A stretch of 64,000 nt of DNA from an uncultured virus (IMG/VR IMGVR_UViG_3300020048_003296). Its lineage: Duplodnaviria > Heunggongvirae > Uroviricota > Caudoviricetes. Each line of letters begins with the position of its first letter. Within the stretch, counting starts at the first letter, position 1. The stretch lies in IMG/VR virus record IMGVR_UViG_3300020048_003296, positions 1 to 64,000 of that record; one strand, 5' to 3'. Below, piece by piece: positions 1-64,000 of the stretch. A program made the translations under genes and the position numbers. Below the pieces are notes generated by a model. That model ran no database searches. It was not told the origin of the DNA and worked only from the letters and a program-made list of their open reading frames with translations.

Positions 1-242
1 TAATAATATATAAAATAAACATAAAAAGATTCTTTTGGTCATCTATTCCGGGACCTTTGTTTCGTTTTCATCGTGTAATTCATATCTTTTTATTTCAAGA
101 TCAATAGTTAATAAAGAAATACTGATTTCCAATAAAGCCTTTCGTATTTTCAACGGATATGCCATTTCTTTTGTTTTAAGTTGGTCGCGTACATTTCCCA
201 AAATCTCATTATATGCCTTTAGTTCTTGTAAAGATAAACTAA

Positions 243-1064
243 TCATTCTTTTTCCATCCTTCTTTTTATAAGCGATAATGATAAAATTATAATTAAAAGT
301 ATTACCGCTTCCGCGCTTGCAAGTCCATATTTGCTGTACATAAATCCTTCTTGGAATATAAAAAATGTCATGGTTGCGCTGTACACTTGTGGGCTTAATG
401 CATATATATTTTCGAAAATCTGAAATGCTGATATAGCAGAAACAAACCCAAGTATTGTTATTATTGGTTTCATAAGCGGCACTATTATTTTCCATTTAAT
501 TTGCGCTTCACTTGCGCCGTCTATTTTTGCCGCTTCTATTATGCCTTTGTCTATTGATAATGCCGCTGCTAATAAAATAATAACATTACCGCCGAATGAA
601 GCGAAAACAACTATAAAAGATATTATCGGTATTGACGTTGTGCCTTGCGCGAACCAGCCAATTGATTCTATTCCGAATTGATTTAAAATCCAATTGATCG
701 GACCATCCATGTGAAATATCCATTTCCACACGCCACTGATTATTATGCCCGCAGAAAGAACAGGTAAATAAAATATTATGCGCGAAATATCTTGCCATTT
801 TTTACTCATGTTATATAATTCTAATGTAAAAAACAAAGCTACAAGAAGTTGGCCTGGAACAAGTATCAGGGCATATATTAATGAATTGGCAATTGATTGC
901 ACAAAACTAGGATCGGATAATGCCGCTATGTAATTGTCCAGGCCAACAAAAGTCGTTTTTAAAAAGTTGGTTTTATACAATGAAAGTCTTACTACCTCCA
1001 CAATTGGCCATGCGGTAAATAATGCATATAAAACAATCGTGGGAAGCAGTAAGAAATATTTCAT
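243..1064 (-). CDS. Carbohydrate (CUT1) ABC transporter permease, MalF/UgpA-like
   Basis: About 6 TM segments; FVGLDNY motif and EAA loop (EAAKIDGASEAQIKWKIIVPLMKP). Confidence 0.9.
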   Translation of the reverse strand: MKYFLLLPTIVLYALFTAWPIVEVVRLSLYKTNFLKTTFVGLDNYIAALSDPSFVQSIANSLIYALILVPGQLLVALFFTLELYNMSKKWQDISRIIFYLPVLSAGIIISGVWKWIFHMDGPINWILNQFGIESIGWFAQGTTSIPIISFIVVFASFGGNVIILLAAALSIDKGIIEAAKIDGASEAQIKWKIIVPLMKPIITILGFVSAISAFQIFENIYALSPQVYSATMTFFIFQEGFMYSKYGLASAEAVILLIIILSLSLIKRRMEKE

Positions 1065-1065
1065 G

Positions 1066-2316
1066 TTACAACTTTATCGTCGAAAGCTTTTTCTGGTAAA
1101 GCTTGATTGCTTCATCAGGAGTAAGCTTGAAATTGAGTACCTGCTGAAGAATCGGGAACTGCAATGCGCGGCGCTCGGTAAATCGCGGATCAGTCAATCC
1201 AACGTCCTGCACTCCCTGCGTAGATACAATTGCTGATACTTCCTGTACATGAATATTTGTTGACATTTTAGTAACGTCAATACGATTGGGGACAACCGCC
1301 TGCCCAATTGCCAATTCGCCCTGAATGGTTGCGCAATTCAAATATTCTGCGAGGCGTGCGGCTACTGCATCGGCGCTGGTTCCTGTATTACGCACAACAA
1401 GCGCGGCATTGGAAATATACGTTGGTACAAGCTTTACACCAGGCGCTTTTGGAAAAGGAATAAAAATATAATCAAATTCCTTTTCTATCTGCTTCTGGTC
1501 AATAGCCGATTTAAAATATCCCGCAGTCCAATTTGGGAAAAACGCTGTTGCCGCAATATTACCTTTTTGCCATTCAAGTGCGTAATCATCATCATTCAAT
1601 GAAGCGGCATTAGGCGGAATATATCCGTTCTTTGCGAGCAACTGATAAAACTCATAAACTTTTGCTCCGCCTGTATCGGCAATAATGGAAGTATCATAGG
1701 AACCGGGTTTATAAAAACTAACACCGAATGACGCAAACCAAGCATTCAAAAGATAATCGCCTGACTGATTTGCGGCAAACATTCCAGTTGCCCATTTCTT
1801 GCCACCATAAAACTTCTTAACCTTTTCAGCCATAATAAGAAATTCCTTGATAGTCCAATCCTTTGGAATGGTATATCCAATTTCTTTCATTATGTTAAGA
1901 TTAATAAGCATGCCTTGCGCACCGCCAATTGTAGGCAGTGCCATAAGCTTTCCATTTTTCGTATACGGCGCAAGAACGCCCTTTCCATATTTGTTTGTAT
2001 CGCGGATAACTTTATCAAGCGGCAATGCGAATTCGGGCACCATGTATTTGCTTGCGCGAACCATCGTATCAAAATAAATATTAGGCGCTGTTCCCGCCGC
2101 GAGCATGGCATCCATAGTCAGGGTCGAGCCGTTGGACAAATCAATTTTCACCCATGTTACTTTTGCAGACGGATAATCGGCAAGCAACATCTTCTCGGCC
2201 ATTTTAAAATGTGTGGTATCACCCAGTATCGTATCACCAGCATGCAGAACGGTAATATTCTGCGCGAAAATTGACATGCTTAGTACAAGCATAAGAAACA
2301 AAAAACTTTTCTTCAC
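1066..2316 (-). CDS. Extracellular solute-binding protein (sugar ABC, SBP family 1)
   Basis: Signal peptide MKKSFLFLMLVLSMSIFA; GTAPNI, NGKLMALP, IPKDWT and GNIAA motifs typical of CUT1 SBPs; abuts the permease. Confidence 0.85.
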   Translation of the reverse strand: MKKSFLFLMLVLSMSIFAQNITVLHAGDTILGDTTHFKMAEKMLLADYPSAKVTWVKIDLSNGSTLTMDAMLAAGTAPNIYFDTMVRASKYMVPEFALPLDKVIRDTNKYGKGVLAPYTKNGKLMALPTIGGAQGMLINLNIMKEIGYTIPKDWTIKEFLIMAEKVKKFYGGKKWATGMFAANQSGDYLLNAWFASFGVSFYKPGSYDTSIIADTGGAKVYEFYQLLAKNGYIPPNAASLNDDDYALEWQKGNIAATAFFPNWTAGYFKSAIDQKQIEKEFDYIFIPFPKAPGVKLVPTYISNAALVVRNTGTSADAVAARLAEYLNCATIQGELAIGQAVVPNRIDVTKMSTNIHVQEVSAIVSTQGVQDVGLTDPRFTERRALQFPILQQVLNFKLTPDEAIKLYQKKLSTIKL

Positions 2317-2473
2317 GCTTTATCTCCTTTAAAAATTGCCGCAATAATTCCTGCAAGAACAAAAACGGCACCAACGATAGCCGCCGCCGCCACCTCACCG
2401 ACTCCCGAAAAAAACAAACAGGCCGAACCAATTACGATTCCACCAACACCAATCCACTTCATAATGTTCTTAT

Positions 2474-2704
2474 TCATACAATCTCCTTGTAAAACAACTC
2501 AAATACTTCTGCCGTCATTACGACAAAACCAAAATCAAATTGCACTACGTAATCGCCAATATTATTATCCCCAATAATTTCCGATGTTCTAATCGTTCTA
2601 AATGTGGGGTGATTTTGGCACCATTCTGTTATGTCCTCCTTATTTTCATTTGTGATTAAACGGGCCCCCACCAATGTCCCGCTAACTTGCTCATACTCAG
2701 GCAT
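2474..2704 (-). CDS. Hypothetical phage protein
   Basis: ORF with upstream GAGG RBS; GDYVV...VFELFY C-terminus typical of small phage proteins. Confidence 0.55.
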   Translation of the reverse strand: MPEYEQVSGTLVGARLITNENKEDITEWCQNHPTFRTIRTSEIIGDNNIGDYVVQFDFGFVVMTAEVFELFYKEIV

Positions 2705-2718
2705 CCTCTTTTTCCTCC

Positions 2719-3345
2719 TTATCTTTCTATAACTTTAGATATTCCCGTTTTTTTATTCTGCGATACTTCAAATACTTTATGCGCATAATTTATTATTTCT
2801 TGGTTGTGGGTGACCATGACTATCTGCAATTTTAAATGCTCGGATAGTTTTTTTAGAATCATACCGGCTTGTGCATGTAAATCTTTGGAAAGAAAACGAA
2901 ATGGCTCATCCAGTATTATCGTATTATTCGAGCGTCCAAGTGACCATGCGGCAATGCGCAATGCAAAAGACGCAAGGTCAACCACGCCACCGCCTGATGC
3001 TTCCATTGGATCGACTTCAATTCCGTTTTTTATAAATGATAGTGACGCTTCAGTTTTCCCACGCTTTATTTCAAAATTGACGTTAAAAATATATTCATCT
3101 GGAAAGCATGTATCAAGGGCAAGGTTCACAACATCGCTTATCATAAAGCGTAACTGCTCCTGTGTATCTTTTGCCACCTGCTGAATAAACGCTTGCGCGG
3201 CTTCCAAATAAATTAAATCCTGTTTTAGTTGTGTTATATTTTTTGAATCTGTATCTTTTCTTTTTTGAAGTAATTCTTGTTTACCACTCATGCGTGATAT
3301 TTTTGAAGCATAATAGGAATAGTTCATATTTCTTCCCAATCGCAA
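2719..3345 (-). CDS. SbcC/Rad50-like ATPase, C-terminal half (start probably 3327)
   Basis: Coiled coil, ABC signature ASGG, Walker B IILDEPF, H-loop MVTH. Confidence 0.85.
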   Translation of the reverse strand: MRLGRNMNYSYYASKISRMSGKQELLQKRKDTDSKNITQLKQDLIYLEAAQAFIQQVAKDTQEQLRFMISDVVNLALDTCFPDEYIFNVNFEIKRGKTEASLSFIKNGIEVDPMEASGGGVVDLASFALRIAAWSLGRSNNTIILDEPFRFLSKDLHAQAGMILKKLSEHLKLQIVMVTHNQEIINYAHKVFEVSQNKKTGISKVIER

Positions 3346-3563
3346 AGCGTATCCAATTTTGCCACAAGTTTTTCCTTGCGCGCTTGCAGTGCTTCATTAT
3401 TTGTTTTTATCGTATTAAGCAATGATTCTGCGTCCTCAATATTCATATCGAACTGCTCGGAAAATTGCTGTTCTATTTTTTCTTTTGCGCCTTCAGCCCG
3501 CGCCTTTGCAGTTTTTGCGCGTTCTATTTTTTGCTTTAAAGCATCATATTCTTTAACGGTCAT
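3324..3563 (-). CDS. Small coiled-coil protein in the SbcCD locus
   Basis: Heptad-rich 79 aa; overlaps both neighbours. Confidence 0.6.
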   Translation of the reverse strand: MTVKEYDALKQKIERAKTAKARAEGAKEKIEQQFSEQFDMNIEDAESLLNTIKTNNEALQARKEKLVAKLDTLCDWEEI

Positions 3564-4453
3564 ACTGACTCCTCAACTAACTTTTCAATCATACATATTA
3601 TAGACGGTTCAAGCGTTTTTTTGTTCTTTTTTATTGCATTTTTTATATTATCGACAATAGACAAACTTATTTTCTCACCTCTCTTTATTCCTTCTACAAA
3701 TGCGGTGATCCGATCATCGCGTTCTTCCTCAGCGCGCAAATAACTATCTGTTACCATTTCGCCTGTATCGGGCAATTCAATTTCTTCAACTATATTTTTC
3801 TCAGTATTCACATAATACATTATTGGTTTATAATCGACCATATCCGCCGCTTGTCGCAAAATACAACCAGGATTTACTACATGCCTTTCGTCTTTTTCAT
3901 AATGGAATCCTGTGTGCATATCACCAGTAAAAATCCAATCCGCCCATTTATGTTCTGCGAGTAATTGGCTTGCCGTTACTGCTTCGCAATTTGGCGGTAT
4001 TGATTTTGTGTTAGGAAAAACTAACGTATGAAGGAATAGTTTTTTTGTGTGTTTATCGCCGACTATTTCATCACCAAAATTGGCGTATGCCGCATGAATC
4101 CCAACTGAACCGCCGGTTATCTTTAAATGATTTCCTTTCATACTGTTAAGTATTCCTATTGCGGAATTATTTATATTTTCCGATGAATGGTACGGGAGAT
4201 CATGGTTACCAGCAATAAAATATACGTGCTGTTTTATTTTGGAAAGCTCCTCGATAAGCATAACTACCAATCGCATAGGAACCACCGGGGTATCGAATAA
4301 GTCGCCAACAATAAATAAATCTGTATTGCGCTTATTCGCTATTGTTATAATATGTTCTACCGTTGCGCGTTGGGTTTCTTCCCAATCATCATCTAAGCGG
4401 CATCGGGGTTTGTCGGCGCGTAAATGCCAGTCGGCTGATATCAGACCTTGCAT
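3560..4453 (-). CDS. SbcD/Mre11-like metallophosphoesterase nuclease
   Basis: ADWH, GDLFD, GNHD, GDMH and NPG motifs. Confidence 0.9.
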   Translation of the reverse strand: MQGLISADWHLRADKPRCRLDDDWEETQRATVEHIITIANKRNTDLFIVGDLFDTPVVPMRLVVMLIEELSKIKQHVYFIAGNHDLPYHSSENINNSAIGILNSMKGNHLKITGGSVGIHAAYANFGDEIVGDKHTKKLFLHTLVFPNTKSIPPNCEAVTASQLLAEHKWADWIFTGDMHTGFHYEKDERHVVNPGCILRQAADMVDYKPIMYYVNTEKNIVEEIELPDTGEMVTDSYLRAEEERDDRITAFVEGIKRGEKISLSIVDNIKNAIKKNKKTLEPSIICMIEKLVEESV

Positions 4454-5397
4454 GAATCTGCCTCCATTTTATTTCCGCATAAAGGGCATTGAGCGGGTAA
4501 TTCTTTTATAAGCTGTTTTAATTCTGCTTTATTTCTATTCATTTCTTGGGTAGAATCAATACGGGAATTGATCATTTTAAACACATTATCTAACAATTCT
4601 TTATTTTCTAATTCTTTCTTTTTTATCTCATCGAGTGCGTCTAATGTTTTTTGTATTTCTTCAAACTTTATATTTTTATATTTTTTTGCGGTTTCGATTT
4701 CGTCTATATATTGTGCATGTAAATTATCTATAACGTCCATTTTTATTTGGTTTGCTTCAATACCTTCATCTATTGTTTTTAATTTTTCGCATAAAGTATT
4801 GGCAGTTTCGAGCATTTCATATTGTAGCAATTCTTTTTCCGTTGCGGCAATAGTAACATCGAGTTGCTTTATATCCGAATTAAATTGCCTGCGTTTTGAT
4901 TCTGCAGTTCCCAATATTTTATCAATTAAATCCAATCGTATTTCTTTATTGAAAAACCGCGCAACTTCACCTGCTGATTCTGATAATAGAAAAGGTGCAT
5001 CCATTTGTTTTTGTATATTTACTTCGCCTAAATTTAAACATTTTGTAACTTCTTCAGGAACGTCCATACCGATTGCTTCTAATGTATTGACGGTTTCTGT
5101 TTCTTCTTTTGCAATCGTGTATCCATTCATTTCTGAATTTCTAATACGCTGAACTGCAAAACCATCCTGCATAATACTTGCAGATGTTTCTTTTACTGCA
5201 TTGCCTTTTTTATCACGATTCCAATGTGAAATAAAAGATAACCCGGAGGGCCGATTATAAATTACCCAATAAAGCCCACGCAGTATTGCGGTTTTGCCTG
5301 AATTGGAAGTGCCTATAATCGCATTGATATTTGGATGGAAAACCAATTCCGTTTTTTTATGGCTTTGGAAGTTGCGTAAAATTAAAGCATCAATCAT
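4441..5397 (-). CDS. SbcC/Rad50-like ATPase, N-terminal half
   Basis: LRNFQSH, Walker A GTSNSGKT, coiled coil ending in zinc hook CPLCG. Confidence 0.88.
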   Translation of the reverse strand: MIDALILRNFQSHKKTELVFHPNINAIIGTSNSGKTAILRGLYWVIYNRPSGLSFISHWNRDKKGNAVKETSASIMQDGFAVQRIRNSEMNGYTIAKEETETVNTLEAIGMDVPEEVTKCLNLGEVNIQKQMDAPFLLSESAGEVARFFNKEIRLDLIDKILGTAESKRRQFNSDIKQLDVTIAATEKELLQYEMLETANTLCEKLKTIDEGIEANQIKMDVIDNLHAQYIDEIETAKKYKNIKFEEIQKTLDALDEIKKKELENKELLDNVFKMINSRIDSTQEMNRNKAELKQLIKELPAQCPLCGNKMEADSCKV

Positions 5398-5446
5398 TCA
5401 TGTTTCCTTTCCGGTGTTCCCGGTCAAGTTTTATTTGCTAACTATA

Positions 5447-5539
5447 TGTGGATATTGGGAGTTGCACCCAAACAGCGATACGACAAAATAGTTGCCTTCT
5501 TTCTGCGGCTAGCAAAAATAGTTGCCTCTCTATGTCCAC
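5447..5539 (-). ncRNA. tRNA-like element (acceptor stem and T-arm, no canonical anticodon arm)
   Basis: GUGGACA/UAUCCAC-A stem with one mismatch, U8-A9, T-arm UUGGG-UGCAACU-CCCAA; internal repeat AGGCAACUAUUUU x2. Confidence 0.5.
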
Positions 5540-5561
5540 GTGTTAAAATTTATTATACCTT

Positions 5562-5774
5562 TTATCCTCGACCTATAGAAATTGGATAGTGGCTATCATT
5601 CATGCCGCTAATCATTTTTTTAGTTGCTTTTGGTGCTTTACCTTGTTTTTCTATTTTTCTTTTTCGAGCCAAAAAAGCTTTATGCGATATTGCACCTTTG
5701 GGCACTTTTTCGCCTGATTTTAAAGTTCTAGCTCCACTCGATCCCTTTTTTCTCCCTGATCCTGGTCCACCCAT
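5562..5774 (-). CDS. Small basic protein, MGGPGSGR family (copy 1)
   Basis: AGGAGG RBS; N-terminus shared with four other ORFs; K/R-rich. Confidence 0.8.
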   Translation of the reverse strand: MGGPGSGRKKGSSGARTLKSGEKVPKGAISHKAFLARKRKIEKQGKAPKATKKMISGMNDSHYPISIGRG

Positions 5775-5802
5775 AATATCCTCCTTTGTAAAAATATAAA
5801 AA

Positions 5803-5911
5803 ATGAAGGCGTCCGGCGTTAACCCGGTAACGAAAGCGGTATTGTATAAGTAGGAACCTACCGCTCTAATCTTATTTCCATACCACCTTTTCCTTGTGGC
5901 CGCGCCTTCAT
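5803..5911 (-). ncRNA. Cloverleaf-like structured RNA
   Basis: Closing stem AUGAAGGCG/CGCCUUCAU, arms CCAC/GUGG and AGCGGUA/UACCGCU, T-like arm CCGG-GUUAACG-CCGG, then a U-tract. Confidence 0.45.
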
Positions 5912-5915
5912 TATA

Positions 5916-6131
5916 TCACCCCCATTGATGTTCTGTAGCAATAGCTTCTTTTAAACGTAAAACATTTTTTATAACCATTTCTGCGTCCTGCTTGCGTGAA
6001 AAACGTACTGCAAGTAAAGTATCAGTTGCCCATTGATGTGCCAAACAGCCCGTACTATAATTGCCTGTCCACCAACAAGGCGGACCTTTAAAAGTTGTTA
6101 AAGGTAGTTCAATCAACCATGCAGATTCCAT
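5916..6131 (-). CDS. Hypothetical protein
   Basis: AAGGAG RBS; Trp-rich small ORF. Confidence 0.55.
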   Translation of the reverse strand: MESAWLIELPLTTFKGPPCWWTGNYSTGCLAHQWATDTLLAVRFSRKQDAEMVIKNVLRLKEAIATEHQWG

Positions 6132-6254
6132 TGTTTGCTCCTTTAAATAAAATGAACATGGTAAACCAGCTTACTAAGTTTACTTACCTTGCCTTATCTT
6201 TCGATCATGTCCACGTATATATTATAGACGAAATTGCCCAAATATTAAAGCTCT

Positions 6255-6497
6255 CTACAAACTATCGCTAAAAATATCATTTTCATCAATAATAAATTCA
6301 ATTGCATTTATTCTTTCCTGTTCCTTTTTCTTTAAATCGTATAAATATAAAAGGCGATCAACTCTAATATAATAGTCGCAAGCTTTGCATTTTACAATAT
6401 GAAAATAAAACCACTTTCTTGCATAAGCTTTTTTACATTTAATTTGCTGTGGTTCCAATGGATTGCCGCAATATGCGCATAACAAAGGTAGATTCAT
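6255..6497 (-). CDS. Small zinc-ribbon protein
   Basis: CAYC...CKAC pairs; AAGGAG RBS. Confidence 0.55.
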   Translation of the reverse strand: MNLPLLCAYCGNPLEPQQIKCKKAYARKWFYFHIVKCKACDYYIRVDRLLYLYDLKKKEQERINAIEFIIDENDIFSDSL

Positions 6498-6498
6498 T

Positions 6499-7641
6499 TT
6501 ATGTGCTCCTTTTACGTATGAATACGAATAATGTTAAAAAAACCGGCGCGATTATGTCAAGGAATATCGCCGGAAATAGCGTCATCCAAAACTGTATGCT
6601 TTCTTCATTACCATTAAAAAGCCCTGCGATCCATTGCGCAAAGTTCATTTGCTTTTTTACTTCCTGTTTTGCCAATGGGTTATTTTTTATTATTTCCGTT
6701 TCATTGGTGCGCGTCTTTTCTATTTTATCATTCAATTCCGTTATACTTACTTGTGTTGCAACTATGCGCGATTGTATGGATGTCCATGATTCTTTTATTA
6801 GTTCAGGTGTTTTTAATGCTATGCTTGCCGCCTCATTCAAGCCATCCAATCGTTTTCTCAAATCGTTTCTTGTTATTATTAAATCTTCACGGCTTTCTTT
6901 TTCCAATAATATCGCGCCTTCCGCTATTATATTTTTATTATCTGTTTCCACCTTCACTTCCATATACGCAGTACGCTGATTATATTGCCCTGCTACCGTT
7001 GCCGCGATTGAATACGCAGTTGTGATTAGCCATAATATAGAAAATATTACTACAAGAATATACCGCCATCGGGATATTATTATTTTTTTGGATATCATCA
7101 ATGCAATTAAAATAAAAACGATTGCAGAAAACGTGACCATTAATATAGAAAGAAACCAGGCCGCTTCTGGTCGATTTGCGCTTGCTAGATATATTTGGGA
7201 ATAATACGCGCTTGCGATTGAAGCCCCGATGCCCATGATAAAAAGCACCCAGGACAGGGCATCAAGCGTCAAATCACCTTTCTTTTCTGTTTTGAGTACA
7301 ATCGCCTGAACTTCGGTTTTGTTGACAATATGTCCCAAATCCTGCGTGCTTGTACGAATATTGAACATTGGCGGCGTAAACTGCCCGAGTGGTTCAATAG
7401 CTTCCTTTTCTATTGGAACATTGGACACAGATTCTTTACGTTCATTATTGGGCATTTGGGACGGTAGCCGATACCAATTATTTACGCGAACCAATATGCC
7501 CGCGTGGTTTAACTGTTTTAGCAAGCCTGATATTTTGTATTGTGGAATACCAAAATGGATTGCCATTTGTTCCACTTTTGGGAACTTTCCGGACGTTTTG
7601 ACTACGTCCTCAATGTACGCTATAAATGCTTGTTTTGTCAC
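6499..7641 (-). CDS. Membrane protein: N-terminal HTH, TM helices, coiled coil
   Basis: GGAGG RBS before GTG 7641; wHTH-like N-terminus, 3 TM, coiled coil, C-terminal TM. Confidence 0.65.
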   Translation of the reverse strand: MTKQAFIAYIEDVVKTSGKFPKVEQMAIHFGIPQYKISGLLKQLNHAGILVRVNNWYRLPSQMPNNERKESVSNVPIEKEAIEPLGQFTPPMFNIRTSTQDLGHIVNKTEVQAIVLKTEKKGDLTLDALSWVLFIMGIGASIASAYYSQIYLASANRPEAAWFLSILMVTFSAIVFILIALMISKKIIISRWRYILVVIFSILWLITTAYSIAATVAGQYNQRTAYMEVKVETDNKNIIAEGAILLEKESREDLIITRNDLRKRLDGLNEAASIALKTPELIKESWTSIQSRIVATQVSITELNDKIEKTRTNETEIIKNNPLAKQEVKKQMNFAQWIAGLFNGNEESIQFWMTLFPAIFLDIIAPVFLTLFVFIRKRST

Positions 7642-7706
7642 AATTCTATCCTCCATCGTACATATTATAGACAAAATGTAAACAATTTTGTAATAAATCG
7701 TATCCT

Positions 7707-7751
7707 GACTAAGCGAATCTGCGTAGTCAAGACTAAGCGAATCTGCGTAGT
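7707..7751. repeat. Two 21-bp direct repeats (iteron-like) next to an AT-rich tract
   Basis: GACTAAGCGAATCTGCGTAGT at 7707-7727 and 7731-7751, in the divergent intergenic region. Confidence 0.8.
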
Positions 7752-7883
7752 GTATATTAATACATAATACATTATTAATAATAAATATCTAAAGATATTA
7801 TAAACCGAGTACGGTTCATGCTTTATTTAAAAAATAACAAAAATAAAAATCGTATCTAAGGGCTTTAATATTCCCCGCGTTTC

Positions 7884-7894
7884 GTCTATAATAT
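7884..7894 (+). promoter_or_regulatory. Phage promoter motif GTCTATAATAT (representative copy)
   Basis: GTCTATAAT also at 3597(-), 6221(-), 7664(-), 14622(-), 14655(+), 18165(+), 19822(+), 26782(+), 30831(+), 53249(+); variant at 32175(+). Confidence 0.7.
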
Positions 7895-7963
7895 GTATGT
7901 TAGATAAATCAGATCGTTGCTATAAGGGCGGACAGGGCGCTTGTAGGAGCGATTCGCCGCCCG

Positions 7964-8005
7964 ACCCCCATACCCGCCTGTCACCGGGATTATGGGGGTT
8001 TTTTT
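7964..8005 (+). terminator. Intrinsic terminator / attenuator in the parB leader
   Basis: ACCCCCATA...TATGGGGGT stem followed by a T-run, between the promoter motif and parB. Confidence 0.65.
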
Positions 8006-8021
8006 ATTTTACTAAGGAGTT

Positions 8022-8849
8022 TTGAATATGAAAGATTTAGAGGGTCATCGTTTGGCTAATTATTTTCCACCGATAGAAGGTGACGATTTTAATAACTTGG
8101 TTGCAAGTATTAAAAAGAATGGGCAATTGAATCCCATTATTCTATATGAAGGAAAAATCCTCGATGGAAAAAATCGGTATCGGGCTTGCAAAAAATTAGG
8201 CATTGAACCTATAACGGTTGACTATACAGGAACCGACCCGCTTGCTTTTGTGGTTGCTTCTAATATTGATCGGCGCCATTTAACAGAAAGTCAGAAAGCT
8301 ATCGTTGCGCTTGAAATGCTTCCTGAATATGAAAAGCAAGCAAAGGAACGCATGAGGCTTGGCGGATCAAAAGGTGGAAAGGTATCGCAGAATAAAGATA
8401 CGCTTGAAAAAGAAAAACCTATAAAGAGAAGTACATCAACTGAAGACGCAGGAAAACAATTCGGTATATCAGGCTCGACCGTTCAAAGCGCAAAGCGTAT
8501 TAAGAAAGCCGTGGACGATGGTGAACTTGACAAATCAGTAATGGACGATATAAAAACAGGAAAGAAAACGGTCAATAAAGTAGACAAGGAATTGCATGAT
8601 AAGCGGTTTGTAAAAAAAGAAAAAGAACAAACCGAAAAGGAAAATAAAACTTTACCCATGAAGTATCCAAAGTTTGTTTCCAATTATCTTGATTATCTAA
8701 AAGCATTCAAGCACAATATTTCCGAGGCCACGCGCTTTGTTGGGGAAGGTATGTTTTCTCCCGAAGCTTTGCAATTTACAAAGCGCCTGCATGAGAAAAT
8801 AAAAATACTGATTGATGAGTTTGACGAGGTGCAGCATGAAAAAGAATAA
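8022..8849 (+). CDS. ParB/Srx N-terminal domain protein with HTH
   Basis: LVASIKKNGQLNPI, ILDGKNRYRAC, NIDRRHLT motifs; AAGGAG RBS. Confidence 0.85.
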   Translation: MNMKDLEGHRLANYFPPIEGDDFNNLVASIKKNGQLNPIILYEGKILDGKNRYRACKKLGIEPITVDYTGTDPLAFVVASNIDRRHLTESQKAIVALEMLPEYEKQAKERMRLGGSKGGKVSQNKDTLEKEKPIKRSTSTEDAGKQFGISGSTVQSAKRIKKAVDDGELDKSVMDDIKTGKKTVNKVDKELHDKRFVKKEKEQTEKENKTLPMKYPKFVSNYLDYLKAFKHNISEATRFVGEGMFSPEALQFTKRLHEKIKILIDEFDEVQHEKE

Positions 8850-9423
8850 TGATAATTATATAACCGAACCAAGCCAGAAACTATCGACTGTAAAACTATT
8901 TCGAATTCGTATTGGCGCGGACATCGTATTGGATATGGAGGCAAAACAAGATTTGCCATTGCCCAATAAACCGCGATTGGCAAAAGTCATGCAGGAATAT
9001 TTTAGGGCGGGGAATTATAGGCAAAAAATAAAAGATAACGGAATGCGTTGGATAGCGACAAAAGAATACTGGGAAGCTAACATCGACCTTATTATAGAAA
9101 TGCTAGCCACTGAAAATAGTGTGTCTTTCGGATGGGCATGCCAAGCTGATTCAATACGAGGTTCTTGGAAGTTTTTAAATGAAAAAGAATATCAAGTTAT
9201 TGCAGAAAGAAAAGCAAAAGAATTAAATACGCGAAAAGAAACATATAATAATTTTATTTCCATTGGAACGGATAAAATGGGTTATAAATCTTTACCGTCA
9301 TTAGTACAGATATTTAATTTTGTTACAGGAAGAAAAAAACCGGAAGCGCCGATCTATTCTGATGGAATGCAACAATCGCATCCAGCGATGTTATCAGAAT
9401 CCGAAAAACGAGCGTCAAAATGA
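8836..9423 (+). CDS. Hypothetical protein
   Basis: GAGGT RBS before ATG 8836; coupled to neighbours. Confidence 0.6.
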   Translation: MKKNNDNYITEPSQKLSTVKLFRIRIGADIVLDMEAKQDLPLPNKPRLAKVMQEYFRAGNYRQKIKDNGMRWIATKEYWEANIDLIIEMLATENSVSFGWACQADSIRGSWKFLNEKEYQVIAERKAKELNTRKETYNNFISIGTDKMGYKSLPSLVQIFNFVTGRKKPEAPIYSDGMQQSHPAMLSESEKRASK

Positions 9424-10643
9424 AAAACACCATCGAAGGATTTAACCAACCGATTCTATTACAATTAGGGCTTACCGGAGACATGGCTATATTCCTTCGA
9501 TGGCTTTTATCATTTATGTCCGGTGGAAAAACAAGACACATTATAGTTGACGGTAATGTTTTCCATTGGATTAAGTATACAAAGGTTATAGAAGATTTAC
9601 CTGTTATATTTAAAAATATCCACGCGCTCCGCCGGATGCTTCCTAAAATATCATCAAGCAAAGAAAACGAAAAACCGCTTATTTTTAAAGCCGTACATAT
9701 TCCCGGTCATGGCACAGAAACATATTTTAGATTCGATCCCACTATTCTGGAACGATTAGAAGGAACCAAAATGAGTGATCCTTTTTTAACTGCCGAGGAC
9801 TTGCCTAAACAACCAAAAGAAAAAAACAAACAACCGCGAGCATATAATAAAAATGCTTATTCTTTATTGGAACAAATTAAGAAAATAAAGATTGACGGTA
9901 AAGAAATATTCCCACATGAGCTTCCCGAGGACGCAACGTACTATACCAATACCTATGCTACATTTGAAAGTTATGTCATGGGTTTATATACGGGAACATT
10001 TATACAAGAGCATCCGATTGATTCCATTGCCGATTGGTTTAAAATAAAATATAAATATTACTACCAGCAAAAGAAAATTAAAGCTTTATTGCAAAGTTGC
10101 AAGGGCGATTGGTTACAAACAGAAAAAGTATTATTAAATGCTGTTAAGAATTATTCATTGTGGTTTAGCGATGGTTCAGAAATGCAAAGTAAAAAGAAAT
10201 TACCGCGCAATATAAACACATGGATTTATTTTAGGAATGAAAATATATCTATGTTCTATGTTTGCCTATTGGAAGAGCCGACTTCATTACGCGAGGCAAA
10301 CGCGGATAAAGCGTATAATTCATTATCACCAAAAGCACAGAATATTATGTTAAAACTTTATAACGATAATTGGGATGGATTCACTTATTGGAACAATGTA
10401 AAAGATATTGTGAAATGGTATCGACAATATGCGGATAAATTATGTGAAAAAGATTCCAATTGTATATGGTGGATCGGTAATGGGCTTTATTCGTTCCTTG
10501 AGAATTATAAAGAATGGTTGTTATCATTTACTAACAATCCTAATCCAGGAAACATTGGTATCGGAAATAAAACATGGTCATGCTACATATCGTCAAAAAA
10601 GAAAGAACACGATATAAGTATCAATATCCCATCATCATTATAG
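9420..10643 (+). CDS. Putative replication initiator-like / DNA-binding protein
   Basis: N-terminal region resembles wHTH domains of phage replication proteins (WIKYTKVIEDLP); position after parB. Confidence 0.4.
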   Translation: MKNTIEGFNQPILLQLGLTGDMAIFLRWLLSFMSGGKTRHIIVDGNVFHWIKYTKVIEDLPVIFKNIHALRRMLPKISSSKENEKPLIFKAVHIPGHGTETYFRFDPTILERLEGTKMSDPFLTAEDLPKQPKEKNKQPRAYNKNAYSLLEQIKKIKIDGKEIFPHELPEDATYYTNTYATFESYVMGLYTGTFIQEHPIDSIADWFKIKYKYYYQQKKIKALLQSCKGDWLQTEKVLLNAVKNYSLWFSDGSEMQSKKKLPRNINTWIYFRNENISMFYVCLLEEPTSLREANADKAYNSLSPKAQNIMLKLYNDNWDGFTYWNNVKDIVKWYRQYADKLCEKDSNCIWWIGNGLYSFLENYKEWLLSFTNNPNPGNIGIGNKTWSCYISSKKKEHDISINIPSSL

Positions 10644-10873
10644 GAGCGAGTTATACACAAGTTATGCACACATAAGCATAAAGGAACGATTCTTTGTGTG
10701 GATACGTATATGCGCAATAAATGCCCGTGGAAATCAATCGGCGCGGAAGAAAAGTGCTTTGACGATATCCAGGAATATGAGGATGCATCGCTCAAAAGTA
10801 CCGAAAACAGCGTGGATTCCGTTTTTCGATGATATGTTACGCGAAACCAAGGCGTGCAAAACCGTCTGTATAA

Positions 10874-10960
10874 CGGTTTCCTGCGTCAACACGGGGTTTT
10901 ATAGCATTCCGCGTATAAAATCACGTTGGACCCGTTTTGCGTGCGTTATGGGCGATATTC
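10874..10960 (-). repeat. Dispersed 87-bp repeat, copy D
   Basis: Gap-free alignment with copies at 30586, 38901 and 53289. Confidence 0.8.
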
Positions 10961-11077
10961 ACGTATAATGGAAGAAAATAAATCGTAAAAAATAATTTAA
11001 ACATTTTAATTCTATATTACATAATGAATTATCTATTAAAAAACAGTAAAAATAAGTAAAACGGCATGAAAAACCGC

Positions 11078-11106
11078 TTTACAATTATTATGCAATACGT
11101 TATTGT
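11078..11106 (+). promoter_or_regulatory. Sigma70-type early promoter
   Basis: TTTACA-17 bp-TATTGT with an A/T-rich UP-like region upstream. Confidence 0.65.
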
Positions 11107-11233
11107 TCTTAACGTCAACGAGAGAAAACGTTGACGGCCGGGAACGAGTACGAGGCACGCCCACAAACACGCTGAAAGGAGCAGCGTAGGTAGTCCATCA
11201 CGGCACGATAACATACACGTTTTCGCGTGTATG

Positions 11234-11288
11234 CCGATCCGCGTTTTAATACGCGCTGACGAGTCGTTGAAAATTACGACGAAATCGG
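11234..11288 (+). ncRNA. Hammerhead ribozyme, type III (cleavage after C11239)
   Basis: CCGA-UC, stem I CGCGU/ACGCG, core CUGACGA, stem II GUCGU/ACGAC, GAAA, UCGG closing stem III. Confidence 0.92.
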
Positions 11289-11312
11289 AAAGTTACTTTT
11301 ATGGAGGACGAT

Positions 11313-11612
11313 ATGAAAAGCAATGCAGCGAAAGTTTACGTAACCAAAAAAACGGTCAACCAGAAATACGATCCGACGGTGATAACCACGTATGTATCGG
11401 GAACAGCGATATTGACTATGTGGGAATGCGTTGAATTGAAGCTTGCGGATGCCCCGAATGTAATTGGACAAGATCATGAGCACGAGAAACGCCTTATTGC
11501 GTTGTTTGAGAAAATCGCAGGTTGTACAATGGAAGAAATCGATGAATACGACAATATACAACGGGCGATAGAGTACGATGATCCAATGGGTTGTTTGGCA
11601 GATTACGAATAA
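11313..11612 (+). CDS. Ribozyme-flanked early protein of unknown function (99 aa, acidic C-terminus)
   Basis: GGAGG RBS at 11303; stop codon directly abuts the second hammerhead. Confidence 0.8.
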   Translation: MKSNAAKVYVTKKTVNQKYDPTVITTYVSGTAILTMWECVELKLADAPNVIGQDHEHEKRLIALFEKIAGCTMEEIDEYDNIQRAIEYDDPMGCLADYE

Positions 11613-11670
11613 GGACGAAACGCGGGACTTCAAACCGCGTCTGTGATTTTATTATCACACTGATGAGTCC
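11613..11670 (+). ncRNA. Hammerhead ribozyme, type II (cleavage after C11641)
   Basis: GGAC-GAAA, stem III CGCGG/CCGCG, UC, stem I UGUGAU/AUCACA, core CUGAUGA, GUCC. Confidence 0.93.
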
Positions 11671-11702
11671 ATCATCGGAAAGTTACTTTTATGGAGGATG
11701 AT

Positions 11703-11951
11703 ATGAGCAACCTGCGTTTTTCTTCCCAGTCAGCGTGTGATAAGTTCCACGCGAAATTGTCAAAACTGGAAACATCGTATGCCTTGCGCGAATTTGCACC
11801 CGATGAGATTTACGAAACGCTTTTGGGTGATTTTAATTACGGCAGTAAAAATGCAGTGGCGCTAATCGAGAAATGGCGCGTGCGATACAAGCACAATGAG
11901 GACAAGTTCGATCCGCGCGATTCACTCGGCATGGAAAGGGAGATGATGTAA
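11703..11951 (+). CDS. Early hypothetical protein
   Basis: Same 33-nt RBS leader as ORF 11313. Confidence 0.75.
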   Translation: MSNLRFSSQSACDKFHAKLSKLETSYALREFAPDEIYETLLGDFNYGSKNAVALIEKWRVRYKHNEDKFDPRDSLGMEREMM

Positions 11952-12136
11952 TGAAAAAATATATACTAATTATTACCCTCGATGATGGGAATATAAAAAT
12001 ACGACACTATAATGATGAAAAGGCGATAGCGCGTGAAGTTGCCGCTTGTAATCGTTGCATAAAAGAGTTTAATGTTCCAATGCATTTTATAGCATACGAG
12101 TTAAATTCCATTTATGCCGAAGGTGCAATGAAATGA
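11951..12136 (+). CDS. Early hypothetical protein
   Basis: Coupled ORF; resembles the next ORF. Confidence 0.6.
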   Translation: MKKYILIITLDDGNIKIRHYNDEKAIAREVAACNRCIKEFNVPMHFIAYELNSIYAEGAMK

Positions 12137-12339
12137 AAAATAAAAATTATCTTATGATTCTAAATGACCGCGTGGAAGGCACACAACAGATTTTCTGGTT
12201 TGAAACGGAAGTGGAGATGATGTTTGAAATAAAAGCGGCAAACGTCTTAATAAAAAAACACAATCTAAACCAGGAAGTTGAAGCATACAAATGCCCAGTA
12301 AAGCAAGTTTATGTTTTTGGGGAAATGAAGAACGTATGA
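12133..12339 (+). CDS. Early hypothetical protein (possible paralog of 11951-12136)
   Basis: ATGA overlap; similar YxL(I/M)I...G...AY pattern. Confidence 0.6.
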   Translation: MKNKNYLMILNDRVEGTQQIFWFETEVEMMFEIKAANVLIKKHNLNQEVEAYKCPVKQVYVFGEMKNV

Positions 12340-12599
12340 AAAAAATATTATCACCTGAACATAAGGCCAAACTGAAGGCAGGACGCGAGCGCGCAAAAAA
12401 AGAAAAGCGCGTAGGCATGATCGATCAAACCGAAACCATTAAACCCGTTAAAAAAGAATTACAAGTGATTGGTTTCGGGTTTGAGCGTGGAGACAAGATT
12501 TGCGTGCCAATATTTGGTTCAGAACGCAATACATTTAAAGGCGTTATATTTGATACGCCGCAAGAAGCGAAGGAGGCACTTGATGTTCGCAGAAAATAA
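12336..12599 (+). CDS. Hypothetical protein
   Basis: ATGA overlap; basic N-terminus LSPEHKAKLKAGR. Confidence 0.55.
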   Translation: MKKILSPEHKAKLKAGRERAKKEKRVGMIDQTETIKPVKKELQVIGFGFERGDKICVPIFGSERNTFKGVIFDTPQEAKEALDVRRK

Positions 12600-13128
12600 G
12601 GAAAAGACAGATTTATTTTTACAATACTTGCCTATGATTGAACAGGCAGTTTGGAAAAACGTAAAACGATTTAAAATTGAATTTGAAGAAGTGGAAGGGC
12701 AAGCGTTCCTTGTTTTTTGCGAAGCGATAGAAAAGTTCGATAATACGCGGAATATAAAGTTCAGCACATTTTTATATTCACGATTGAGAACGGTCGCGGA
12801 TAAATATTCAAAGCCAAAAAGCGTTGCCGGTATGCCTGTTAAGAAAGATTTACAGGATTGCACACAAGCAGATTTTATCAATGCTATGGAAACGCTGGAA
12901 ACGGCATTATGCCTATCGGAAGATGCTCAGGGCGTGTTAAATTTCCTTATTAGTCGGGAATGGGAAACGCCAGGAGTTGCACGCACACCGCGCCTACATT
13001 CAGTTCAGAAATGGCTCAAGCAACAATACGATTGGACCGCCGCACGCACAAAAAAAGCGTGGGATGAATTGAAAGTGTGGTGGCAGTCAGAAGGATATAA
13101 TACATTCGATATGGGAGGCACAGTATGA
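12583..13128 (+). CDS. Phage sigma-70 family factor (region 2)
   Basis: AGGAGG RBS; QYLPMI...EEVEGQAFLVFCEAIEKFDNTRNIKFSTFLY resembles sigma region 2.1-2.3. Confidence 0.75.
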   Translation: MFAENKEKTDLFLQYLPMIEQAVWKNVKRFKIEFEEVEGQAFLVFCEAIEKFDNTRNIKFSTFLYSRLRTVADKYSKPKSVAGMPVKKDLQDCTQADFINAMETLETALCLSEDAQGVLNFLISREWETPGVARTPRLHSVQKWLKQQYDWTAARTKKAWDELKVWWQSEGYNTFDMGGTV

Positions 13129-13453
13129 AGACGAAACAACAAAAACAACACGAGGCTTTGCTGCGTCTAGAAAAAGCTATTAAAATTGCAGAAAAAAATA
13201 ACCACACTTGGTGCTTGCAGCGCATGAAACTTGAGGCGGAGCGGTTGCGTGATTTGAAAGGAGTAGTGATATGAAAGGTATTACACGTTACGAAGAATTA
13301 ACCCAAAAGCGGGAAGATGTTTATGAGGCTATCCAACGATGCATTAAAAATAAGGCGCATGGTATGGCGCATTTTTGGAATCAGGTATACTGTAAATTAA
13401 GTATAACCCAGTTTGAAATGACGATTGAGCAAGCGGAAAGAATGGTTTGAATT

Positions 13454-14401
13454 ATGGCACACATGATAGAAACAGCATTTTATGCGAAGACACCGGCATG
13501 GCATGGTTTGGGAACTGTAGTATCAGAAACCCAAAATTCACTTGAAGCATTGAAACTCGCGCAATTGGATTGGGACGTTGCGCCCGAGCCAATTTATTTA
13601 AAAGGAATGAAGGAACCAATTGAAGAGCGCGTTGCCAATGTGCGTTCCACGGATAGAAAAGTGCTTGGAGTTGTTTCAGATCATTATAAAATATTGCAGA
13701 ATCGTGAAGCGTTTTCTTTCATTGATGATTTACTGGAAAATGACGTTGCGCCGGTGAAGTTTGAAAGCGCAGGAAGTTTAGATAATGGAAAGCGTATTTG
13801 GATGCTCGCACATTTTCCAGAACGGATGATTTTAGGCGATACAATTATTCCATATATTGTACTTGCTACAAGTCACAATGGAACGCTTGCCACGACCGTT
13901 GCAGTTACACCGACTCGCGTGGTATGTCAAAATACACTGACTATGGCGTTGAAAAATGCACAACGCACGTGGAGTATTAGACACATGGGCGATATTGTTG
14001 GGAAAAAACAAGATGCGGCCAGGACGCTAAAATTGTCGGCATCGTACATGGATAAACTAGAAATAACCGCCGAGCAATACCAACAAAAGAAAATAACAAA
14101 AAAGATGCTTAATGATATTATCGAAGCAGTATTCCCGATTGACGTTGAAGACAGTGAGCGCGTGAAGAATAATGTATCTGAATTGAGAAATCAGTTTTTC
14201 GATATTTATTCTGGTGCGGCTGATCTTAAAAAGTTCAGTGGCGATGCATGGGGCTTGTATAATGCGTTTGGCGATTTTGCTTCGCACATAAAACCGGCGC
14301 GTGTTACAAAAAAATACCAGGAAAGTTTATTCAAGAGTTTTATGGATGGAAATAAAATCCTTGAAAGGGCACAGGATGCGATTGAAGAGGCAATAGCATG
14401 A
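13454..14401 (+). CDS. DUF932 / phage-plasmid TIGR03299-like protein
   Basis: PAWHGLG, QNREAF, ESAGSL, SHNG, TRVVCQNTL motifs. Confidence 0.85.
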   Translation: MAHMIETAFYAKTPAWHGLGTVVSETQNSLEALKLAQLDWDVAPEPIYLKGMKEPIEERVANVRSTDRKVLGVVSDHYKILQNREAFSFIDDLLENDVAPVKFESAGSLDNGKRIWMLAHFPERMILGDTIIPYIVLATSHNGTLATTVAVTPTRVVCQNTLTMALKNAQRTWSIRHMGDIVGKKQDAARTLKLSASYMDKLEITAEQYQQKKITKKMLNDIIEAVFPIDVEDSERVKNNVSELRNQFFDIYSGAADLKKFSGDAWGLYNAFGDFASHIKPARVTKKYQESLFKSFMDGNKILERAQDAIEEAIA

Positions 14402-14682
14402 AGCATCAGTATGGCAAGAAAATGGTAAAAGATTTTTGGTATTATTGGGATAAGTTTTGTAAGTTTTTATTCACGCCCAAAACGCGATGGATAAAAAATA
14501 CGATTCTTGTATATAGCGGCAAGCGCAATTTGCACAATCGCGCAACGGTAGAAACAGGATTGAATCGCAGAGAAAGGCGTGCGAGGAAAAAAGGAAAATT
14601 GTTAAAGGCGCTTTGAAAATAATTATAGACAAAATGCGAAAAAGAAAACATTTTGTCTATAATATATATGATTGATTTGGCA

Positions 14683-14747
14683 GGCAAGGTAAGGTCCGGT
14701 AAGGCCCGGTGAGGTCAGGTTAGGTGCGGTCAGGTGCGGTATGGTGC
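14683..14747 (+). repeat. Array of 13 GGYNN pentamers
   Basis: ggcaa ggtaa ggtcc ggtaa ggccc ggtga ggtca ggtta ggtgc ggtca ggtgc ggtat ggtgc. Confidence 0.9.
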
Positions 14748-14786
14748 GGCAGGTTATTATTTTATTATCAAAGAGGATAAAGTTTT

Positions 14787-15002
14787 ATGGAACATGGCGA
14801 TGGTGACGAAACTTATAAAATATATGCAACAATTCCCAAAGCCGTGTTCTATGAAATGGTAAGGGAAGCAAAGCGCCAAAATCTTTTCACGGATGTAAAT
14901 GGAAAAGTTGATATTGGCGCATTGGTCGCAGAATTAGCAACTTCATTTGCAGAAGGAAAAAGCAAAATTATATCACGTCCTAATGCAATAGTGATAGAAT
15001 AA
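14787..15002 (+). CDS. Small hypothetical protein (possible DNA-binding)
   Basis: GAGG RBS; first ORF after the pentamer array. Confidence 0.55.
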   Translation: MEHGDGDETYKIYATIPKAVFYEMVREAKRQNLFTDVNGKVDIGALVAELATSFAEGKSKIISRPNAIVIE

Positions 15003-15908
15003 ATGCAAGTTGATTTTGCGTCCATGTGCCGTGATTATGGCATAAAGTATAAACAAGAAGTGGACGGGTGGATAAATATAGAATGTCCTATATGCCATCA
15101 TTCTGGTGATCGAGGTTTTAAAGGCGGGTTGAATATCGCAGGCGGATATTTCCATTGCTGGTCTTGCGGCGGAAATAATATAAACACCGTCCTGCGCGAA
15201 TTGCTTTCTGTACAGTATCACGAAATTGATTCTATTCTTGAACAGTATTCCGGTGCTATTTCTATTCGTGAGAAATTGAATGTTAAAAAAAGTTTAGTGC
15301 ATCATTTAAAATTGCCCATTACCACTTTGGATTCCCGATGTAAAAGATATATAACGATACGAAACTTTGATGCTGATTATATAGCGGAAAAATATAAAGT
15401 GGTCGGCATGACATTATCAGGGCAGTGGGCGGGGAGATTGATAATACCGATTTTCTACAATGGAAAGTTAGTATCATATCAAGGCCGTTCTTTATTGAGC
15501 AAAAGAAAATGTGCGGAAATGGAAATACTGCGTTATAAAACATTAAGCATCGAAGAAAGTATTATTGACCCGAAATCTATTTTATATAATCTTGATAATT
15601 GTAAAAAAGATTATATTGTGATAATGGAAGGCGCGTTTGATGTGTGGCGATGGGGTGATAATGCGGCAGGAACATTGGGCACAAGCACAACGGACGCACA
15701 AAAAAGATTGATGATTAATTATAAAAGAATTATTATTTTATTTGATCCTGAAGATGAAGCGCAGGCACGAGCAAAAAAACTGGCAAATGAATTGCAGGCG
15801 ATTGGTGGAAATATAATCGAGGTTGTGAATACCGAGTTGGGGCATGATCCTGGCGATATGTCCGAGGAAGAAATTATGGAACTTAAAAAGGAATTGAGAG
15901 TATGGTAA
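15003..15908 (+). CDS. DNA primase (zinc finger + TOPRIM)
   Basis: CPIC...CWSC, EGAFD, FDPE, HDPGD. Confidence 0.88.
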   Translation: MQVDFASMCRDYGIKYKQEVDGWINIECPICHHSGDRGFKGGLNIAGGYFHCWSCGGNNINTVLRELLSVQYHEIDSILEQYSGAISIREKLNVKKSLVHHLKLPITTLDSRCKRYITIRNFDADYIAEKYKVVGMTLSGQWAGRLIIPIFYNGKLVSYQGRSLLSKRKCAEMEILRYKTLSIEESIIDPKSILYNLDNCKKDYIVIMEGAFDVWRWGDNAAGTLGTSTTDAQKRLMINYKRIIILFDPEDEAQARAKKLANELQAIGGNIIEVVNTELGHDPGDMSEEEIMELKKELRVW

Positions 15909-16693
15909 CAATAAACAAGAGTGAAATATATTATGGATACGTTTATAAAGTAACATGCATAAATGGCCTAATATATATAGGGCAACACAAAAGTGGTTCA
16001 TTTGATCCAAAATATTTGGGCTCCGGAATAAAACTAATCAAAAAAAATATAAAAGCCATCGAGATACTTGAATTTTGCACAAATGCAAAAGAATTAACAG
16101 ATAAAGAATATATGTATATAAATAAACATGCATCATTTAATCCTTCTATCGGTCTTAATGTTAAATATCGTAGAAACGGGTTTTCGGATATAAAAGATAG
16201 TAAAAGAATAGCAGAATCTTTGGGTGATAACACGGATCTTATTATTGAGAAAGATAATATAATTGTAACATTAACAGAAAAATTAAAAGAACAGGAAAAA
16301 TTGTTGTTACAAGTAAAAGGAATAGTAAATATTGAATCGATGAATGAGCGCGAATTAGCCATTGATGATTATATTGAGGAAGAACTTGAAAGGAGAATGA
16401 GTGATTATTTGGATTATATGGATGAAAATAATGAGGCTGATGGAAATTCCATATACAATCAAAAACAATTAGAAGTGTATGATGAAATAAAAAGTGAAGT
16501 TGAGTATTATGAGAATGGTTTATATTTATTTGATTTAGAAAACACAGAATATACAACGGAACGCACAGATATTATTAAAGGCTTACAATTTTTTAACACG
16601 CAAGTAAATAAACAAATAGAAATAAATCAGTTCTGGTATCAACCGAAAGAGGTAATAAAACAATATACAGATGCTATATTTGGAGAATTATAA
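15902..16693 (+). CDS. GIY-YIG domain protein (homing endonuclease-like)
   Basis: GYVY...IYIGQH, YLGSG. Confidence 0.7.
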   Translation: MVTINKSEIYYGYVYKVTCINGLIYIGQHKSGSFDPKYLGSGIKLIKKNIKAIEILEFCTNAKELTDKEYMYINKHASFNPSIGLNVKYRRNGFSDIKDSKRIAESLGDNTDLIIEKDNIIVTLTEKLKEQEKLLLQVKGIVNIESMNERELAIDDYIEEELERRMSDYLDYMDENNEADGNSIYNQKQLEVYDEIKSEVEYYENGLYLFDLENTEYTTERTDIIKGLQFFNTQVNKQIEINQFWYQPKEVIKQYTDAIFGEL

Positions 16694-18172
16694 ATGACTA
16701 TTGGATTATCGCCTAAACCGCCGTTTGAAGAAAATATAACAAAACCCACTGATCCTGATAAAAAAGCATTATATCCTTTCCAGAAAAAAGGCGTCAAATG
16801 GTTTCAGGAACATAATGGAATTGGATTACTCGCAGATGATATGGGTTTGGGAAAATCTTGCCAAGCCCTTACATATTTAAAAATAAATCCTGAACTGCGC
16901 CCTGTGCTTATTGTGTGCCCTGCGTCAATTAAAATAAATTGGCAACGTGAAATAGAAATGTGGTGCAATGAATCATCGTTCCTTATTACTGGTCGCCGTT
17001 CGAGCGCACTTCCATCCGTTTCTTTTTATATTATCAATTACGATATACTTGCCGAAGAAATGAAAATAAAAAAACCATTAAAGAATGGTAAAATAAAAGA
17101 AGTAAAAGTATTGAAGGATTCATCGTGGATTTTTAAATTGGGAACAATGAAACTAAAAGCGATTGTTGCCGATGAATGCCAAGCAATCGCCAACGCCACT
17201 TCCATACGCACGAAAGGTTTTATAGCATTAAGAAAACTTAATAATAAAATTAAGTTTATGCCATTATCAGGAACGCCGATAAAAAATAAACCTGCGGAAT
17301 TCTTTACTATTTTAAATCTATTAGCAGAAAAAGAGTTTCCGAACCGTTGGAAATATTTACATCATTATTGCGATCCAAAACATAATGGATTTGGTTGGAC
17401 GTTTAATGGGGCATCGAATATACCGGAATTATTCCAACGGATACAACCATTTATGCTCAGGCGTACAAAAAATGCAGTATTAAAAGATTTACCACCAAAA
17501 AGAAAAATAATCGTGCCGATGGAAGTGGATGAAATAGCGATAAAAAATTATAACACGGCAAGCGCGGAGTTTATAGAATGGATACAAAATCACGAAACCG
17601 CAGGAATGGAATTACAAAATAATATTGACCGATTGAAGCAACTTGCTTATATCGCAAAAAGAAATTCCGTTATTGCGTGGATTGAACAGTATTTGGAAAG
17701 TGATAATAAATTAGTAGTGGGATTATATCATAAACACGCAATGGAAGATTTATATAGTCATTTTAAAAAGATAGCGGTTTTTATAGATGGAAGCGTGACA
17801 GGGCAAAAACGACAAGACGCAGTGGATATATTTCAAAAAGATAAAAAGGTTAAGTTAATATTATGTCAAATAATAACGGTACCGGGATTGACATTGACGG
17901 CGGCACCCGCTACATGTACGATTGAGTTTAGTTGGACACCTGCCGACCATTTACAGTTTGAAGATCGCGTCCATCGTATTGGGCAAGAGGCAGATTCAGT
18001 AACGGCTTACTACCTCATCGCCCCGCAGACGGTCGATGAAGATTCTATGGCGATGGTCAATAATAAGTTTACCGTATTGACGCAAGTGCTCGATGGAAAA
18101 GATAATGCGGACATTTTCGATAATTCTTTTTTATTGCAGATACTTAAAAAATACAAGAAGAAACGTCTATAA
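16694..18172 (+). CDS. SNF2-family helicase
   Basis: LADDMGLGKS, DECQ, SGTP, QFEDRVHRIGQ. Confidence 0.92.
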   Translation: MTIGLSPKPPFEENITKPTDPDKKALYPFQKKGVKWFQEHNGIGLLADDMGLGKSCQALTYLKINPELRPVLIVCPASIKINWQREIEMWCNESSFLITGRRSSALPSVSFYIINYDILAEEMKIKKPLKNGKIKEVKVLKDSSWIFKLGTMKLKAIVADECQAIANATSIRTKGFIALRKLNNKIKFMPLSGTPIKNKPAEFFTILNLLAEKEFPNRWKYLHHYCDPKHNGFGWTFNGASNIPELFQRIQPFMLRRTKNAVLKDLPPKRKIIVPMEVDEIAIKNYNTASAEFIEWIQNHETAGMELQNNIDRLKQLAYIAKRNSVIAWIEQYLESDNKLVVGLYHKHAMEDLYSHFKKIAVFIDGSVTGQKRQDAVDIFQKDKKVKLILCQIITVPGLTLTAAPATCTIEFSWTPADHLQFEDRVHRIGQEADSVTAYYLIAPQTVDEDSMAMVNNKFTVLTQVLDGKDNADIFDNSFLLQILKKYKKKRL

Positions 18173-18189
18173 TATATGCGAGGGATAAA

Positions 18190-18381
18190 ATGAAATATAT
18201 AGTTTATTTTGATGGTGATATATTTGGTGTTCCATTTATCTCATATTTAAAAAAGGTGGTGTCCTATAAAAAGAACAGATACTCCGCAGGTATTAATCTT
18301 GAATTTGCGCACAAATACACAACGGAAAAGAACGCGCAAAAAGCGGCAATGGCATTTAATGGGAAGGTAAAAGTATTGTGA
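18190..18381 (+). CDS. Hypothetical protein
   Basis: Follows a promoter motif and GAGGG RBS. Confidence 0.5.
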   Translation: MKYIVYFDGDIFGVPFISYLKKVVSYKKNRYSAGINLEFAHKYTTEKNAQKAAMAFNGKVKVL

Positions 18382-19817
18382 AAATAAGTAAGCCTACTTC
18401 CGATCCAGAACGCAGATTTTGTATAAATCTTATTATGTCCACGCAGTTCTGTAAAGAAATTATACCACTAATCCGCCCGCAGTATTTTCAAACTGTTTAC
18501 GCCAAAGAGGTTGCTTCTTGGTGCGTAGAATATTTCGAGCAATTTGAAAAAGCCCCACAAAAAGATATTAAGGAAATATATCATTCCAAGCGCCCACTTA
18601 TTCCGGATGAGGAAACCGTGGATTTATGTTCCACGTTTCTTTCTTCCATTAGTAAAATGTATGAAACGCTTGAAATAAATAATATACAATATGAAATCCA
18701 TTCTGCTGTTACATATTTAAAAGTACGTGCTCTTGAAATACTTGGCAATGCAATAACCGATTCCGTTACTAATAATGATCCTGCAAAAGGCGAGCAGGCA
18801 TACTCAAACTTTAAGCGCGTAGAAAAACCATTCGGGCAAGGCGTTTCACTTTTGCATGATGCAGTAAAAGTAACAAATGCTTTTATGGATGAAGATGATG
18901 TTTTATTCACATTTCCAGGAGCGTTTGGACAAGTGGCCGGAAAGTTTTGTCGTGGTGATTTTATTTCATTTCTCGCGCCAATGAAAAGAGGCAAGACGTG
19001 GTATCTTTGGTACACGGCAGAAACGGCATTGCATTTCGCGCATAAGGTTATTTATTTTACTCTCGAAATGACAGAAAACCAAATGATAAAAAGGGCGTGG
19101 AAGTCACTCGTTGCACAACCTAAGTTTAAATCAGATGTCATTATTCCATATTTTATAAAAGAAGACGATGATGAAAAATACGATGTAGAAACAAAAGAGG
19201 AAGAACGCGAAGGGATCGATACTACTGCAATTGAAGTAATGCAAAAAAAGTTTAGGCGCAAGTTTAGAAAAGGCGATGTGCGTATTATCGCATTGCCAAC
19301 AAAATCGGCAACGGTATCTGATTTAGTTTCTCATTTAGATAATATGGAACATTATGAAAACTTTATACCAGATGTAATAGTGGTTGATTATGCAGATATT
19401 CTTTTAGCGGGGCGTGGATTTAAAGGAGAATACAGACACCAGCTCGATGATATTTGGTCATCGTTAAGAAAACTTGCACAGGAAAGAAATTGCTTGGTTG
19501 TCACGGCTTCCCAAACAGAAAAGACAACATTTAAAAGTGATATAACGGAAGGGAGCGCGGCTGAAGATGTACGAAAAATCGCCCATATCACGTGCGGGCT
19601 TGCATTGAATCAAACAAAAGACGAAAGGGAAAAAGGAATTATAAGAGTATCGCAGGTTGTTTCTCGTGAAGAAAAAACAGCATTTCAACAAGCGGTAGTT
19701 TTACAATGTTTGGATATAGGACGCCCGTGTATCGATAGTAAACTGAGAAATGAAGTTAATATTGTAAAAGATACAGAAAATGAAGAAAAAAAGGAATACA
19801 CGCGAAAAAAGAAATAG
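18378..19817 (+). CDS. Replicative DnaB-like helicase
   Basis: Walker A APMKRGKT, TLEM, VVDYAD, TASQ. Confidence 0.88.
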   Translation: MKISKPTSDPERRFCINLIMSTQFCKEIIPLIRPQYFQTVYAKEVASWCVEYFEQFEKAPQKDIKEIYHSKRPLIPDEETVDLCSTFLSSISKMYETLEINNIQYEIHSAVTYLKVRALEILGNAITDSVTNNDPAKGEQAYSNFKRVEKPFGQGVSLLHDAVKVTNAFMDEDDVLFTFPGAFGQVAGKFCRGDFISFLAPMKRGKTWYLWYTAETALHFAHKVIYFTLEMTENQMIKRAWKSLVAQPKFKSDVIIPYFIKEDDDEKYDVETKEEEREGIDTTAIEVMQKKFRRKFRKGDVRIIALPTKSATVSDLVSHLDNMEHYENFIPDVIVVDYADILLAGRGFKGEYRHQLDDIWSSLRKLAQERNCLVVTASQTEKTTFKSDITEGSAAEDVRKIAHITCGLALNQTKDEREKGIIRVSQVVSREEKTAFQQAVVLQCLDIGRPCIDSKLRNEVNIVKDTENEEKKEYTRKKK

Positions 19818-19834
19818 ATTCGTCTATAATATAC

Positions 19835-20176
19835 ATGCAGGAGGAAAGAATGTTTTATTTGAAGAAGCGCATTGAAGTTGCTGGTGCTCATTGCCTTACA
19901 TTGGATTATCAAAGTAAATGCGCGAATGTCCACGGCCATAATTGGTGGATCACCGTTTACTGTAAAACCGAGGAATTGAATCAGAATGGCATGGTCACTG
20001 ATTTCACGCATATTAAAGAAAAAGTCATGGTATTGGATCATCAGAATCTAAACATGATTTTTGCTTTTAATCCTACGGCGGAAAATATCGCAAAGTATTT
20101 GGTTGAATCCATCGAGCATTGTTATCGTGTGGATGTGATTGAATCAGAAAATAATGAGGCATCGTATGAGATATAA
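19835..20176 (+). CDS. queD: 6-carboxy-5,6,7,8-tetrahydropterin synthase
   Basis: AH, CANVHGH, DF, LDH, PTAENIA motifs. Confidence 0.92.
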   Translation: MQEERMFYLKKRIEVAGAHCLTLDYQSKCANVHGHNWWITVYCKTEELNQNGMVTDFTHIKEKVMVLDHQNLNMIFAFNPTAENIAKYLVESIEHCYRVDVIESENNEASYEI

Positions 20177-21254
20177 ATGTTATTTGTGCAATAAAGAATT
20201 TACTAATAGACATGCACTCGCAGGCCATATTTCTCATCATAGCAGAACACAAAAAGATTATGATTTAAAAGGGATTCATACGAGCAAAACTATGTTAAAA
20301 AGATATGCATCCGGTGAAATAAATAGAGGCCCTTACACCACAGAAACACGGAATAAAATTTCTATTTCAAAACTAGGAATAAAAAATCCTAATTACAAAA
20401 ACGGCGTTTCAATAATGTTAAAAAATATTATTGCCGATAAAAAAGAATGTCTGGTTTGCGGGTCTACAAAAATTTTATGTGTTCATCATATAGATAGAAA
20501 TAATGAAAATAACGCGGAAAATAATTTAGTGGTTCTTTGTAAACACTGCCATGATAAGTTGCATCAGCGTGGATATAATTTTAGAAATGAAGAATGGTCA
20601 GTACAGATTAATGAATTTTTTACATCCATTCAGTGCGAAGGTAAAAATGTAGGTGTAGCAAGTCATTTTATACGATTAGCCGGATGCTCTATAAAATGTG
20701 CGTGGTGCGATTCTAAATCCGCGTGGGGGGCAAGCAAAGGATATTTTTATAATGACGTTTTGGATATTTTTAATCAATTTATTTTGAAACATCCGAATGT
20801 TACTAATTTGGTAATAACAGGCGGCGAACCGCTGGAACAAAATTATTACCCAATTGTTTTATTTGCTAAGATTTTTGGATTCACCGTGGAGGTAGAAACA
20901 AGTGGTTCGCCTTTATTACAAAACTCATTAAAAAGCAGAATGTATAATGAAGTGGATTTATATAATATTTCACCAAAGTTATGGATCGATAATTTCGGTA
21001 AAAAATTCACACGCCAAAAAGTTGCGTTCTTGCTACATCATTATGTTAGTATTTTTAAATTTGTCATTGACTCAGATGCAGATTTTGATAAAGTTAATGC
21101 CTTTATTACAAGACACAAAATACCAGAATCAAAAATTTATATCCAATGCCAATTTGAGAATAAATCAATGATGGAAAAATGTATTGAGCATATAAAAGAT
21201 TCAGGAAGAAAACGATTATCAATCCAGTTACATAAACTAATAAACATACGATAG
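20166..21254 (+). CDS. queE: 7-carboxy-7-deazaguanine synthase with N-terminal C2H2/HNH endonuclease fusion
   Basis: SIQCEG, radical-SAM CSIKCAWCD, ITGGEP, ETSG, ISPK, QLHK; N-terminal HHID..N..N..CKHCH. Confidence 0.85.
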   Translation: MRYKCYLCNKEFTNRHALAGHISHHSRTQKDYDLKGIHTSKTMLKRYASGEINRGPYTTETRNKISISKLGIKNPNYKNGVSIMLKNIIADKKECLVCGSTKILCVHHIDRNNENNAENNLVVLCKHCHDKLHQRGYNFRNEEWSVQINEFFTSIQCEGKNVGVASHFIRLAGCSIKCAWCDSKSAWGASKGYFYNDVLDIFNQFILKHPNVTNLVITGGEPLEQNYYPIVLFAKIFGFTVEVETSGSPLLQNSLKSRMYNEVDLYNISPKLWIDNFGKKFTRQKVAFLLHHYVSIFKFVIDSDADFDKVNAFITRHKIPESKIYIQCQFENKSMMEKCIEHIKDSGRKRLSIQLHKLINIR

Positions 21255-21265
21255 GGGGAAAAGGA

Positions 21266-21826
21266 ATGATTGACAGAATAGGTGCAGAAAATTGTGTGCG
21301 TGGATTGCTCGAATACATTGGGCAAGATCCAAGTCGCGAAGGTTTGAAAGATACGCCCAAACGTGTTATAAAATCTTATGATAAACTTTTCGGTGGGTAC
21401 ATGCTTACCGCGGAACAAGTGCTTGGAACATCATTTGCAGAGTTTGGTGATTATGATGAAATGATTATTCTAAAAGATATTGATTATTTCAGCACTTGCG
21501 AGCACCATATTTTGCCTTTTTCGGGTAAGGTCCATATTGCATATATACCGAATAAAAAGGTAGTTGGTATTTCAAAGTTGGCGCGCCTTGTTGAAATGCA
21601 TAGCAGGCGCTTGCAGATTCAAGAACGCATGACCGCAGATATCGCATTGGACATTGAAAGAATACTTGAACCGTTGGGCGTTGCGGTGCTTGTCGAAGGA
21701 CAGCATTATTGTATTAAGGCGCGAGGTGTAGAAAAAATTAATTCAATAATGACCACAAGCAAGTTGACCGGCGTATTCCGCAAGATTGAAGTGCGTGAGG
21801 AATTTTTTTCATTGGTGAGGAAGTAA
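21266..21826 (+). CDS. folE: GTP cyclohydrolase I
   Basis: TPKRV, CEHHILPF, GISKLAR, QIQERMT, HYC. Confidence 0.95.
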   Translation: MIDRIGAENCVRGLLEYIGQDPSREGLKDTPKRVIKSYDKLFGGYMLTAEQVLGTSFAEFGDYDEMIILKDIDYFSTCEHHILPFSGKVHIAYIPNKKVVGISKLARLVEMHSRRLQIQERMTADIALDIERILEPLGVAVLVEGQHYCIKARGVEKINSIMTTSKLTGVFRKIEVREEFFSLVRK

Positions 21827-21827
21827 A

Positions 21828-22697
21828 ATGGGCTCATTAAACCTCATTGATAATAAAGAAAAACACCGTATTAGGGATGAAACAAAAAAGGCACGTATTA
21901 ATGGCCCTTTTAAACCAATACTATCAAAAGACGGGAAACCAATTCTTACATCAATATGGTGCCCATCCACCGAGGACATGCAAGAGTATTACGAGGTTCC
22001 TTTTTACGCTGAAATTAAATTGACAGGAAGAACATTTCCTTATGTAGTGCGAAATTTGATTCAGTTATACTCTAATGAAGGGGACACTGTCTATGATCCC
22101 ATGATGGGCACCGGAACCACATTGTATGAAGGAAATATACTGAAGCGAAAAGTATTTGGTTCTGATTTACATGCTGGGCGCGTTGAAAGTTTTAAGACAC
22201 GTTGGTCCAAATATGTTTCAAAAAAATTACCCAAAATTGCATTATGTTCCGCAAGTGAAATACCAATGCCGAATAATAGTGTGGATCTTTTGATAATGTC
22301 TTTTCCATGGTTCAGCAGTTGGGAATTTGCGGATGATCCCAATAATGAAAGTATGGATAATTACAAAGAATTAGAAGAGTTCATGCAATTAACGGAAAAA
22401 ATATATACAGAAATAAAACGTGTATTAAAGCCGGGTGGATTTGCTTGCAATATTTTGGGCAATACATACAGAAAAGGCGTTTATTATCCTATCACAATGA
22501 AGTCCATGGGAATAATTGAAAAAGTTGGGCTAAAATTGTGGTATCAGTTTTGGAATATGCGCGTGGATATCAATTCAATTAAATTTCCATGGAATCGTTC
22601 CGGCATTGATACCGTGGTAAATAAGGCTGGAAACGGAATAGCATGGGATATCCATGAAGATATTATTGTTGCGCGAAAACCAGGAGGATCAAAATAA
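21828..22697 (+). CDS. SAM-dependent methyltransferase, DNA amino-methylase-like
   Basis: Motif I YDPMMGTGT; atypical motif IV SFPW; RVLKPGG. Confidence 0.8.
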   Translation: MGSLNLIDNKEKHRIRDETKKARINGPFKPILSKDGKPILTSIWCPSTEDMQEYYEVPFYAEIKLTGRTFPYVVRNLIQLYSNEGDTVYDPMMGTGTTLYEGNILKRKVFGSDLHAGRVESFKTRWSKYVSKKLPKIALCSASEIPMPNNSVDLLIMSFPWFSSWEFADDPNNESMDNYKELEEFMQLTEKIYTEIKRVLKPGGFACNILGNTYRKGVYYPITMKSMGIIEKVGLKLWYQFWNMRVDINSIKFPWNRSGIDTVVNKAGNGIAWDIHEDIIVARKPGGSK

Positions 22698-23341
22698 TGA
22701 AAACTGTTATAATTTGTTCCGGTGGATTGGACAGTACCGTTCTTTATTATCACGCAAAAGTGCAAGGATACGAAATAATCCCAGTTAATTTTTCTTACGG
22801 TTCAAAACATAATCACATTGAACGAGAACGGGCAAAACTACTTATACCGGATTTGCGTTGTATCGATATTGATTTGTCTTTTCTCAAAAGTTCTTTATTG
22901 TCCGGACAAGACGCAATTCCACAAGGACATTATGAAGCCAAGAATATGAAATCCACGGTGGTTCCTTTTCGCAATGGCATAATGCTTTCTTATGCTATTG
23001 CAATTGCCGAAAATGAAGAGGCGGGGTGTGTTATGCTTGGATCACATGCCGGAGATCACACAATATATCCAGATTGTCGCCCATCATTTACCCGCGCAAT
23101 GAATCAGGCCAGTAAAAAAGGCACATTTAACGGTGTTAGAGTTTTATCACCATTTAATAACTATTCAAAAGGCGGAATCGTAAAAGTAGGAAAAAGCATG
23201 GGCATTGAAGCTATTATGAATAAAACATGGACATGCTATGAAGGACAGGAAATTCATTGCGGAAAATGCGGGTCATGCGTTGAAAGAAAAGAAGCGTTTG
23301 CGTTTGCCAGAGTTGCCGATTTAACTGGGTATAGGGAATAA
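22697..23341 (+). CDS. queC: 7-cyano-7-deazaguanine synthase
   Basis: SGGLDS, VPFRN, YPDCR, TWTCY, CGKCGSC. Confidence 0.95.
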   Translation: MKTVIICSGGLDSTVLYYHAKVQGYEIIPVNFSYGSKHNHIERERAKLLIPDLRCIDIDLSFLKSSLLSGQDAIPQGHYEAKNMKSTVVPFRNGIMLSYAIAIAENEEAGCVMLGSHAGDHTIYPDCRPSFTRAMNQASKKGTFNGVRVLSPFNNYSKGGIVKVGKSMGIEAIMNKTWTCYEGQEIHCGKCGSCVERKEAFAFARVADLTGYRE

Positions 23342-23342
23342 A

Positions 23343-24188
23343 ATGATAATCTACCATGGCGGCATTGGAAAAGACATACAAGAAGTAAGTAACGAGAAAT
23401 TCAATTGCCTCATTACTTACGCCGCAGTTAAAAAAATAAAGTGGCAGCCATGGTGGGACAAATTATTCATTGACTCAGGCGCGTTTTCCGTATTCAATTC
23501 GGGAAAAACAATTGATATAGAAAAGTACATTGATTATTTACTTGGATGGGAAGCGGAAAAGAAAGACATCGTGTATGCGGCACTCGATGTTATTGGCGAT
23601 CCTGATGCCAGTTATAAAAATTATAAATTGATGTTGAAACGTGGATTAAATCCATTGCCCGCATATCATATTGGGGAAGAGCTTATTTATGCCGCTAAAT
23701 ATATAAAACACACAAATTATATAGCATTGGGGGGAACGGTCGGTTCAAGCCCTAAAAAAAGATTGCGTTTTTTCAATACGATGTTTGAATTAAATCCTGA
23801 TCCTAAAAAAATTGGTTACCATGGATTTGGTGTTACTGCGCCACCATTGGTGATAAAATATCCATGGGCTACAATTGATTCCACCATGGCAATGCGTTGG
23901 GGCATGTTTGGGCAGATATTAACCCCAAAAGGTCGATTTACCGCAATGAATAGCACGAATAGGAATTCACACTTAAGCAGAAAAGGTGAAGCAAATATAG
24001 CAGAATTAAAGCGGACATGGTTTGATACAATTGGGGTCGATTGGGATCTTTTATTGTCTGAGGATAAAATTGGGGCGGCATGCAAGGTATACAATAATAT
24101 TAAGGCATTGGAATATTATGGTTCACTTGTTCCGGCTACATTCAAAGCAAATAATAATCACGTGCTTTCTTTATTGGAGGACGAATGA
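23343..24188 (+). CDS. dpdA: TGT-fold DNA deazaguanine transglycosylase (DpdA-like)
   Basis: DSGAFS, LDVIGD, PAYH, ALGG, HGFG, IDST; sits in the preQ0 cluster. Confidence 0.75.
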   Translation: MIIYHGGIGKDIQEVSNEKFNCLITYAAVKKIKWQPWWDKLFIDSGAFSVFNSGKTIDIEKYIDYLLGWEAEKKDIVYAALDVIGDPDASYKNYKLMLKRGLNPLPAYHIGEELIYAAKYIKHTNYIALGGTVGSSPKKRLRFFNTMFELNPDPKKIGYHGFGVTAPPLVIKYPWATIDSTMAMRWGMFGQILTPKGRFTAMNSTNRNSHLSRKGEANIAELKRTWFDTIGVDWDLLLSEDKIGAACKVYNNIKALEYYGSLVPATFKANNNHVLSLLEDE

Positions 24189-24613
24189 TCTTAGCCTTGG
24201 TCGGTTGTGGTAAATCAAAACTAATACACGAGGCCGCGGCTGAAAAATTGTACATTTCCACGTTATTCAAACTTTCTTTGCAATACGCAAAAGAGAACGC
24301 AGATTATGTTTGTATTCTTAGCGCAAAGCACGGATTGCTTCCGTTAAATCGTATTGTAGTCCCATACAATGAATCTTTAAATACGAAAACGGATGCAGAA
24401 ATAAAAATATGGTCTAAACTTGTATATAAAGATATATTGAAATTAAAAATACCAGATTTAGAAATAATATATATTTGTGGTTCATCGTATAAAAAATATT
24501 TAATGCAGTGGCTTCCAGGAAAAGATCCTTTGTTAGGTTTGGGTCTTGGTAAACGATTGCAGTGGTTAAAACAACATATTGCTAAAGGCAATAAAAATAC
24601 ATTATTCGATTAA
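24185..24613 (+). CDS. DUF6884-like (GCxxxK...LSAKHGL) protein
   Basis: LVGCGKSK, LYISTLF, ILSAKHGL, PYN motifs. Confidence 0.7.
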   Translation: MILALVGCGKSKLIHEAAAEKLYISTLFKLSLQYAKENADYVCILSAKHGLLPLNRIVVPYNESLNTKTDAEIKIWSKLVYKDILKLKIPDLEIIYICGSSYKKYLMQWLPGKDPLLGLGLGKRLQWLKQHIAKGNKNTLFD

Positions 24614-24623
24614 AGGGGTAACT

Positions 24624-25715
24624 ATGAACATCGACAGAAAAGAACTTTTGAAGGTTCTCAAACTTGCGCTTCCCGGTGTGGAAAGTGGTAACGTCATTCT
24701 CGAAGGCGCAGATACATTTATTTTTAGTGATGGTTTTATCCATACCTATAATGATAATATATCCGTTTCTGTTCCGTTTATTTTTACTAACAAAGCCGGT
24801 GAAAATGTATCAGGCGCATTGAAGGCAAAGGATTTTTACGATCTTATAAATCGCTATGCTGAGGACAATCTCAAGTTTATCCCAAAAGAAGGCGTATGGA
24901 TTATTAAATCAGAAAATGCCACTGCCGAATTGACGTTGCTTGAGTCAGGTTTGCTTGAGCGTGTTAAGAATATATTCCCAAGCAAAATAAAGTGGGATAA
25001 ACTGCCCGAGCGTTTTATTGAAGGCATCGCGCTTTGTAATTTTACCGCGAATAAATCCGTTCTTTCCGGTATCCATGTTTGTGAAGATATTATTACAAGC
25101 ACGGATGAAATAAGAATCAATTGGTACAAAATGGAAAGCGCAGTACCGAAAGAAAAAGCATTTTGGATTTCCGATATCGCGGCAGTGGAATTGGGGAAAC
25201 TGAATAATATTAAAAAGTATTCTGTTTCAGATTCATGGGTGCATTTTGAAACAGAAGACAAAACCATATTTTCCTGCAAGCGATTGGCACAAGATAAATA
25301 TCCTTATGCGAAAATTAGTTCCATGATCGCTTCACACGCAAAAGAAAAAGGCGATATTGGGAATCAATTGCCCGAGAAGCTTATGGACGCAGTGCGCAGG
25401 GCATCTTCATTGTCGCAGAATATCGAGTCATTTAATACAATTAAATTGACGTTGGATACCGATAGCATCGAAGTATTTTCCCAAAGGCCAAGCGGGAAGT
25501 ATACGGAAAAAGTAGCATGGGCAAAATCATTCACCAAAGAAATAAAACCAATAGGAATTCACGTGGATTTTGCAATGATAGAAAACGCGATAAAATATAG
25601 CAAAACATTTTATCTAAAATCTATCACGACAAAAGATAAAACTACGGTAAGGATTATTTTCGTGCATGAGAACGGGATGCAGTTGGTTTCTACATTCGAT
25701 GGCGGGGAAGAATAA
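24624..25715 (+). CDS. Sliding clamp (beta-clamp-like)
   Basis: About 360 aa; MNIDRKELL start, LSGIHV...STD and KYP patterns like DnaN. Confidence 0.65.
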   Translation: MNIDRKELLKVLKLALPGVESGNVILEGADTFIFSDGFIHTYNDNISVSVPFIFTNKAGENVSGALKAKDFYDLINRYAEDNLKFIPKEGVWIIKSENATAELTLLESGLLERVKNIFPSKIKWDKLPERFIEGIALCNFTANKSVLSGIHVCEDIITSTDEIRINWYKMESAVPKEKAFWISDIAAVELGKLNNIKKYSVSDSWVHFETEDKTIFSCKRLAQDKYPYAKISSMIASHAKEKGDIGNQLPEKLMDAVRRASSLSQNIESFNTIKLTLDTDSIEVFSQRPSGKYTEKVAWAKSFTKEIKPIGIHVDFAMIENAIKYSKTFYLKSITTKDKTTVRIIFVHENGMQLVSTFDGGEE

Positions 25716-25726
25716 AGAAGGGATAT

Positions 25727-26836
25727 ATGCAAACCATAAAAGGAAAATATAATAGCGCCAATGTTATGATTGATTCTATTGATGATACCACACGGGCGCA
25801 GATACAGAACTTTGTAAATAATCCATCATTTGGTAAATCGTATATTGCCATTATGCCAGATTGCCACGCAGGCGCTGGTTCATGTATCGGCTTTACGATG
25901 CAAATGAATGATAGAATTATTCCAGATGTGGTTGGCGTGGATATCGGGTGCGGTATGCTATCATGCAAATTTGACGTAGAAACTTTGGATGCCCGATTAT
26001 TCGATAATTATATAAAAGAAAATATACCATCAGGATTCAGCGTCAACAATAACGAAATAAAACATAATTATTTTTATGAAAAAACAGTGGCGAAACTTGG
26101 CATGGATTTTGGTAGAGTATCGCGTGCAATAGGAACGCTCGGCGGTGGTAATCATTTTATTGAAGCGGGGTTTAGTTCTGATGGAAAACTGTGGGTTACC
26201 ATTCATTCAGGCAGTAGAAACTTTGGAATGCACATTGCGGCGTATCATAGCAATATTGCAAAAAAGTTTTGTAAATTATATGGCGCAGATACACAAGGCA
26301 TTCCATTTTTGTTAGTCGATACGGAACACGGCCAGGATTATATTGCAGACCAACTTATTGGTTCAAATTACGCAAGTTTAAACCGATACACAATGATGCA
26401 GACTTTACAAAAATACTTTGAAAAAGATCCAATGGAATCAATCGAATCTATCCATAATTTTATTGATGGTTCTGGTATGATACGAAAAGGCGCAACGCCC
26501 GCGCATGAAGGACAGAAAGTTATAATCCCTTTTAATATGCGCGATGGTTTGGCAATCTGTTGTGGTAAAGGATCAAAAAAATATAATTATTCCGCGCCTC
26601 ATGGGGCTGGAAGAATATATTCACGCAGTAAAGCAAAAGAAGTATTGGATGTAGATTATTTTCAAGCCGATATGAAACAAGCTGGCGTATTTACCACAAC
26701 GGCAAATAAAGGCACACTTGACGAGTCACCTGATGCTTATAAAGATAAAAATATTATTTTAGACAATATAAGCGAAACGGTGTCTATAATAGAATTCGTG
26801 AAACCAATATACAATTTTAAAGCAGGTGGTGAATAA
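25727..26836 (+). CDS. rtcB: RtcB RNA ligase
   Basis: MPDCHAG, VGVDIGCG, GTLGGGNHF, HSGSR, HN, RKGA, HGAGR, DESPDAYK. Confidence 0.95.
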   Translation: MQTIKGKYNSANVMIDSIDDTTRAQIQNFVNNPSFGKSYIAIMPDCHAGAGSCIGFTMQMNDRIIPDVVGVDIGCGMLSCKFDVETLDARLFDNYIKENIPSGFSVNNNEIKHNYFYEKTVAKLGMDFGRVSRAIGTLGGGNHFIEAGFSSDGKLWVTIHSGSRNFGMHIAAYHSNIAKKFCKLYGADTQGIPFLLVDTEHGQDYIADQLIGSNYASLNRYTMMQTLQKYFEKDPMESIESIHNFIDGSGMIRKGATPAHEGQKVIIPFNMRDGLAICCGKGSKKYNYSAPHGAGRIYSRSKAKEVLDVDYFQADMKQAGVFTTTANKGTLDESPDAYKDKNIILDNISETVSIIEFVKPIYNFKAGGE

Positions 26837-29428
26837 ATGAAAACAGGTTTTTTCTGCGAGGATACACCATGCATTTCTCGTGGTGATGAAAAACCGAAAA
26901 TTAAAAAAATAAAAGAACCAAAAAAGGTGGGTTGCGATTCATGCGGATTACACCATGACTGCAACTCGCCTAAAATGGGTATACAGGGAAAAGGCGAAAA
27001 GAAAATACTTGTTATAATCGATTCACCCGGAAATAATGATGATAAAACCGGAAAGTATTTATCCGGCCAATCGGGAAAAAGAATAACCGATATATTTAAT
27101 TTATATTGCAATTTTAAAAATGATTGTTGGGTAATGGGCGCGGTACAGTGTCATTCCAACAAAGAATTAAAAGGCGCCCCGATATGCGCATGTGCCAACA
27201 AAGTACAAAAGGCTATAAAAGATTTACAACCAGCAGTTATTATCACATTGGGAAAACTTGCTATTGATTCCGTGGTATCGCATAAAATGACAGGACGGCT
27301 TTCCGGATTGGCGTTACACGATTGGGTAGGATATAAAATACCTGACCAAGAATACCAAACAATGATATGTCCAACATGGGAACCGAAAATGCTTATAACT
27401 AATCAAGATAAATGTGATAGGGTTATAACAAGCCAAATGCACTCCCATTTATATGCCGCGATTAAACTAGCAGACAAGCCGTTTTATACTCATAATTATT
27501 TATCTGATATTATTGTAGTCGAAGACGTAAAAGAAGCAATCGATATTCTACAAATTATGCAAAGTAAAAAGGCGTTTGCTTTTGATTATGAAACCACTGG
27601 AATAAAACCATACCGTGAAGGCCATGAGATTTATACAGTATCGATCAGCGATGGTTTTATGGGATATTCATTTCCATTTTTTAATTACCCAGATTTTAGA
27701 ATCGAATGGAAAAAGACGATGCAATGCGAAGCAGGAAAAATAGCGCATAATGCAAAGTTTGAAATGTTATGGACAAAGAATCGCGCAGGATTAGATAATA
27801 CAAAAGGTTATTGGCCTAAAAATACAATTGCTTGCACGATGCTTAATGCCCATGGAATACATAATAAGAAAAAAACAAATTTGAAGTTTCTTGTATATGT
27901 TAATTTTGGAATAGCCGGTTATGATTCTGCTATTGACGCATACCTTGAACCGACAAGTGAAGAAAAAGAAAAATATGGTGCAAATGCCATTAACCAAATA
28001 AAGCAAGCACCATTAAAAGATTTATTAAAGTATGGTGGATTAGATTCCTATTTTACTTATAAATTATGGGAATTACAAAAAACAGAATTGATTCCAGGAT
28101 TTACGCAACTCGGAGCTGATTTCTTTCTTGATAGCGTAAAGGAATTGGCAAAAGCGGAAAATGTTGGTTTGTTGCTTGACGTTCCTAATGCTGAATTACA
28201 ATATAAAAAACTAACAAAGAAAATGGAACGCGCTGAATATGCAATTTCTATATCTGATGAAATAAAAAAATGGGATAAAGAAAAACCATTCCGTGTTTCC
28301 GCGCCTGCCGATTTAACGCATTTGCTTTTTGATTGCTTAAAAATAAAAGCGAATAAGGATGATTTAACACCAACTGGAAAACCAAAATCTGATATTGAGT
28401 CATTGGAAAAATATGATAACGAAATAGTGCAATCCGTTTTAAAATGGCGCAAGATGAAAAAGACACGCGATACATATTTAAACGGTTTTATCCGCGAGGC
28501 ATCGGATGGCATTATTCATACTTCATTGAATCTGCATACCGTCGATACATATAGGAGTTCGAGCAACGATCCGAACTTGCAGAATATTCCGGCGCGGGAT
28601 TTTGAAGTAATGACATTGTTAAGAAAACTTTTAATTGCACGACCAAATCATAAATTGGTTGAGTACGACTACAAAGCCATGGAAGCCGTAATTATTGCGG
28701 TTTATAATAAAGATCCAAATTGGATTAAATATGTTTCGGACGTCAATAATGATATGCACCGGGACATGGCGGCAAAACTTGTTATAAAAAAGAAACAGGA
28801 TGTAACAAAAGATGAAAGGCAGATTGCCAAGAATGGTTTTGTATTTCCAACAGTGTACACTTCCTATTGGAAAAATACGGCAAAGAATATGTGGGATATG
28901 TACAATGAAGAAACATTAATACATTTAAAATCTGAAGGCATAAAAAACTTGGAAGATTATCGTTGCCATGTTAAGAAAGTTGAAAAATGGTTTTGGGAAG
29001 ATCAATTTCCAGTCGGCTATGAGTGGATGAATAAAGCGGTAAAGGATTATGAATCTGCGGGATACGTGACATTGCTCGGTGGTTTTAAATGCTATGGCCC
29101 AATGTCACGCGCTCAAATAATAAATACGCCAGTACAAGGAACGGCGAGTCATTGCAAATTATGGACGTTAAATCGTGTTAGTAAATTGATTGAAAAAAAG
29201 AAAATGAATAGTAAAATAATATTGGAAATACACGATTCAATAATACCGGACATTGATCCTGCAGAAGAATCATATTTGGATTACCAGATGTGGTTATACG
29301 GTACGCAGAAAATACGGGAATACTGGCCATGGCTGATAACTCCCTTGTACGTGGAAAAAAAGGTTAGCGCAGTTTCTGGTAATTGGGCCGAAATGACTAC
29401 GGAAGGCTTATTGCATTATGAAAAGTAA
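26837..29428 (+). CDS. Family A DNA polymerase with N-terminal UDG-like and 3'-5' exonuclease domains
   Basis: CDSCGL UDG4-like N-terminus; FDYETTG, HNAKFE; PNLQNIP, DYKAME, RQIAK, VQG, IHDS. Confidence 0.9.
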   Translation: MKTGFFCEDTPCISRGDEKPKIKKIKEPKKVGCDSCGLHHDCNSPKMGIQGKGEKKILVIIDSPGNNDDKTGKYLSGQSGKRITDIFNLYCNFKNDCWVMGAVQCHSNKELKGAPICACANKVQKAIKDLQPAVIITLGKLAIDSVVSHKMTGRLSGLALHDWVGYKIPDQEYQTMICPTWEPKMLITNQDKCDRVITSQMHSHLYAAIKLADKPFYTHNYLSDIIVVEDVKEAIDILQIMQSKKAFAFDYETTGIKPYREGHEIYTVSISDGFMGYSFPFFNYPDFRIEWKKTMQCEAGKIAHNAKFEMLWTKNRAGLDNTKGYWPKNTIACTMLNAHGIHNKKKTNLKFLVYVNFGIAGYDSAIDAYLEPTSEEKEKYGANAINQIKQAPLKDLLKYGGLDSYFTYKLWELQKTELIPGFTQLGADFFLDSVKELAKAENVGLLLDVPNAELQYKKLTKKMERAEYAISISDEIKKWDKEKPFRVSAPADLTHLLFDCLKIKANKDDLTPTGKPKSDIESLEKYDNEIVQSVLKWRKMKKTRDTYLNGFIREASDGIIHTSLNLHTVDTYRSSSNDPNLQNIPARDFEVMTLLRKLLIARPNHKLVEYDYKAMEAVIIAVYNKDPNWIKYVSDVNNDMHRDMAAKLVIKKKQDVTKDERQIAKNGFVFPTVYTSYWKNTAKNMWDMYNEETLIHLKSEGIKNLEDYRCHVKKVEKWFWEDQFPVGYEWMNKAVKDYESAGYVTLLGGFKCYGPMSRAQIINTPVQGTASHCKLWTLNRVSKLIEKKKMNSKIILEIHDSIIPDIDPAEESYLDYQMWLYGTQKIREYWPWLITPLYVEKKVSAVSGNWAEMTTEGLLHYEK

Positions 29429-30212
29429 TGAAATGTATGGTTATATTTATTTAACGATAAATAGAATAAACGGCAAATATTATATTGGTCAACACCGGGC
29501 AATACGCTATTCTATAAAATACAAAGGTTCTGGAAAATTACTTAAAAATGCTATTAGCAAATACGGGGAAAATAATTTTGATACTGCGATGCTTATGGCT
29601 ATTTATAACAAAAAGACAGTAGCATTATCGCAACTTGCTTTAGACACGGCAGAAGTTAAGTTTATAACGCAATATCGAAAAGAAAATATTCCCTTATATA
29701 ATATTGCGCGTGGTGGAAAAACCGGGACCCCATTAAAAGGAACTAAAGAATATAATATTTTTATAGCAAATATAAGTAAAACGTTCAAGGGTATTCCAAA
29801 AACTGCTGAGCACAATAGAAAAAATAGTTTGGCAAACAAAGGCGAAAATTGTTATTGGTATGGAAAAACTGGAACGGAACATCCCGCAACTGGTAGAAAA
29901 CATTCTGCCGAGGCCAAAGAAAAAAATAGAATTGCACATCTTGGGAAAAGTCCATCAAATAAAGGGATAGCCATGTCCGATGAACAAAAGAAAAAACTAA
30001 GCATAGCGTGTATGGGACAAAAGAATGCAAAGGGCGCAAAACATTCCGCGCAATCAAAAAAGGCACAATCAGAAAAAATGAAAGGCCGTTATGCAGGAGA
30101 AAATAATCCAATGTTTGGAGTACATAGATTTGGTGTTGACTCGCCGCATTATGGTCATCATGAGCCATATAAGAAGAACAGATTAAAAGGAGAAACAATA
30201 AAATGGATTTGA
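29418..30212 (+). CDS. GIY-YIG homing endonuclease with NUMOD3-like repeats
   Basis: GYIY...YYIGQ; repeated H(S/T)xExK and GENNPMFG units. Confidence 0.85.
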   Translation: MKSNEMYGYIYLTINRINGKYYIGQHRAIRYSIKYKGSGKLLKNAISKYGENNFDTAMLMAIYNKKTVALSQLALDTAEVKFITQYRKENIPLYNIARGGKTGTPLKGTKEYNIFIANISKTFKGIPKTAEHNRKNSLANKGENCYWYGKTGTEHPATGRKHSAEAKEKNRIAHLGKSPSNKGIAMSDEQKKKLSIACMGQKNAKGAKHSAQSKKAQSEKMKGRYAGENNPMFGVHRFGVDSPHYGHHEPYKKNRLKGETIKWI

Positions 30213-30586
30213 ACGAATTACGGGACGCAGTACACAAGAACGCGGTCGATCATGGCTTTTATGATATTGATACTAGTATGTTAAATAGACATAACGTACT
30301 TGAAAAACTCATGCTTGTCGTTTCTGAATTGGGAGAAGCGTGCGAGGCGTACAGAAAAGGGCATTATGCAAAACCGCAGAGAACAGATTATAAACTTTTT
30401 GGGGATGCGGATTTTAAAACAATGTTTGAAATAAATGTTAAAGATACCTTTGAAGATGAGATTGCCGACACCATTATACGGCTTTTGGATTTGTCCGGTT
30501 ATATGGGCATTGATATAGAAAAGCATATTGCATTAAAAATGCGATATAACGCAAACCGCCCATATAAACACGGTAAAATATGCTGA
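30203..30586 (+). CDS. MazG-like nucleotide pyrophosphohydrolase
   Basis: SELGEACEA, EDEIAD, KMRYNANRPYKHGK. Confidence 0.85.
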   Translation: MDLNELRDAVHKNAVDHGFYDIDTSMLNRHNVLEKLMLVVSELGEACEAYRKGHYAKPQRTDYKLFGDADFKTMFEINVKDTFEDEIADTIIRLLDLSGYMGIDIEKHIALKMRYNANRPYKHGKIC

Positions 30587-30672
30587 AATATCGTCTACAA
30601 TCGATGCAAAACGCTATAGGCGTATAAAATCACGTTTTCCAGGAATAAATCGATTGTAGCGCCAGGAAACGT
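30586..30672 (+). repeat. Dispersed 87-bp repeat, copy A
   Basis: Core CGTATAAAATCACG at 30621-30634. Confidence 0.8.
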
Positions 30673-30843
30673 GCTTTAAACGGGTTTAAAAGGGGTTTAA
30701 AATGACGAAAGAGCAACAAGAAGCAGTAGATTGGGGAATTGCGCAATATACTGGACGAAAAGTTGGCAGTAAAGATAATTGTATTAAAATGAAAGTATTA
30801 GTTGATATGGCAATAAAATCAGATAGTTTTGTCTATAATATAA

Positions 30844-31125
30844 ATGATAAAAAGGAGAAACAAAATGCCTAATACTTGCGAGTGCGAATATCAAGTATGG
30901 TCGGGAAGAAATAAAACAATTGGAATGCACACGAATATGCCTGAACTCGTTTCTTGCGGAAAACCAGCAGGTTCAATTTTGCTACCTACGAATAAACAGG
31001 TTAAGAAATATTTAGGAAAAAGAACACAGATTTTCCTTTGTGCTGAACACCGCGAATTTGTGATGGACGCAATAATGCCGCCTGAATCAATTGTTGAAAA
31101 GCAGAAAGGATTTGATTTAATATGA
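30844..31125 (+). CDS. Hypothetical Cys-containing protein
   Basis: Follows a promoter motif; AGGAG RBS before an internal ATG. Confidence 0.5.
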   Translation: MIKRRNKMPNTCECEYQVWSGRNKTIGMHTNMPELVSCGKPAGSILLPTNKQVKKYLGKRTQIFLCAEHREFVMDAIMPPESIVEKQKGFDLI

Positions 31126-32051
31126 CTTTGTATAACAAACACAGACCAGAATCTTTTGAAGACGTTATTGGAAATGAAGCGGCATTGAAGACCGCAGAAA
31201 AATCATTGCAGAAAAAAAATCATTCGCATGTATATCTTTTATCTGGCCCGCCTGGAACTGGTAAAACCACGATTGCGCGAATTATGGCGAAAATGGTTGG
31301 TGCATCGGAAATGGATATCCGAGAAATAAACACATCGAGCGCCCGTGGTATTGATACGGCACGCGAAATAATCCAACAAATGCGTATGCTTCCAATGGAT
31401 GGAAATGCGATTGTATATATCCTTGATGAGTGCCATAAATTCACCAACGATATGCAGAACGCGCTTCTCAAACCCCTTGAAGACACGCCAGAACACATTT
31501 ATTTTTTCCTTTGCACAACTAATCCTGAAAAACTTATAACAGCAATAAAATCACGATGTAAAGAAATAAAAACAAAAGCCCTTCCAGTCGATTCTATTAT
31601 GCTTGTTTTGCGCCGTGTAAATAAATTAGAAAAATTAAATATTAACAAAGAAATATTACAAGAAATTGCCGATGCAAGTGAAGGCAGTTCAAGACGCGCA
31701 TTGGTTCTATTGGAAAGTATTGCGGACGCAGAACAAAAAGATTATAAAGCGATTTTAAAGAATGCAGAAAATGCAGAAAATGATCCTGAAATAATTGAAC
31801 TGGCACGCATGCTTTTAAATGAAAAAAACCAATGGCGTGAAATCGCAGTACTATTGAAAAAATTGAAAGAAAGCGGAAAACTGGATGAACCAGAAACCGT
31901 GCGTTATATCGTACTTGGATACATGAATACAGTTTTACTTTCCGGTAAAAAAATACCACGCGCAATACTCGCAATGGAAGCATTTTCTGAACCAACATAT
32001 AATACCGGAAAAGTTGGTATAACTTTGGCGTGTATTAATACAATATCATAA
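31122..32051 (+). CDS. Clamp loader AAA+ (DnaX gamma/tau-like)
   Basis: HRPESF, GPPGTGKTT, DECH, NALLKPLE, SRC. Confidence 0.9.
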   Translation: MTLYNKHRPESFEDVIGNEAALKTAEKSLQKKNHSHVYLLSGPPGTGKTTIARIMAKMVGASEMDIREINTSSARGIDTAREIIQQMRMLPMDGNAIVYILDECHKFTNDMQNALLKPLEDTPEHIYFFLCTTNPEKLITAIKSRCKEIKTKALPVDSIMLVLRRVNKLEKLNINKEILQEIADASEGSSRRALVLLESIADAEQKDYKAILKNAENAENDPEIIELARMLLNEKNQWREIAVLLKKLKESGKLDEPETVRYIVLGYMNTVLLSGKKIPRAILAMEAFSEPTYNTGKVGITLACINTIS

Positions 32052-32403
32052 GGAGGTTTTATGCATAATTTATTTGGTATGCCAGTTTATGTGCAGATAT
32101 TTTGCGTAATTTTAATTATTGTTGCTATTTATATTTGTATAAGGGAGTTTCTTGATTAATATCTTGACAATTTTATCTATAATATATACGTGGAGGAAAC
32201 ATGAGCATAATTAGTGATATATGTGCAGATGCAAGTAACGGAATAAAAGATCGATGGGTAATAAAATTAAAGTTTGCATTTGAAGAAAAAAACTGGGAAC
32301 TCATTGAAGAAATTATAAAAGAAATTGCATTGTTTCGATTTGCGGAATAGAAATGAATGAAGGCGATTCTAAATCGCTTTAAATATTTTGTAAGGAGTCA
32401 AAC

Positions 32404-32949
32404 ATGACAGGACAGGAAATCGCGGCTGAGTTGAAGGTTCACCCGGACGTAATGAAGATTGCATTGCGTGAAGCAGGTGTTGAGGTTTTGCGCGGACGTA
32501 ATCCTAAGGATTATTCCGAAAAGGAAAGGGCAAAGATCGTGAAGGCGGTTACGCTCATTATCGAAGGTTGGAAGTATCCCAAAGCCGCAAAGAAGGAAAA
32601 GGTCGCAGAAAAGCCCGAGCCGAAACAGGTTAAGGAAGATAAACCTGCAAAGAAAGAAGTAAAAAAGGAAGAAAAGAAAGTCGTTCCAAAGTCCAAGGAA
32701 ATCAAACCGGTAAAGAAACCCTCAAAGCCCGCAAAGCCCGCAGTCGTTGAAGATGACGATGAGGATGAGGGCGAGGTAACCAGGCCCGTTGCCAAAGTCG
32801 ATCCCAAGAAAAAGATTCTGAACACCAAGCCGCCCGTGGACGAGGATGATGATTTCGAGGACGAGGACGATGATATGGAAGAGGACGATGATATGGAAGA
32901 GGACGATGGCGAGGAAGACGATCTGGACGAGGAGGACGATGATGAGTAA
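32404..32949 (+). CDS. HTH-like protein with Lys/Pro-rich linker and very acidic tail
   Basis: AAGGAG RBS; D/E-run C-terminus. Confidence 0.7.
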   Translation: MTGQEIAAELKVHPDVMKIALREAGVEVLRGRNPKDYSEKERAKIVKAVTLIIEGWKYPKAAKKEKVAEKPEPKQVKEDKPAKKEVKKEEKKVVPKSKEIKPVKKPSKPAKPAVVEDDDEDEGEVTRPVAKVDPKKKILNTKPPVDEDDDFEDEDDDMEEDDDMEEDDGEEDDLDEEDDDE

Positions 32950-33409
32950 AGAACGCGATTTCGATACCGATATTAAAATAAATAAATATCAGTTGGAAAT
33001 CGAGTGCGAGCAACATGCATCCACGTACCTTTATTGGGCACGCNNNNNNNNNNATAGCGCGGATGATACATTGAAACTTGTATCCGCGCAAACCGATTTG
33101 GAAGTTCGCAATACTTGGGATGAGCGCAACGGAAAGCAGACAGAAAATTCTATCAAGGCCGTGGTAGAGTCGCATGAAAATATTATAACAGCAAAAGCTG
33201 ATTATAATAAAATCCAGCGCGAAGTAAACACACTGTCCGCAGTAGTAACGGCAATGGAACATCGGCGCGATATGCTCAAGTGTGAAAAGGAACTTCTTAT
33301 CGGGGGTTTTTATTCAGCGCCCAATGGTGGGAAACGTGAGGGCGCAACGGAAGCGGTTCAACGTGAAGTACGCGGAAAGCTTAACAAGCATAAGAAGGAG
33401 GACGAATGA
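32942..33409 (+). CDS. UvsY-like recombination mediator (contains N-gap)
   Basis: Helical protein upstream of SSB and RecA; start MSKERDF. Confidence 0.5.
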   Translation: MSKERDFDTDIKINKYQLEIECEQHASTYLYWARXXXXSADDTLKLVSAQTDLEVRNTWDERNGKQTENSIKAVVESHENIITAKADYNKIQREVNTLSAVVTAMEHRRDMLKCEKELLIGGFYSAPNGGKREGATEAVQREVRGKLNKHKKEDE

Positions 33410-34521
33410 AAAAAAGCAAGAAAGAAAAAAGTAACGCGCTGAAGGATCGACTAAAGCGCAGTTATGATTCTAAGGACAAAGGTGGTTCCAATCGACCACA
33501 AGCATTTGATTGGAAAAAAGCCGGTGATATTAAATTTTATAAACCCAAGGAAGGTAAAAATAAAATTAATATCATCCCGTATATCGTCAAGACAAAGAAC
33601 GATCCATTGGTACGTGCCGGTGATGCAAAAATTGGTGATGAATCATATATGCTTGATATTTGGGTGCATCGTAATGTTGGCCCGACTCAGGCAGAAGTGA
33701 TTTGCCCAAAATCCAATTTTAGCAAGCCGTGCCCGATTTGCAAGCAGGCGCAGGAATTCAAGGATGCCGGTAAAAAGGATGAAGCATCCGCACTATGGCC
33801 GAAACGCCAGTGCTTGTACAATGTACAGGACGCGAAAAACCCAGAAGCCGGTATTCAGGTTTTCGCAATCAGTCATTTTCTTTTTGAGAAAGAACTGATC
33901 GAAGAAGCGCGTGCCGCGAGTGATGATGGTGACATTATCGACTTTGTGGATATTGACGATGGCAAAATGGTCACGTTCCGCGCCGCAGAAGAAACCAGCA
34001 ATATCAATGGAAAAGCAGTTACGTATCTTTCTTATAAATCATTTGGTTTTGCGGAAAGGGATGAAGCGCTTGATCCTGAAATGGTCGAGCAAGCAACGTC
34101 ATTCGATGAATTGATGAAGCTTCCCACGGATAAGGAAATTGAGGCTTTGCTTTTTGGTGAAGACGATGATTCCGAGGACGATGAGGACGAAAAGCCCGCC
34201 AAGAAAGATGTTAAGAAAACTTCCAAGAAACCTGATCCGGATGAAGACGATGATGAGGACGAGGAAGAAGAATCGGATGACGAGGAAGACGATGACGATG
34301 ATTCCGAGGAAGACGATGATGAGGACGAGGAAGAAGAAAAGCCTGCAAAGAAAGCAGTAAAGAAAGCCCCGCCCGCGAAAGAAACAAAGGCGCCCAAAAA
34401 AGGCGTATGTCCTGAAGGTCACAAGTTCGGAATCGATTGCGATAAAAAGGACGAGTGCGAGGATTGCGAAATGTGGGCTGATTGCACAAAAGAGCAGATG
34501 AAGCTCAAGAAAAAGAAGTGA
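33406..34521 (+). CDS. Single-stranded DNA-binding protein (gp32-like)
   Basis: FYKPKEG, H..CP..PCPIC Zn motif, long acidic tract, extra C-terminal Cys cluster. Confidence 0.7.
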   Translation: MKKSKKEKSNALKDRLKRSYDSKDKGGSNRPQAFDWKKAGDIKFYKPKEGKNKINIIPYIVKTKNDPLVRAGDAKIGDESYMLDIWVHRNVGPTQAEVICPKSNFSKPCPICKQAQEFKDAGKKDEASALWPKRQCLYNVQDAKNPEAGIQVFAISHFLFEKELIEEARAASDDGDIIDFVDIDDGKMVTFRAAEETSNINGKAVTYLSYKSFGFAERDEALDPEMVEQATSFDELMKLPTDKEIEALLFGEDDDSEDDEDEKPAKKDVKKTSKKPDPDEDDDEDEEEESDDEEDDDDDSEEDDDEDEEEEKPAKKAVKKAPPAKETKAPKKGVCPEGHKFGIDCDKKDECEDCEMWADCTKEQMKLKKKK

Positions 34522-34557
34522 TATAAAAATATGTTGGTAGATAAAATCGCCAGCGAG

Positions 34558-34594
34558 TATAACGGCCTCAGCATAAGGGAGGCCGTTATATTTT
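34558..34594 (+). terminator. Intrinsic terminator after SSB
   Basis: TATAACGGCCTC/GAGGCCGTTATA 12-bp stem followed by TTTT. Confidence 0.6.
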
Positions 34595-34858
34595 GCGCAA
34601 AGTATAAATATTTTATAACGCGGCAGGGATTAAGTCAAATTGGAAAAAAATATGGATTTGTTTCAATAATAAAAAAACATGATATTGTAAATAAAGAACG
34701 TCTGATATTCCATTTAAAAATAGTAACCTCGCCGATACCACAAGGTTATGTTTTATTGCGCGCTATGATTTTCTTGGCCAAGAATAGTTCATATTTCTAT
34801 AATACAGTAAATAAAAGTAACTTAAATATTATCCGTTGCGGACAGGAGCAAAAACGCT

Positions 34859-36127
34859 ATGCGAAAGAATCAGATATCAGAAAACTCTTTGAAAACAATT
34901 GAGGATTCTATTTTACATAAAAAGAAAATAACGCCAAAAAATGAGGGTATACGATTTCCAACTGGTTGCGATTTGTTGGATACAGTCGTGGGCGGTGGCG
35001 ATGGCATGGGGTATCCTGCCGGGCGCATTGTAAACTTCGTGGGTGACAAATCGAGCGGCAAAACATTCCTTGCCATCGAGGTTATTGTCGCTTCATATTA
35101 TAAATACAAAAAGAAATTAAAGTGGTGTTATGATGATAGTGAATCCGGATTCTCTTTTAATACTAAAAATATATATGGTATTGAAGTGATGCCAGTTGAT
35201 AAAGATAAGCGCAAAAAAAGTAAAACGGTCGAAGATTTATATTGCAATGTGCGCGAATTTGCAGAGGGGCTTTCTGAAAATGAAATGGGTATTTATGTAT
35301 GCGATAGTTTGGATGGCGTAGGGTCAGAAGAAGCAAATAAAACCGCCAACACGCAATACGATGTATTCCAAGGAAGGAAACAAGAAAAAGATAAAAAAGG
35401 TTCATACAAAATGGGCAAAGCAAAATATCTTTCCGATACATTCTTTCCACAATTATCTGATTACTTAGAAGAAAAAAATGTATTGCTTATAATAATATCA
35501 CAAGTGCGCACGAATATTGATCCAATGAGTTTTGAAAAGTTTACACGCGCAGGCGGAAAGGCATTAGATTTTTATTGCCATACCGTATTGTGGCTTGCGA
35601 ATATCCGCAAACTAAAAAAGAAAGAACGCGCCGTTGGTGTTGTGGTAAAAGGGAAAACAACAAAAAGCAAAACACCGCGCCCGTATCGTGAATTGTATTT
35701 CTCTTTGCTGTTCGATTATGGTTTGGATAGTATCAGCACGAATGTAGATTTTCTTTATGATTTCTTAACACCGACCGGGCAGGTGGAAGCGGGTGCAAGC
35801 GCGGCATGGGATACAGGCGCAGATTATACGATGAATCAATTAAAAGGTTTTTTGATTGAAGCGAAAAAAGAAAATTATTATAGAAAAAATGTGAATAAAA
35901 AATTAACAAAAGATGGAATATTAGAATGGCTACATTTGGACGAAAATGTTAAACTATTAAGGAAATTGGAACGGCTATACGCATTGAAAATGAAGCGTTT
36001 GGATTTAATCGAGTACATTGAAAAGAATAATCTGCAAAAAGAACTAACAGAAAGGACGCTAGCAAAATGGGAGCAGATCGAGGACAGTATCAAGAGCAAT
36101 CGACCGCCGAAGTATCCAAAAAACTAA
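34859..36127 (+). CDS. RecA/UvsX-like recombinase
   Basis: PTGCDLLD, GDKSSGKT, VCDSL, ISQVR, GGKALDFY. Confidence 0.88.
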   Translation: MRKNQISENSLKTIEDSILHKKKITPKNEGIRFPTGCDLLDTVVGGGDGMGYPAGRIVNFVGDKSSGKTFLAIEVIVASYYKYKKKLKWCYDDSESGFSFNTKNIYGIEVMPVDKDKRKKSKTVEDLYCNVREFAEGLSENEMGIYVCDSLDGVGSEEANKTANTQYDVFQGRKQEKDKKGSYKMGKAKYLSDTFFPQLSDYLEEKNVLLIIISQVRTNIDPMSFEKFTRAGGKALDFYCHTVLWLANIRKLKKKERAVGVVVKGKTTKSKTPRPYRELYFSLLFDYGLDSISTNVDFLYDFLTPTGQVEAGASAAWDTGADYTMNQLKGFLIEAKKENYYRKNVNKKLTKDGILEWLHLDENVKLLRKLERLYALKMKRLDLIEYIEKNNLQKELTERTLAKWEQIEDSIKSNRPPKYPKN

Positions 36128-36412
36128 GTGAGGAATTCCAAATTGATTATAAAGATTTATATGCAATTTGGAATGAGTATAACCATTTAAAAGTTGAATT
36201 TGCAAGTAAAACGCTTGCTATTGATTTACTTGAAATGAAAGGACTGGAATCATATCTAATATGTTTTGCATTGGAAACGATAAACAAACAAATATTGGAT
36301 AATTTAAAATGAGAAAAGCGTTGACGCCCGATGAAAGATTAAGAATTGATTATAGAATCGAAACTGGGCATGTTTGGAAAATCGGCGGGAAAATGACAAA
36401 GGAGTATAAGAT

Positions 36413-36820
36413 ATGGCTATTAAAAAGAAAATACCAAAAAAGAAAAAACTCCCAACAATCAAGCAATTAAGAAAAAGACTTGATGTTGAGTTCAACGCAT
36501 ATATACGTGAGCGCGATGGAAAATGTATTCTTTGTGGTTCTACTAAAAAACTGCAATGCTCTCATTTTTATGGGAAGCAAGCACGACCGGCAACGCGCTG
36601 GAATGTTACCAATGCTTATGCCATGTGCGCTTCATGTCATTTTAAACATCATCATGGTACTGAGGCGGATTACGCTATAAAATTATTCACAATATATGGT
36701 TTAAAACATATGCTTAAATTACAAAAACAATCGCAGTTACCAATTGAGTACAATAGGGAAATATATAATAATATGATTTTTACATTTAAAAAACTAAGGC
36801 AATCGCTTTGCGCAAAATAA
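36413..36820 (+). CDS. NinG/Rap-like recombination endonuclease
   Basis: FNAYIRERD, CILCG, H, TRW..NA..C..C. Confidence 0.8.
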   Translation: MAIKKKIPKKKKLPTIKQLRKRLDVEFNAYIRERDGKCILCGSTKKLQCSHFYGKQARPATRWNVTNAYAMCASCHFKHHHGTEADYAIKLFTIYGLKHMLKLQKQSQLPIEYNREIYNNMIFTFKKLRQSLCAK

Positions 36821-37449
36821 TTATTTTATTATTATTTATAAATAGTTTTTTATTCGCAGAAACATATATTTATGGAATACCAGAAACTATTTTATTGCAT
36901 TTAATCGAAACGGAAAGCAATTTTAATCCAAATGCAATAAATTATAATAAGAATGGCACAATTGATTATGGACTCATGCAATTAAATAGTTCTAATATAG
37001 AATACTTCACATGGAAATTTAATGATTTTGTTCCTTTTGATCCAATGAATGTAAAAGATAATTTATTTATTGGATGTGCATATTTATACTATCTATATGA
37101 ATATACTGGAACGTGGTATGATGCAATATGGGCATATAATGCAGGGCCCGGTAATTGGAAAAAACGTATCATGCCTGAAGTTACAAAAAGAAAACTTAAT
37201 CATATATTTACCGCATTATTAAGGATGGATTTTATGGCAAATATATCAATACATAGAATACCAGAAATAGAAAAAATAGAACGTGGTCCGCTAAACAATT
37301 GGGAGCCGTATGCATATGGCGATGCAATAGCAACTGAAGTGTGTTGGATCCCGCAGATAATGAAACAACCATGGGGATGGAATCAAGGAATACGGCTTCC
37401 ATTACCAAAAACGAAAAAAATTATACAACATAAACCAAAAAAGGAATAA
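36808..37449 (+). CDS. Lytic transglycosylase (SLT) with signal peptide
   Basis: ES, GLMQ, AYNAG motifs. Confidence 0.88.
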   Translation: MRKIIILLLFINSFLFAETYIYGIPETILLHLIETESNFNPNAINYNKNGTIDYGLMQLNSSNIEYFTWKFNDFVPFDPMNVKDNLFIGCAYLYYLYEYTGTWYDAIWAYNAGPGNWKKRIMPEVTKRKLNHIFTALLRMDFMANISIHRIPEIEKIERGPLNNWEPYAYGDAIATEVCWIPQIMKQPWGWNQGIRLPLPKTKKIIQHKPKKE

Positions 37450-37518
37450 TGCCTTTTCGTGGATTCGAACCACAAGCCCCTGCCCACCTGTTTGGTGTTC
37501 TGATTGCCGGCAAAAGGC
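37450..37518 (-). ncRNA. tRNA-like element at the convergence of the two arms
   Basis: Acceptor GCCUUUU/AAAAGGC-A, canonical T-arm UGUGG-UUCGAAU-CCACG; no canonical D or anticodon arm. Confidence 0.55.
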
Positions 37519-37524
37519 TTGTTA

Positions 37525-37986
37525 TTATTTTATCAATTTAAAATAAATAATTATTCCTTCCGCTATTGCAATCCCGCCGCATATCCCAAAACCCCACGCT
37601 AATATTTTATTATTATTTTGTATCAGGCTTAATGAGTTCGATGCCGTCTGTAAGGATTTTTTCAATTCTATTATAAGCATCAAACTCTGCTGGTAGTCTT
37701 GCTCGTTCTCTTTCCAGATTTTCTCGCGCTCTTGCAAGGTTAATTCTTTCCTCGCCAAATCTAATTCTCTCTTCAGCAAATTGTTTTCTATCGTCTGATA
37801 AAATTTCTCCCTCTCGTTGAATTCGATCTCCCTCGCGTTTATTGAGAGTTTCCAAGTATTGAGCAGCATTCGTGCCTCGATCAAGTTCTGCTTTAACTTT
37901 TGCAATTCCGAGGCGTCCTGTGAAATAACAGGTTGCAAAACCAGCGCAAAAAAGAATAAAAGAAAATATAACCTTTTGTTTGGCAT
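37525..37986 (-). CDS. Spanin-like coiled-coil protein (signal peptide + C-terminal TM)
   Basis: Last gene of the lysis cassette; overlaps 37613-37990 in another frame. Confidence 0.5.
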   Translation of the reverse strand: MPNKRLYFLLFFFALVLQPVISQDASELQKLKQNLIEARMLLNTWKLSINAREIEFNEREKFYQTIENNLLKRELDLARKELTLQEREKIWKENEQDYQQSLMLIIELKKSLQTASNSLSLIQNNNKILAWGFGICGGIAIAEGIIIYFKLIK

Positions 37987-37990
37987 TCAT
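37613..37990 (-). CDS. Rz/i-spanin-like protein (N-terminal TM + coiled coil)
   Basis: AAGGG RBS; TM followed by a charged helix. Confidence 0.5.
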   Translation of the reverse strand: MNAKQKVIFSFILFCAGFATCYFTGRLGIAKVKAELDRGTNAAQYLETLNKREGDRIQREGEILSDDRKQFAEERIRFGEERINLARARENLERERARLPAEFDAYNRIEKILTDGIELIKPDTK

Positions 37991-37999
37991 TTTTTCCCT

Positions 38000-38590
38000 T
38001 TATAGTAAATCATTGTAACTTACAGTATGATATTTAACACGCGGTATTATTTTTTTATCGCCTAATAGTATTTCTGTTCCAACATGCTTGTATCCAAATA
38101 TAAAAGGCGGAAGTATCGTTACTGGATCACCATTAACTGCATATCGTGTTAAGCGTTCCCATCTTTTTCTTGGCGCAAACCAACCAACTGAACGCGGCGC
38201 ACCAAAAGAAGCGCCTATTATATTCATTTCAGGATAGAAAAATAAAATATCTTCAAATGCTAAAGTTGCCAATGCACCGCCCTGACTGAATCCTGTTATA
38301 ATTAAATTATTCAAATCTTTTATTGCTAATAAAATATCATCGCGCACGCTTTTATATTTATTTAAAAATCCACGATGGGCAAACCATTTTTGTTTCATCC
38401 CTTTATATGGTATTTTAAAAAAATCAATATTTTGCAACCAATCAAGTTTAGTAACCGTATATGGGAATACAAGAATATTTTGTTTGCCTTTTATTAGACA
38501 CCATTGCGTGTCTGTTTCAATATTTACATTGAATGGGATAGAACCAGTAGACACCGCACACGATAAATCGAATAATTCTTTTCTGGTCAT
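38000..38590 (-). CDS. Class 3 lipase-like alpha/beta hydrolase
   Basis: HRGF, GFSQGG nucleophile elbow, FGAPR, DPV..LP, YKHVG. Confidence 0.85.
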   Translation of the reverse strand: MTRKELFDLSCAVSTGSIPFNVNIETDTQWCLIKGKQNILVFPYTVTKLDWLQNIDFFKIPYKGMKQKWFAHRGFLNKYKSVRDDILLAIKDLNNLIITGFSQGGALATLAFEDILFFYPEMNIIGASFGAPRSVGWFAPRKRWERLTRYAVNGDPVTILPPFIFGYKHVGTEILLGDKKIIPRVKYHTVSYNDLL

Positions 38591-38895
38591 TTATTTTTCC
38601 CCTTATTTTTCCATACAAGTATTATGGTTTGATAAACCTGGTATAGCAATTCGCAAGCGGCAATATAAATGAATCCTTGAATAATAAATATTCTATAATC
38701 AAATGGAAATACTTTTAAAAACGCCGCGCCGAATCCAAAACTAATTAGAACCAATGTCCAAAGTTTCTTTTTCTTAAGTTTAATAAGTTTTTTTAGTATT
38801 TCTATCACAATAATAATTCCCAATACAAAAGGAATATCCACGGCTTTAAAAACCACTTGTATCAACCCATCCACGAATGATTCCACTGTTTCCAC
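38587..38895 (-). CDS. Holin-like membrane protein
   Basis: About 100 aa with 3 hydrophobic segments, next to the endolysin. Confidence 0.6.
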   Translation of the reverse strand: METVESFVDGLIQVVFKAVDIPFVLGIIIVIEILKKLIKLKKKKLWTLVLISFGFGAAFLKVFPFDYRIFIIQGFIYIAACELLYQVYQTIILVWKNKGKNK

Positions 38896-38900
38896 CTTTC

Positions 38901-38987
38901 AAATATCGCCTACAATCGATTCAAAACGCTATGGGCGTATAAAATCACGTTTTCCTGTAGAAAACCGCGTGTTGACCCAGGAAACCG
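38901..38987 (+). repeat. Dispersed 87-bp repeat, copy B
   Basis: Core CGTATAAAATCACG at 38936-38949. Confidence 0.8.
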
Positions 38988-39000
38988 GCATTGCGAGCGT

Positions 39001-39570
39001 TTAAACCAGCTTGAATATGTCATCAACCAGCGATTCCCAGGCTTCTGGGTTGTTTACGTAGTATTTCGGGCAGGATTTCCACCCAACCACATCATAATGG
39101 CGAACCACCTGTTCCTTTGTCAGTTTATAACGTAATACGATATCACGCGCTAAAAGATTCAATGATGCAATAGACTCAGGCGTGAATTTTCCTGTATTAT
39201 CAGGGTGGCATACCTCAATACCGATACTATTATAATTTGGTTTTGCCTCACCGCAAAGTAATCTTTTTTTATCTGTATATATTTTTTTACTTATTGGATC
39301 ATTTATATTTGAACCAGTATGGAAAGCAATTTCATTTTCTGGAATGCATTGTAGTACCTCGCCCTGCAACCCAATAATATAATGCGCCGATGCATACCGC
39401 GCGCCAACCGTATCTTTTTGGTCAGCAAGTGATTTAAAATAATCGAAACAGCCAACCGCTGATTGTTTAGGATTATTCACATAATGAATAACTAACATTT
39501 TAACAGCAGTCAGTTTTATCCCAAGGCGACTAAAAATGTTTATTGGTAAAAAGGATTCTTTTATTATCAT
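39001..39570 (-). CDS. Endolysin, N-acetylmuramoyl-L-alanine amidase (Amidase_2)
   Basis: VIHY, SAHY, AFHTG, SIGIE, RHYD..KSCP. Confidence 0.92.
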   Translation of the reverse strand: MIIKESFLPINIFSRLGIKLTAVKMLVIHYVNNPKQSAVGCFDYFKSLADQKDTVGARYASAHYIIGLQGEVLQCIPENEIAFHTGSNINDPISKKIYTDKKRLLCGEAKPNYNSIGIEVCHPDNTGKFTPESIASLNLLARDIVLRYKLTKEQVVRHYDVVGWKSCPKYYVNNPEAWESLVDDIFKLV

Positions 39571-39893
39571 TCTCGGCGCTCCATTAAAAGCGTATCAAGT
39601 TTTTTATCCATGCGCTCCATGAGATCACGCAAGCTCCCTTGCTCCGAATTAACTTTGACAATATCGCTATCATGGCAACCTATTCTTTCATCAATTTTCT
39701 CATGCTTCATCGCTGAATCGTTTTGCGCTTTTTCGATATAGTCTATCCTTTGATATAGTCTACCTTTCGCTATCGCCTCTTTGAATAAATAAATTACAAA
39801 ACTTGCTAATGTTCCGAGGGAAACTATTATTGCAAGTATACCGCCGATAATTCCTATTGTTGCCATGCTATCCCCTTTATAATTCAGCTCCAT
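39567..39893 (-). CDS. Single-TM coiled-coil protein (holin/antiholin-like)
   Basis: N-terminal TM + coiled coil, upstream of the endolysin. Confidence 0.55.
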   Translation of the reverse strand: MELNYKGDSMATIGIIGGILAIIVSLGTLASFVIYLFKEAIAKGRLYQRIDYIEKAQNDSAMKHEKIDERIGCHDSDIVKVNSEQGSLRDLMERMDKKLDTLLMERRE

Positions 39894-41316
39894 ATTTTTT
39901 GATACCGAAAACTATAGTACCTTTATCAAGTTCAAAATCCTTTGACAATATTTCACACTTGCGCCAGCCCATCCAATCGGTAGCACTTCTGTTTAACTGT
40001 ATATCAACAAAATCACCTATGTCTAAAGTCCAATATTTTATAGGTACTTCTATTTTTGTTTGAGCGCGCACCACAGAAGCATATTCAAGAATACGGCCTG
40101 AAAAATCTTGGGCTTGCGTTAAATCGGGCAAACTGGTATCGAAAGTCTTTTGCGAGTATGTTTTATAACTTGAGAATACGCTAGCCTCTTGGCTTGTATC
40201 AACTAAGTATGTATACGCAGAACCTGTTGTAGTCCAGTCTTTTGAATAACCTATTTTAGTTGATGATATAATTTGCGAGGGGTCATATGATAAACTGAAA
40301 TCATTTATAATATCATCGTTTGGTATTACCAATGTTCCGCTTAAATCCGAAGGTGAAGTTATCTTGAAAGAATATCTACCGTCAACCTCAACTATAAACA
40401 GTCCAAAAATTGACGCGCATATATCCTCGATTATCTTTATAACTTCGGTTTCTTTTGTGTAGTTTAAAGTAACGGTATACGCTAGAGCCTTTGCGATTTC
40501 CCATTGTGTTATGTCATAGTAAACGGTATTATAAGCCACTGCGTAATTATCAAGTAATAATTCTTCGATAGCCGTAAGTGCGTTTTTATTTGTGCATGAA
40601 TACGTTACTACTTTAGATAATTGTTTGCGTTTATCTTTAAAAGATAGTTGTAATTGTGTAGGTGATATTTCTACTTTTTCAGCGTATCCAATAAATACGG
40701 TAGCGTATTCCGATATCGGTAAATCACGATATCCAAACTTTACCCTAGTTGCATTTCCATAAACATTGTTATCCTCGCCAAACTGGTCGAAAAATCCATC
40801 AGCGTTATTCAGCGAAACTGAACCACCCTCAAACTGTATCTTCCCCCAGTACATCGGATCACGCGATTTATTTATTTGCGGAATGGAAAGTAACCGACCT
40901 TCATAATGCAAATCTATTCCAGCCGGATTAAAAGAATCAAAAGAATACCCAAACACAACGCCGATATTTATTACTTGACTTAATATAGGATCAACACTAT
41001 CAAGTAAATGTATATATAATTCTTTGTTTGCTACATCATAGAAAAATGTAGCTTCATTTTCTGAACACTGTAAAAGTGTACTTGCCTTTGTAAGTGGGAT
41101 ACCCAAGACTTGAACGCTACCTACATTTACCACGGTTTGCACAACGAACCACGCAGGGATTAATTCCGTTTCAACCTCTGGATATAGGTTATCAAAATTG
41201 ACATACCAAACGCCAGCCCCTGCGTTAATCCATTGAGTATTTATTTGTGTTTGGTCAATTTCAAAAAGTATACGCCTATCCGAAACTGATCTTTCGTTAT
41301 ATTGGGTTAATGTCAT
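39877..41316 (-). CDS. Tail tip / baseplate hub protein
   Basis: Position in tail module; beta-rich; LNNADGFFD-type motif. Confidence 0.6.
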   Translation of the reverse strand: MTLTQYNERSVSDRRILFEIDQTQINTQWINAGAGVWYVNFDNLYPEVETELIPAWFVVQTVVNVGSVQVLGIPLTKASTLLQCSENEATFFYDVANKELYIHLLDSVDPILSQVINIGVVFGYSFDSFNPAGIDLHYEGRLLSIPQINKSRDPMYWGKIQFEGGSVSLNNADGFFDQFGEDNNVYGNATRVKFGYRDLPISEYATVFIGYAEKVEISPTQLQLSFKDKRKQLSKVVTYSCTNKNALTAIEELLLDNYAVAYNTVYYDITQWEIAKALAYTVTLNYTKETEVIKIIEDICASIFGLFIVEVDGRYSFKITSPSDLSGTLVIPNDDIINDFSLSYDPSQIISSTKIGYSKDWTTTGSAYTYLVDTSQEASVFSSYKTYSQKTFDTSLPDLTQAQDFSGRILEYASVVRAQTKIEVPIKYWTLDIGDFVDIQLNRSATDWMGWRKCEILSKDFELDKGTIVFGIKKYGAEL

Positions 41317-42285
41317 TTAATACTCAATTATAATGCAACCAGAACCGCCATCTCCAGCATTGCCTAATACCGAAGTAGCACCAGTTCCACCAGCTCCTAC
41401 GGCGTATGAATATGTTTGCCCCGGAATAACAGCTAAAACAGTGGCAATTATAGCGCTTATATTTGTACCTTCTCCTCCATATCCACCCGGATAAGTCGCA
41501 TTGCCAACTCCTCCAACTCCTCCACCTCCGTATCCAGCAGTTGTATCATAACTATTTGCTCCGTTACCACCACCATTGCCACCAGAATGATATATACTAC
41601 CGGGTGGAAGCCCTATTTGTCCGGGGCTTCCAGCAATACCAACAGAACCTGCCCCGCCGTCAGCTCCACGCAGTCCCCCTATTCCAGTTACTGTATAAAA
41701 TGTGGTATTGCTTCCGCTTGTCCCATTTGTAGTTGCCGAAAAACTTCCACCACCACCGCCGCCACCAACGCAAGTAACTCGTATTTTATATACATCGGAT
41801 GGTACAGTCCATAATCCTGATCCGGTAGTAATTAAAACAACTTCACCCTGCCAGTTATGTTTTACTGGTAAAATATCTTGTTCATTATTTAGTATCCGCT
41901 TACCTAAATAACTTGTAGCACCATTTTTATATGCAGTTGCTACAACACGCACAACGCTAGCCGCGCTTGCATACCAGCCTTGTTTTGAGGTAGACCATGT
42001 TGGAGCCGTGTTAGTCCATGCCGCCGAAAGTATTTGACTGCCTGCCGTGCCACTTGCTGTCAAGGTTAAGTATGCTGTCGTGTTTGAGGTTATAGCCGTC
42101 CAGCTTGAGGCATTAGGCGTAATGTCAACGGTAGCTTTAAAGTATGCGCCTGCTATTTCAATAGCGCTACCAGTGGCTATTAGGCTTGCGCTAGACAAAG
42201 TAAAATCGGTTAGGCTTATACCTTGATATCCAATGAGTCCGCTGGAGATTATAGAAACACTAGTACTAATTTGATCAAATGCCAT
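41317..42285 (-). CDS. Tail fibre-like protein with glycine-rich C-terminal domain
   Basis: WTVP..VTCVGGGGGGG...GGSGCIIIEY. Confidence 0.7.
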   Translation of the reverse strand: MAFDQISTSVSIISSGLIGYQGISLTDFTLSSASLIATGSAIEIAGAYFKATVDITPNASSWTAITSNTTAYLTLTASGTAGSQILSAAWTNTAPTWSTSKQGWYASAASVVRVVATAYKNGATSYLGKRILNNEQDILPVKHNWQGEVVLITTGSGLWTVPSDVYKIRVTCVGGGGGGGSFSATTNGTSGSNTTFYTVTGIGGLRGADGGAGSVGIAGSPGQIGLPPGSIYHSGGNGGGNGANSYDTTAGYGGGGVGGVGNATYPGGYGGEGTNISAIIATVLAVIPGQTYSYAVGAGGTGATSVLGNAGDGGSGCIIIEY

Positions 42286-42286
42286 G

Positions 42287-44095
42287 TTATTTATCCTCGC
42301 TTAACTTTAGTGAATATGTATAATTCTGTTGGCCGACATGATTAAAATCTATTTCACCGTCAAGACTACAATAGCACGGTTCTACAATCTGATAATCTCG
42401 CAAGCTGTCAAAGTTGCAGAATATAAAGCTTGAATGATTACCAACTTGGTCGTACATTGTTTCAAGGTTATACATCATGTTAGTGTCTGATTTGGGAAAC
42501 GATAGATTAAACTCGCGCCATCCGATACCGGGACTTGCATATTTTTGGCGATTACGGCCATACAAAACCGTATCACTTCTTTTTTTGTTGACGGTAAAGT
42601 TGTCAAGTGAGGATGGATTTATTTGCAAATATTTTCCAAGCCACATGCGCCCGATTTGTATATCGCCCATGCCGCTAAAAGTAAACTTCCAGTATTTATA
42701 CGTGTACGTTGACGCAAGGAACTTGAGTATCATTTTGTCGGGCGTGACATAGCTGAAAGTTTCTGATACTGCGGGATAACTCCACTCGTTATTATTGCCT
42801 GCTTGTATCTTTACAGTACAACCAGCTTTTATATTATGGCCGAGGATAGCGGCAGTATTTACTTGTAAATTTTTGTCTAGTGTCCAGTCGGCTACAAGTC
42901 CCATTGATTCTGTGGCGAATGGGACTAGATTATATAAATTTAATACCTCACCTGCGGATAATGCGCGATTGTAGATGCGGGGTTCGTCAATGGTGCCAGC
43001 CGCCAAGCTTATGACACTTGTAAATGCTCCAAGCCAAAAAACAACTGCGTTTAATCCTAGCGTCTGATCTGATGAACCTTCTAAAACACCATTAACGTAT
43101 AACTTTAATGTAGTTCCATCATGAGTAACGGAAATATGATATTGAGTTCCTGCTATAGGAGTCGTCGTACCAAGCAACGTTGCGCCTGCTGTTGTTTTAT
43201 CTGCAAGAAATGATGATACTACAAACTTATTCCCAGAACTAATCCCAACCCATGGTTTTGAATTGACTTTAGAAACATGCATTCTCAAGCTTGAATCTAC
43301 TATAGACGGCTTGACGAAATATGATATTGAAAAAGCGGGAGCGTTTTCTAGCGTTAGTGCTGTTTCAACTCTATCATTAACCCCATCAAACGCCAGCGCC
43401 TTGCCAGAAATACCTGCTACCGGAGTAGCGCCATAAACAGTACCATGATTCCCATTACCGGAATTGTCGATGAGGCTATTCGGGAGGTATGCGCCGGTGC
43501 CGATGTAGATGAAGTCGATTTCGTAGATTGCATCAGCGCTATCACCAAAATCTAGCCGAACTCGATCTGCGGTTACAAGTGCGGGTATTATGACTTCGTA
43601 GATTTTCCATTCTCCGAAAGGGTCTGTTGAAAACCCCGGTAACGTAAGTATGCGTGTATCACCAACTGCGGAATCGTATAGATATATGTGCCCGGGAAAT
43701 ATCGTCCCTGAGACTTTCTTAGCCTTTATGCGAATTGTCCTTCCAGTAAGGCTTGCGAGTGTAAACACTTTTATGACTTGGCAGTCTATATCCGTTGCTG
43801 TGACACGCAATGCGCCGGGACTCGTAACTACATCAAGAGTACACCGATTCGGGACCCACCCGTCCACCGTCACCCACGCATCCTGTAAATACGTCACGCC
43901 AGCCGGGTCGTCTGGAATGTCTGGGAAGGTCGGTAGCGTAAATGTAACACTTTGACTAGTAGCCGAGTCGGTATGGTATCGCGTAGTCAATCGCTGATCC
44001 TGAACGTTGCTTATAGGATACGTTGCTATTTCAGTTAGCGCGGTAACGCTTGTTGCCGTTAGCACGTCTATTAGGTTATTATAAATTATCCTCAT
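42287..44095 (-). CDS. Distal-tail-like protein with inserted LamG/ConA-like domain
   Basis: Follows tape measure; DNSGNGNHG, FDGVND, LYVNG, IDEPRIYNRALS. Confidence 0.7.
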   Translation of the reverse strand: MRIIYNNLIDVLTATSVTALTEIATYPISNVQDQRLTTRYHTDSATSQSVTFTLPTFPDIPDDPAGVTYLQDAWVTVDGWVPNRCTLDVVTSPGALRVTATDIDCQVIKVFTLASLTGRTIRIKAKKVSGTIFPGHIYLYDSAVGDTRILTLPGFSTDPFGEWKIYEVIIPALVTADRVRLDFGDSADAIYEIDFIYIGTGAYLPNSLIDNSGNGNHGTVYGATPVAGISGKALAFDGVNDRVETALTLENAPAFSISYFVKPSIVDSSLRMHVSKVNSKPWVGISSGNKFVVSSFLADKTTAGATLLGTTTPIAGTQYHISVTHDGTTLKLYVNGVLEGSSDQTLGLNAVVFWLGAFTSVISLAAGTIDEPRIYNRALSAGEVLNLYNLVPFATESMGLVADWTLDKNLQVNTAAILGHNIKAGCTVKIQAGNNNEWSYPAVSETFSYVTPDKMILKFLASTYTYKYWKFTFSGMGDIQIGRMWLGKYLQINPSSLDNFTVNKKRSDTVLYGRNRQKYASPGIGWREFNLSFPKSDTNMMYNLETMYDQVGNHSSFIFCNFDSLRDYQIVEPCYCSLDGEIDFNHVGQQNYTYSLKLSEDK

Positions 44096-46959
44096 GCTAC
44101 CACCGCCCCTGAACTAATTAGCACCGTTTTATTTCGCGTGGCTTCAAAAATTGTATCTAATAGTGGGCGTGAATCTAAATTAACAACTAAATGCATAGTT
44201 TCATTGGTTGAAGTGGAACCAGTATTAGTATTTCCAAGGAACTTATTCAAATCATCCAATGGGAATACCACTTCAGGCACACCGGCTTCCGCGAGCAAAC
44301 CCAATGTGCCTCCTGCGCGAGGCATTACAATTCCGCCATCGGCAAATGCAGGGGGTGGAGGCGCTTTTTGCATTGCGATTGTAGCAATTTGAGCCGTACC
44401 AAGCACGGCATTTAATATCGCAAGTGCACCTGTGGGATCAACTGATAAGGATTTTATTGTGGCAACGGCCATATTGATCCATGCATTAGCAAGAGAAAAT
44501 GCTTTTGAACTATTGAAGGCCGCGAGTTCCAGCGTATATGCTTCCATGCGCAATCTTTTTTCCATCAATAATTTTTCATCAGCTTGCTTTTTGTCTAGCG
44601 CAGCTTTATCATCTGCTTGCTTTTTTTCAAATGCAATTTTGTCTTCCGCTCTTTTCTTTTCAGCAAGTAAAGATTCATCAAGTATTTTTTGCTTTTTGGC
44701 ATCGTAATCCAATTGTATAGCGAGCGTATCACGTTGCTTTTGCAATTCAATCGCCAATGTGGTATCGCCAGCTTTTTTTGCGGCGGCAATTTCTAAATCT
44801 AATTGTTCTATTGTTGCCGCTTTAGTAAGGCCCAATGAGTATAATAAAGCTTGTTCTTCCTTATCAAGGTCATTCTGCATTCTTTTTAATTTCGCGGCAT
44901 CGGCATCGGCTTCTATTTTTTGTTGTTTATTGAATATATCGGTTTCGGTTTTAACACGTGCCGTATAAGCGGTTAACAAAATATTCTGCGTTTTTTGCTG
45001 TTCTGTTATTATTTTATTATTCATAGCTTGCTGTTTTGTCATGGTAGTATTGAATACCGCAGAAATTATATTTTCTATTGCTGACAAACCTTGTGTAGTC
45101 CAATCAACTATATCATCAAATAATTTCTTTTCTTTATCGAGTTTATCCTGTCTGCCTTTTTCTTGCAAATCCGCAAACCATTTATCCAAATCTTCTAACT
45201 CATCTTTATTTTCTTTCGCATATTCCAGTTCTTTATCATACTTTTCTTTTGCTGCTTCTAAGGCCGCCGCTTCTTTTTCTTGTTTTTCTTTTAGCGCGGC
45301 ATCATCGATTGCCTTTATTTTTCCTTGTAATATTTTTATAGCGTCTAATCTGTCTTGATTAGCTTTTCCTGTTAATCCTGTTAATGACGTCAATCCAGCT
45401 ATTTGATCGGATAAAACTTGTTTTTCTGTTTTTGCGCTTTCAATAATTCCAGAAATGGATTCAAGTGCCGCCAGGCGTTTTTGTGCCGCTTTTTCTTTTT
45501 CTAATCTAGCGATTTCAGCAAGGCGTATCAATTCAGCTTCTTGCCGTGCTTTTTCCCTTTCTGCTGGGGCCATACGCAGTAATCGTTGTTCCGTTATAGC
45601 AGATTCGGCCAATGCTTGTGCCTGTACTGCGGTCAATCCTTTTTCATAATCCGCAACTTGTGCCCGTAATGTTATCAGCCCCTCTTTTTGTTTTGAAGTT
45701 ACTTTATCACTTTCTAATGCGATTTTAAAATACTGATCGACAGTTAATCCTAATTCTTTTGCCCATTCAGATGTAGCTTTTGCAGTCCATTGAGTTACGT
45801 CTACGCCTTTACCAAGATTTTTTATCCATGCATCGCTTCCTATGCGATTTTTAAAACCGGCTTCTAATTTTTGAATTGTTTCCGCCGCTACCCCAACGGC
45901 TTCTGCCAAATATTTAAATCTGTCTGCAGTGTCAGTTAAATCTTTTCTTCTTTGCGTAGAAACTAAAACCGCAATAGCGCCAATCAATAATCCAACTGCC
46001 GCCACCGCTGCCATTATTGGGCCACCTTGTACTGATAATAAAGTCATAACAACTTTTAATGCTTCAATCGCTTTTATCATTCCAAAAATGCCTAAAATAA
46101 CTGGACCTATAGATGCTGCCAATGCCGCTAAAGTTAATATAACAGCTTTTGCTTCTGGAGTGAGCACGGAAAACTTTTGCGCCAACGCACTTAGATTTTT
46201 AACAGTATCTTTTATAAACGGTAATAAATCCTCAATAAACGATCTGCCTAATGTTGCAACGTCATCTTTTAATGTAGATATTAAACCATCTAATGTTTTA
46301 CTTGCGGTGTCCATACCATTAAAAAATTTGCCGCCCGCGCTTGTGGCTGCTTTAAAAGATTCCGCAACCATTTCCGCGCTTATACCGCCTTTGGACATTT
46401 TATCTTTTAATGATGCCATGCTCTCGCCGGTACGATCCGATATTTCTTTTAATGGATTAAAACCCGCGTTAATTAATTGTAATAAATCCTGCCCCATGAG
46501 TTTTCCCATAGAACTAATTTGCCCAAATACCAATGCCATTGAACTAAACTTTGCGCTATTACCACCTGATGCATCACCAAGCATTTTTAATGTTGGTATT
46601 AATTTATCGGCGCTAACACCAAACTGTAATAAAGTTTTACTTGCCTGCGCGAGATCGGTTGTTTCAAAAGGCGTGACTGCCGCCATCTTTTTTAAATCAC
46701 TCATCAATTCAGTTGCTTTGCTTGCACTACCTAACATCGTTTCAAATGACGCTTGGAGCATTTCCATAGATGCAGTTGATTTTACTGCTGCGGTAAACAT
46801 TGCGACTAACGGCGCGGTAACACTTAATGATAGCGCGGCGCCCATTCCAAGTGCGGCGCCTTTAAACGCTTCCATTTTTTGTTTTGAGGAGTCAATAGAT
46901 TTATCTAATCCGCTATTGTCGCCAACGATGCGAACAACTAGTTGCCCTAAATCACTCAT
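44092..46959 (-). CDS. Tape measure protein
   Basis: LGQLVVRIVGD start, TPFE/QL..AG tape-measure domain, long Ala/Lys helices. Confidence 0.9.
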   Translation of the reverse strand: MSDLGQLVVRIVGDNSGLDKSIDSSKQKMEAFKGAALGMGAALSLSVTAPLVAMFTAAVKSTASMEMLQASFETMLGSASKATELMSDLKKMAAVTPFETTDLAQASKTLLQFGVSADKLIPTLKMLGDASGGNSAKFSSMALVFGQISSMGKLMGQDLLQLINAGFNPLKEISDRTGESMASLKDKMSKGGISAEMVAESFKAATSAGGKFFNGMDTASKTLDGLISTLKDDVATLGRSFIEDLLPFIKDTVKNLSALAQKFSVLTPEAKAVILTLAALAASIGPVILGIFGMIKAIEALKVVMTLLSVQGGPIMAAVAAVGLLIGAIAVLVSTQRRKDLTDTADRFKYLAEAVGVAAETIQKLEAGFKNRIGSDAWIKNLGKGVDVTQWTAKATSEWAKELGLTVDQYFKIALESDKVTSKQKEGLITLRAQVADYEKGLTAVQAQALAESAITEQRLLRMAPAEREKARQEAELIRLAEIARLEKEKAAQKRLAALESISGIIESAKTEKQVLSDQIAGLTSLTGLTGKANQDRLDAIKILQGKIKAIDDAALKEKQEKEAAALEAAKEKYDKELEYAKENKDELEDLDKWFADLQEKGRQDKLDKEKKLFDDIVDWTTQGLSAIENIISAVFNTTMTKQQAMNNKIITEQQKTQNILLTAYTARVKTETDIFNKQQKIEADADAAKLKRMQNDLDKEEQALLYSLGLTKAATIEQLDLEIAAAKKAGDTTLAIELQKQRDTLAIQLDYDAKKQKILDESLLAEKKRAEDKIAFEKKQADDKAALDKKQADEKLLMEKRLRMEAYTLELAAFNSSKAFSLANAWINMAVATIKSLSVDPTGALAILNAVLGTAQIATIAMQKAPPPPAFADGGIVMPRAGGTLGLLAEAGVPEVVFPLDDLNKFLGNTNTGSTSTNETMHLVVNLDSRPLLDTIFEATRNKTVLISSGAVVA

Positions 46960-47614
46960 TCTATTGCTCCGTATTGCGCCTTCAATTCGTCATGCGTTTT
47001 CTGCGTGACTTCCTGTTCCTTCATTTCATCGCGTATCTTTTTTAAATCATCCACATTCGCCATGACTCTATCGTCTTTTTCAGTTGACGGATATTTTATT
47101 TCCATCCCCTTATTAAAATATAACAAAATCTGACCTATCGTCATTTCCCAAAACAAATATTCTTTTGTTGCCCATGCGTACATCATACCCATACCCGCGA
47201 ATAACCGACCAAGCTCTATGACTTCTTCCGCTTGGCCGTCCTCACGTTTTTTGTTTTTGCTTCACCCGTATTGTATGCTTGTGATAAAGCACCCTGTATC
47301 GCTTGCGTAAATGCCGTGACTTGCGCGCCATTACAATTTTCTTTAAACCATTCCGCATCCATCTCAGAATATTTACGGGCGCAAAAACAACCGCATATTT
47401 CAACGGCTATTTTATACGCATCTTCCGCTTCTTTTCCGCCCTCAGATAATATTGCTATTTTTTCTTCACTAGATGATAATGAATAAAGTTTTTTCATTAA
47501 TGCATCTATCTCAAAAGTAATGCCACTGGGAAGAAATGATACATCAATATCATTCCCTCCCAATCGGACGATTTTTGCCTCAGGCTTTAAAATGTCAAGA
47601 TCAATTACTTTCAT
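46956..47614 (-). CDS. Tail assembly chaperones G (47216-47614) and GT via -1 frameshift
   Basis: Slippery A-AAA-AAC at 47252-47246; the -1 frame is open into the MGMMYAW ORF. Confidence 0.8.
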
Positions 47615-48157
47615 TTACCCCACCGTTTTGGTAAAAATAGTTCCGGCTGTTGCGTACTGCTTTGCCAGAAGGTTAAAAGAATACACGTTCACGGGATCGG
47701 CGTCATTATCCGATTTTGGATTCATCGTATAACCGCCATCCATAAATACGTTGGGCAAAACATACGTGGTTGTCTGCGTGGAACCACTTGCGAGTTTGCG
47801 GGTATTAATCAATTTGATTGCTTTACCCAACTGCACGCTGGTCTGCCCGCCCACGGTCAATGAACCTGAAGTTCCAGTTATTACGCCACCGGAAAGTGCC
47901 GAGAAACTCGAACCATCATATTCCATCAAATCTATTCCGATGGTTGCGGTTTCTTTTGATACCCCTTGAATTGGGTCCACCGAGTTGCCCGATTGGGAAG
48001 TATAACTTTCTGCAACATACGCAAAAGATTTTACCATTCCCGCGCCAAGATTTACTACAATTGCCGCCGCAGATGCGCCCAATGCACCCACGTACATTGC
48101 GAAGTTTCCGACTTCGATTTTTGCATCCGCTACCGTACCATTCTGATAATACGCCAT
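47615..48157 (-). CDS. Major tail tube protein
   Basis: Position before the chaperones; 180 aa; AAGGAG RBS. Confidence 0.7.
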   Translation of the reverse strand: MAYYQNGTVADAKIEVGNFAMYVGALGASAAAIVVNLGAGMVKSFAYVAESYTSQSGNSVDPIQGVSKETATIGIDLMEYDGSSFSALSGGVITGTSGSLTVGGQTSVQLGKAIKLINTRKLASGSTQTTTYVLPNVFMDGGYTMNPKSDNDADPVNVYSFNLLAKQYATAGTIFTKTVG

Positions 48158-48169
48158 ATCTTTCTCCTT

Positions 48170-48586
48170 TTAAGAAACTGTACCTGTTGGATACACCAAT
48201 AAAATATCTATCGGTGCGTTATATATACCTTCCGCTGTTTCTGGAATCAAACCTTGCGCCTGTTTTAAACTACATCGTGTTACCGCGAAAGCGCCTGCTT
48301 CTCCATACGCGCCCGTACCAGATGTCCCATGAAATAAATCTATAACCTTTCTTGCCAAATTCAATGCTACCTCCGCCGTGGTGGCCCTACAATTTATACT
48401 AAATGAAGCACGCTCAATCCCATACTGTCTAACCGTTCCAGGCATTTCAAAATAATTAATGCATGGTGTCAATACTGTACCTGTGGTTCCAGTTGGTCTT
48501 GTTCCGTTATATATTCGAGCACTTACAATTGCGGTAATCGCAGTTGTTTGAGCCATTGAATATCCGATTGCCTGACTAGGTGACAT
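48170..48586 (-). CDS. Tail terminator / completion protein
   Basis: Position; ARIY..P..PCI pattern. Confidence 0.65.
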   Translation of the reverse strand: MSPSQAIGYSMAQTTAITAIVSARIYNGTRPTGTTGTVLTPCINYFEMPGTVRQYGIERASFSINCRATTAEVALNLARKVIDLFHGTSGTGAYGEAGAFAVTRCSLKQAQGLIPETAEGIYNAPIDILLVYPTGTVS

Positions 48587-49072
48587 TTATATAGCCTCCG
48601 GTCTGCGCAAATAATCCCCAAAATAAAACTTTCCATTTTCTTTCAGCAATGTTATTATTTTACCCTTTGCTAAATCCAATGCAGGACGCAGAAAAGGTTG
48701 GGCATCAGATTTAATAGTTCCAAATTCTACGTGTGGTCCATATTCAACCGCCGTACCAACTAATACTTCATTAGGATCATTTGGCGCGTCTATCTTTTTA
48801 AAATTATCTGGCATTGAATTATAAAATGCCGATTGAGCATTTCCTTTTATTGTTTTTCCAGGATTGGGTTTTACTGTCGATATTTCCGTGCTTTGAGAAA
48901 CACTGGCAACGGTAATACTTGCGGCAAGATATCCCATATCAATTGGGCATAATAGTTTTGCTTGCCCTTCAACGATCAAACCCAATTCCCATGCGGTTTT
49001 TCCTGTTGCTTTGTGACCTTGTATTTTTACTGCTTCGCCGTTCCATTGGGTTTCTACAGTTGACTTTATCAT
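48587..49072 (-). CDS. HK97 gp10-like neck protein
   Basis: AK..CPIDMGYL, YGPHVEFGT, QPFLRPA. Confidence 0.85.
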   Translation of the reverse strand: MIKSTVETQWNGEAVKIQGHKATGKTAWELGLIVEGQAKLLCPIDMGYLAASITVASVSQSTEISTVKPNPGKTIKGNAQSAFYNSMPDNFKKIDAPNDPNEVLVGTAVEYGPHVEFGTIKSDAQPFLRPALDLAKGKIITLLKENGKFYFGDYLRRPEAI

Positions 49073-49396
49073 TGTAGACGCTCCAATCCTGTTATAAGTA
49101 TTTCACCTTTAAACGCCACATCATCCGATGGCCCAGTGATTTTATACGTTACCGCATTATAAATAACTTCTTTGTCATTTACAGTAAAGGAATAATCACT
49201 TGGGNNNNNNNNNNTTCTGTGCTTTGTGAAATACTCGCAACCGTTATACTCGCCGCCAAATAACCATAATCAATTGGGCATAAAAGTTTTGCCTGTCCTT
49301 CAACAATCAAACCTAATTCCCATGCAGTTTTTCCCGTTACTTTGTGGCCCTGTATTTTTGCTTTTTCGCCATTCCAAATCAGGTTGACGTCCGTTC

Positions 49397-49729
49397 TCAT
49401 TGTAGACGCTCCAATCCTGTTATAAGTATTTCACCTTTAAATGCAACGTCATCCGAAGGGCCAGTTATTTTATACGTTACCGCATTATAAATAACTTCTT
49501 TGTCATTTACAGTAAATGTATAATCACTTGGAATGGTTACTAGTACGTGCGTGCTTGCGCGAAACATTCTGTCTGAAATATATCTTTGCGATTGCCCCGG
49601 ACTCCATATAGAAGCATTATGCGCGAGCGTAGAAACGGTCGTGGCTACAGTCGTTCCACCCATACCATCGTTGGTTTCTGTTTTGCGAACTATTTGTATG
49701 CCTTTTAAATCGAGCATATCGCGTAACAT
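49397..49729 (-). CDS. Head closure protein
   Basis: DGMGG motif; position. Confidence 0.7.
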   Translation of the reverse strand: MLRDMLDLKGIQIVRKTETNDGMGGTTVATTVSTLAHNASIWSPGQSQRYISDRMFRASTHVLVTIPSDYTFTVNDKEVIYNAVTYKITGPSDDVAFKGEILITGLERLQ

Positions 49730-50316
49730 TAAAATAACCTCGCAATCCGGTAATCTGTTAATTCTTCAACCAGCTTGCGCGGGTATCCCCATTCGTCCTC
49801 TTTTCCATCGGTAAATGTTTCACTGAATGGACCAAGTGAATGTGATTTTACATTCGCACTGATGGAATCGCGCACATCATAATCATACGCAACCATTTTT
49901 GCCGCTACAATCTGAACTGGTAACGGCCATTGTACCAAAGCAAATGTTATAAACTTTCCTGAACTGTTTGTAAATGTTTCATTAATAACGGAACCAGAAC
50001 TTGTTATAAATAATTCGGTATTACTTATGGATGCAATTGTCTGGACGCCATCGTTGCGCACGCTTCCATATATTAATATATCATCGCCTGCTTGAAATCC
50101 GTAATCTTCCCATTTTTCCGCGCTCAATAAAATAGAACCCGTGCTTGCGGTAAATGTTGCCGTAGTTTGCAGTGCTACGTCATCTTGTACAAAATAATTA
50201 TTTAACATCATACAAATTCGGGACTGTACTTTTTTTATAAGCCCGCTTGCAATAATAGTAGCGGAAGATGCGGTTATATTGGAATATTGCGTGCATTGCG
50301 TTCCGCTGATTATCAT
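49729..50316 (-). CDS. Head-tail adaptor
   Basis: Position; KSHSLGPFSETF C-terminal pattern. Confidence 0.6.
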   Translation of the reverse strand: MIISGTQCTQYSNITASSATIIASGLIKKVQSRICMMLNNYFVQDDVALQTTATFTASTGSILLSAEKWEDYGFQAGDDILIYGSVRNDGVQTIASISNTELFITSSGSVINETFTNSSGKFITFALVQWPLPVQIVAAKMVAYDYDVRDSISANVKSHSLGPFSETFTDGKEDEWGYPRKLVEELTDYRIARLF

Positions 50317-50317
50317 A

Positions 50318-50854
50318 TTACACTTCCCTGTAATAGTAAGTTAATTTAAAATTAACGCGGGTTGCCGCATTATCTGCAACAAATCGCATTAAATATGTAG
50401 CGCCGCCTTTTAAAAGCCATTCATTTCTTTGGGTTGCGCTTCCACCAACTGTCGATTGATTTGTGCTTACACCAGTACTCAAAATCGTTTCCAATACCGT
50501 TCCTGAACTCGTATATGTCACGGTATGCGCGAGCACCACGGGATCGGGTTTATCAATTGCCATATCTCTATAATTATTTGCCGATACGAGCGTGGTGCCG
50601 CCCGATGCATTTGGATTTTCGCTAAAAGTAAATACACCGGTATTATTTGCGGTAACACCAGCAATAAAATGAATATAACGTCCTGAACCTGCCGCAGGCG
50701 GTGTTATCAATACAGTTACTGCCGTTCCAGTTCCCACCGATACATAATGATCTGCAGTATAATGTTGCCCATCATGAATAATACTATGAACTGGGTCCAT
50801 CGTTTTCGATAAACCAGTAAGTAAATCTTGTGGATAAAATAATGAACTGGGCAT
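50318..50854 (-). CDS. Virion structural protein
   Basis: AGGAGG RBS; Thr/Gly-rich beta protein in the head module. Confidence 0.5.
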   Translation of the reverse strand: MPSSLFYPQDLLTGLSKTMDPVHSIIHDGQHYTADHYVSVGTGTAVTVLITPPAAGSGRYIHFIAGVTANNTGVFTFSENPNASGGTTLVSANNYRDMAIDKPDPVVLAHTVTYTSSGTVLETILSTGVSTNQSTVGGSATQRNEWLLKGGATYLMRFVADNAATRVNFKLTYYYREV

Positions 50855-50874
50855 TTTCTACCTCCTTATTATTA

Positions 50875-50913
50875 TATAACAGTGGGCGTTTTTATTTCAC
50901 ACCCACTGTTATA
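50875..50913 (-). terminator. Hairpin terminator after the capsid genes
   Basis: TATAACAGTGGG/CCCACTGTTATA 12-bp inverted repeat. Confidence 0.55.
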
Positions 50914-50919
50914 ATTACT

Positions 50920-51324
50920 TTACGGAAGCATGTACGCACTTACGTACACAGTGCCCGCCGTGGTTACGGTGAATACTGCTTTGCCCTTATAGGTGGAATC
51001 GTTCTGAAGGAACCGTGCCGATTCAAAACTCTTGCCTCCGAATGCCGCAATGGTATACAATGCGGAAGTACCGGTTGCAATCGTGAGAGCCGTGCCCGCG
51101 CCCTGGGATACCTCGCTATAATCATCCCCCACATTCAACGTGATTACGCACGATGCCGTACTGGAATAATTCTCAAATACTACAACCAATTTGCTCAGAT
51201 CAAGGGCACTCTGTGCAGTGGTTGCCGCGATTATGATAGTTTCCGAAGTTCCGCCGGTATCCACGCGAGTTAGGGACGCGCCAGTGATAAGCGGGGTAAC
51301 TGGATTAATCGTTTTACTTCCCAT
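50920..51324 (-). CDS. Capsid decoration-like protein
   Basis: Directly after the major capsid gene; AGGAG RBS. Confidence 0.5.
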   Translation of the reverse strand: MGSKTINPVTPLITGASLTRVDTGGTSETIIIAATTAQSALDLSKLVVVFENYSSTASCVITLNVGDDYSEVSQGAGTALTIATGTSALYTIAAFGGKSFESARFLQNDSTYKGKAVFTVTTAGTVYVSAYMLP

Positions 51325-51349
51325 ATCATTTCTCCTTTCTTAAGAAATA

Positions 51350-52216
51350 TTAACCTGCAACCTCGGTAAGGTGCAGACAGCCAAGTGCATCAGGACGAGC
51401 GACTTTCGCGCCGTACACATAAAGACCCTTGACGCCTTCGCCGAAAGAATCCTGCAACTCGACCGCTTTGATTTTGGCTACCTGGCCGGCATACGAAATC
51501 GCGGAAGTGTTGCCGCACATAATGGCGGAAACGGACGATGCAGATGCCTGAACATTATTGGACACAAGGAAATTAAATCCCAATGCCTGGCCAACAAAGC
51601 CGGACGTCAGTGCGCCGTTATCAAAAGTTTTCGGTACTGCGGTCGCGCTGATACCACCGATTTCGGCAAGCAACATTTTCTGATGCAACCAAGGGGTTAC
51701 GACCATGAAACGATTTGCCTGCGGAACATTCTTCTCGGACAAATAACGTCCTGCAAAAGAAAGGGTAAGAATCACGTTGCCAGACGATACGCTGATGGGG
51801 GACGCGCTGGATCCCATGTACGTGGTATTGGTAACGCCTGCCTGCGCATACAAGCTGAGCAAATACTGGTCAATGGTATCGGCAATCGAGTACGATGCCT
51901 CGTCCATTGCGGCATTCATCAATTTGGGATTGACCTGCGCGGTGTCGATATCATCCATTTTAAAACTGAATGATTTTGCCTGATCGATGATGAGTTCTTT
52001 CTGTGCGGAAGTGAGTTCGGCCCAAGTGAGCGTCCCGTATTTCGCATAGTCAGAAATGGTGATCGGTCCGATTTCATTTATCTTGACCCTATCGCCATAA
52101 TTTCTAATTTCGCCTTCATAATCGTTATTCACGATAGAAGCGGCCACCAACTGTTTTCTGAGTCGCACAAAAAGTTTGGCGCTCCAAATCGTTGGGATAA
52201 AACTTGCTACACCCAT
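51350..52216 (-). CDS. Major capsid protein (P22 coat-like, HK97 fold)
   Basis: FIPTIWS, YEGEI..GDRVKI, LIIDQ, GLYVYGAKV. Confidence 0.88.
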   Translation of the reverse strand: MGVASFIPTIWSAKLFVRLRKQLVAASIVNNDYEGEIRNYGDRVKINEIGPITISDYAKYGTLTWAELTSAQKELIIDQAKSFSFKMDDIDTAQVNPKLMNAAMDEASYSIADTIDQYLLSLYAQAGVTNTTYMGSSASPISVSSGNVILTLSFAGRYLSEKNVPQANRFMVVTPWLHQKMLLAEIGGISATAVPKTFDNGALTSGFVGQALGFNFLVSNNVQASASSVSAIMCGNTSAISYAGQVAKIKAVELQDSFGEGVKGLYVYGAKVARPDALGCLHLTEVAG

Positions 52217-52228
52217 GTTCTTCTCCTT

Positions 52229-52873
52229 TTATTCTACGATTGCAGAATCAAGAGCGCCTTCCATTTCAAGCTTTATAAGTTCAGCCTGCGATAGTGTGGT
52301 CAAATCTTGTTTCTGCCCATTCGTTTTCTTTTCATTACCCTGTCCGGGTTTATAGCCCGAGGCGAGTAATTCATTTGTAACTTTCAATGAAACATCTTTA
52401 TCATGCTTTGCTATATTTTGAAGAAAAAGTTTTCCGACCTCGATGCTGGGAGGCACATAATCCTCGATAAAGAAAGGATTGACGCCCATTTTCACTGCTT
52501 CCTCAACCAACTGCCGTTTCAAATTGTCACGCGCCCGCTCTGCCTTTTCATTTTCAAGATTTTCTTTCATTTCGCGCAAATCTTTTTGCCATGGTTCTTC
52601 TTGAGGATTAAGCTTCAATACTTCCACGGCCAGGCGCTTCTTGATTTCGTTCTCCAAAATGTCTGCGTGTGCTTTATCGCGTGTCTTCACTGCTTTGGTA
52701 ACGGCCTGGTCAATGCGCGGGTTAAGAATTGTTTTGCCTTCTTCAGTTCCCAAAAATGTTTCAACTTCGGCGGAAGTCAATTCATGTTCAGGACTCAGTT
52801 CAGCAAGAAACGCCTTAACTTCGGCATCGTCTTTATTGGCTGCTAGGAATGCTTTGATTTCTTCGATGGTCAT
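52229..52873 (-). CDS. Capsid scaffolding protein (DUF4355-like)
   Basis: Helical, charged, upstream of the capsid gene; DQAVTKAVKT. Confidence 0.75.
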   Translation of the reverse strand: MTIEEIKAFLAANKDDAEVKAFLAELSPEHELTSAEVETFLGTEEGKTILNPRIDQAVTKAVKTRDKAHADILENEIKKRLAVEVLKLNPQEEPWQKDLREMKENLENEKAERARDNLKRQLVEEAVKMGVNPFFIEDYVPPSIEVGKLFLQNIAKHDKDVSLKVTNELLASGYKPGQGNEKKTNGQKQDLTTLSQAELIKLEMEGALDSAIVE

Positions 52874-53136
52874 TTTCTTTTCTCCTTGCCCTTAGAAGTT
52901 TTGCTTGGTGCAACTGCCTTCAAGTGCTTATTCGATTTAGGCGGGCGTCCTCGTCCGCGTTTTGTTTCAATAACTGCAACTTTATTTTTAATTACTTTCT
53001 TTTCCGTTGCGGGTATTGCCATTTGTTTAGATTCCTTAACGGGCTTGGGTTCCTGGGGTGTTGCGGGAAATGCGTTGGCAAGTGATTCTTGTCTCCGCGC
53101 CCGTGCTTCCAGTTTCCGTTGCCTTTCCTTATTCAC
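52870..53136 (-). CDS. Small basic protein with AT-hook
   Basis: KRGRGRPPK; GAGG RBS. Confidence 0.65.
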   Translation of the reverse strand: MNKERQRKLEARARRQESLANAFPATPQEPKPVKESKQMAIPATEKKVIKNKVAVIETKRGRGRPPKSNKHLKAVAPSKTSKGKEKRK

Positions 53137-53162
53137 TTTTATTCCTCCTTATGGAATACAAA

Positions 53163-53239
53163 TAAAAAAGAGCGCCCGCCGCGTGTAATAATTAATTAAA
53201 ATTACTGCAAACAGCTGACGCTCTCCAGATTACTGGTCG
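53163..53239 (-). promoter_or_regulatory. Leader hairpin plus terminator (attenuator-like) before the head genes
   Basis: CCAG-UAAU-CUGG hairpin abutting the AGAGCGUC...GGCGCUCU-UUUUU stem. Confidence 0.5.
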
Positions 53240-53288
53240 AACTTCTTTGTCTATAATACGATTATATAACATTTATGCTAAAATGTAT

Positions 53289-53375
53289 ACAGACCATCTA
53301 CAATCGACGCAAAACGGGTCCAACGTGATTTTATACGTTTTCTTGTTTAAAACCTCGTGTAGAGCCAGGAAACGC
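53289..53375 (+). repeat. Dispersed 87-bp repeat, copy C
   Basis: Core inverted: CGTGATTTTATACG at 53324-53337. Confidence 0.8.
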
Positions 53376-53378
53376 GCT

Positions 53379-53573
53379 TTAAACGGGTTTTACAGCGCCT
53401 GAAATCGGCATTAATGCGTAATGTTCCGTATCCATTGACGTTTTGCGTACATCGACAACCTGGCCTCGACAAATAGTGAAACTTATTGCCACTTCACCGT
53501 ATTCTTTCTTTTCCAATTCTTTTCTTAACCAACCAATATATGTTTCTATTGCCGTGCCCGTTGTACTTATCAT
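53379..53573 (-). CDS. DUF2292/YezD-like small protein
   Basis: YGEVAISFTICRGQVVDV pattern. Confidence 0.5.
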   Translation of the reverse strand: MISTTGTAIETYIGWLRKELEKKEYGEVAISFTICRGQVVDVRKTSMDTEHYALMPISGAVKPV

Positions 53574-53770
53574 TTAATAACCCTTTTTTCTTGTGCCATT
53601 TGTAAGCATACTATAAAATCTTCAATATCGCCGACTGTGTTATGCTCGACAAATAATTCTGCCATTCCCATCCATGACCAAATATCTTTTTCAAACAAAT
53701 TAATCATTATGGATGCGACTTCTTTTGGCATGTTTGCTTCTTTTACTTCTTTCATTCAAATACTCCTTTT

Positions 53771-54016
53771 CTATAGGTATGGGTTTTTATCATCATTATT
53801 GGATCCCTTCCTTTTCCTTTTACCGTAGCCACCAAATGTTCCGCTTCTTTTTGGTTTTGCTGCTCGACTTCCTGCCTTTATACTTGGTCGTGCCTTTTCC
53901 ATCTCACGAAATTTTTTTATTTTTTCTTCCATGGATAAAGGTGATTTTTTACTACTTGTGGTTTTGCTTTTCCCACCGCTACTTCCCTTTTTCCTGCCTG
54001 ATCCAGGTCCACCCAT
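53771..54016 (-). CDS. Small basic protein, MGGPGSGR family (copy 2)
   Basis: AGGAGG RBS; shared N-terminus. Confidence 0.8.
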   Translation of the reverse strand: MGGPGSGRKKGSSGGKSKTTSSKKSPLSMEEKIKKFREMEKARPSIKAGSRAAKPKRSGTFGGYGKRKRKGSNNDDKNPYL

Positions 54017-54025
54017 ATTATCCTC

Positions 54026-54898
54026 CTATGACTGCTTCAATGCGTAGACAATACTGCCTACTTTTATTCTAATTGACCCGGCATGGTCATTTGTCGCCGG
54101 TGCCAATGGAATTCCTAAATACCCACCTGCATATTTTATTCTTAAATCGCTAGTGCTTGGCGTTATATGCGCCCCCAATATCGCACCATTATATAAATTA
54201 ATAACATAAATAAGATTATCCGCACTGTATGAGCATGTGGCATCTCCAGCGAAATCTATTTGCCCGCTTCCATCGTATGAAATAGAAATTGTATTGGTAC
54301 CTGAACCGCTAAACTCTATTCCGCCAGAGCCGTTGCATGATAATGAAACAAAAGTATTACCTGATCCTGCAAATGCTATTGAACCTGAACCATTATAAAT
54401 ATAATTCTTGCTTGCAATGGCGCTTCCACTAAATGCGATGCTTCCTGATCCATTATAGGAATATGAATTGATTCCGCTTGAGCATGTTGCACTTCCGCCA
54501 AATATTATTCCGCCTGAACCAGTGTATATATAATTTTTACTTGCGATTGCAGAACCAGCAAAGTTTATCCCGCCCGAGCCCGTGTATAAATAACCTTTTA
54601 TTACATTGGCAGAACCGGCAAACGCTACACTACCGCTTCCGCCATATATATAATTTTTACTTGCTACCGCGCTTCCTGCAAATGTTATACTTCCTGAACC
54701 TGTATAACTAAATCCTGTAACGGCATAAGAACAAACCGCTTCACCGGCAAAGGTAATTGAACCTGAGCCGGTATATGAATATGTTGCAGTTCCAGCGGCA
54801 TCGAAAAATACGCCCTGCAAAAAGGTACTCGCATAGTAACCGTCAGGGTTAATATATTGAGAATCAAAAACCCTTCCAGTTCTATTGCTTTCGCTCAT
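54026..54898 (-). CDS. Virion protein with about 20-aa YxGSGxIxFxGSA repeats
   Basis: About 9 tandem repeats visible in protein and DNA. Confidence 0.7.
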   Translation of the reverse strand: MSESNRTGRVFDSQYINPDGYYASTFLQGVFFDAAGTATYSYTGSGSITFAGEAVCSYAVTGFSYTGSGSITFAGSAVASKNYIYGGSGSVAFAGSANVIKGYLYTGSGGINFAGSAIASKNYIYTGSGGIIFGGSATCSSGINSYSYNGSGSIAFSGSAIASKNYIYNGSGSIAFAGSGNTFVSLSCNGSGGIEFSGSGTNTISISYDGSGQIDFAGDATCSYSADNLIYVINLYNGAILGAHITPSTSDLRIKYAGGYLGIPLAPATNDHAGSIRIKVGSIVYALKQS

Positions 54899-54904
54899 TG
54901 CTTT

Positions 54905-55720
54905 TTATCCTTGTATCAATTTGACGGTTGCTTCAATCACACCGGTGGATGTGGTTGAATCTAATGTAAAAAACATAATACAAGAATTATTATAAACAAT
55001 AGGCATACCCACGCCAGCGAAATCTTTATCCACGCCCACATTTGGCATACCCATATTTATTGCAGGCGTCAATCTTCGCGTTGCTGTTATACCCCAACTT
55101 CCTGCTGTTCCCGTTGCCGTAGTAAATCGGAAACTTTTTATACCCACGATTGGATGCCCAACATTTGGGAATATTCTTTGCGCTCGGCTGTCCTGGTTCG
55201 CAGGTGAAGTACCACCCAATGTTACAGTAGTCGTCTGTACTGAACTCGTTGGTGAATCATAAGTAAATGTTACTACACCGCCTGTGGTTCCAATATCGGT
55301 ATATATTTCAGTCCACCATTCTACATTCGAGCAATCAGCTAAAATACCACGGTCAGTAATTCCAGAAACATTTACACCCGTTAAAGCCGTAAGCGTAGTT
55401 GCATTTGCGCTTAATCCGCCATTAGCAAGTAATCTATCGTAAACATAAAATGAATTACTAATAGAACCAGCAACACTTAGATTTGACATATAACAAGTCA
55501 AACCAGTTGCTACCGTTATTACGCCTAATGATCCTACCAATGATGAAAGACACGTTGCGCCGGTAGCCGTTGGAATTCCTCCTTGCGCGGGCATACCGGT
55601 GCCACGCCATAATGAAGAAAATTGCCCTGCGCCTTGCGTTGCTATTGATGCTTTTGCTACGGTATAATCCACGCCCGTATTCATAGCGGCAACTAAACCA
55701 TCAAACGTAGTTATAGCCAT
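54905..55720 (-). CDS. Virion structural protein (Thr/Gly-rich)
   Basis: MAITT start; VYDRL motif; late operon. Confidence 0.55.
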   Translation of the reverse strand: MAITTFDGLVAAMNTGVDYTVAKASIATQGAGQFSSLWRGTGMPAQGGIPTATGATCLSSLVGSLGVITVATGLTCYMSNLSVAGSISNSFYVYDRLLANGGLSANATTLTALTGVNVSGITDRGILADCSNVEWWTEIYTDIGTTGGVVTFTYDSPTSSVQTTTVTLGGTSPANQDSRAQRIFPNVGHPIVGIKSFRFTTATGTAGSWGITATRRLTPAINMGMPNVGVDKDFAGVGMPIVYNNSCIMFFTLDSTTSTGVIEATVKLIQG

Positions 55721-55722
55721 GA

Positions 55723-56112
55723 TTAATCTCCAGTCAGATTCAATGTTATTTTAATTGAACCACCACCTGCGGGCAATGTAAAAGGCGCTCCGGTAAATCG
55801 TTCAGCGTAAATCAAAACTGATCCTGCCGAATTCGTGACGGTGTACCCATAACAAGAAACTGCCGTGGTCGGTAGGAACTCTTGTTCTGCGTATGAAGCA
55901 GTGGTTATATTTGTTGCCGTCGATACAACCCAAGATCCCGTTAGTAAAGTTTTATGCGCGTATCCCGCAACCACGCATTCCGTGAAACTTCCTATAACAC
56001 TGCCTTCGGTGCATGTATAATCGTTGGTATAAAGTTTTAACTTGCTTCCTTCATACGTCAACGCCCTTGTGAGTATTTCGCGCTCACCAACATCTGGTAC
56101 CATTAATGCCAT
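55723..56112 (-). CDS. Virion structural protein
   Basis: LKLYTND...GY...YAERF pattern of phage fibre-associated proteins. Confidence 0.55.
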   Translation of the reverse strand: MALMVPDVGEREILTRALTYEGSKLKLYTNDYTCTEGSVIGSFTECVVAGYAHKTLLTGSWVVSTATNITTASYAEQEFLPTTAVSCYGYTVTNSAGSVLIYAERFTGAPFTLPAGGGSIKITLNLTGD

Positions 56113-56123
56113 ATCATTCCTCC

Positions 56124-56954
56124 TTAGATTAGATCAGTACGAATTACAATTTTCGAGCCAGCTGCAAATGCCGCTGCTTCTTCTATCGCGCTTGCACATT
56201 CAGTAATTAAATCAGTTAAATTAAAACCGCCTTCAGAAACTTTCATATTATTCTTCATATCAATTCCAGTTGGACCTATTTCAAATTTAACTGATTCTTC
56301 TGTGGCGCCTTCCCCATCCACACAAAACTTTATAACAGTTCCTGGTGTTATTGTGGTTACTATTAAATTACCATCTGCCATTAAAAGGTAACCATCGTTG
56401 GGCGCCATTGCAGTGTACGATTCTCCTCCATCGTATCCTGAATTATTCATACCCAAATCAATAAAGTGTAGTTCATCTTCGCCGTTGTCTGCCGTTATAA
56501 TCATATCAGCAGAAGCACTTACACCGCTATTCCTGTTCTGTAGATTTATCTGCAAATAAGAGTCAATATCGCCGCTGACACCCAATGGATTATCAGGAAG
56601 GAATATTGCATTACCAATAGACACTGCTTGTAAATCTTCATCAAATATAAAATCTTCATTACCAACGAATAAACCATTTTTTACATACGCTATTTGTTTA
56701 TTAGTCATGGTTGTGGTTTGATCTGCCCACTGTGTATTAAAATCTACACTGTCAACTTTTATAAGTCGCTGTCCTATCGTACCACCAGGAGGAACGCCGG
56801 GACCAGTCGCACCAGTATTGCCAGGAACACCGCTTTGTGTAGAAACGGTAACGGCTATTGGCGCGGCTTCTGTAACTGTTACATTAAATTCATTTTCAGT
56901 AACCGCCGTAACAGTTATTACATCAGGCGGATTTACTGTTACGATTGTACTCAT
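56124..56954 (-). CDS. Fibre-like structural protein
   Basis: Short G-X-Y stretch and GGTIGQRLIK..DFNTQW motif. Confidence 0.6.
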   Translation of the reverse strand: MSTIVTVNPPDVITVTAVTENEFNVTVTEAAPIAVTVSTQSGVPGNTGATGPGVPPGGTIGQRLIKVDSVDFNTQWADQTTTMTNKQIAYVKNGLFVGNEDFIFDEDLQAVSIGNAIFLPDNPLGVSGDIDSYLQINLQNRNSGVSASADMIITADNGEDELHFIDLGMNNSGYDGGESYTAMAPNDGYLLMADGNLIVTTITPGTVIKFCVDGEGATEESVKFEIGPTGIDMKNNMKVSEGGFNLTDLITECASAIEEAAAFAAGSKIVIRTDLI

Positions 56955-57280
56955 ATAACCTCCACCGGTCCTTCAATAAAGCGCCTTGATAATCCATTAT
57001 CATCAATATATTTTAATTTCCATGAGTGCATTCTTTCGCTTGACGTAACGCCGAGTAATGAAGTTGTGGACGCATAGAATAACGCCTGCAATGTCCCAGC
57101 GCTCGTGCTTGTTTGATTAAGCACTGTGGGAATAACAAATGATCCTTCATTATATTCTTGTACCGTTAAAGTAAAAGTGTATAACGCAATATTGGTGAAT
57201 GGTATATTAAAAGTAAAAAACATATCATCGCTTTGTGATAGTTTAATAGTTTCAGTTCCGGGCACTTGTTCTATCGCCAT
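56951..57280 (-). CDS. Virion structural protein (BppU-like Ig fold possible)
   Basis: GGAGG RBS; beta-strand pattern ending FIEGPVEV. Confidence 0.5.
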   Translation of the reverse strand: MAIEQVPGTETIKLSQSDDMFFTFNIPFTNIALYTFTLTVQEYNEGSFVIPTVLNQTSTSAGTLQALFYASTTSLLGVTSSERMHSWKLKYIDDNGLSRRFIEGPVEVI

Positions 57281-57293
57281 AAGTAACCTCCTT

Positions 57294-58321
57294 TTATTCG
57301 CTATTCAAATCTTCGGCATTAAATGCGCCGATTATCTTTTCTAAACTAGATGACGTTTTACGCTTTGGCCTTGAAGTGGTTGGCCCATAATTCTTTTTCC
57401 ACTCATCGTATGTCTGATATGGAATTACTCCTTGGTCCCGCGTGCGCCTTAATTGGGGTGCGTATCCATCAACTTCAAATCGCGTACGGCATCTGCAATT
57501 AATTGATTCTTCAGCCGGCAAATCACGATCTAATGGATATAATGCGGGCCATCCATTTATAACGAATTTACCTTTCACGCCTTTTTCGCCTTTTACTTGT
57601 CCATCTGCATCTCTATGACTATCGCGTGTGCGATTATCTAATGCGGCATCCCAAACCTCATTACCTTCTATTCCTTTATTTTTTGCTGTTAAATATAAAT
57701 CATATTGCGCCGTATTTATTGCACGTTGCCCTTCCGTGCGTACTATTCTCAATGCTTTATAGGCAATCATGTTCAATGCCTTTTGGATATCTCTCATCAT
57801 TTTAGAATAACTTTTACCTTGTGATAAACCATTTAATAATGCACTGCGAATTAATCTTGGTGCATCGGCTTTATATTTTTTTAATGCTTCTATAATTTCT
57901 ATATTCTTTGGATTAGTTATAGAAAATAATTCCATTACTGTATCGGGGTTTATATTACCATATGAAAGACGCACGCCATTTCCATTATCCATCGCCCATG
58001 CATATTCAAAAAAAGATTCATTATACATTTGTGGGCTTAATCGTCTGATGTCTTTTATGGTATCGGTAATGGCTGGATCGATAATGGCAAGCATTTGCTT
58101 TTCCATCGTTATATATTTATTATACTTTGTCATCTCGGCGCGTNNNNNNNNNNGCGTGTTAAGATTCCGTTGGTTGCGTATTTTTCATAAAGCTTGGACA
58201 TTTCGCCACGCATAGAAGTCAGGGCCTGAGCAAGTGTTTCTTGAACTTTATTCTCATTTTGTTTGAGGCGTTTTTGCAATTCATCATATACACGTTGCTC
58301 AAGCTCTGACAGTGTTTTCAT
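57294..58321 (-). CDS. Minor head morphogenesis protein (SPP1 gp7/MuF); frame broken at the N-gap
   Basis: RIVRTE, W.A.LD.RTR..H..DGQ, INCRC. Confidence 0.85.
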
Positions 58322-58323
58322 TA

Positions 58324-58590
58324 TTAAATCCCGCTACCTTTTCTACGCATATTTTCATTCCAATGCTCTTGGTCCTTTTTGCTTATTGGCTTTCCTGTAC
58401 GTGGGTCTTTCCTACGATTCTTTTTTAGTAATGAGTTTTTAAAATCTTGTTTTTCTTTAACTACTTTTTTCATACTTCCAATTGCATTAGCAACACGTGG
58501 TTTTACTTTTCCGCTTGTTTTGGGTTTATTTTTAAATATACCTGGATTTGATCCGCTATTCTTTTTCCTTCCTGATCCTGGTCCACCCAT
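58324..58590 (-). CDS. Small basic protein, MGGPGSGR family (copy 3)
   Basis: AAGGAG RBS; shared N-terminus. Confidence 0.8.
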   Translation of the reverse strand: MGGPGSGRKKNSGSNPGIFKNKPKTSGKVKPRVANAIGSMKKVVKEKQDFKNSLLKKNRRKDPRTGKPISKKDQEHWNENMRRKGSGI

Positions 58591-58591
58591 G

Positions 58592-58807
58592 TTATTCTCC
58601 TTTATCCTCTACCAATAATTTACTTAACGCGATATAACCGCGCGTTAGCCTTGATTCATATTCCGTAATCTCATTTGTCTTGTACACTATTTTATTTCTA
58701 ATTGCGTCTTGATCCAACATAAGATTTGCCAATTCTTTCTTTGCAACCCTTACCGCAATTTCGTCTTTCTTCAACTCAACCAATTTGTTTTCTGTTTTGT
58801 TATTCAT
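58592..58807 (-). CDS. Small coiled-coil protein
   Basis: Coupled between two MGGPGSGR genes. Confidence 0.6.
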   Translation of the reverse strand: MNNKTENKLVELKKDEIAVRVAKKELANLMLDQDAIRNKIVYKTNEITEYESRLTRGYIALSKLLVEDKGE

Positions 58808-59007
58808 TATTTATTATTGCCCATTGGTTTTCTGCCCAACTTTTTATTAGTTGCTCGGAATGATTCTTTTACTAAACCGCCAGCTTTATTTATACGCGCT
58901 TTTCTTTCAAGCATATCCGTTTTTTGCTTTTGCCGCAAAACTTTAGTATTACCCCTGCCTTTATTACCCGCCGAACCTTTTCTACGTCCCGATCCTGGTC
59001 CACCCAT
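58807..59007 (-). CDS. Small basic protein, MGGPGSGR family (copy 4)
   Basis: GGAGG RBS directly after the portal gene. Confidence 0.8.
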   Translation of the reverse strand: MGGPGSGRRKGSAGNKGRGNTKVLRQKQKTDMLERKARINKAGGLVKESFRATNKKLGRKPMGNNK

Positions 59008-59008
59008 G

Positions 59009-60526
59009 TTATGCCTCCCCTGTTATATTTTCTTCAGTTGTAATTTCTTCACCCAATCCCATATCAGTTCCCAGTGGATTCATTTCTAACAATTCCTCTG
59101 CCTCCTTTTGCTGCCTCATTAATTCTGCCTGCACATCCGGACACAATTCGCTTCCCAATGCGCTGGTTACTAAATATGAACTCATGCCTGCCGTCTTTAA
59201 TTGATTTGCCACCTGCGCGTTTTCTAATGTATCATCAGGCAGATTCCTTTTATGCACAATAGTAAAATCATCAGGCGTACCAATCGGCTTTCCTGTCCTT
59301 GCGTATACAATAGTTATTAATCTTATACGCTCGATTAATCCTACATCGAAATCCGCATCCGTACTGCTTATAAGATTCTCGAAATCAAATAGTAATCTTT
59401 TAATAGCCCGGCCACTTGCGCCTGCCATTTTATCTGAAGTGAAATCCGGTACATGGGACTGGACGTGAATCTGTTCCCGTAATGCGTCTTTCATAAATTG
59501 AATAAACCCAGTAGGTATATCTTTTGTCAAAAACTTTATATCAGCATCTGCGGGAACGTGCTCGAAAATCCTTGACCGTTTTAAGTTGGCAAGTGCATTT
59601 GAGAATACGCCAGGCGTTTTCATTTTAACGGGATCGGTCAATCCGAACTTCTTCATAATTAAATATGCAAATGCGAAACGGTCAAACTCATTCATGGAAT
59701 CGCTATACAAAACATCGAGCGCGTCTATTAAACCCAATACCGTTCTTATTACACCCATCATTTCATCGCCGAAATAATACGGAACGATTGGAACAGCACC
59801 ATAAAAGTTTACTGCCATCGGTTTTATTATATCAGGCGTTAATATCCATTGGCTCATATCGTTAGATGAGCGAGTCATGGTATAAAACTCTACACGATCT
59901 GCATAATAAACTTCTACCTTTTTTGTATCATCGGTAATGCGATAAAAACGTATGCCCATTTTGGGTTTAGGTTCAGGGCTATAATCATATAACAATATTA
60001 TTTCACGCGGGTCTGCAACAAAGAACTTGGGTTCTGCTTTTACACTCGTGGATTCCGTATCGATCATTCCATCTATATAAAGCACTTCATAGGACATTCC
60101 AAATATACATGAATTACGGAAACCACGTGAAGTTTTTATATGTTCATTATTTAGATTGTATGTTTTCTGCAATTCCTTTACATACGCTTCTTCTTTTGTT
60201 AATGATTCTTTTATTGTTTCTGCGGATGCGTCTGAATCGTTTTCAAGGCTTGCGTCTTGTTCCGTATTTGGGCGTAATGAAATATAACGAGGGCGGGCGC
60301 CATATCCCACGCATGTATTCACTATTTTACGACCATACGAAACAACTATTTTATTATCGGGATTATTCGCATCCACTTTCTTGCGCTTCAATATAGAAAC
60401 ATTATGGCCTGTATAATATGCCCACAAATTATCGAGCGTGGGAACTTCTACACGGATATATGTTTCAATATTATTTAATATATCCTCTTTGGTTAATACT
60501 TCTTTATCCGTCTTTTGTATATTCAT
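59009..60526 (-). CDS. Portal protein (SPP1 type)
   Basis: YYTGH, NKIVVSY...IVN..GY, VPDF, SG.AI patterns; follows terL. Confidence 0.88.
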   Translation of the reverse strand: MNIQKTDKEVLTKEDILNNIETYIRVEVPTLDNLWAYYTGHNVSILKRKKVDANNPDNKIVVSYGRKIVNTCVGYGARPRYISLRPNTEQDASLENDSDASAETIKESLTKEEAYVKELQKTYNLNNEHIKTSRGFRNSCIFGMSYEVLYIDGMIDTESTSVKAEPKFFVADPREIILLYDYSPEPKPKMGIRFYRITDDTKKVEVYYADRVEFYTMTRSSNDMSQWILTPDIIKPMAVNFYGAVPIVPYYFGDEMMGVIRTVLGLIDALDVLYSDSMNEFDRFAFAYLIMKKFGLTDPVKMKTPGVFSNALANLKRSRIFEHVPADADIKFLTKDIPTGFIQFMKDALREQIHVQSHVPDFTSDKMAGASGRAIKRLLFDFENLISSTDADFDVGLIERIRLITIVYARTGKPIGTPDDFTIVHKRNLPDDTLENAQVANQLKTAGMSSYLVTSALGSELCPDVQAELMRQQKEAEELLEMNPLGTDMGLGEEITTEENITGEA

Positions 60527-60537
60527 TTATTTGCTCC

Positions 60538-61794
60538 TTATAATCCTAAATCATCCGCGCTATATTCAAGTGGCTCATAGGTTATATTCCTATTATCCCA
60601 AATATATTCTGATCCGTATCTCAATGCTGCTATTCCATCATCATTTATTTCTACGAAATCCTCAGTCACGTTTCCGTGCTTATCTTCACGCCTTTTAAAT
60701 AATTGTATTTCTTTTGCGATATTAGAACATTTGGTTGCGTGTATATGTATTCTTAATCCGGTTAAATATTCAACACCAAAGCGAACTGATCCTGGGCCTT
60801 TCTTTGCGGCTTCAACTTTGTATCCTGCTTCTTGCCATTCTTTTATTTTATCGGGATTCGCGCTATCCGCCGTTATATACATAGAACGCAAAACATCCTC
60901 GCCGAAATGTTCTGCCGCATGTTCCATGAATCGTGAATTGATTTGCCCACGCTCGTGTAGTTCATCAAATACATATAATTCGCCGTCTTTAAATCCTGCG
61001 CGTTCTAATGCTTGCGCGTGTGTATGCCCAAAGTCTAATCCATTGAATACGCCTTCCAAATCGTCTTCAGTATAATCAAACTCCTCTATAATATAATTTG
61101 TGAATACGCCATTACTGAATATACCCCAATTACCAAGGACATATACATTTTTATAATATGGATCATCGATTGCTTCCATACGTGCGATAATTTTAGGCGA
61201 TAAAAATATATTATGTTTATATGTAGATTCATGTATTAATGTTCCTGGTATTACATTATTAAAGTATTTTAGTTTAATCCAATGTTGCGCTGATATAGGA
61301 TTGAACGTCATTCCACCTTGAAAGAAACAATAATCAGGACCACGTAAGCGTAATGATAATTGGTTAATATCATCCGGTGTCATTTGGTCGGCTTCTTCTG
61401 CCCAAAATGCAGTGGGATTAGTAAATGATTTTAATTTGTTTACATCGTCTAATCCCACGCCTAATAAATCGTTTCCGTTTATTTTACATATTAAATTAGA
61501 TTCAGTGTTATTATATGAAAATAATCCTTCTAAGTTCCAATCAAGTAAAACTTCTCTACATGCATCGTAGACAGAATGTTTTACATCTTTTTTTACTTTC
61601 CTGCATAACAAGCCACGATAATACTTTTCTGTTATTGCATGATAAACCATTTTCTGTGCATATGAATATGATTTAGAACTATTCGCGCCGCCCTTTAATA
61701 TTTGTAAGGGCGTGCGATCTTTAACAAGAGAACGGAAGTGAGGATTCATCTTTTGAGTTATTGCACCTTTAAGATTTACCTCAATTGCTTCCAT
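60538..61794 (-). CDS. terL: Terminase large subunit (PBSX family)
   Basis: GGANSSKS, EEA, TFNP, LDFG, ADSA, DD..ALRY. Confidence 0.92.
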   Translation of the reverse strand: MEAIEVNLKGAITQKMNPHFRSLVKDRTPLQILKGGANSSKSYSYAQKMVYHAITEKYYRGLLCRKVKKDVKHSVYDACREVLLDWNLEGLFSYNNTESNLICKINGNDLLGVGLDDVNKLKSFTNPTAFWAEEADQMTPDDINQLSLRLRGPDYCFFQGGMTFNPISAQHWIKLKYFNNVIPGTLIHESTYKHNIFLSPKIIARMEAIDDPYYKNVYVLGNWGIFSNGVFTNYIIEEFDYTEDDLEGVFNGLDFGHTHAQALERAGFKDGELYVFDELHERGQINSRFMEHAAEHFGEDVLRSMYITADSANPDKIKEWQEAGYKVEAAKKGPGSVRFGVEYLTGLRIHIHATKCSNIAKEIQLFKRREDKHGNVTEDFVEINDDGIAALRYGSEYIWDNRNITYEPLEYSADDLGL

Positions 61795-61800
61795 ATTATC

Positions 61801-61983
61801 CTATTTGGCCGAAAAAAATGATGGGACATTAACACCAGATTTTTTTGCGGCTTTTCTCTGTCGCTCATTATGTAGTTGTTGCCCTCGTTTGGCCCTTTCT
61901 TCCGCTGACATTTTTTTCTTGGACGCCGCTTTACTCTTTCCACCACCTGATCCCTTTTTTCTTCCGCTTCCTGGTCCACCCAT
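61801..61983 (-). CDS. Small basic protein, MGGPGSGR family (copy 5)
   Basis: AAGGAG RBS; lies between terS and terL. Confidence 0.8.
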   Translation of the reverse strand: MGGPGSGRKKGSGGGKSKAASKKKMSAEERAKRGQQLHNERQRKAAKKSGVNVPSFFSAK

Positions 61984-62236
61984 TGTTTACTCCTTTATAA
62001 AACTATTCTGTAGCAATTTGATTGTATTAGGCATAACGCCTTCAAATGCTAATGATAACCTGCGCTTGAACTTTAACCAATGCAATTTCTTTTTCTTACT
62101 ATAAAACTTATACCATTTTGGTTTCTTTCGTGGTGCAAATAAAAATGGCGGAACTATTAAATACCTAGAATCAAGTGGTGTGGTTTTTGCACATTCAAAT
62201 AGTTTATCCATTATATCAAATGCGTCTTTTAATGAA

Positions 62237-62743
62237 TCACTCATCTTTTTCCTCGATTTCATCCGGTATAACTTTATACCCAATATTTCCACTATGTTCT
62301 ATTTCCTGTTTATCGCGCCATCGATCTGGGTATCTATTTTTTAGATATAACATTGCCGCGCCTTCATTCGGTGGCAATTCCTTTTTTGTTTTGCGTATGA
62401 GTTCCATTCTGTATTTTGATTTTACTGGTTTACCATTCTTACCTTTTATCATTTTTGGTTCATATATTTTTTCTTCAATAGTCATTCCCATACCGCGATT
62501 AAATAAAGCATTTTCCAATCTTTCCATTGGTTCTTTTTTACCATCTGCATGCGCTTTAAATAATTCTGGGTAATCTTTTTTCCATTTGATGAATGTGGGT
62601 TCTGTGATTAATAAAATATCACATATTTCTTTGTCAATAAAACCTTTGGATGCAAGTTGTTTTACAATCGCGCAGTATTTAGGATCATACTTTGAAGGCG
62701 CGCCAAGAGGCTTTTTTATTGTTTTAGTTTTTTTCGTTGCCAT
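62237..62743 (-). CDS. terS: Terminase small subunit
   Basis: GAPSKY, HTH, WKKDYPEL, LKNRYPDRWRDKQEIEHSG. Confidence 0.85.
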   Translation of the reverse strand: MATKKTKTIKKPLGAPSKYDPKYCAIVKQLASKGFIDKEICDILLITEPTFIKWKKDYPELFKAHADGKKEPMERLENALFNRGMGMTIEEKIYEPKMIKGKNGKPVKSKYRMELIRKTKKELPPNEGAAMLYLKNRYPDRWRDKQEIEHSGNIGYKVIPDEIEEKDE

Positions 62744-62986
62744 AATGTGATTATAACATATTGTTAAGAAAATAAAAAGACGTTAAAATGCGTGCTGTTT
62801 TCACATAGAAATGTATTTATTTTGTTAAAAGCAATTTTCTATATTCTTCTTGCGTGCAATCAACTTCCATATATTCATTATCTTGTAATTTTATATATAA
62901 TGCATGCACTTCTAAATCATAATAAAAATGAACAATAAATCTATCATTAAAATATTGATTATCTATTATCATTATATTTTACCCCT

Positions 62987-63334
62987 TTATAAACATTCTG
63001 CCATTGTTATTTTATCTGCGGTATCGTCTACATAATCATTTGGACATTCAAATAAAAGATTGAATGATAATGATTCTGCGATATGATATTCAAGTAACGC
63101 ACCTTTTGATTTCGTCCAACCTTTCAGCATATAAATGGTATCGCACGTGAGTAAATGTATTATATCCTGTTTCATGTATTCTTTCCAAACAAGATGGGCG
63201 GGATCGGGAAGCGTGGTTGGATCTACTATTGCAATATCTGAACCATATAATTCTTTTAAATGGTCGTATGCCTTATTGAACTTTATTTTAAAATCAGGGG
63301 AATCTGATATTGGACCAGATATATATATTTTCAT
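62987..63334 (-). CDS. DUF4406 / nucleoside deoxyribosyltransferase-like protein
   Basis: IYISGPI, CDTIYMLKGW..SKGA..E. Confidence 0.85.
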   Translation of the reverse strand: MKIYISGPISDSPDFKIKFNKAYDHLKELYGSDIAIVDPTTLPDPAHLVWKEYMKQDIIHLLTCDTIYMLKGWTKSKGALLEYHIAESLSFNLLFECPNDYVDDTADKITMAECL

Positions 63335-64000
63335 TTCTTTTTTCCTTTCGGTAATCCACCTAATCCTATTGATTCATTTAATTGTGGTTCTTTTGGAATG
63401 ATTGGTTGCGGTTTATTAGAATTAATATATCCAATACAATTTTTACCGCAACCTTCATAAGAAAAATTGCAGTCTTGCTTATGAATATTGACGCACGTGG
63501 TTTCTGTTCTTGGTTTCATTTGCTTTTCTCCTTTATTTCTTTTGTCGTGTTTATTATTTCATCGAAAATGCGTTTCTTTTGCCATACCGATAAAACTGCA
63601 TTAATAATTCTTTCAATGCCTGATGCTATTACCGTTATCAATAAAACTGTTCCGAGCCATGTCCAAAATGATGATAAAACAAATCTTAATAAATCATTCA
63701 CCATGTCCATCCGGTTGCTGAAGTGGCATTGGTTTATTTAATTCTGCATATTGTTTTACTAATACTTTTTGTCTTGCAATTTCATTTGGTATTGTATCCC
63801 ATTGTTCCTGCGTGGTATGGATATTATTTGCTTGTAACAAAAACTTTATTCTTTTTACGTTCTCTTGAATATTAATATCGTGGGCATGTGTAAGCTTCCC
63901 ATTCTTGCATTGCTCGCATGTTTCGCCGGTATGATCTTCAAAATCATTGGCAACCACATTTACTCTGCAATTGGAACAATAAAATTGATTCTGCATTTTT

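Follow-up and report, generated by a model that had tools for sequence, protein, structure and literature searches.

Hammerhead ribozymes that lie close together around single phage genes have been known since the work of Perreault et al. in 2011 (PMC3088659). The accessible part of that paper describes prophage hammerheads flanking single genes of varying identity, reports cleavage in vitro for three such arrays and proposes that they process transcripts into gene-length mRNAs (PMC3088659); circular or spliced products were looked for, and this part of the text reports that none were detected. Paired hammerheads are also familiar from retrozymes and viroid-like RNAs, in which, according to the excerpts available of the literature, they flank a unit of a few hundred nucleotides and release it with ligatable ends, the same hammerhead is present in both repeats and restored by the circle, and the cargo is non-coding (PMC4918200, PMC7229834, PMC7761336). 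A third relevant system is engineered: in Tornado-type circular mRNAs, two self-cleaving ribozymes are placed around a ribosome-binding site, a coding region and a stop codon, and the available excerpt states that in E. coli the native RtcB closes this RNA into a circle that is translated (PMC12628768).

The locus studied here has features in common with all three. As in the 2011 clusters (in the part of that paper available), it has hammerheads of mixed topology on one strand around single small variable genes, and it shares with such arrays at least two close hammerheads flanking single phage genes whose identity is not constant (PMC3088659). It is one more case of hammerheads punctuating small phage genes. 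Compared to what the same excerpt describes, however, both ribozymes are fused to one 33-nt translation leader (with one difference between its copies), relatives from metagenomes exchange genes at this leader, and cleavage is a prediction for our locus. The likeness to retrozymes and viroid-like RNAs, as far as the excerpts describe them, extends to the flanked unit of a few hundred nucleotides and its ligatable ends, whereas the two ribozymes of our locus differ in type and sequence and have unrelated stems, the repeated element is the leader and the cargo is an ordinary open reading frame. With the Tornado-type design, as described in its excerpt, the locus shares two self-cleaving ribozymes around a ribosome-binding site, coding region and stop as well as the presence of RtcB. 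The features discussed below, all on the plus strand, are as follows:

11113 to 11233, plus strand: structured leader upstream of the first cut, with a perfect 8-bp hairpin (11113-11136) and an 8-bp hairpin (11212-11233)
11234 to 11288, plus strand: type III hammerhead with AUC site, supported by the reading of core and three stems, RF00008, a descriptor match and the minimum free energy (MFE) fold
11284 to 11316, plus strand: copy 1 of the 33-nt direct repeat, covering the stem III 3' strand, leader, GGAGGA, ATG and the next base
11313 to 11612, plus strand: ORF1, an orphan of 99 aa with GGAGGA before its ATG and no family
11613 to 11670, plus strand: type II hammerhead with GUC site, supported by the reading of core and three stems, the MFE fold and a descriptor match
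11674 to 11706, plus strand: copy 2 of the 33-nt direct repeat, covering leader, GGAGGA and the ATG of ORF2
11703 to 11951, plus strand: ORF2 of 82 aa, without a family in Pfam or PHROGs and the first gene of the message that would start at the second cut
25727 to 26836, plus strand: RtcB RNA ligase gene (PF01139, E 1.3e-63; phrog_1075, E 2.8e-117)

The genome, that of an uncultured lake phage, is a 67,215-bp IMG/VR virus record rated 100% complete, and 64,000 of these bases form the stretch of DNA analysed here (the window). Its GC content is 38%, and profile searches revealed ParB-like, sigma-factor-like, primase, SNF2 helicase, DnaB helicase, sliding-clamp-like, RtcB, family A DNA polymerase and homing-endonuclease-like genes, the last at 15902-16693 and 29418-30212. 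A sigma-70 region 2-like protein (12469-13128; PF04542, E 2.7e-5; phrog_351) is encoded directly downstream of the small-gene block that contains our locus. Further downstream lies a 7-deazaguanine gene set (19835-24185) for PTPS/QueD-like, radical SAM QueE-like, GTP cyclohydrolase I, methylase, QueC and transglycosylase-like (phrog_887) proteins; the combination of queC/queD/queE/folE with a transglycosylase-like gene suggests that this phage has modified DNA bases. No canonical tRNA was found in the window, in line with the initial annotation of this DNA, nor in the whole genome. The sigma-70-type promoter that this annotation had placed upstream of the locus did not hold up, as the best candidates have only 9 of 12 matches (10996-11025 and 11078-11106) and such sites are no commoner in the region than in shuffled sequences (7 found versus 8.7 expected).

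The first ribozyme consists of the stem III strand CCGAU, C17, a 4-bp stem I hairpin and CUGACGA, followed by a 5-bp stem II hairpin closed by G10.1-C11.1, GAAA and AUCGG. Its core, its fold, RF00008 and our descriptor (see below) agree on a type III hammerhead with a predicted cut at 11239/11240, as annotated initially. RF00008 aligns over the full length of this copy (1-54) with 42.7 bits (E 1.8e-7 over 2 kb and 5.8e-6 over the whole window), which is significant but below the gathering score of this model (48.5), and an Rfam search of the window at gathering scores gave no match. The MFE fold is a three-way junction (z -1.22; 22 of 200 shuffles fold equally well), and loops I and II, read from the sequence, could form 4 U-A pairs. 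Directly adjoining this hammerhead is the hairpin 11212-11233 of the upstream leader. In relatives from three lake-water runs, the stem of this hairpin is the same but its 6-nt loop (11220-11225) reads as the exact reverse complement, so that the hairpin is flipped.

The second ribozyme has a different layout that runs from GGAC and GAAA via a stem III hairpin closed by A-U, C17 and a 6-bp stem I hairpin to CUGAUGA and GUCC. Core, MFE fold and descriptor match all support the type II hammerhead that had been annotated here, with a predicted cut at 11641/11642. Its MFE fold is again a three-way junction, with a z-score of -3.56 and none of 200 shuffles folding as well. The dedicated type II model RF02276 (Hammerhead_II) had no match in the genome at E<=10, this hammerhead included, and RF00008 (Hammerhead_3) aligns its 5' half alone (22.5-22.9 bits), being the best member of clan CL00010 in a 111-nt search (22.5). 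The check with Infernal and Rfam that the initial annotation had proposed was thus borne out by the significance of the first copy and not by its score relative to the gathering threshold or by the type II model. We see no clear counterpart of the loop I pseudoknot that is typical of type II hammerheads; loop I could instead form a 5-bp A-U pairing with 11608-11612, a flank that differs in the one relative seen. The 9-mer ACGAAACGC of this ribozyme (11616-11624) recurs 197 nt downstream inside ORF2 (11813-11821), probably by chance. The recurrence allows RF00008 an alternative fold of type III that spans 11634-11823, includes an insert of 143 nt and scores 22.9 bits; we discarded this alternative, the type II fold being the stronger of the two.

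Since neither motif reaches an Rfam gathering score, we wrote our own descriptor that covers the three hammerhead topologies and demands the invariant core, an NUH site, at least 4 bp in every stem and hairpins of 11 to 60 nt. On both strands of the 67,215-bp genome it matches exactly twice, at 11234-11288 and 11613-11670 and with the same cut sites, while only 1 of 300 first-order Markov genomes contains at least one match and none of the 300 contains two. Both copies hold the full invariant core (CUGACGA / GAAA / AUC and CUGAUGA / GAAA / GUC), including the A15.1-U16.1 pair, surrounded by three helices of 4 to 6 bp with a G10.1-C11.1 closing pair. They are separated by 374 nt on the coding strand, and the number of full motifs expected per genome is 0.003. 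The two motifs are thus very probably genuine hammerheads and, as judged from their sequences, very probably active in cleavage.

Both ribozymes are followed by nearly the same leader. The two copies of the 33-nt direct repeat (100% and 97%, with one difference and a spacing of 390) share a 25-nt core that occurs exactly twice in the window versus 0 times expected, and copy 1 begins with the last five bases of stem III of the first ribozyme. The start codons are located 25 nt (ORF1) and 33 nt (ORF2) downstream of the respective ribozyme 3' ends. As the same 33-nt leader and ATG follow each ribozyme, the locus reads as a unit of ribozyme, leader and gene that is repeated twice and not as a bracket around ORF1, and the second ribozyme would go with ORF2 no less than the first goes with ORF1.

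ORF1 itself is present as initially described, with a ribosome-binding site and a TAA stop codon (11610-11612) that abuts the GGAC at 11613 with which the second ribozyme starts. Its product had been labelled an early, possibly anti-defence protein, a guess from gene position to which no family, homologue or confident fold lends support: searches against Pfam and PHROGs had no match, no homologue besides ORF1 itself was found among 5.8 billion clusters, and the AlphaFold model (pLDDT 35) has no confident fold with all Atlas matches below 0.8. A 761-aa repeat protein that appeared as a weak homologue in a full HMMER search was discarded, as its score came from nine copies of a 25-residue motif. 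An inverted repeat of 16 nt (15 of 16 positions complementary) links 11509-11524 inside ORF1 to 11708-11723 in codons 3 to 7 of ORF2 and encloses the second hammerhead as well as the ORF2 leader; it could hold both cleavage products together or mask the start of ORF2.

No close relative of this region was found by searching 11000-12200 against GenBank phages with blastn, by IMG/VR peptide scans with ORF1, ORF2, the DUF932 protein and an upstream protein of 407 aa or by an IMG/VR search with a 22-nt stretch of the leader. A 19-nt stretch of the leader occurs at 11 loci in JGI metagenomes, which have at most about 30 nt in common with the window (3 of the 11 by blastn) and show no hammerheads at E<=5. 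The relatives on which we rely are therefore DNA contigs of at least 80% likeness from three lake-water runs of three studies, with 40 of 299 rows of differences listed. The public runs listed for 10000-13000 include no RNA run with this sequence.

The hairpins of the upstream leader are covered by contigs of all three lake runs, and so is the first hammerhead, in which the only difference among the 40 of 299 listed is a C>T change at 11260, the free core position N7 (two of the three runs). By contrast to this conserved ribozyme, the genes around it are exchanged. ORF1 is mostly uncovered, with a depth of 0-0.7 in two runs and a single 188-nt contig in the third, and a contig of run X3 joins the region at 11612, where another gene ends in front of the second hammerhead. 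At 11680, contigs from each of the three runs come in from other sequence, and at 11705 one contig passes into another open reading frame; because of these joints within it, leader copy 2 (11674-11706) is a mosaic junction. ORF2 is covered at about 93% identity, with differences at 11711 and 11714 within the inverted repeat. These data show the ribozyme-leader modules to be what is stable here, with exchangeable genes in between. In the same operon, 11949 is joined directly to 12132 in all three runs, i.e., the 182-nt stretch 11950-12131 is missing, which corresponds to a 61-aa ORF (11951-12136) and is a difference of cassette type.

The location of these hammerheads ahead of small genes is in line with what we found for other phages. 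Our survey of IMG/VR with a core pattern, which favours type I and III hammerheads with GUC/GAC stem II, yielded at least 126 loci in at least 118 records, many of them fragments. Among the matches listed, a ribosome-binding site with an open frame follows within 40 nt downstream for 41 of 120 hammerheads and within 80 nt for 60 of 120, compared to 1 of 120 for the opposite-strand control. A position ahead of a gene thus appears to be a habit of phage hammerheads. Three contigs (L110:1-1220, L055:1-812 and L068:1-660) carry arrays in which two or three type I hammerheads resembling each other are spaced by 236-402 nt and the repeat comprises only the ribozyme and a short flank with different sequence in between, and none of these three records encodes RtcB.

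Based on these observations, we consider it fairly likely that the locus contains two genuine 5'-UTR hammerheads of successive small genes, which sit at the borders of exchangeable cassettes and would divide the transcript into messages of gene length. The motifs, their layout, the common leader and the gene exchange are directly apparent in the DNA, and cleavage is predicted because of the chemistry of hammerheads. During rightward transcription, the first hammerhead would cut at 11239/11240 so that the folded leader upstream (11113-11233) would be lost from the transcript, and the second would cut at 11641/11642, 29 nt past the stop codon of ORF1. Each new message would start with a 5'-hydroxyl and a stem I hairpin, followed by the 33-nt leader with its ribosome-binding site, and the 3' end of the ORF1 message would be formed by the stem III hairpin and bear a 2',3'-cyclic phosphate. 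One long transcript would in this way be turned into gene-length messages whose translation and decay are freed from the upstream context. Such independence fits a region in which relatives exchange genes exactly at the leaders. 5'-hydroxyl and hairpin ends have established effects in bacterial mRNA decay, and it is from these and from hammerhead chemistry that we infer an effect on stability and insulation. A synthetic parallel is provided by insulators of the RiboJ type, in which a hammerhead directly upstream of the ribosome-binding site strips off upstream RNA context; unlike these, ours is a natural locus for which insulation is a proposal.

Alternatively, the cuts might serve to destabilise or uncouple ORF1, for example if a host RNase gained access to the new 5'-hydroxyl ends, and ORF1 would then be expressed briefly or at a level unlike that of the downstream genes. 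The second cut would indeed fall between ORF1 and the block of overlapping genes that follows it, and the inverted repeat between ORF1 and ORF2 could couple the two messages. We nevertheless regard such control of decay or dosage as unlikely, given that both new 5' ends and the 3' end of ORF1 are hairpins that look protective rather than exposing, that relatives lacking ORF1 cannot have kept the inverted repeat and that two of its positions (11711 and 11714) are changed in relatives.

It is also conceivable, if rather doubtful, that hammerheads and leaders travel with mobile cassettes as marks of exchange and bring little benefit for expression. This idea would readily account for the 33-nt direct repeat at both cassette starts, for the joints and loose ends of the relatives' contigs at 11612, 11680 and 11705, for the 182-nt cassette missing in three runs and for the variation of genes between hammerheads that the available part of the 2011 study describes (PMC3088659). 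Yet both cores are flawless and the sole change listed for the first one (among 40 of 299 rows) affects a free position, which points to selection on catalysis and not to mere hitch-hiking. In addition, the marking of cassette boundaries overlaps with our preferred explanation, processing into gene-length messages, instead of excluding it.

The initial annotation had combined the elements of this locus differently. Its ribozymes, cut sites, ORF, RtcB and missing tRNAs all stand, but it had joined them into a candidate system in which double cleavage frees a 402-nt RNA (11240-11641) that the phage RtcB could close into a nuclease-resistant circular mRNA, and for this system we found no support. 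Hammerhead chemistry soundly predicts that a 402-nt RNA is released with a 5'-hydroxyl and a 2',3'-cyclic phosphate; its ends would carry the chemistry that RtcB joins (PMC8782182, in the excerpt available), and the RNA would hold a ribosome-binding site, the ORF and its stop. The available text on Tornado-type systems moreover reports that E. coli translates an engineered twin-ribozyme mRNA of like contents which its native RtcB has made circular (PMC12628768). According to the same text, however, the engineered system relies on designed complementary "sticky ends" (PMC12628768), and none are predicted for our locus: the ends of the 402-nt product are not expected to pair (summed probability 0.49 for the terminal 40 nt, best pair 0.09), its termini stay in their own hairpins in linear as well as circular folds, and folding it as a linear RNA gives a lower MFE (-93.5) than folding it as a circle (-89.9). 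With one ribozyme of type III and the other of type II, the junction would not restore a hammerhead, with a hybrid stem II of 3 pairs. Circularisation is further disfavoured by the second ribozyme being tied to a downstream leader of its own just like the first, by the exchange of genes around the ribozymes among relatives and by the failure to detect circular or spliced array products that is reported in the accessible part of the 2011 study (PMC3088659). Our literature search found no report of a natural circular mRNA in phages.

The gene for RtcB is intact, as initially annotated: motifs comprising Asp/Cys, Asn-His, His and His-Gly-Ala-Gly-Arg, which we take to be the metal-binding and histidine residues, align with RtcB of Pyrococcus horikoshii. 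This intactness is compatible with a circularising role, but the gene lies 14 kb downstream of the ribozymes in the replication module. The expected co-occurrence of hammerheads and rtcB was not seen either. RtcB is encoded in 0 of the 97 IMG/VR records with full hammerheads among the matches listed, and in 0 of the 25 of these that are at least 90% complete, in a survey to which host-encoded RtcB is invisible. The sole RtcB-positive record among the 118 listed has a pattern match that is not a full hammerhead. Natural hammerhead phages therefore differ from the Tornado-type system of the cited excerpt (PMC12628768) by lacking RtcB in all 97 records listed. Given a baseline of 708 RtcB-encoding records among 50,697 GenBank phage records, a sample of 97 excludes a strong association between hammerheads and RtcB, not a mild one.

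Looking from the side of the ligase, RF00008 had no match at E<=1 in 11 IMG/VR records with related RtcB, and the seven IMG/VR records with the closest RtcB (57-76% identity; 203,760 bases) contain no convincing hammerhead and no ribozyme at gathering score. Two marginal descriptor matches in one of these records (G004), with stems down to 3 bp, were rejected as no Rfam hammerhead family matched at E<=5. These seven phages share with the present one only primase, SNF2, DnaB and polymerase at 31-42% identity, and their rtcB is found elsewhere in the replication module, between the SNF2 and DnaB helicase genes. The much higher identity of RtcB and its different gene position suggest that rtcB is an independently moving gene with horizontal movement within replication modules. 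Most probably it serves RNA repair as a separate member of the replication module, and we found no support for a link between it and the hammerheads, although RtcB could act on some of the ends that hammerheads produce. Taken together, we view a translated circular ORF1 mRNA closed by phage or host RtcB as very unlikely. If it did exist, it would be the first natural counterpart of engineered twin-ribozyme systems and a new form of bacterial gene expression, and the mismatch of ribozyme types would stop the circle from cutting itself again.

Finally, it is highly improbable that the motifs are chance or dead lookalikes that do not cleave, as their failure to attain any Rfam gathering score is set against two complete motifs 374 nt apart (0.003 expected per genome), the presence of every invariant core position in both and the conservation of the first hammerhead in relatives.

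For the biology of phage ribozymes, our survey speaks against RtcB of phages as the partner of their hammerheads, an idea that keeps recurring. This locus stands out in that a type III and a type II ribozyme are each fused to the same translation leader, which is also where relatives swap genes. A ribozyme plus leader thus looks like a portable expression module at the edges of gene cassettes.
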